From a virus (lineage: Duplodnaviria > Caudoviricetes), in the IMG/VR virus record IMGVR_UViG_3300005326_000127, positions 1 to 24,261 of that record: a stretch of 24,261 nt of DNA. The stretch is one strand, 5' to 3'. The position numbers and the translations under genes are program-made. The notes beneath the pieces are model-generated. The model made no database searches, was not told the DNA's origin, and saw nothing but the letters and a program-made list of their open reading frames with translations. Every line of letters starts with the position of its first letter. Position 1 is the first letter of the stretch. Shown one piece after another: positions 1-24,261 of the stretch.

Positions 1-564
1 GTCGGCGAGCAGATCGATCTGATTGGCCACGGTGCCCTTGTTCTTAGCGGTGAACGTCACCACGCCCAGGGCTGCGGCAGCCGTCACCGGCAGATCAGGG
101 TACTTGGCCAGCTCGGTCACCAGGGCTGCGGCGATGGCGGTGGCGGTATCTCCGGAGGCCACACCGAGTTCGACGCGCTGCGAGCCGATGGATACCCCCA
201 AGGTGCCGCTGGTGGTGGCGGGACCGGTAACGGTGAGGGGGCTGCTAGCGGCACCGGCCGTGGCGGCATCGTCCAGAGCAATCACGGTCAGATCCAGATA
301 GCGGTTGGCGGTGATCGCCGCCCGGCACATCAGGTGGGCCAGAGAGCCATTGCCAAAATAGTCTGCTGCCTGGGCATCGCTGAACACCTGGGTCGGCACC
401 AGAGCTGCAACGGTACCAGCGACCAGCCGCTGGCCGATAATCAGCATCCGCTGAAGATTGGAGGGCAGGGTCCGGACCGCGAACCTGGTGTTGAACTCGA
501 AATACTTGCCCGGCTTGCGGATACTGGCCGGGATCGTGTCAAAGCTGATATTTTTGGATGCCAT
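1..564 (-). CDS. Tail sheath protein (Mu gpL-like), N-terminal part, runs off the window
   Basis: Not in ORF track. ATG at 564 reads MASKNISFDTIPASIRKPGKYFEFNTRFAVRTLPSNLQRMLIIGQRL, a typical Mu-type sheath start; GGAGG RBS; TAATG overlap with the upstream gene. Confidence 0.9.
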   Translation of the reverse strand, partial: MASKNISFDTIPASIRKPGKYFEFNTRFAVRTLPSNLQRMLIIGQRLVAGTVAALVPTQVFSDAQAADYFGNGSLAHLMCRAAITANRYLDLTVIALDDAATAGAASSPLTVTGPATTSGTLGVSIGSQRVELGVASGDTATAIAAALVTELAKYPDLPVTAAAALGVVTFTAKNKGTVANQIDLLAD

Positions 565-737
565 TACTGGTCACCTCCCTTGTTTTTTGCCTGGACCAAA
601 ACCAACGACCCATCATCAACCAGGCGCTGATAATAACTGGTATCCGGCACGACGACTCCTTTGGGGTCGTCATTGATGTACTCCCTGGGCTTACCTTCCA
701 TCGGGCACTGAAGGCCCGGCGCGGCTTTCAATTTCAT
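564..737 (-). CDS. Mu gp38-like small protein (DUF2635), 57 aa
   Basis: Not in ORF track. MKLKAAPGLQCPMEGKPREYINDDPKGVVVPDTSYYQRLVDDGSLV; the YY.R...DG.L motif and the position before the sheath fit; AGGAGG RBS. Confidence 0.88.
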   Translation of the reverse strand: MKLKAAPGLQCPMEGKPREYINDDPKGVVVPDTSYYQRLVDDGSLVLVQAKNKGGDQ

Positions 738-747
738 TGCCTGCCTC

Positions 748-1257
748 CTATAGCGTTACGGTGTCACTGGCGTCGACAACGTCATCGCCAGGCTTGAGAT
801 AGTAATTGAGGCCGACGGTCAGCAGATCCGCCACCACCTCATCATCGAGCTTCGTGATAACAAACGAGGTGGACAGCTCCAGCGAGTAGACAATGAGTCC
901 TTTCTCCCTGAATTCCTCGGTAGTGATATTCCTCCATCTGGTCGGCTTCAACGGCTTGATGGCCAGGCCCAACTTCTGCAACAGCAAGGTCTGAATAATG
1001 CCTTGCAGGATCAGGTAGACCCCCTTGCGCCGCTCCCCCTCGCTGGCCAGGTTCGAGAAGATGACATCAACGAAGATCTTCACCTCCTGATTAAAGCTCA
1101 CCTGGGTGATCTCCTTGAAACTCCCCTCCTCGGTGGAGACATAGACGGCAGGTTGCGGGATGCCTTCAGCCCCTTTCTGCACGGCAACCATCCCGGCAGT
1201 GGCCCCCAGCTTTGTTTCTATACGGTCGACGATCGCGTCTTCGATCTGGGTGAGCAT
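748..1257 (-). CDS. Mu gp37-like tail completion protein (DUF1834-like)
   Basis: MLTQIEDAIVDRI N-terminus; lies between gp36 and gp38; TGATG overlap with the gp36 stop. Confidence 0.75.
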   Translation of the reverse strand: MLTQIEDAIVDRIETKLGATAGMVAVQKGAEGIPQPAVYVSTEEGSFKEITQVSFNQEVKIFVDVIFSNLASEGERRKGVYLILQGIIQTLLLQKLGLAIKPLKPTRWRNITTEEFREKGLIVYSLELSTSFVITKLDDEVVADLLTVGLNYYLKPGDDVVDASDTVTL

Positions 1258-1691
1258 CAATAATCCCCCAGAGTATCTCGGCTGAAGACACGATCCGGAG
1301 CGGTAAACTGCGGGCCGCCAGTCTCCGGCGTCACCCCGCCACCTGTGTTCTCGGCTCCGAGAGAGATCTTGCCGGACTGAATCTGCTCCAGGAGCTTCTG
1401 GGCGTTCTTGTAGCGCTCGGTAACGCCTTCCGGCGGGGTGAGCTTTATCCGTCTGGCGTAAAGCCGATAGATCGCCACGTCGGCGGCCAAGGTGTTGATC
1501 AGGCCAGGCACCGGGGAGAGGGGGAGGGTGTACCTCCCCCTGAGATAACCGTCGATCAACTCCCCGGCATCGGTGATGGCCCGGTCCACGTTCACCTGGT
1601 TGACCGCGACCGGGGGCATTGCGTCATCGGTCAACTGAACCAGATCGTTTTCCGGCACCGTGGCCCGGATATCAGCCAAGCCGCAGTACAT
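1257..1691 (-). CDS. Mu gp36-like head-tail adaptor (DUF1320)
   Basis: MYC..DI...L.QLTD, IDGYLRGRYTLPL, DVAIYRLY, RYKNA..LL..I..GKISLG and FSRDTL motifs. Confidence 0.9.
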   Translation of the reverse strand: MYCGLADIRATVPENDLVQLTDDAMPPVAVNQVNVDRAITDAGELIDGYLRGRYTLPLSPVPGLINTLAADVAIYRLYARRIKLTPPEGVTERYKNAQKLLEQIQSGKISLGAENTGGGVTPETGGPQFTAPDRVFSRDTLGDY

Positions 1692-1694
1692 GGC

Positions 1695-2021
1695 TTATGC
1701 TCCCAGTTCTTTACGACGGGCCGCGATAGCGTCCAGGACACTACTACGATCTTCGCCCTTGGCCAGCTCGTCCAGTTCTTCAATGGTCGCGGCAGCCTTT
1801 ACCTTAGCGATCGTATCTTTGGCATTGGCACGCGGGTCGCCTTTGTCTCCACCGACGAGATCTTTTGCTGCTGCCGTGGATGCTTTCCCCTTGGCTCCAG
1901 CCTCCAGCACACCGATGTCGATAAGCTCCCCGGCCTGCTTGGCTGTCATCTCCACGGTATCTCCGGGGGCGTATTGCTCCCCGTCGTACCGCAGCGGTTC
2001 TTTCACGATATATTCAGGCAT
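1695..2021 (-). CDS. Hypothetical virion-associated protein (Mu gp35 position)
   Basis: 108 aa; YxPGDxVEM N-terminal motif and EDRSSVLDAIAAR C-terminal motif; AAGGA RBS; follows the capsid gene. Confidence 0.7.
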   Translation of the reverse strand: MPEYIVKEPLRYDGEQYAPGDTVEMTAKQAGELIDIGVLEAGAKGKASTAAAKDLVGGDKGDPRANAKDTIAKVKAAATIEELDELAKGEDRSSVLDAIAARRKELGA

Positions 2022-2056
2022 GGTCTTTTCCTTTGGGCCTATGGACCCTCAATTGT

Positions 2057-2980
2057 TTACTTCGGGTTCTGGATCAGGAAGCCGGAGGTGATGCCGGACA
2101 GCACAGGTGCCCGCTCGAAGCCCACCCCGTAGATCCAGCTCTTGGCGTTGTTGTCGTAGTAGGGCTCCTCCACCAGAGGATGTCCAACCATGGTGTAGGT
2201 GTATCCGTAGGACGGCTCCTCCAGCCCGGACGGAGAGAGCGGCACATAGGCCAGCACCGCGTTGTTTCCCCAGATATCCGAGAAGGCCCCGCTGTCACTG
2301 GCATTGACTCCCTTGCCGACAACGAGCTTGTCCAGCTCGAACATCACCCGGAGCATCTCTGCGGTGATAGAGTCCGACGAGGTGTACTTGAACTGCTCCC
2401 GGATCTTGGGGTTGGTCTTCATGGCGCGGAATGCCAGAGCCGAAAGCAGCATGGTATTCGGATACATGCCGGTTGAAGCGCGCACCGCTTCCTTGTAGTC
2501 CTCCACCTGGGCAATCGGGTCCGAGGCCGGGTCGCTCCACTTGTCGGCACCGGCCAGCGCGATCTTGTGGTTGGCGTCATAATTGGCCGCATTCAAGGCC
2601 AGCGCCGCCTGTTCTTCCTCTTTGGAGCGGTGGAGCACCTTCATCACCAGATTGGTGGCACGAGTACCAAGATCGATACCAGGCACCTGGGAGGCATCGC
2701 GCATATACTCGCGGGGCACCGGAGCTTCCAGGGCCTCATTGAGCAGGGCATACGGCTTGCCAAGGTAGCCGAAGGTGATCCGCTTGGTGCCGGAACCAGG
2801 AGCGCGGCGCGTGGCGTATTTCATAAACGCCTCCTTGCCGAACTCCAGGATCTGGCCGCCGGATACCTCCACCGGCACTGCCGGGAAAAGAGCATCGCCG
2901 ACCAGATCCGGTTGGCTGTAGCCCTGAACATGGGTGGTGAGAATCGGGTTGATCACCCGTACTGCTGATGGCTTCATCAT
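2057..2980 (-). CDS. Major capsid protein
   Basis: 307 aa downstream of protease and cement genes; VINPILT..VQGY, LFP.VPV and KWSDPASDPI motifs; GGAGG RBS. Confidence 0.88.
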   Translation of the reverse strand: MMKPSAVRVINPILTTHVQGYSQPDLVGDALFPAVPVEVSGGQILEFGKEAFMKYATRRAPGSGTKRITFGYLGKPYALLNEALEAPVPREYMRDASQVPGIDLGTRATNLVMKVLHRSKEEEQAALALNAANYDANHKIALAGADKWSDPASDPIAQVEDYKEAVRASTGMYPNTMLLSALAFRAMKTNPKIREQFKYTSSDSITAEMLRVMFELDKLVVGKGVNASDSGAFSDIWGNNAVLAYVPLSPSGLEEPSYGYTYTMVGHPLVEEPYYDNNAKSWIYGVGFERAPVLSGITSGFLIQNPK

Positions 2981-3017
2981 ATCGTTTCCTCCGTCCTATA
3001 CGGACTTGTTCAAATGG

Positions 3018-3362
3018 TTAATTGGCGAGCAAAAGCGCCTCGATGAATTCCCCGGCACCGGCCGCGGACTGGCCGGGCAGCGCCCTGGCCGCAGCAACGC
3101 CCGCCGCCTTGGCGATCGCTTTACCGGCGGCGTCGGACTCGATAAGTCCGCCAGCGGCGATGGCTCCTCCGGTCTCGATGATGGCGGTGCCGATCACGTC
3201 GACCGTCAGGGTCTCGGTGTCAAGCGCATCGAACCGGCTGACGCCAAGAGTGTTGACACCCGCGCCAGCTTGGGCACCGGCCGGGGTAACAAACCGCGAT
3301 GCGGCAATGGCGCCGCTTGCCGTAACCGGCAGCGACAGAAGTGATAATGATTGTTTGCCCAT
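3018..3362 (-). CDS. Capsid cement/decoration protein (DUF2190-like)
   Basis: 114-aa Ala/Gly-rich protein with GGAIAAG..IESDAAGKAI and AAGAGEFIEALL; between protease and capsid. Confidence 0.8.
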   Translation of the reverse strand: MGKQSLSLLSLPVTASGAIAASRFVTPAGAQAGAGVNTLGVSRFDALDTETLTVDVIGTAIIETGGAIAAGGLIESDAAGKAIAKAAGVAAARALPGQSAAGAGEFIEALLLAN

Positions 3363-3392
3363 GATCCTGCTCCTTTCTTGGTATTGGTGGTG

Positions 3393-3878
3393 TTACGAAA
3401 CAGCCCTGACAGCGGCCATGTATTCGACGCCGGGATGAGCGCCCTGATACGCGAGTGCCTTGTTGTGAGTTTCAAGGGCACCAGCGTCGACGGTGAAACC
3501 GGGGGCGGCGGCGAACTCGACGGTAGCGCCTGCCACTTCCGTCTTCGCGATCTCCCCGAACTCAACGACTTTCGGTTGGTCGGCCAGGTACGCCTTGAAC
3601 AGATCGGCGGGCGGCATGCTCTTTTTGCCATCTCCCTCGCCGAACTCGATCACCTGGTCGACCGCCAGGCTGGCGGCAAAATCAAGCAACGCCACGGCCT
3701 GTTCCTTCTTGGCCGGGAGCATCTTGCCTTCCTTCACCAGTCCTTCGGCAAAAGCCAAGTGATCCTGGTGGCTGATGTTCTGCTCCCGTTGCAGCAACTT
3801 CGCCTCACGTTCGGCGAATGAAGCCTCTTTCTGTTGATCCGCCAGTTTTTGGGCGGCAAGCTCTTCCGGTGTCGGCAT
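3393..3878 (-). CDS. Probable nested in-frame scaffold protein (Mu gpZ-like), 161 aa
   Basis: AAGGAGG (3887-3893) precedes in-frame ATG at 3878 (MPTPEELAAQK, coiled-coil-like), as in Mu I/Z. Confidence 0.6.
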   Translation of the reverse strand: MPTPEELAAQKLADQQKEASFAEREAKLLQREQNISHQDHLAFAEGLVKEGKMLPAKKEQAVALLDFAASLAVDQVIEFGEGDGKKSMPPADLFKAYLADQPKVVEFGEIAKTEVAGATVEFAAAPGFTVDAGALETHNKALAYQGAHPGVEYMAAVRAVS

Positions 3879-4532
3879 GTCCCGATCCTCCTTGTTATGG
3901 TGTGACCCTTCCGGGCCGCCTTCCGCGAACATCTGCGCGGCATTCTCTTCAATTTTCACCGGCGGCGTGACTGCCGCCTCGGCCAAAGTGTCCACATCCC
4001 AGTCAGGGATAGCCCGGTCCGCTTCCTCCAGGCCGAACTTGCCGATGAGGAAGTCGCGAAGATTGCGCCACAGTCCGGCGTTGGTCCGTTCTTCCCACTG
4101 GCCGAATTCAACCACCCCTTCTTCGGAGGCGGCAAAGCTGGCGTTTTTGAGCCCCTTTACCGCCGGGGGTTGCGCTCCGAGAAATCCGACATGGCGCAGG
4201 TAATAGACTCCCGGAACCGGGTTGCCCGGCGCGTCCGGCAGATAAAAACTGGCGCTGATCTTCTTGAACCGCCCCTTGTTGACCAACTCGGCAAAGGCTA
4301 CGTCAACCTGGTCCGGCTCTGCGCTCATGGCTCCCTCAGCAAACGAGAGGACTTTCACCCAGCCATAGGCGGGGGCATCGATTTTAGGGTGCCCGACAAC
4401 CAGTGGGGCTTCGTGCAACTCCGGGTTATACGCTTTGATGGTGGCGAGCAGATCCGCTTCACCGAACTCCAGGATCTGCCCGTTGAGAGCGGTGTGTTTC
4501 CCTGGTCTGAAAATTTCCAGCGTTTTTTTCAT
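3393..4532 (-). CDS. Prohead protease/scaffold (Mu gpI-like)
   Basis: LEIFRPGKH, APLVVGHP...APAYGWV, KKISASFY and YLRHVGFLGAQPPAVKGL motifs; GGAGG RBS before ATG 4532. Confidence 0.88.
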   Translation of the reverse strand: MKKTLEIFRPGKHTALNGQILEFGEADLLATIKAYNPELHEAPLVVGHPKIDAPAYGWVKVLSFAEGAMSAEPDQVDVAFAELVNKGRFKKISASFYLPDAPGNPVPGVYYLRHVGFLGAQPPAVKGLKNASFAASEEGVVEFGQWEERTNAGLWRNLRDFLIGKFGLEEADRAIPDWDVDTLAEAAVTPPVKIEENAAQMFAEGGPEGSHHNKEDRDMPTPEELAAQKLADQQKEASFAEREAKLLQREQNISHQDHLAFAEGLVKEGKMLPAKKEQAVALLDFAASLAVDQVIEFGEGDGKKSMPPADLFKAYLADQPKVVEFGEIAKTEVAGATVEFAAAPGFTVDAGALETHNKALAYQGAHPGVEYMAAVRAVS

Positions 4533-4651
4533 GCTGTCCTCCATTAGCAACCGCGTTTAAACTATCTTTAGATTCGCACGTGCGAGGCGCGAGCATCCTT
4601 GCCCGTGCGTCCGGGCGTTTTTTCGACCAAGACGCCGCTACGGGCCTTTAA

Positions 4652-5188
4652 TTACGTTTTCAGCCCAAGGTGATCGCCAGCCACCTCCAGTATCCGGTCA
4701 CGGTCCTGCCGCGAGATCCCCAGGAATGGCCGAGCCGGGATCTCGGAGCCGGGGTGATTCACCGCTCTGGCCGGGTGTCTTGCCCCTGGCCAGGCCAGGG
4801 CCTTCTTGTTTTTCGGCCTGATCACATGCGGCTTTGTCTTGCCACCGAACTGATGGATCGCGCTGTATATCCGGTTGGTGCCGATCCGTACTCCGCCCTC
4901 GTTGGCCTGGTACCGGATCGAGTCCGAAAGATATCCGCGCTGCCGCAAGATCTTGTCGCTATGGCCACGCAGAGCCTTACTGGCAATCGTGGAAGCCTTG
5001 AGCCGCTGCCAAGGGCGACCGTCCGGATCGGTCTGACTGCTGAATCGATCCTGGGTGGAGCGCAGCAGCACCTCGCCGATGTTCTTCATGGCCGGAGCCA
5101 TCCTGCCAGCCTTAGCATGCAGGCGATCAAGAGCCTTGACGATCTCGCGATCGTCGATCTTGCTTATAAGGGTGAAGGCTCCGGCCAT
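4652..5188 (-). CDS. Virion morphogenesis protein (Mu gpG-like)
   Basis: IGEVL..ST..RF....DPDG.PW..L, IGTNRIYSAIHQFGG and IPARPFLGIS motifs. Confidence 0.9.
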   Translation of the reverse strand: MAGAFTLISKIDDREIVKALDRLHAKAGRMAPAMKNIGEVLLRSTQDRFSSQTDPDGRPWQRLKASTIASKALRGHSDKILRQRGYLSDSIRYQANEGGVRIGTNRIYSAIHQFGGKTKPHVIRPKNKKALAWPGARHPARAVNHPGSEIPARPFLGISRQDRDRILEVAGDHLGLKT

Positions 5189-5217
5189 TTGACAATCCCG
5201 ATCAATTGAGCTATTTT
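5189..5217 (+). promoter_or_regulatory. Sigma70-type promoter firing antisense to the late operon
   Basis: TTGACA (5189-5194), 17-bp spacer, TATTTT (5212-5217). Confidence 0.7.
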
Positions 5218-5222
5218 ATGTG

Positions 5223-5298
5223 AACGATGGTTCCGGTTGGGCCGCAGTCCCGATAACCGGCACCTAGCGCCAAGGTTTCTGCGGAAGCCTTACGGCCC
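5223..5298 (+). ncRNA. Candidate structured ncRNA: two hairpins with a 6-bp kissing-loop interaction
   Basis: Hairpin 1: GGT/ACC, CCGGTT/AACCGG and GGG/CCC with loop CCGCAG (5242-5247). Hairpin 2: AAGGTTT/AAGCCTT with loop CTGCGG (5279-5284). The loops are exact reverse complements, and a U-G pair works only on the + strand. Ends approximate. Confidence 0.65.
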
Positions 5299-6615
5299 CA
5301 CCTCTTCTCTTCCCCACAACAACTTCCCGTTCCGCTGCTTATTGACGTAGTCGAGTTTCGTGGTCGGTACCATTGTCCACGCCTCAAGCATCCCGTTGTT
5401 CGCCTGGGCCGTCACCAGCAAGGCCCTCGTCTTATCCAGTTGCACCAGCTTGACCAGCCGCTGCCGCAGCACCACCTTGCCGGTGCCTTTGTGCTGCTCA
5501 AAGGAGAGCCACGTCTCATAGGGATCTTCCAGTACCTCCGGCAACAACGGCAGGTACGGAGTGCGCTCAAGATCAACATGGCTGGCCAGGCTCTCGGCGT
5601 TCACCAGCATCTTGCCTCCGGATGGCAGCGTGTAGATCCGCTCCTCGCCGCCCATGATTCCGGTCAAGGCCTTGGCCGCCGCCTGGGTCGTGGTGAGCTT
5701 GGGGCCGAGGGCTGCGCGGGGGCTGTCTGCCGGGATACGCTCCTTGCGGCCATGGCTCTGCCAATCCCCAGGGCCCATGATTCCGGTCAAGGCCTTGGCC
5801 GCCGCCTGGGTCGTGGTGAGCTTGGGGCCGAGGGCTGCGCGGGGGCTGTCTGCCGGGATACGCTCCTTGCGGCCATGGCTCTGCCAATCCCCAGGGGTCA
5901 ATCTCTCCCAGGCCTTTGCCCCCTGCGCCCGCCACTCATTCATGCTTGCTTCCGACAGTTTCTTCCCCCAGGCCGCTTCGCCCACGTTGTAATCCCAGCC
6001 TTTGTCGATGCCCACCGGCGCTCCGGTTTTCGGATCGATGACAATGGGCGGGGCCTGGTCCGGCCCGCTCTTGCCAAGGCGCTCCATATCGCGGCCGGAG
6101 ATGGCCTCCACCGAGCACTTGCAACCCCAGCCATTGGGCGGATAGTGGCTGGACCAGAAGCCATCGTCATGCGCCAGCACCAGCCCGTGCCAGGCCAGAT
6201 GCTGCGGCCGGGGCCGTTGGCTGTCGCCATGGCGATACCGCCAGTAAGGCTGATAAGCCAAAACGTCCGGATCGGTCATCTGCTTATAGCGTCCGGCCAT
6301 GTACGAGGTACGCAGGTTGGTATCGTAGATCACCCGCGTGCGCCAACCTCGGCCGCCGTTGTAGCTCCAACCATACCGGCTCACGATCTGGTCGAAGTCC
6401 TTGCGGAACGCCTCCAGGGTGGTGCCCTGTTCGATGGCTTTGCGCAGCGCTCCCTGAAAGTCGCAAAGCATGTCGTCCCGCTGCGCCCCGGCGATCATAA
6501 AGCCCCTGGCGTGCTGGCCCTTCTTCAGGTCATCCCAATGCCGCGTGGGAATGCGGACCTTGTCGCGGAAGAACTTCTCCGCTTCCTCAAAGGGCAGACT
6601 GCCGTACTCAACCAT
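5290..6615 (-). CDS. MuF (gpF) minor head protein with C-terminal PBECR2-like nuclease domain
   Basis: MuF motifs RVIYDTNLRTSYMAGR, RPQH.AWHG and YPPNGWGCKC; C-terminus R.PYLPLL...LEDPYE.W...LRQR...WT.....YVNKQRNGKLLWGR resembles PBECR2 (BECR-fold) by eye. Confidence 0.85.
   Translation of the reverse strand: MVEYGSLPFEEAEKFFRDKVRIPTRHWDDLKKGQHARGFMIAGAQRDDMLCDFQGALRKAIEQGTTLEAFRKDFDQIVSRYGWSYNGGRGWRTRVIYDTNLRTSYMAGRYKQMTDPDVLAYQPYWRYRHGDSQRPRPQHLAWHGLVLAHDDGFWSSHYPPNGWGCKCSVEAISGRDMERLGKSGPDQAPPIVIDPKTGAPVGIDKGWDYNVGEAAWGKKLSEASMNEWRAQGAKAWERLTPGDWQSHGRKERIPADSPRAALGPKLTTTQAAAKALTGIMGPGDWQSHGRKERIPADSPRAALGPKLTTTQAAAKALTGIMGGEERIYTLPSGGKMLVNAESLASHVDLERTPYLPLLPEVLEDPYETWLSFEQHKGTGKVVLRQRLVKLVQLDKTRALLVTAQANNGMLEAWTMVPTTKLDYVNKQRNGKLLWGREEVGP
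5650..5895. repeat. Perfect tandem duplication, 2 x 123 bp (41 codons, in frame) within muF
   Basis: 5650-5772 is identical to 5773-5895; protein repeat PGDWQSHGRKERIPADSPRAALGPKLTTTQAAAKALTGIMG. Confidence 0.95.
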
Positions 6616-8074
6616 TGCCGCCCACCTCGTCGAGCACTTCGGCCCGGCCGGTCAGATCGGCCTGGAACAATCTGTTGCCCAGGGCCTCGCCGGTAGCGGC
6701 CAGCGGAATGCGGTCATAGATATCGAGCAGCTTTGCCTCGGCCTCTTCCAGGCTGCCGACCTCGGCCAGCAGCCGGTACACCTGATCCACCATGCCGGAG
6801 CCGTCTGCATCGGCCAGGGTCTGGTCGGCGAGCAGATCCACGGCATCCGGAGCAGCCTCGGCAAACTGCGCAGAAGGCTGGCCGATGGTTACTGACGGCT
6901 TGGAGTTGGTCGCTGGCAGCTTCTTCGTCCATTTACCGCCGTAGGTGTCGTTGATGTACTGCTCGTCCGGTTCAAAACCCATCTCGCCCAGATTCTTATC
7001 CACCTCGGAGCGGGTCTTGAGATCCTCTCCCTCGGCGAAATCGCGCCATACTTTAGGCGGGTTGGCATTGGGTAGATTCAGCTCCACGATCCAGCGGACA
7101 ATGGTCTCGTTGATGGTGTCGGAGAGCAGGTCGGAGTCGCCCTTGGCCAGCTCCAGCCGCACCTCGTTATGGGTCTTAGCCGCTGCCTGACTGCCGACTT
7201 GGCCGACATTGGTGGAAAGCGTTTCCCCCAGCACGCATTCGCTGATCTGCTCGTCCATGTAGCGGGCAAGCCGTTCATAGGTGTCGATGGAGCCTGAGCG
7301 GGCCGCTTCCAAGAACTTGACCATCATGCCCTGTGGCACGATGATCCCTGCCTCGGAGGCGATGGCCGACAGCGAGGCCAGCAGTTTTTTCTGGTCGGCA
7401 TCGCTTGTGCCGGACGGGTATTCGCCTATGGCCGTGGGGCTTGCAAACTTGTCCACGAAGGTGAGCCAGAAGGTGATGTCCTGCCGCTTGAAAAAGACCG
7501 GCCAGAAGAGCTTGTGCCCGAGGCCCAGACCGTAAGGGTTGTCATCATCCTTCTCGCCGTAGCGGTGGACGATGAATTTTCTCGGCGGCAGCGGCTCGCC
7601 GGTAAGCAGGTTGGTCTGAGTAAGCAGGCGCGGCTCCTGTTCCTCATCAAACACAAAGCGCCGTTGCGGTTTCACTTTGATGCGCCGCGCTACGATCTCC
7701 GCGCCATCAGTCTCCCAGATAATTTCGCCGACGCTGTACCCCTTGAGAGTGGCATCCAACAGCTTCTGGCACACCTGGTCGAACCTGAGATTGCTCAACT
7801 GCTTCTGCACCAACGCAGCCGCTTTTTTATCCAGGGCACTATCCGAGGCGGGCAGCACCTGCCACTCGCGGGCGATGATGGCCAGCTTGCGTTTCTGAAG
7901 TACGGCAAAGGCATGGCAATCCCGCTCAATCTCGTCATAGATCTTGAGCCCTTTGCCGCCACCTCTAGAGATCAGGGTGTCATCCTGATTGCGCAACACG
8001 CCACCGAAGGTGACGACCATCGGGTCTTTGCCGATTGTGGCGATCTCATTTCTCAGGTCTTTTTCAATCGCCAT
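6608..8074 (-). CDS. Portal protein (Mu gp29, DUF935)
   Basis: 488 aa; LQKRKLAI..REW, LLDATLKGYSVGEIIW, NPYGLGL..L.WP..FK and ISECVLGETL motifs; follows terminase. Confidence 0.92.
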   Translation of the reverse strand: MAIEKDLRNEIATIGKDPMVVTFGGVLRNQDDTLISRGGGKGLKIYDEIERDCHAFAVLQKRKLAIIAREWQVLPASDSALDKKAAALVQKQLSNLRFDQVCQKLLDATLKGYSVGEIIWETDGAEIVARRIKVKPQRRFVFDEEQEPRLLTQTNLLTGEPLPPRKFIVHRYGEKDDDNPYGLGLGHKLFWPVFFKRQDITFWLTFVDKFASPTAIGEYPSGTSDADQKKLLASLSAIASEAGIIVPQGMMVKFLEAARSGSIDTYERLARYMDEQISECVLGETLSTNVGQVGSQAAAKTHNEVRLELAKGDSDLLSDTINETIVRWIVELNLPNANPPKVWRDFAEGEDLKTRSEVDKNLGEMGFEPDEQYINDTYGGKWTKKLPATNSKPSVTIGQPSAQFAEAAPDAVDLLADQTLADADGSGMVDQVYRLLAEVGSLEEAEAKLLDIYDRIPLAATGEALGNRLFQADLTGRAEVLDEVGGNG

Positions 8075-9607
8075 TTAGAACCCCATTGTGTCACGTCGAC
8101 CAGCAACGCCGGTAAAGTCTGAGTAGCCCGCCGCCGGGCGTAGCTGGCCGGTGGAGTGGATTACTGGGTCGAAGCCGCCCTCGAACCTGGTGGCGGCCAC
8201 GGCCATGGCCACGGCAATGGCTGCGTCACCATGGCGCTGCCGTCCATCCTTCCCCTTGGTTTTGGTATCCGGCAGCTTGGCCACGCCCTTGATCATCTTG
8301 ACCGCCAGGTAATCGTCCATGTGGTCGGCATGTTGTGGCACCTCAATGGTGCCGTCGTCAAAGAACGACTTGAATCTGGGCATCTCGTCTCGGTACCAGG
8401 CCTCGGAAAGCATGATCTGGCCGATGCGTTCAGGGCTGTATTTCTGCATGGCCCGCTCGCCGAGGTACTGACCGTTGCCCCGCGAGTCCAGGTTGCCACG
8501 GGTGAAGCGGGGCAGCCGGCCCACGATGTAGTACAGGATCAGTTCCTGCTCCTTGAACGGCACGTTTGCCAGTTCCACCATAAAGGGGACGCGGTAGGTG
8601 AGATCCGGTTTCTCGGCCAGCGGCGCGAAGACTGACAGATCGCCGGTTCTGGCAAAGTCCTCGCCGAAATAATGGGCGCGTTCCGGATCGAGCTGGGCCA
8701 ACAGCGGGGCCAGGTGCTCCTCGCACCAATCGCGGGCCTCGGCCTGGCGGATATGATCCGGCAGGATGGCAAACTCATCCTTGCAAGCCCAGCGCAGGAT
8801 TGGGATATCTTCACGCATGCAGCGCTCTATGACCGCCCTGGTCAGATAGGTGCCACCACCGGCACTCGGGATGCAGAAAAGCTCCTCATCCGCGCCATCT
8901 CCGTACTGGGCGACAATCATCTTGCGCCAGGCTTCCTCGGCCTCCTGGCTCCACTCCTTGCCAAGACGCAGACAGATGCGCTCGTATAGCCCTTCAGCCA
9001 GGGCATCATCCAGGGTTACCCGGTGCAGGCTGTACGGTTTCTTCCCGGCCCGCACCTCCTGGATCACTTCGTTGAAATGGTTGCTGTCTCCGTCATGGGT
9101 GGAGATGATCACCACCTTGCCGCCCCACATGAGCAGCGCCATGGCAGCCTTGATCAGCTCGCCCAGGTTGTCGTGGAAGGCAGCTTCGTCGATGACCACC
9201 TTGCCTTGCTTGCCGCGCAGGTTGGAGGGCCTGCTCGACAGGGCCACTATTTTATGGCCGGAGGCGCAGCGGATGCGGAAGGCCAGGATGTCTTTGTCCT
9301 CGTCATCGAATACAAACTCCTCGACCTCGGAGGCGGCCTTGTCGTAATGCTTGAGCCAGTCGCCGCAGTCCTCAATGAACTCCTGAGCCATGTCCTTGTT
9401 GTAGCCGATGTACCAGACATCCATGCCGCTCTGGCTGGCGGCCAGCAGGGCATCGTCCGCCGCCTCACCCCAGGACAAACCGATGCGTCGTGATTTTTCG
9501 ATGATCTTGACATCCGCATCATCCTCCAGCCAGCGTTGCTGGTAGGACAGCAGCGCCATGGGCGTGCGTTTCGAGCGGTCTTCTTTGACAAAGGTATCTT
9601 CAGTCAT
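8075..9607 (-). CDS. Terminase large subunit (Mu gp28-like)
   Basis: LLSYQQRW, KSRRIGLSW, Walker B VVIDEAAFH, IISTH; nuclease motifs GEDFARTGD and RHGDAAIA. Confidence 0.93.
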   Translation of the reverse strand: MTEDTFVKEDRSKRTPMALLSYQQRWLEDDADVKIIEKSRRIGLSWGEAADDALLAASQSGMDVWYIGYNKDMAQEFIEDCGDWLKHYDKAASEVEEFVFDDEDKDILAFRIRCASGHKIVALSSRPSNLRGKQGKVVIDEAAFHDNLGELIKAAMALLMWGGKVVIISTHDGDSNHFNEVIQEVRAGKKPYSLHRVTLDDALAEGLYERICLRLGKEWSQEAEEAWRKMIVAQYGDGADEELFCIPSAGGGTYLTRAVIERCMREDIPILRWACKDEFAILPDHIRQAEARDWCEEHLAPLLAQLDPERAHYFGEDFARTGDLSVFAPLAEKPDLTYRVPFMVELANVPFKEQELILYYIVGRLPRFTRGNLDSRGNGQYLGERAMQKYSPERIGQIMLSEAWYRDEMPRFKSFFDDGTIEVPQHADHMDDYLAVKMIKGVAKLPDTKTKGKDGRQRHGDAAIAVAMAVAATRFEGGFDPVIHSTGQLRPAAGYSDFTGVAGRRDTMGF

Positions 9608-9609
9608 CG

Positions 9610-10221
9610 CTACTTGCTCAACCCCAGGATCTGCCGACGGATCGCTTCGGCGGCTTCATCGGAAAGACCGCCAGGTTTGCCGGTTTCTTCGGTGCTCGGT
9701 TTGTACTTGGCCGTCAGTTTCTCGACCATCTCCAGGGACTGCTGCATCTCCTTGATCCCGGCGAGCGACACGCCGCCCGGCTGGGTGAGCATGGCGTTGA
9801 CCTTCTTCTCCACCGCTTCTTGCAGGGCTGTCACCGCATCCTCAGCGGTCCTGATCGGCCGCGAAATGCTGCCGGTGGCCGATTCAGCCGGGGCAGCGAT
9901 ACGGTTGTCCCGCGCCTCCTGCTCGATGATCTTGCCGGAGCTGACCAGGGAGGCGAAGGCATAGGCCGTCTGCGGGTCCATGGTTGTGAGCAGGGCGTTG
10001 ACCGCCTTGGCCTTGGCCAGCATTACTCCCCGCCGGATCGTGCTTTGCGCCTGTCGGTACTCCTTGCGCCGCTCCACCCAGCCATCTTCGCCGCCCCAGC
10101 GCTTGAGCTGCGAAAGCGAAACGGTGATCCGTTCCGCCACCTGCTCATAGGTGAGGCCATCGATGATGTAGAGTTCCTCCGCCTGTTCGCGGGTCTCCCA
10201 GGAGTACGATTCCGGGCTCAT
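9610..10221 (-). CDS. Probable terminase small subunit
   Basis: N-terminal HTH (AEELYIIDGLTYEQVAERITVSLSQLKRW), C-terminal GLSDEAAEAIRRQILG; directly upstream of TerL. Confidence 0.75.
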   Translation of the reverse strand: MSPESYSWETREQAEELYIIDGLTYEQVAERITVSLSQLKRWGGEDGWVERRKEYRQAQSTIRRGVMLAKAKAVNALLTTMDPQTAYAFASLVSSGKIIEQEARDNRIAAPAESATGSISRPIRTAEDAVTALQEAVEKKVNAMLTQPGGVSLAGIKEMQQSLEMVEKLTAKYKPSTEETGKPGGLSDEAAEAIRRQILGLSK

Positions 10222-10224
10222 CGA

Positions 10225-10476
10225 TCAGATCCCCAAGGCCTTCTTGATAGCCTTGATCTCTTCAAGCACGCCGCAATACTCAGCATGCTTTCCGGCCAGC
10301 TCCACGGCCTGCGCGGCTGCGATCTCTGCCCGCAGATCCTCGATCTGGGAGAACGGGTCCAAGAGATCACGGACGGCGGCAATATCACCCTGGATGCTCA
10401 TGGCAAGCCGTCTGGCGTCCGCCTCTTTTTCCGCCAGTCTTCCCCGGTGTTTCAGCCGTTCGCTGTCAAGGCCCAT
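10225..10476 (-). CDS. Hypothetical helical protein
   Basis: 83 aa, tightly packed in the operon; GGAGG upstream. Confidence 0.7.
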   Translation of the reverse strand: MGLDSERLKHRGRLAEKEADARRLAMSIQGDIAAVRDLLDPFSQIEDLRAEIAAAQAVELAGKHAEYCGVLEEIKAIKKALGI

Positions 10477-10787
10477 TTTCCAAACCCTCCATCCCGCACG
10501 ATCGGGCAGTTCATATTGTTGTCGATCTTCTCCGCCAGCCGGGTCTGCATCTGTGTGTTCAGGTGGATGATGTTGGCCAGATCACCGGCCAGCCGCTCAT
10601 ACCCCTTGACCAGGAGGATGTTGTCCTCGTACATCCGCACCACCGCTTCAAACCGCTTTTCAGCCGCCTTGCTCTCCTTGTCGTAGCCCTTATGATCCAC
10701 ATACCAGAAGATCAGCACCAGGCCAGGTAGGCCCAACACTGTGACAATGGGCATGATCGTTGACAAAGACAGACCTTCAAACATCAC
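10452..10787 (-). CDS. Hypothetical membrane protein of the lysis/packaging region
   Basis: N-terminal TM segment (IVTVLGLPGLVLIFWY) then coiled coil; AAAGGAGG RBS. Confidence 0.75.
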   Translation of the reverse strand: MMFEGLSLSTIMPIVTVLGLPGLVLIFWYVDHKGYDKESKAAEKRFEAVVRMYEDNILLVKGYERLAGDLANIIHLNTQMQTRLAEKIDNNMNCPIVRDGGFGKWALTANG

Positions 10788-11017
10788 ATCCCTCCTTTCA
10801 GGCGTTCATGTAGTGACTGACACGCCACGCAGCGGGTGCAGCCCGGTTGTTTCTCACGGCGCTCGGCCGGGATATCATCTTCGCAGTCCTCGCAGATCTC
10901 CAAGGATGGAGCCGCCGCCTGCTCGGCCATCTTTGCCCGGTGATCGGCCAGGGCGGCGGCGTTGTGCCGGGCCTGGTAATCCGCCGCTACATCGCCCTCG
11001 TCTCTCGGTTCGTGCAT
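10784..11017 (-). CDS. TraR/DksA C4 zinc-finger protein, 77 aa
   Basis: CEDCEDDIPAERR...PGCTRCVACQ; start moved to ATG 11017 (TAATG overlap with the holin stop). Confidence 0.88.
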   Translation of the reverse strand: MHEPRDEGDVAADYQARHNAAALADHRAKMAEQAAAPSLEICEDCEDDIPAERREKQPGCTRCVACQSLHERLKGGM

Positions 11018-11472
11018 TATTTCGACCCAGTGATAAGACTCAGCATCTTGCCGCTTTGGCCCCGCTTCTCGGCGCTGCGACCGATCATCCAGATCGAGCA
11101 GACCCCGCCCCAGGTCAGCCAAAATTGCTCCGGCAGTTGAATCGCCGGCAGCTCGATCGGCTTACCCATGAGGGTCAGGATCAGCCAGGCGAGCACCGGC
11201 AGCAGCACATGGACCAGGCCGATAGAGAGCAGGCCGAAATAGACGATGCTCGGCCGAGCCCGCTTGGTGTAATTGTCGCCCTGGGCCATCTCGGCGGTGA
11301 TCACCGACCGCTGCATATCGATGAGGGCGGTCTCCCGTTGCTCCAGCATCTGTTCAATTTGGATCTGGGCAGCGGCCTTTTCCGTGTCGCTCATGGCGGG
11401 CGGAAAGAATCTGTTGACCAGACCCTTGGCCAAGTCGGCCACCGAGCCAAGCCCGGTTAAATCAAGTCCCAT
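11017..11472 (-). CDS. Holin (3TM/GTA-type family)
   Basis: ITAEMAQGDNYTKRARPSIVY, TM segments, W.IGRSAEK; next to the endolysin. Confidence 0.8.
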   Translation of the reverse strand: MGLDLTGLGSVADLAKGLVNRFFPPAMSDTEKAAAQIQIEQMLEQRETALIDMQRSVITAEMAQGDNYTKRARPSIVYFGLLSIGLVHVLLPVLAWLILTLMGKPIELPAIQLPEQFWLTWGGVCSIWMIGRSAEKRGQSGKMLSLITGSK

Positions 11473-11481
11473 GGTTGCCTC

Positions 11482-11868
11482 CTAATAAGTCCACACCCGA
11501 GGGCGTGGATGGGTGGTGGGCGGCATGTCGTCCAGGTGGATGAACCTGGATGCGAACGGCCCTTTCTGCTTGATGCCGAGCCCGGAGAAGCCGACTGTCA
11601 TTGCCAGTTGCAAGAGCTTGTGGGCGTCTGCCCCGGAGATAGCGATATCCACCGCGCCCACGGTATGCGGCCCGGCATCGCCGGTCTCGGAGACGTCCGC
11701 ATTGTGCCTGGGGCAGCGATATCCGGAGGTGATGATCATGGGCTTGTCAAAGGCGTTGCGCAGATCCTCCAACTTGTCGAGGAAGGCTTGCGGAATCTCC
11801 ATGCGATCGCAGCCGCATTTGCACTTCAGTTCATTGCGTGAAAAATGCTTGGTAGCCATAAGGCCCAT
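11482..11868 (-). CDS. Endolysin, peptidase M15A family
   Basis: HFSRNELKCKCGC, ITSGYRCPRHN, H..GAVDI and FIHLD zinc-peptidase motifs; GGAGG RBS before ATG 11868. Confidence 0.9.
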   Translation of the reverse strand: MGLMATKHFSRNELKCKCGCDRMEIPQAFLDKLEDLRNAFDKPMIITSGYRCPRHNADVSETGDAGPHTVGAVDIAISGADAHKLLQLAMTVGFSGLGIKQKGPFASRFIHLDDMPPTTHPRPRVWTY

Positions 11869-11919
11869 GCGTTTGTCCTCCGCTTTTTCTTCTTCATCGT
11901 GCCTTGCCTCCATCGCGGG

Positions 11920-11954
11920 AAAAGCATCCGGACCGGACAGTCCGGCCCGGATGC
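11920..11954 (-). terminator. Long hairpin plus UUUU upstream of the lysis operon
   Basis: Minus strand GCATCCGGGCCGGA-CTG-TCCGGTCCGGATGC then TTTT; 14-bp stem with one G-U. Confidence 0.45.
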
Positions 11955-12017
11955 GCAAGGGAAGGTGGGTGGTGCGTTCAGGGATATATGTACAGGGGTT
12001 TGGGGGAGGGGATAAGT

Positions 12018-12029
12018 TGAAGCGTTTCA
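12018..12029. promoter_or_regulatory. Candidate Mor/C activator site of the late (lysis) promoter
   Basis: Dyad TGAA-N4-TTCA upstream of the first lysis gene, similar in geometry to Mu Mor/C sites; no clean -10 found. Confidence 0.5.
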
Positions 12030-12103
12030 GTGGTGGGATTGCAGTGGGGAGGAGAAAGCTGGGGGGTGGGGTGGCGGCAAAGGGGCCGCCCTATCGTGGG
12101 AAA

Positions 12104-12478
12104 TTACTTGAGAGGTACGTCAATGGCCCAGGTGTCTATCGGTAGGTTGAAGTGCTGGATTGTGCTATTGAGCCGCAGCCAGTACACGCGGTCCTGTTGA
12201 TCCTCCAGGATGAGCACCACCCCGGCCCGCTTGCCGGTTTGCAGCGCGTAATACAGGCTCTGGCCGATGGCCTCGGCCCACTTCTTGCCGAAGTCAAACT
12301 CCACGGCATGGGTGGCGGTGAGGCAGTCGCAGCGGGTTTTGTCCGGCAGCACATACTCAACCTGACCACGACCTTGGCACCATTGCTCCTGATACCATTT
12401 TTCATTGTGCTGCCGCTTGGCATCTGCCATGTTCGGCAGGCACAGGCAGACGAACAAAATCAACATTGTCTTTTTCAT
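12104..12478 (-). CDS. Predicted exported protein with a PD-(D/E)xK-like motif set, 124 aa
   Basis: Signal peptide MKKTMLILFVCLCLPNMADA; VEYVLPDKTRCDCLT.THAVEFD...WAEAIGQSLYYA; TAAGGAG RBS. Confidence 0.75.
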   Translation of the reverse strand: MKKTMLILFVCLCLPNMADAKRQHNEKWYQEQWCQGRGQVEYVLPDKTRCDCLTATHAVEFDFGKKWAEAIGQSLYYALQTGKRAGVVLILEDQQDRVYWLRLNSTIQHFNLPIDTWAIDVPLK

Positions 12479-12491
12479 GGTTTTTTGCTCC

Positions 12492-12695
12492 TTACAGCGC
12501 ATCGCGTAGCCCTGCGGCAATCAGCCGCGCTCGCAATTTCTTCATGGCCCGGCGCTCGATCTGCCAGATCAGCGACCGCGAGCAGTCGCATACTTCCGCG
12601 ATCTCTTGACAGGTCAATCGCAGGCCGCGAGGGTTTGTGATCGCCAGTATAGCCAGTCAGGCGTCAATCGTGTCGTTTTTTTGCTGACCTTCCAT
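12492..12695 (-). pseudogene. Small sigma-70 region 4 HTH gene with in-frame TGA at codon 13
   Basis: MEGQQKNDTIDA*LAILAITNPRGLRLTCQEIAEVCDCSRSLIWQIERRAMKKLRARL; TGATG overlap with mor; TGA at 12657-12659. Confidence 0.75.
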
Positions 12696-13105
12696 CAAAA
12701 CAACCCCATCTGTCGCGGGTCAGGTTTGCCGAGAATCAACCAGACCGACCGCTCACATATCCGGCGCTGATCCCCTGGCCATTCACGACCGGCCATTTCC
12801 TTGACCACCTTCGTTGCGGTTTCTCCGGCTGTGGTGCGGCGGTCGAACTCCTCGATGATCATGCCGTCGCGGTACCGGCGCCACCATGTGCCGAGGTTGT
12901 GACAATAGAGGGCTGTTCCCCGGTACGCATCTCCGATGACAAAGGCGGATCTGGCTGCCAGCATGTTGGCATCTCCAGCCAGATCCGGACGGAACGCCAC
13001 AAGCACTTCGGCAATGAGTTCCGCCACGTTACGCAGCTCGCTGGGGAGTTGCTCCGGCGCGGTGGGCAGATGCTCATCCGGGATGTTTACCAGGCAGCCT
13101 CCCAT
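12695..13105 (-). CDS. Mor/C-family transcription activator
   Basis: LPSELRNVAELI, YRGTALY, YRDGMIIEEF and ERSVWLIL..RQMGLF pattern; follows gemA with TGATG overlap. Confidence 0.75.
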   Translation of the reverse strand: MGGCLVNIPDEHLPTAPEQLPSELRNVAELIAEVLVAFRPDLAGDANMLAARSAFVIGDAYRGTALYCHNLGTWWRRYRDGMIIEEFDRRTTAGETATKVVKEMAGREWPGDQRRICERSVWLILGKPDPRQMGLF

Positions 13106-13569
13106 CAATCCGGCTCCGGATCGATGCCGACATTCACGCACCGCTTACGCAGATCCGTGACCAGGACGAACAGGCCGTGATCGTCTTCCAGCCACTCGAA
13201 CCGCTCCACGTTGAACTGCTTTTTGCAGCGGGCATGCAACTTGGCCACGTCATAGCCAAGGGCGTTCCACAGGGCCAGGATGTAGCGCTTTTGCTTTGCG
13301 CTCGGTCCCGGTTTGATCTCGATAAAATTGTCATCCTTGCGGCGCTGATCAGCGCGGCCATGCTTTACCACCGCGCCCTTCTTCGGCCGCCAGCCTTTAG
13401 CCCGGAACTTGTTGAGCAGCACTATAACCTGCTGAGGCTTGAGGTCTTTGGCACTGTCCACCTGAAAATGCAGGTGCAGCATATCCCGGTAGGCCTCATC
13501 GGTGAGGCCCAGCTCTTTCTTGGCGATGTGGATCTTGGCGAGATCTGCGGGGGTCGGCATCTCATTCAC
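13105..13569 (-). CDS. gemA: GemA regulatory protein (Mu gp16, DUF1018)
   Basis: LAKIHIAKKELGLTDEAYRDML...SAKDL...F..KGW and I.ALW motifs. Confidence 0.88.
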   Translation of the reverse strand: MNEMPTPADLAKIHIAKKELGLTDEAYRDMLHLHFQVDSAKDLKPQQVIVLLNKFRAKGWRPKKGAVVKHGRADQRRKDDNFIEIKPGPSAKQKRYILALWNALGYDVAKLHARCKKQFNVERFEWLEDDHGLFVLVTDLRKRCVNVGIDPEPD

Positions 13570-13750
13570 CGCGCTTGACGGTCAGATTTATATTTATGGG
13601 CAGGCGCTTCTTATCCAGCCCCCAGGCGATCAGCAAGAACACTGCAACATTCATGTCGCTCATAATCAAGTATTTGACTTCCTGTGAGGCACCAAGAGCC
13701 GAGAACACTGTTGCTGACACACATATCGCAAACGAGATCAGGTAATTCAT
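13562..13750 (-). CDS. Small two-TM membrane protein
   Basis: 62 aa, overlaps both neighbours, GGAGG RBS. Confidence 0.6.
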   Translation of the reverse strand: MNYLISFAICVSATVFSALGASQEVKYLIMSDMNVAVFLLIAWGLDKKRLPININLTVKRGE

Positions 13751-14235
13751 TCACATCCCTCCATCAATTTGGCCAGTGGGTTGGTGCTGGCAATGCGTTC
13801 CCTGGATTGGCTCCCGGACCGTTCACTCTCGTTGCGCTGTTTCTCGCCCTTGGCGTCCGCCTCGTCTGCAAGCTGCCAGGCGACCTGGCGCAGGTAGTTG
13901 TGGTTCGGCATGGGCCTGGTGATCCGGTCCCTCCGGTCCAGCATCTGCCCCATGGCCTCGGCCCAGATCCTGGGCGGGCAGGGGCGGGATGGTTTACCCT
14001 GCACCTGGACGTGGCCGGAGCCGACGAGCTGCGCCAGCGCCGTCACGATATTTTTAGCTTTCTTCCAGCTCAAGGCTTTGCTCTCCGGCCGGAACAGCCC
14101 CAGATACGGCAGGCAGGCTTCCGGCAGCGGATGCGGCAACCGGGCCACGACAAGCAACAGATCGCGGGCCTCGGCATCGTTGAGCCACGCCTCTACCGAT
14201 GCGGTGAGGCCGCAGCCTGGGCAGATCAACCGCAT
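13747..14235 (-). CDS. Mu-like early protein with N-terminal CPxCG
   Basis: MRLICPGCG, YLGLFRP...LSW, W.EAM..ML and P..NHNYL motifs recurrent in Mu-like early operons. Confidence 0.8.
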   Translation of the reverse strand: MRLICPGCGLTASVEAWLNDAEARDLLLVVARLPHPLPEACLPYLGLFRPESKALSWKKAKNIVTALAQLVGSGHVQVQGKPSRPCPPRIWAEAMGQMLDRRDRITRPMPNHNYLRQVAWQLADEADAKGEKQRNESERSGSQSRERIASTNPLAKLMEGCE

Positions 14236-14414
14236 ATGTCACCGTTTTTCTGCGGCATCAGCCGGTCGACATATTCGTCCAGGAGCGCGAAAATACTTTG
14301 CAGCTCGTCGAGTTCTTCGCCTATCACCGCCGCATAGGCTATCTCGTAACCCATGACCGGCTTCATGTTTCGCAGGCATTGCCTGATATGATCGATTCTT
14401 TCGCTGGGGGTCAT
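14226..14414 (-). CDS. Hypothetical protein (start uncertain)
   Basis: MTPSERIDHIRQCL..., 62 aa; the frame stays open further upstream. Confidence 0.45.
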   Translation of the reverse strand: MTPSERIDHIRQCLRNMKPVMGYEIAYAAVIGEELDELQSIFALLDEYVDRLMPQKNGDICG

Positions 14415-14529
14415 GCTCAGGCCTTCACATTCCAATTGTATTACCACCGGGCACCAATCGCACCAGCCGCCTGGGCAGATTGTCGGTCTGTTTTGTGTCA
14501 CACGATTCGCTATCAAAATCCGTTGAGTC

Positions 14530-14775
14530 TCATTTTTTCGTCTCTGCACACTCAAATTTCCAAAGAAACGGTTCTGGCCCCGGCAAGTCTGTCTTTCCAA
14601 AACCAACAGGCCGAAGACCAATAATTCTATCAGCCTGCCCCTTTAATCTATGCGCTTGCCTGTATGAGATTCCGTATCGAGACTGGATATCTCTCACGGT
14701 GAACCGTCTCCCCCCCCCGAAATAAAGGGCAAAATCGATCCCCTTTTCAAAAGGCGTTGCCCCATCAAGAAACAT
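14530..14775 (-). CDS. Small HTH-like protein, 81 aa
   Basis: FTVRDIQSRYGISYRQAHRL HTH pattern; GGAGGGAG RBS and TGATG overlap. Confidence 0.6.
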   Translation of the reverse strand: MFLDGATPFEKGIDFALYFGGGRRFTVRDIQSRYGISYRQAHRLKGQADRIIGLRPVGFGKTDLPGPEPFLWKFECAETKK

Positions 14776-14993
14776 CAATTCTCCCTCCATTGGCATTTAT
14801 CACATGCAGCCATTTTGCCTCGCGCCTCCCGGCACCACTCAACGCTGGCCCCGGCCAGGAGTCCTGTGGTCGGATACGCCGGACAGCCGATCAGTCGCGG
14901 CCCGGCACTTTTGGCTCTCCGCAGCTTGACCAGAACAGGCTTGCGATGCGCTGGACGTTTTTCCTCTTCCTGTTCCATGGGTTCTGCGCTCAT
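14775..14993 (-). CDS. Hypothetical Cys-containing protein
   Basis: 72 aa; AAAGGA RBS immediately 3' of the hammerhead. Confidence 0.6.
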   Translation of the reverse strand: MSAEPMEQEEEKRPAHRKPVLVKLRRAKSAGPRLIGCPAYPTTGLLAGASVEWCREARGKMAACDKCQWREN

Positions 14994-15003
14994 TTCTATC
15001 CTT

Positions 15004-15066
15004 TGGCTGCATCATCAGACCCAGGGAGCCGCCCCTGGATGACCGGGTCGAAGCCCGGTTTCGCAT
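15004..15066 (-). ncRNA. Type II hammerhead ribozyme
   Basis: Minus strand UGC-GAAA-CCGGG(CUUCGA)CCCGG-UC/-AUCCAGGG(GCGGCU)CCCUGGGU-CUGAUGA-U-GCA-GCC: complete core, stems I and III closed, loop I GGCU pairs with 3' AGCC. Confidence 0.9.
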
Positions 15067-15067
15067 A

Positions 15068-15355
15068 TTAGAGCCCGACACCATCGATACACCGGGGGAT
15101 CTCATCGCCGACCGTATCCGGGACACGAGTCTCAACCATCCGTTGATACAGCTCGACACGCTCAATCAGGAGCCCAACACTTTCGATGTGCTCGGGGTTC
15201 GCCCCGTACCGAACACACTCCTCACGGTATGCTTTCAGCGCAGCAGGCACCGCCTTGTCCTTTGCGCAAAACACCATGGCGGTTTCTTCGGTGTAGATTT
15301 TCCCTGTTACAGGGTTTACGGCCAACAATTTAAACTTCCGGTCAATTACGTTCAT
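15068..15355 (-). CDS. Hypothetical phage protein
   Basis: 95 aa; VFCAKDKAVPAALKAY motif; GAGG/TAAGG RBS. Confidence 0.8.
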   Translation of the reverse strand: MNVIDRKFKLLAVNPVTGKIYTEETAMVFCAKDKAVPAALKAYREECVRYGANPEHIESVGLLIERVELYQRMVETRVPDTVGDEIPRCIDGVGL

Positions 15356-15357
15356 CC

Positions 15358-15579
15358 TTACCTCCTCACGAAAGAAAGCTGCTTAGTTTCCGGGTCCATC
15401 CGCACCCAGCCAATTACCCCAGCCCGGTCAAGATTTTCCCGCTGAAGTCTGGCGATATCATCGAAGAGCCTCTGGTTGCGGAAGGACAAAAACATGGCAA
15501 CGGCAAGCAAGAGGACGCACAGCGCGACCACTACCTTCGCTGACCTCTCCGTGCCGACACCACAGTTCGGGCTTTCCAT
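15358..15579 (-). CDS. Small single-TM protein
   Basis: 73 aa, hydrophobic VVVALCVLLLAVAMFL; tightly packed. Confidence 0.65.
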   Translation of the reverse strand: MESPNCGVGTERSAKVVVALCVLLLAVAMFLSFRNQRLFDDIARLQRENLDRAGVIGWVRMDPETKQLSFVRR

Positions 15580-15582
15580 CGC

Positions 15583-16371
15583 TCACACCCCCGAAAAATC
15601 CAGTTGAACCTGCTGATACTCGCCCTTGTCATCCCGCTCGTACACCCGGTAGTAGGTGCAGGAACCGGTCACGGTGAGGGCATCGCCAATAGCCTCCATG
15701 GCCCGCAGCCAGGTGGGGTCATCGATCTTGAGCTGCCTCAATCCCAGGATTCGCTTGGCATTGATCCGGCCCTTCTTATCCACCTGGAAGGCGTTGTCGA
15801 TAAGCGCTCGGATCTCGCTGCGGCTGTCCTTGGTCCACTCCCGCAGGCAATCGTCGATCAGGCTTTTTGCCGCCTGAAGCCGTTCATCAAACTCCAGGCG
15901 ATCGGCCACGGCCCGCAGCACCTTGTACTTGCCGTCGAAGCTCACCAGGCTCAGGTTGCCCCTGGCTCCGCCCATGTCGGCCCCGTATCTCTCGGCGGAG
16001 AGTTCCAGAAATGCCTGAATATCCCCGGCCAGCGTGGTTTTGAACTCGGCGAGCATGGTGCTGATCTTCTCCGCCTTCTTGATTACACCCAGGACAAAAT
16101 CATCCCTGGTCAGGTCAATCTCCTTGATATTTTCGATGGGCACCAGATTGCCCGCCGCATTGCGTTTGTAGCCTTCCGGCACCGGTTTTTCGCTCACTGT
16201 CTTGCCTCCGTAGATTTCCAGCACCTTGTCGCGGATCGCATCGGTGCTGCCGTTGTAGTTGCCGCCCAGCACCAAGCTGATGGTGGCCGCGCTGTAGCCT
16301 AGCTTTCGGCCTACAGCCGCCTGGCCACCTTCGACTCGTACTGCTTTACGCAGTAAGCTGAGCCAGTCCAT
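15583..16371 (-). CDS. HTH-DUF3164 fusion protein
   Basis: N-terminal HTH (QAAVGRKLGYSAATISLVLGGNY); DUF3164 motifs GNL.L.SFDG.YKV, FDERLQAAKSLIDDCLREW and AFQVDKKG. Confidence 0.88.
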   Translation of the reverse strand: MDWLSLLRKAVRVEGGQAAVGRKLGYSAATISLVLGGNYNGSTDAIRDKVLEIYGGKTVSEKPVPEGYKRNAAGNLVPIENIKEIDLTRDDFVLGVIKKAEKISTMLAEFKTTLAGDIQAFLELSAERYGADMGGARGNLSLVSFDGKYKVLRAVADRLEFDERLQAAKSLIDDCLREWTKDSRSEIRALIDNAFQVDKKGRINAKRILGLRQLKIDDPTWLRAMEAIGDALTVTGSCTYYRVYERDDKGEYQQVQLDFSGV

Positions 16372-16765
16372 TGCCACCCTCCCGACGCCGCATCAGGTTT
16401 TCCGCCCGCTTCACCAGCAGATAATTGTTGATCCGGTTATGCGCCGCCTCCGCTGCCAGAGCGATCAGATGCAGCTCATCGTCGGTTCTTTCTCCATCCG
16501 CCCCGGCTGTTTTGTTGACCAGCGCCGAGGTCAACCCCTGGAGCACTTCAAGTACGTCCAGCCGGTAGCCTTGGCCGATTGGCCCGTCAGGAAGAGGCTC
16601 CGCCTTGCCTTCAGCCAGCAGCGCCCTGGCCTGGATCTGGATGTTACGCAGGCCCTGCCGGACCACCACTGGCACCATGCACTGTCCGCTTACCGCTGTT
16701 TGCACTGCTACCACATCGTCAAGGATGCTGTGAGCTGCATCTTGCACCGCCTGATTCTTATCCAT
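16346..16765 (-). CDS. Hypothetical protein, 139 aa
   Basis: GGAGG RBS then ATG 16765 (MDKNQAVQ); the longer ORF-track start overlaps the previous gene. Confidence 0.65.
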   Translation of the reverse strand: MDKNQAVQDAAHSILDDVVAVQTAVSGQCMVPVVVRQGLRNIQIQARALLAEGKAEPLPDGPIGQGYRLDVLEVLQGLTSALVNKTAGADGERTDDELHLIALAAEAAHNRINNYLLVKRAENLMRRREGGNGLAQLTA

Positions 16766-16767
16766 GG

Positions 16768-17331
16768 CTATTCCTCCATCTCCGTTATGGTCTGGTGTGC
16801 CTTGCTGAGCAGCTTCTGCGCTGCTGCAAGATCCGCCAAGGCCTGTTGTTTCTTCTTTTTCCGCAGAGCCCGGTACTTGGCCGCGCTGTTCATATCCACC
16901 GGCATTTCCACGGTATCGTTGATCAATTGCCAAGCGCAGGGCTTGCCCACGCCAGGGTTGATCTTCCGCACCACCTTTTGGACTTCCAAGGTGCGCAGCC
17001 AGTCGCTGGCATACTCCGCGCTGGACTCGGCCATCTCCACCAAATCGTCCACCATGACCCGGCGGCGCATCCGCAACACCCGCCACATCCTCTCGCGGAT
17101 CTCCGGCTGGACTTCGCGCTTGGCCGGGGCATACACCCCCTGGCTTACCCGCACTATCCGGCCTGCATTCTTCAGATCGGACAACGTGTTAAGCATGCGC
17201 TTGTGCTCCGCAGTGGTCTGGATCATCAGGGCGTCGGAGATATCGCTCACCGTGGCCTGGTGGTCAGGCGCTGAGGCGGCGCGATCGGTTACGGCAACAA
17301 GCACCCTCTTTGAAAAGGATTCGTGGGCCAT
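16768..17331 (-). CDS. Tandem winged-helix-like protein downstream of the ATPase
   Basis: LSDLKNAGRIVRVSQGVY and RERMWRVLRMRRRV..DDL patterns. Confidence 0.75.
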   Translation of the reverse strand: MAHESFSKRVLVAVTDRAASAPDHQATVSDISDALMIQTTAEHKRMLNTLSDLKNAGRIVRVSQGVYAPAKREVQPEIRERMWRVLRMRRRVMVDDLVEMAESSAEYASDWLRTLEVQKVVRKINPGVGKPCAWQLINDTVEMPVDMNSAAKYRALRKKKKQQALADLAAAQKLLSKAHQTITEMEE

Positions 17332-17334
17332 GGC

Positions 17335-18069
17335 CTACCCCCTAAGCCCGCACTTGCAGGCGATCCCGGCCAGCTCTGCGTCCACTTCTCCGGTGCGCTT
17401 GAGGCTGTTGGCGGCATGGACCAGGTTGATGGTGTCCCGGCGCACGATGCGGAGATCCCCGCCGGAGGCCTTGTGCATCACCTCCGCAGCCTTTGCCCCC
17501 AGAGCCATGGTCGTGGTCTGGGCCACATAGGTGACGATGTCCGAGGGGCTCACCGGCTCAAACTCCATGGCCCGGTAAGTGCGGGACCAGACCCGGCGAT
17601 TCTGTTTCATCAGGTGGGGCAGCTCCTCCTCGCCGATCAAGACGATGATCCCTCCGGTAATCTTGGCCAGGTCGCGGATGATCTCCAGATACCGCTGGCC
17701 GAAACGCTCGATCTCGTCGATAAAGACCGGCCGGTTGGGGTTTGACAGCATGACGTCGATAATGGCGTCGAAGCATGGGCCTCGGCGATGGCTGATCTGC
17801 CGCACCCCCAGCTCCAGACAGAGCTTTTTCAAGAAATCCAGTTCGCTCCACACCGAAACGGTCTCTATGTAGGCGCAGCCGTTTCTTGCTGCCCAAGTCT
17901 GGGTGGTGCGGGTCTTGCCGCGCCCCGCCCGGCCTGATACACAGGCAAGACGCTCGTCGCCTTCCCCTGATCCTCCTTTGCCGATCATCAGTCCCTTCAT
18001 CAACGTGTCGAACTCGCGCACGTTTTTTGTCTGGACAAACGTCGGGGTGAATTTTATATTCGTGGTCAT
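17335..18069 (-). CDS. Transposition AAA+ ATPase (MuB/TnsC-like)
   Basis: Walker A GRAGRGKT, Walker B VFIDE, IVLIGEE, RVWSR, GGDLR; follows the transposase; no N-terminal HTH. Confidence 0.92.
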   Translation of the reverse strand: MTTNIKFTPTFVQTKNVREFDTLMKGLMIGKGGSGEGDERLACVSGRAGRGKTRTTQTWAARNGCAYIETVSVWSELDFLKKLCLELGVRQISHRRGPCFDAIIDVMLSNPNRPVFIDEIERFGQRYLEIIRDLAKITGGIIVLIGEEELPHLMKQNRRVWSRTYRAMEFEPVSPSDIVTYVAQTTTMALGAKAAEVMHKASGGDLRIVRRDTINLVHAANSLKRTGEVDAELAGIACKCGLRG

Positions 18070-18101
18070 GTCACCTCCATTGGGTTGAGGATTGATATGT
18101 G

Positions 18102-18129
18102 GGCCGGTGCTGTCACACCGGCCTTTTTT
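18102..18129 (+). terminator. Intrinsic terminator oriented antisense to the early operon
   Basis: GGCCGGTG-CTGTCA-CACCGGCC-TTTTTT. Confidence 0.6.
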
Positions 18130-20260
18130 ATTGTGTAGCCTGATTCCGGTACATCAGGGTAAACGCCATCCGGCGCTGCTCCCAGAATTCTTCATGGTTC
18201 GTGTAGTCGCTGGTCTTCGGGAAGAAGGCCATGAACCCCAGCCACTCCTCGGCAAGCTCCACTCCCTGCGCCTCCAGCTCCAGCAGCTTCTCGTAGCGGT
18301 CGCTGTTATCCATGGCCAACAGGGCATCCCGGAAGTCTCTCTCGTCCGCCTCGCCTTGCAACCTGGCATTTTCCGCCACCTCGCGGGACAGCTTCTCGGC
18401 ATCGAGACTCACCACCGGGGCTGGCAACTGCTTGGGTTTGCCCTGGTCGTCGGTCAGCACGCCGATGGCGGCAAGCTGCCTCTGGTGCTCGGGCAGCACT
18501 TCCTGCTCCAGGAAGATGCGGGCTGTGGCCGAGGCTTCCTTTTCCTGACCCTTTTTGAACTCAATGTGCTGGCGGAGTTTGTCCCGATCCTCGTCAGTGC
18601 CTAGGACGGTGGCAGCCGGGTGGACTCCCATCACTGGCGTGGCCTCGCAGAGATAGGTGCCGTCCTGCTCAAAGACATAGATCGTCGAAGTATCTTGCAG
18701 GTCGTAGCGGATGACTACCGGATGGCGACGACCATAAAGCGCTGGGGCGTAGTAGTTTTGGCCCTGGAAGGTGACGCCGTTGCGGTTGATATGGCGAATC
18801 TCCAAGCTCATCATCAGGTAGGCCAGGGCGGTTTTGTCCACTCCAGGGCCTCGGCCCTCCATGAACAATTCCATGGGCGTTTGTCCGTTCAGGTGGCCGC
18901 GCTGGGTCCGATTGGCATATACATCAAACCAGGAAGCAATAGCGCGGTGCGCCTCTTCCATGGTGAGGACATGCCCGCCGGTTGCCTTTTCGTGCAGCTT
19001 GCGGTGCAACCGTTCGCCGCGCATCATGCGGGGCGGCTTGTCCTCGATGCTGGTGCCGGTATAGGTCGGGCACCAGCGCTCCAGCTCGGCAAAGGAGCCG
19101 AAGAACCGCTCCACGGTTTTGCTCTGGCCATGATAGGGCCAGGCAAAGATGGTCTTGATACCGAGGCGCTCATAGAGCCCGGCAAACCCGGCCTCCTCGA
19201 AATTCGTGCCCTGGAAGAACCGGCTCTTGAAGGCCCGGCCATTGTCGAGATAGACAACCTTGGGAATCTTGCCCAGGCGCAGGATGGCGCGGCGCAGGGC
19301 GCTGGAGATTGAGGATGTGTCCTCGGTGGGCATGATCTCCCAGCCCAGGGGGATGCCGGACTTCATGTCCAGGAAGCAGATCAGCGTCATGCGTTTCGGC
19401 TTGCCGGTCCAGGGGTTTATCACCTCGAAGTTCAAGGTATGACCGTCGGCCACCACCACGTCGCCCACGTTGATCAGGCGGTAATCGCGTTCGATGTAAA
19501 AGGCGCACTTGTCATTCCAGGCCTTGGCACCCTCGCGGTTAAACACCCAGATATGATAGTTGCGGGAGGCCCAGTCTTGGAGCCAGCGGCGATAGGTGGC
19601 ATCCGAGTGGCCGTTGCTGATGCCCTTGGTGCGCATGATGCTGTGCGCCATGCGGATGGCCTCGGCGGTGCGAGGCTTGTTTGGATGCAAGGCGCAGCGC
19701 AGCAGGATGTCGGTTTGCGTTTCGGTGAGGCCGCTCTTGCCTTTGCGGCAGGAGCCGCGACGGTCGGCGAGCTTGAAGGTGTTGCCGTTGCTCTTCTTGA
19801 CCCGGATCTTCCAGCCTTCGATGGTTTTCCAGTTGATCTCTCCCAGGGCAGCGAAGATCTGCGGGTAGGCGATGCCGGAGTTGTAGGCGGAGAGGAAGTC
19901 GGCGCGAGCCTGGTCCTTTTTGCCCCAAGGGGCATTGGCCAGGGCCTGCATATACAGGCGGAGCAGATCGGCCTTGTGCAGGGCCTTTTGTGTTTGGATC
20001 TCGCTCACCACTTCGTCCTGCGGCAGTGCTTTGGGTGCCACCGGCACCAGAGCGGCTATCTGCTCCTGGTCGAGGATGGCTTTGCGGATCGGCGGCGGCA
20101 GCAGCTCTGATAGGTACTTCTTTTGCTGACCGCCGCGCACCTTCTGCCAAAAGAAGGGCCAGTCTTCACGGTCGGCCCGTTGCTGTATGCCACGTTCCGT
20201 CCCCGGTAGCATGGCCAGACCAAGGCTAGAAATTTCTTTTACAGAATACGCCGCTTGCAT
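18128..20260 (-). CDS. DDE transposase (MuA-like), 710 aa
   Basis: N-terminal Mu-type DNA-binding motif (LPGTERGI..RA.REDW..RGG); catalytic VADGH / YLDNGRAF / SKTVERFF; C-terminal V.IRYD...I.V domain. Confidence 0.95.
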   Translation of the reverse strand: MQAAYSVKEISSLGLAMLPGTERGIQQRADREDWPFFWQKVRGGQQKKYLSELLPPPIRKAILDQEQIAALVPVAPKALPQDEVVSEIQTQKALHKADLLRLYMQALANAPWGKKDQARADFLSAYNSGIAYPQIFAALGEINWKTIEGWKIRVKKSNGNTFKLADRRGSCRKGKSGLTETQTDILLRCALHPNKPRTAEAIRMAHSIMRTKGISNGHSDATYRRWLQDWASRNYHIWVFNREGAKAWNDKCAFYIERDYRLINVGDVVVADGHTLNFEVINPWTGKPKRMTLICFLDMKSGIPLGWEIMPTEDTSSISSALRRAILRLGKIPKVVYLDNGRAFKSRFFQGTNFEEAGFAGLYERLGIKTIFAWPYHGQSKTVERFFGSFAELERWCPTYTGTSIEDKPPRMMRGERLHRKLHEKATGGHVLTMEEAHRAIASWFDVYANRTQRGHLNGQTPMELFMEGRGPGVDKTALAYLMMSLEIRHINRNGVTFQGQNYYAPALYGRRHPVVIRYDLQDTSTIYVFEQDGTYLCEATPVMGVHPAATVLGTDEDRDKLRQHIEFKKGQEKEASATARIFLEQEVLPEHQRQLAAIGVLTDDQGKPKQLPAPVVSLDAEKLSREVAENARLQGEADERDFRDALLAMDNSDRYEKLLELEAQGVELAEEWLGFMAFFPKTSDYTNHEEFWEQRRMAFTLMYRNQATQ

Positions 20261-20263
20261 GGG

Positions 20264-21106
20264 CTATTCTTCCGCGCCGATCTGCTCTGGGCCGCATAGG
20301 CCTTGTGGCCGGATGCATTTGCCGGAGTAGCCGGGGATTTTGACACCCTTGGCAGGGTTGATCATTCCTTTTTTGTATTGGCAATCGTAGCAGCCTCTCG
20401 CCAGCGCCCCATCATCGTCTGCACTCACGCTCATGTCTTCGGCTTCCTGGTTGGCATCGCCATCGGCGAGGATCGCCCGCAGCGAGTCCACATACTTGAG
20501 GATCATGGCCTTGGGGGTTGTTTTGTAGCCTGCTTCCTTTTCTTTGACGACCTGGTCGAGAAAGGCGTCGAACGTCGCCTTGAAGTCGGCGCTCACATGC
20601 TCATGCTGCAAACGGGCCTGGGTGTTGCGGATGCCGGTGGTGGTCACTTCGCCGAGATACTTTTTGACCACCCTGTTGACGTAACCGGCTGTGATCTTAC
20701 CTCTGGGTGCCTGCTCCACCGCCGCCTGCCAGACAGAAACCTGCTGCTCCGGGCGGAGCCTGGTAAGCGGCCTGACCTGGGCCTCGTTTATGGGGAGCAG
20801 GTCGATAACATCCGAATCTCCGTTTTTTTGTCTCCACGTGGAGACATTTTCCACCACCTGGGCGGCGGCTATATATCTGTACGCGGTGCCGCGTGCGATG
20901 TCGAAAACAGCCTTGACGTACAGCTCGAAGGTCTTGCTTTGCGCCCTGTACAGTTGCCGGTCCCGGATCTCTGCCAACGCCTGGCCAACCTGCACAAACG
21001 ACCTGAAATTGATAACAACGACCTCTTCAAGCTGGTCGAGCCGTTTCTGCTCCAACACCGACAGCGGCTTCACATTCTCTTCCTTGACCACGATCTCTTT
21101 TCTCAT
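20264..21106 (-). CDS. Putative DNA-binding protein (DUF3102-like N-terminus)
   Basis: F.QVGQALAEIRD..LYR...TFE.Y...F...R..AYRYI.AA and NEAQVRPL motifs. Confidence 0.75.
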   Translation of the reverse strand: MRKEIVVKEENVKPLSVLEQKRLDQLEEVVVINFRSFVQVGQALAEIRDRQLYRAQSKTFELYVKAVFDIARGTAYRYIAAAQVVENVSTWRQKNGDSDVIDLLPINEAQVRPLTRLRPEQQVSVWQAAVEQAPRGKITAGYVNRVVKKYLGEVTTTGIRNTQARLQHEHVSADFKATFDAFLDQVVKEKEAGYKTTPKAMILKYVDSLRAILADGDANQEAEDMSVSADDDGALARGCYDCQYKKGMINPAKGVKIPGYSGKCIRPQGLCGPEQIGAEE

Positions 21107-21630
21107 TCCCCTCTCCCTCTTCCTATTTTCTCCATCCCTGTGCTACTCTGGAAAGCGCCAACCAACCATTTCACACAAGGAGGAGAAGCCCATGAGTTTT
21201 CATAAATACGCCGGAGCTTGCACCGAACTCTCCAGGGAATTATCGAAATCCCTAACACCAGCAGATGTAGACGAATTGCGAGCCGAACTCGCCAGCCTCG
21301 GTCGCCGAGAATTCGTTTCTTGGTATTTCCGTCACACGGAAGAGGTGAAAAAATACGTTCAAGCAACCCCTTCCCAGCGCATCCGCCGCAAGGCTTGGCA
21401 AGATAGCAAACTTCGCCTGCTCTTAACGGTGAGCGCCCTCGTTTATCTTCGTGCTGCTCAATCGGTATTGAGCAGCGCTGCCACTTGTGAAGATCTGATT
21501 TCACATGGCGCGGGATACAGAGATCTTGCATCTCAAGCAGGTGATCAATTTCGCACTCTAATGAGCGATGGTTTTCACTGGTGGCCGCTTCCGGGAGAGA
21601 ACCCGTTTGGCGATTAACGGTCTGGATCAT
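21103..21630 (-). CDS. Possible coupling ORF, 175 aa, antisense to the nested gene
   Basis: ATGA overlaps with both neighbours, GGAGG RBS; atypical Cys/Arg-rich composition. Confidence 0.4.
   Translation of the reverse strand: MIQTVNRQTGSLPEAATSENHRSLECEIDHLLEMQDLCIPRHVKSDLHKWQRCSIPIEQHEDKRGRSPLRAGEVCYLAKPCGGCAGKGLLERIFSPLPCDGNTKKRILGDRGWRVRLAIRLHLLVLGISIIPWRVRCKLRRIYENSWASPPCVKWLVGAFQSSTGMEKIGRGRGE
21141..21149 (+). promoter_or_regulatory. Extended -10 promoter candidate for the nested + strand gene
   Basis: TG-C-TACTCT about 40 bp upstream of ATG 21192. Confidence 0.45.
21192..21617 (+). CDS. Moron-like hypothetical protein, 141 aa, opposite strand within the early operon
   Basis: AAGGAGGAG RBS (21177-21185); MSFHKYAGACTELSRELSKSL..., normal helical-protein composition; lower GC. 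Confidence 0.75.
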   Translation: MSFHKYAGACTELSRELSKSLTPADVDELRAELASLGRREFVSWYFRHTEEVKKYVQATPSQRIRRKAWQDSKLRLLLTVSALVYLRAAQSVLSSAATCEDLISHGAGYRDLASQAGDQFRTLMSDGFHWWPLPGENPFGD

Positions 21631-21839
21631 GCAGCCCTCCTCATATCAGCAGGTAAATCGAGGAATTTTTCCGGGCATCCAGCATCGAGCAGGTGCTGCA
21701 ACACCCTGCGATTCTGCCGCCGTCCGGCAATGGTGTCGCTAACCACGCCATGATTCACGAAACCGAGGGCGCGTTGAACCTTGGCCACGGTCAATTTCTG
21801 GCGTTTCATCCAGATCTCTATCTCAAGCGTGTTTCTCAT
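21627..21839 (-). CDS. Cro/Ner-like HTH regulator
   Basis: IWMKRQKLTVAKVQRALG...VVSDTIAGRRQNRRV..L..GCP...L; near the head of the early operon. Confidence 0.75.
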   Translation of the reverse strand: MRNTLEIEIWMKRQKLTVAKVQRALGFVNHGVVSDTIAGRRQNRRVLQHLLDAGCPEKFLDLPADMRRAA

Positions 21840-22297
21840 TAGATTTCGGCCTCCAGATCCCGCATCTGTTTGCGTAAACCTTTGGCTTGGTGGTAGGCGC
21901 GTGCCCAGGCGAGCAGCTTGACATCCTCTGCTCCGATCGCCATCCCGCCGATCGGCCGGAGAAGAATGGCTATGGGTTCTATGTTGCCGGTGGCGGCGCA
22001 GAAGATAGACAGGGCGGCCAGAGCCGGATAGTGGGTTGACTCATTCACATTGAGCCATTTCTCGAAGATATCTTTGGAGAGTTCCTTGGCCTTTTTATTG
22101 AGCTGCACGCCGTATCTTGCGGCCAGGATATTCATGCGGTCCAGCACCTGATCTCTGGAGTATGAAGACTCCTTGATCGTCTGGTTCATTGCCGCCTTCA
22201 CATCGCGGACAACAGTAGCAAGGGTTGGTTGCGAGAAAAGATCGAGCTGAATTGGTTTCAAGTCTTTTTCTCCGTCCACGATTTTTCCGTTTCCCAT
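21839..22297 (-). CDS. First early gene, putative regulatory (CII-like) protein
   Basis: 152 aa; SRDQV.DRMN, KWLN...HYP..L..FC.ATG pattern; TAATG overlap downstream. Confidence 0.7.
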   Translation of the reverse strand: MGNGKIVDGEKDLKPIQLDLFSQPTLATVVRDVKAAMNQTIKESSYSRDQVLDRMNILAARYGVQLNKKAKELSKDIFEKWLNVNESTHYPALAALSIFCAATGNIEPIAILLRPIGGMAIGAEDVKLLAWARAYHQAKGLRKQMRDLEAEI

Positions 22298-22321
22298 CCG
22301 AACGTTTTAAGAAGCCGGACG

Positions 22322-22350
22322 TTGACCCATTTCTATAGTGCAGGTATGAT
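22322..22350 (+). promoter_or_regulatory. Repressor (lysogenic) promoter candidate
   Basis: TTGACC-17 bp-TATGAT. Confidence 0.7.
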
Positions 22351-22383
22351 ATAAAAATAGGGTCATATGTCCCTATGCCTCAT

Positions 22384-22412
22384 AAATTAGCAGTAAACTT
22401 CGAGCAGGTCAA
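22384..22412 (-). promoter_or_regulatory. Early (lytic) promoter candidate
   Basis: Minus strand TTGACC-17 bp-TAATTT with extended TG. Confidence 0.65.
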
Positions 22413-22571
22413 CACTAAAAAACGAACAAAAGCAGGGAATGCGCATTTTGCTTCGAGCTTTCTGTTTTCATTAAATAGCGTGGCCTTTAGTAAATATTGC
22501 GAAATATCAAAGCAATAGGCATGATCACGCATGTTCCAGCATTTCGGACTTTATTTTCGGACTTTAATATT

Positions 22572-23243
22572 GTGAACCCCGAAACGTTTATCGAGCGTTT
22601 TTGTAAAATCACAGCAGGACATTCGTTGAATTCGTTCGCAAAAAAATGCGGACTTAGCGAAAGTCTTCTGCGACAATACAAAACGGGGACGCTGCCAAGA
22701 CTAGACAAGCTGATTCAGGTTGCCGATGCGGCTAATGTCAATGTGAACTGGCTGGCAACAGGGGAAGGGCCTATGCACAGGAGTGAGCGGATCGGCGCAG
22801 ATGCCGACAGCTCGGCGACCGGAGGCGATTTTGTCCATATTCCACGCTACGACGTAGAGGCCAGCGCCGGGGGCGGGGTCGCAGTTGAGAGCGAGCAAGT
22901 TGTTGACTACCTTTCGTTTCGTGCGGAATGGGTGAGGAACTCTCTAGGTGTCTCTGTGCGCGATCTTGCCCTTATCAGCGTGATTGGTGACTCCATGGAG
23001 CCCAGCCTTTCCGAGGGGGATGTGGTCCTCTTGGATATGACCACCAGGAGCGTTCTGGATGGGTCGATCTATGCCCTGCAACTGAATGGCGGGTTGCTCG
23101 TCAAACGTATACAGCGGAAGCTCGACGGCAGTCTAATAGTGAAATCCGATAACCCGCGCTATGACACGGAGATCGTCTCTGAAGATAAAGCGGATTTGCT
23201 CAAGATTGTTGGGCGGGTGGTGTGGGTAGGCAGGCGGCTGTAG
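22572..23243 (+). CDS. CI/LexA-like repressor (HTH plus peptidase S24); start uncertain (22497-22572)
   Basis: HTH SLNSFAKKCGLSESLLRQY, NWLATGEGPM; ASAG cleavage site, GDSMEP serine, VKRI lysine, IVGRVVW. Confidence 0.92.
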   Translation: MNPETFIERFCKITAGHSLNSFAKKCGLSESLLRQYKTGTLPRLDKLIQVADAANVNVNWLATGEGPMHRSERIGADADSSATGGDFVHIPRYDVEASAGGGVAVESEQVVDYLSFRAEWVRNSLGVSVRDLALISVIGDSMEPSLSEGDVVLLDMTTRSVLDGSIYALQLNGGLLVKRIQRKLDGSLIVKSDNPRYDTEIVSEDKADLLKIVGRVVWVGRRL

Positions 23244-23283
23244 TGTCGTCACAAAGTAACAGATAAAGGATGGGGGGGTGCTA

Positions 23284-23883
23284 ATGACTACATCAACGGG
23301 GCCAGAAGAAAAAGCAAACACCGTTAAGGCTGTCATTTTTGTAGCGATTTTTTTTGGTCTTGCTCTGGTCGTTTTTTTCTTTGGAAGTAATAAAGGCCAA
23401 GTCAATAAACAGCCTGACCAGCCTACGCAACATATTAACAGTATCGCTGAATTTAATAAGGCAGATAAAGCTATTGAGACAAACGGTAATGTTCCTGTTG
23501 CTATGACCAAAATAATTGGTGTCAACGGCACAAACCATGACGCCCCTGCAAAAATTACCTCCACGGAATTAACAAAAAGCCCTTACTCGTCTCTCGGGAA
23601 ATTGATAAAAATAAAAGGGCAAGTTTTCAAAGTAGAAGAGCTGCAAAGGAATCCCGACATCCCTGGTCGTTGGGCAGAAATCCTTCTCCTAGCGCCAAAC
23701 AAGAACTCTGCCACTCAAGTTTCTACTATCAGTTATATTTATGATGGAGATATATCGACCATCAATTCTGGGGATGTAATTACCTGTAGCGGATTTTTTG
23801 CCGGAACTTATCAATCGCAAAATGCTATGGGAGGCGCAGTAGAAGGACTATTGGTAGTTGGCAACAAAATTTTTCACGAATAA
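23284..23883 (+). CDS. AT-rich membrane-anchored protein with OB-fold-like C-terminus (moron)
   Basis: TM VIFVAIFFGLALVVFFF; GKLIKIKGQV, GDVITCSG...G.Y.S.NAMGG pattern; directly follows the repressor. Confidence 0.75.
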   Translation: MTTSTGPEEKANTVKAVIFVAIFFGLALVVFFFGSNKGQVNKQPDQPTQHINSIAEFNKADKAIETNGNVPVAMTKIIGVNGTNHDAPAKITSTELTKSPYSSLGKLIKIKGQVFKVEELQRNPDIPGRWAEILLLAPNKNSATQVSTISYIYDGDISTINSGDVITCSGFFAGTYQSQNAMGGAVEGLLVVGNKIFHE

Positions 23884-23884
23884 T

Positions 23885-24052
23885 TTTTCTTAGATCATTT
23901 GCAAAAAGCACATAAAATTATGGACTGACCGGCCAATTTTCTTAACATGGAAATCGCGCCGAAAAATATTTTCTCATCATCCGAAGGTCCGCATAAAGTC
24001 TAGCAAAAGTCTCATTCAAGTCTCATCGAATCCAGCAATATCAATTTTCTTA
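23885..24052. repeat. Sub-terminal repeats, likely transposase-binding sites
   Basis: TTTTCTTA at 23885, 23937 and 24045; TTTTCTCA at 23969; AGTCTCAT at 24008 and 24019. Confidence 0.5.
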
Positions 24053-24099
24053 TTCTTCATGCCCCCCTATAATTATCTTATTCTTCATGCCCCCCTATA
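24043..24099. repeat. Tandem 28-bp repeat at the putative prophage end
   Basis: AATT(T/A)TCTTATTCTTCATGCCCCCCTAT twice; the 24-bp core is identical at 24048-24071 and 24076-24099. Confidence 0.9.
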
Positions 24100-24140
24100 G
24101 TTTCCGCGGCAAGCACCTGCACCCCAGGCGCAACCGGAAT

Positions 24141-24174
24141 AAAAAAAGGGTTTCCGTGATCAACGGAAACCCTT
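24141..24174 (-). terminator. Intrinsic terminator of the tRNA gene
   Basis: Minus strand AAGGGTTTCCGT-TGATC-ACGGAAACCC-TTTTTTT. Confidence 0.88.
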
Positions 24175-24182
24175 GATATTAT

Positions 24183-24257
<75 letters not shown>

Positions 24258-24261
24258 TTAT

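Follow-up and report, generated by a model that had tools for sequence, protein, structure and literature searches.

The muF locus and the predicted RNA

The window, i.e. the whole stretch of DNA that was analysed, comprises 24,261 nt (positions 1-24,261 of the IMG/VR record IMGVR_UViG_3300005326_000127, Caudoviricetes). Transposase, repressor, portal, capsid and sheath genes were found in it, and the record is that of a Mu-like temperate phage. The features considered here were the following:

4652-5188, minus strand: gpG-like virion morphogenesis gene (Pfam Phage_tail_S, E 6e-39; sequence)
5189-5217, plus strand: sigma70-type promoter-like site, TTGACA (5189-5194), 17-nt spacer, TATTTT (5212-5217); predicted start at about 5223-5225
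5224-5298, plus strand: predicted ncRNA, about 75 nt long with inferred ends, consisting of a bulged P1, a short linker, P2 and a loop-loop helix (covariance model, 73 bits; covariation)
5229-5264, plus strand: P1 hairpin with a lower stem, a 3-nt GAU bulge, a GGG/CCC closing stem and the loop L1, CCGCAGU (5242-5248) (sequence, fold)
5269-5296, plus strand: P2 hairpin with the loop L2, CUGCGG (5279-5284); its 3' arm overlaps the stop and last codons of muF (sequence, fold)
5290-6615, minus strand: muF, encoding the minor head protein and immediately following portal (Phage_Mu_F at residues 53-169 and a C-terminal PBECR2)
5314-5655, minus strand: predicted RNase domain PBECR2 of MuF (Pfam PF18810), with His346 and Thr414 at the predicted catalytic positions
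5650-5896, strand unassigned: exact in-frame 123-bp tandem duplication inside muF (repeat search of the sequence)
6608-8074, minus strand: Mu-type portal gene, given as context (Portal_Mu, E 1e-119)

The window's muF, which belongs to a temperate phage's head module, joins a MuF domain to a variable C-terminal domain. PF18810 matched MuF residues 321-434 (E 1.9e-22, 80.2 bits vs. a curated cut-off of 27.1), and Pfam gave the C-terminal domain no family besides PBECR2. Among 53 aligned homologues, His346 was invariant and Thr414 was at least 90% conserved. In the AlphaFold model of the domain (pLDDT 90.5), helix H18-24 contains H346 and strand E87-96 contains T414. The same placement of His and Thr is described for active PBECRs by Iyer et al. 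2017 (PMC5512222), where the RNase activity of PBECRs is a prediction. The two best fold matches of the model were weak: CdiA-CT (7m5f; Z 5.4, rmsd 3.9, 84 aligned) and the tRNase colicin D (5znm; Z 5.2, rmsd 3.3, 82 aligned), with Z scores (5.2-5.4) below the level that the comparison tool calls reliable. A PDB sequence search with the domain profile returned nothing meaningful (best E 1.5). The MuF C-terminus was classified as a predicted RNase of the PBECR2 family. The first-pass annotation had seen a BECR-type nuclease-like end in muF, and the Pfam score above the cut-off and the conserved predicted catalytic residues agree with this. It had also proposed that the neighbouring RNA protects against this nuclease (RNA immunity); the weak fold matches were counted against that reading.

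The nearest MuF homologues have 400 aa compared to 441 aa in the window; they are 41 aa shorter and lack the duplication. Consequently, the 123-bp duplication, which the first-pass annotation did not mention, may be an assembly artefact.

The gap between the muF stop (5290) and the start of gpG (5188), the next gene, measures 101 bp. No co-oriented ORF of at least 25 aa begins past the muF stop and lies within this gap, in line with the gap of about 100 bp and the missing immunity ORF reported in the first-pass annotation. The window's muF is a MuF toxin-like fusion without a small downstream protein immunity ORF.

TTGACA-17-TATTTT was the sole promoter-like site within positions 4800-6200 (mean of 0.3 in shuffles), and the start codon of gpG abuts its -35 box on the opposite strand. 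CCGCAG (5242-5247) and CTGCGG (5279-5284) are exact complements, and both lie in hairpin loops. The promoter-like site, the two hairpins with complementary loops and the reach of the predicted RNA to the muF stop codon had been described from the sequence before, and all three were recovered. The single-sequence fold of the element was within chance (z -1.42, 17 of 200 shuffles equally good), and its significance was therefore drawn from homologues; the 73 bits scored in the window by the covariance model described below come from one of the seeds of that model. No tandem repeat was found at the element. No clear terminator was found in the window 3' of the predicted RNA, which was counted against RNA immunity. 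The Rfam search suggested earlier gave no family match at the gathering threshold (Rfam 15, positions 5189-5300), and in two sets of 11 and 12 homologous loci (E<=1) nothing reached the gathering score. Weak matches of RT-15, mir-5985 and CPEB3 in the homologous loci were far below their gathering scores and were rejected. Membership in a known ribozyme class is disfavoured by the variable loops and by the absence of any invariant core.

Detection and covariation in homologous loci

The sample consisted of the best matches returned by the scans (80 loci in four scans, 78 in the fifth). After removal of duplicates, of open-ended ORFs and of loci close to a contig end, the 399 loci fetched and the window yielded 279 non-identical loci, each with 250 nt or more downstream of the muF stop (among the matches listed, as are the counts derived from them). 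These comprised 196 PBECR2 loci, 62 loci with another PBECR-like tail (some of which give weak PBECR1/2/3 matches), 17 short-MuF loci and 4 with other tails. The gpG starts estimated by HMM were noisy at PBECR2 loci and were left out as a presence test.

Among the matches listed, a descriptor of two hairpins with at least five loop-loop pairs passed 118 of the 196 PBECR2 loci on the strand opposite muF. On the muF strand it passed 26/196, in shuffles 26/588, and in the control loci 1/17 (short MuF) and 1/62 (other PBECR). RNAalifold, applied to 65 descriptor-positive seeds, picked the loop-loop helix only, a circular result given that the seeds had been chosen for loop-loop pairing. A covariance model was built from these 65 seeds without the loop-loop helix. 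It gave 75 and 66 matches in two sets of 100 sources, corresponding to 135/196 PBECR2 loci among the matches listed (65 of the 135 being the seeds themselves), and all matches except that of locus L213 lay opposite the muF strand. The model matched none of the 17 short-MuF, 62 other-PBECR and 4 other-tail loci among the matches listed; absence beside short MuF had been named in advance as a point to check. The single match in a control search of 87 sources (L385) was itself a PBECR2 locus, and both matches in a sample of 151 whole genomes adjoin PBECR2. Weaker detectors raised the count to about 179 of the 196 PBECR2 loci listed. The pairing with PBECR2 and the absence from controls were counted for RNA immunity. 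Judged from these comparisons, the predicted element is a conserved family without an Rfam counterpart.

In a model-fitted alignment of 66 rows, which include the seeds, pairing of the six loop-loop pairs reached 93%, with double-sided changes at each, compared to 36-48% in slid controls. The P1 helices were 89-97% paired; P2 was only 66% paired, owing to register variation. Among the 74 non-seed matches (48 unique loop pairs), at least 6 bp were formed in 30/48, compared to 7% of mismatched L1/L2 combinations; this loop count left out 4 of the 141 matches for loop length. There were 58 distinct L1 hexamers overall. The shape of the predicted element is conserved and its sequence variable, which was counted for RNA immunity. 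Covariation cannot tell whether L1 and L2 pair within one molecule or between copies.

The strand and the promoter were also conserved. Stems contained 278 G-U vs. 137 A-C on the RNA strand. TAnnnT was present at the expected place in 115/132 upstream regions (10/132 at the control place), and the -10 box clusters 5-10 nt upstream of the model start, a fixed distance on the RNA strand. The sigma70 score was at least 8/12 in 88/132 upstream regions, compared to 6 on the reverse strand and 13.8 in shuffles. The G-U excess and the TAnnnT placement were taken as strand evidence, for RNA immunity. The first-pass annotation had favoured the plus strand on account of a U-G pair and had suggested looking for loop-loop covariation and an opposite-strand promoter in homologues; the homologues bear out all three, including covariation of all six pairs.

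The same layout was seen by eye in isolated phages lying outside the model: Thermus phage Riverbug (TTGCAC-17-TAGAAT, loops CCTGGG/TCCAGG), Meiothermus MMP17 (compensated loops CCCGGG/TCCGGG) and Lsp-JY19. The compensated loops of phages outside the model were counted for RNA immunity. The covariance-model scores of Riverbug (18.8 bits) and MMP17 (14.7 bits) were near background and were counted against it. RcWaterboi, RR1-B, RcapMu and EBPR siphovirus 4 carry a divergent form of the element.

Presence of the element, state of the nuclease and extra copies

The element was detected at 162 of the 189 listed PBECR2 loci with an intact catalytic signature and at 0 of the 7 without it (Fisher 2.7e-6, a test that ignores relatedness and uses an 'intact' rule fixed after the data were seen, with Thr-to-Ser as decayed). 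The predicted catalytic His was kept at all 135 model-positive loci. The relaxed descriptor, which adds 27 loci, also fires on 27/196 shuffles. At 17 more intact loci there were weak unfiltered model matches at or near the expected place. No element was detected at ten intact-looking loci (L018, L024, L028, L029, L134, L160, L205, L218, L238 and L389), and these were counted against RNA immunity. In L009, L050, L325 and L331, gpG abuts the muF stop and the domain is substituted or deleted at otherwise fixed positions. Two of the seven decayed loci are of other kinds: L381 has another architecture, and L078 is a member of a divergent clade (with RcWaterboi and RR1-B) that lacks the His and keeps the kissing element. 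This clade was counted against RNA immunity. As judged from sequence, loci with decayed nucleases mostly appear to lack the element, and its loss with nuclease decay was counted for RNA immunity. A descriptor match at L373 looks false.

Whole records were searched for five RNA-less or unresolved loci and L324, and for four virus records and L088. No distant copy was found with one exception, which lies beside another PBECR2 prophage; the search missed the known copy of L324, so that a blank here is no sign of absence.

A second PBECR clade has its own, different conserved element in the corresponding position; its helices covary and it contains an invariant GAUGAG. A subset of this clade has a third element type. 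Among the matches listed, a motif test detected an element at 46/50 loci of the second clade with the His motif vs. 3/12 without it, and those 3 do have a His in the aligned column. In a FastTree phylogeny built from 255 MuF N-domains, in which many of the deep nodes are weak, short MuF, PBECR2 with its RNA and other PBECR with the other RNA interleave, which was counted for RNA immunity; decayed RNA-less loci fall on separate branches. RNA similarity (67 thinned loci) correlated with the nuclease (partial rho 0.28) and with the MuF N-domain (0.27), compared to 0.06 for the equally adjacent gpG. The RNA thus follows the MuF N-domain and the nuclease alike, and these values, which do not set apart co-evolution with one particular domain, were counted against RNA immunity.

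A few loci carried extra or inverted copies. The nucleases of L088 and L167 are 30% identical, and each locus has a proximal RNA of its own type and a distal RNA of the other's type. The distal RNA of L167 is 85% identical to the proximal RNA of L088. The distal RNA of L088 most resembles RNAs whose nucleases share about 30% identity with the L088 nuclease, that of L167 included. These distal heterologous copies are 51-62% identical to the proximal copy. In L088, each of the two units follows a near-duplicate upstream stretch containing TTGACT; in L167, the two units lie behind a single promoter-like site. L374 and L204 have extra copies beside apparent C-terminal remnants, and in L213 the RNA is inverted with a promoter-like site upstream. 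The heterologous spare copies and the L213 inversion were counted for RNA immunity as signs of action in trans. Extra orphan RNA copies resemble the orphan immunity genes of polymorphic toxins.

Proposed function of the RNA and known systems

The element is probably an RNA antitoxin that acts in trans and provides RNA immunity to a putative virion-borne MuF RNase. Host sigma70 would transcribe the RNA apart from the late operon, also in the lysogen. MuF-PBECR2 would be an active RNase that rides in the virion and enters the next cell, as expected from what is known of the MuF toxin family (PMC5576092). The folded RNA, its shape held by the L1-L2 helix, would be recognised by that shape and would block (or decoy) the predicted RNase. 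This would protect the cell that makes the phage during late expression, and it would protect the lysogen when particles with the same nuclease type arrive. Nuclease and RNA together would form a swappable toxin-immunity cassette at the MuF C-terminus. The first-pass proposal of a host-sigma70 RNA partner protecting against the nuclease is partly supported by comparative patterns (loss with decay, heterologous copies, inversion). For expression in the lysogen, the variant element of RcapMu was absent from the 422 putative sRNAs of the lysogen R. capsulatus SB1003 given in Table S1 of PMC5546546, as judged from six 8-10-mers. The entries of that table were called automatically, and stable GC-rich RNAs may have been missed. 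The blank is of no help to the lysogen-expression step and was counted against RNA immunity.

The joint presence of RNA and nuclease, and the joint loss of the RNA and the catalytic residues, would fit equally well if the RNA were a required partner of PBECR2 (cofactor, scaffold or processing substrate) in an active ribonucleoprotein, possibly co-packaged in the virion; an own RNA for each PBECR clade also fits. We consider this unlikely. Heterologous RNA copies without their nuclease (L088, L167, L374) would have no obvious use, and an inhibitor accounts for such spare copies, while a cofactor does not easily do so. Moreover, the variable loops pair with each other and leave no free segment as a variable guide, and the host-type promoter points in the direction opposite to the late operon. 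It is quite improbable that the RNA is an antisense or transcription-interference silencer of leaky muF/gpG expression in the lysogen (type I-like). The RNA has full complementarity to the mRNA between muF and gpG and to the region of the muF stop, the promoter overlies the gpG ribosome-binding region, and a silencer would likewise be needed only beside an active nuclease. However, silencing would not select L1-L2 pairing inside the same RNA, the RNA overlaps the end of muF rather than its start, L213 is inverted, and the distal heterologous copies are only partly identical to the proximal ones (identities given above).

The phi29 pRNA is encoded by the phage and has two loops that complement each other. 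An RNA with a structural or packaging role of this kind, with L1-L2 pairing between copies and a ring near the portal where MuF sits, would show the same covariation, as this is equal for intra- and intermolecular loop pairing; muF also follows the portal gene, and SPP1 gp7 binds the portal (PMC5576092). We regard this as highly improbable: close short-MuF relatives have no RNA, so packaging does not need it, and the presence of the RNA follows the state of the nuclease. Unlike the pRNA, the element here is tied to a nuclease domain and dispensable for those relatives. It is likewise highly improbable that the RNA serves as a decoy for a defence nuclease of the host or of a rival and lies beside muF by historical linkage. 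Phage RNA mimics of type III antitoxins do exist (PMC3475682), but each PBECR clade comes with a different RNA, and the RNA was repeatedly lost where the adjoining domain had decayed.

Type III antitoxins are encoded as an upstream tandem-repeat array in the same operon as the toxin. By contrast, the RNA here is usually single-copy, downstream and convergent, with a two-hairpin loop-loop helix as its fold, and the putative toxin is a predicted BECR-fold domain (PBECR2 in Pfam) fused to a virion protein, not ToxN-type. The likeness to ToxIN, CptIN and TenpIN (PMC8860590, PMC12283969) lies in a pseudoknot-type RNA proposed to inhibit an endoribonuclease directly. The proposed RNA would thus work like a type III antitoxin, yet, as judged from its sequence, it fails the tested ToxIN/CptIN/TenpIN features.

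MuF polymorphic toxins (Jamet et al. 2017, PMC5576092) share with the window's muF the MuF N-domain, the variable toxin-like C-terminus and the place in the head module of temperate phages; their C-terminal cassettes swap, and the partner lies directly downstream. According to the same paper, a small putative immunity ORF comes next after 89.4% of MuF toxin genes. The polymorphic-toxin immunity factors described in the literature consulted are proteins. The RNA occupies this usual immunity-ORF slot, which was counted for RNA immunity. The difference is that a structured RNA, encoded on the opposite strand behind a promoter-like site of its own, here takes the place of the small co-oriented ORF. 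The skipping-rope and drum motifs (Weinberg et al. 2017, PMC5737381) are likewise dissimilar structured RNAs tied to one protein family in either orientation. That family, DUF3800, is a different one, and no Rfam model of these motifs matched.

No published description of a MuF-PBECR/RNA pairing was found among the titles and abstracts searched; further supplements of Weinberg 2017 and Fremin 2023 could carry an unannotated candidate. Iyer et al. 2017 was the only literature found to name PBECR2, and the accessible text of that paper (PMC5512222) mentions no RNA partner or immunity factor for PBECR domains. Similarly, the accessible part of a 2026 BECR preprint (10.64898/2026.08.28.747851) has 0 occurrences of 'non-coding' or 'ncRNA'. 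In the parts of the Fremin 2023 supplements available, Phage_Mu_F occurs three times as the gene at most 25 bp downstream of a candidate, with a different geometry.

We conclude that the group of RNA motifs tied to MuF-PBECR nucleases is real and apparently undescribed, with RNA immunity as its most likely role. A broader scheme, to which we attach as much belief as doubt, is that Mu-like temperate phages carry polymorphic toxins with RNA immunity. Each clade of virion-delivered PBECR RNases would have its own kissing-loop antitoxin, expressed from a host-type promoter in the lysogen, with at least three RNA families. Cassettes would be swapped at the MuF C-terminus, and some phages would gather heterologous RNAs as multi-immunity arrays against rivals.

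To our knowledge, all known RNA antitoxins guard against cell-internal toxins. If true, RNA immunity for a phage-particle nuclease would join polymorphic-toxin immunity and RNA antitoxins, and would explain many MuF-PBECR genes without an immunity ORF. The poorly understood MuF protein would gain a testable role in phage-phage and lysogen competition, and the new compact RNA folds may inhibit BECR RNases. The pair is present in isolated phages with laboratory hosts: Riverbug grows on T. thermophilus HB8, and a variant is found in RcapMu.

RNA-like elements beside other PBECR-like tails

A second conserved RNA-like family was found on the opposite strand, 3' of the muF stop codon, adjoining a different PBECR-like tail (alignment A9; MuF loci L048, L049, L051, L058, L061, L072 and L244-L293). 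The family has several helices, an invariant, K-turn-like GAUGAG, and what appears to be a short loop-loop pairing. There was no Rfam match among the members tested. A third element type, CGGUGA...UCCCGGCCGU, adjoins another PBECR-like subclade (L064, L080, L295, L298, L311 and L314), and still other structured elements seem to be present in L082, L316 and L318. At L054 and L059, the MuF protein carries a long tail with a DRAT-like ADP-ribosyltransferase domain and is followed by an apparent coding sequence on the opposite strand.

A divergent PBECR2-like clade and variants of the kissing-loop locus

The divergent PBECR2-like clade (L407, L409, L410, L411 and L078) has its own kissing-loop variant, e.g. 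GGUGAU/AUCACC; this variant element also occurs in RcapMu and EBPR siphovirus 4. The predicted catalytic His of PBECR2 is missing in the clade members read (RcWaterboi, RR1-B and L078). PBECR2 was also C-terminal in proteins of approximately 900-930 aa (P0083, P0093, P0159, P0161, P0178 and P0186).

An extra GGGGYUGGCAUCCCG-like motif was common to L169, L171, L375 and L393, past the promoter region and before the RNA (upstream of the kissing-loop RNA in L169, L171 and L375), and is possibly another RNA unit in tandem. In L373 (4250-4805), an insertion immediately 3' of muF holds two small ORFs that resemble a toxin-antitoxin pair and look, by eye, like ParD/ParE. L007 harbours a similar insertion on the opposite strand (2908-3230), which shifts the RNA by about 480 nt. 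In Thermus phage Riverbug (L405, 2803-2898), the annotation includes a 31-aa 'hypothetical protein', perhaps a spurious gene call, that runs antisense to the predicted RNA and overlaps it.

Other features of the window

5650-5896, within muF: exact, in-frame 123-bp duplication
15001-15066, minus strand: type II hammerhead ribozyme (Rfam RF02276, 64 bits, E 2e-11)
24187-24257, minus strand, and 24043-24099: tRNA match and 28-bp repeat

The 123-bp duplication is absent from the nearest homologues and is possibly an assembly artefact. Within the Mu-like phage's early region, the hammerhead match lies directly behind ORF 15068-15355. The tRNA match is close to the record end and adjoins the 28-bp repeat, which is present in two copies.
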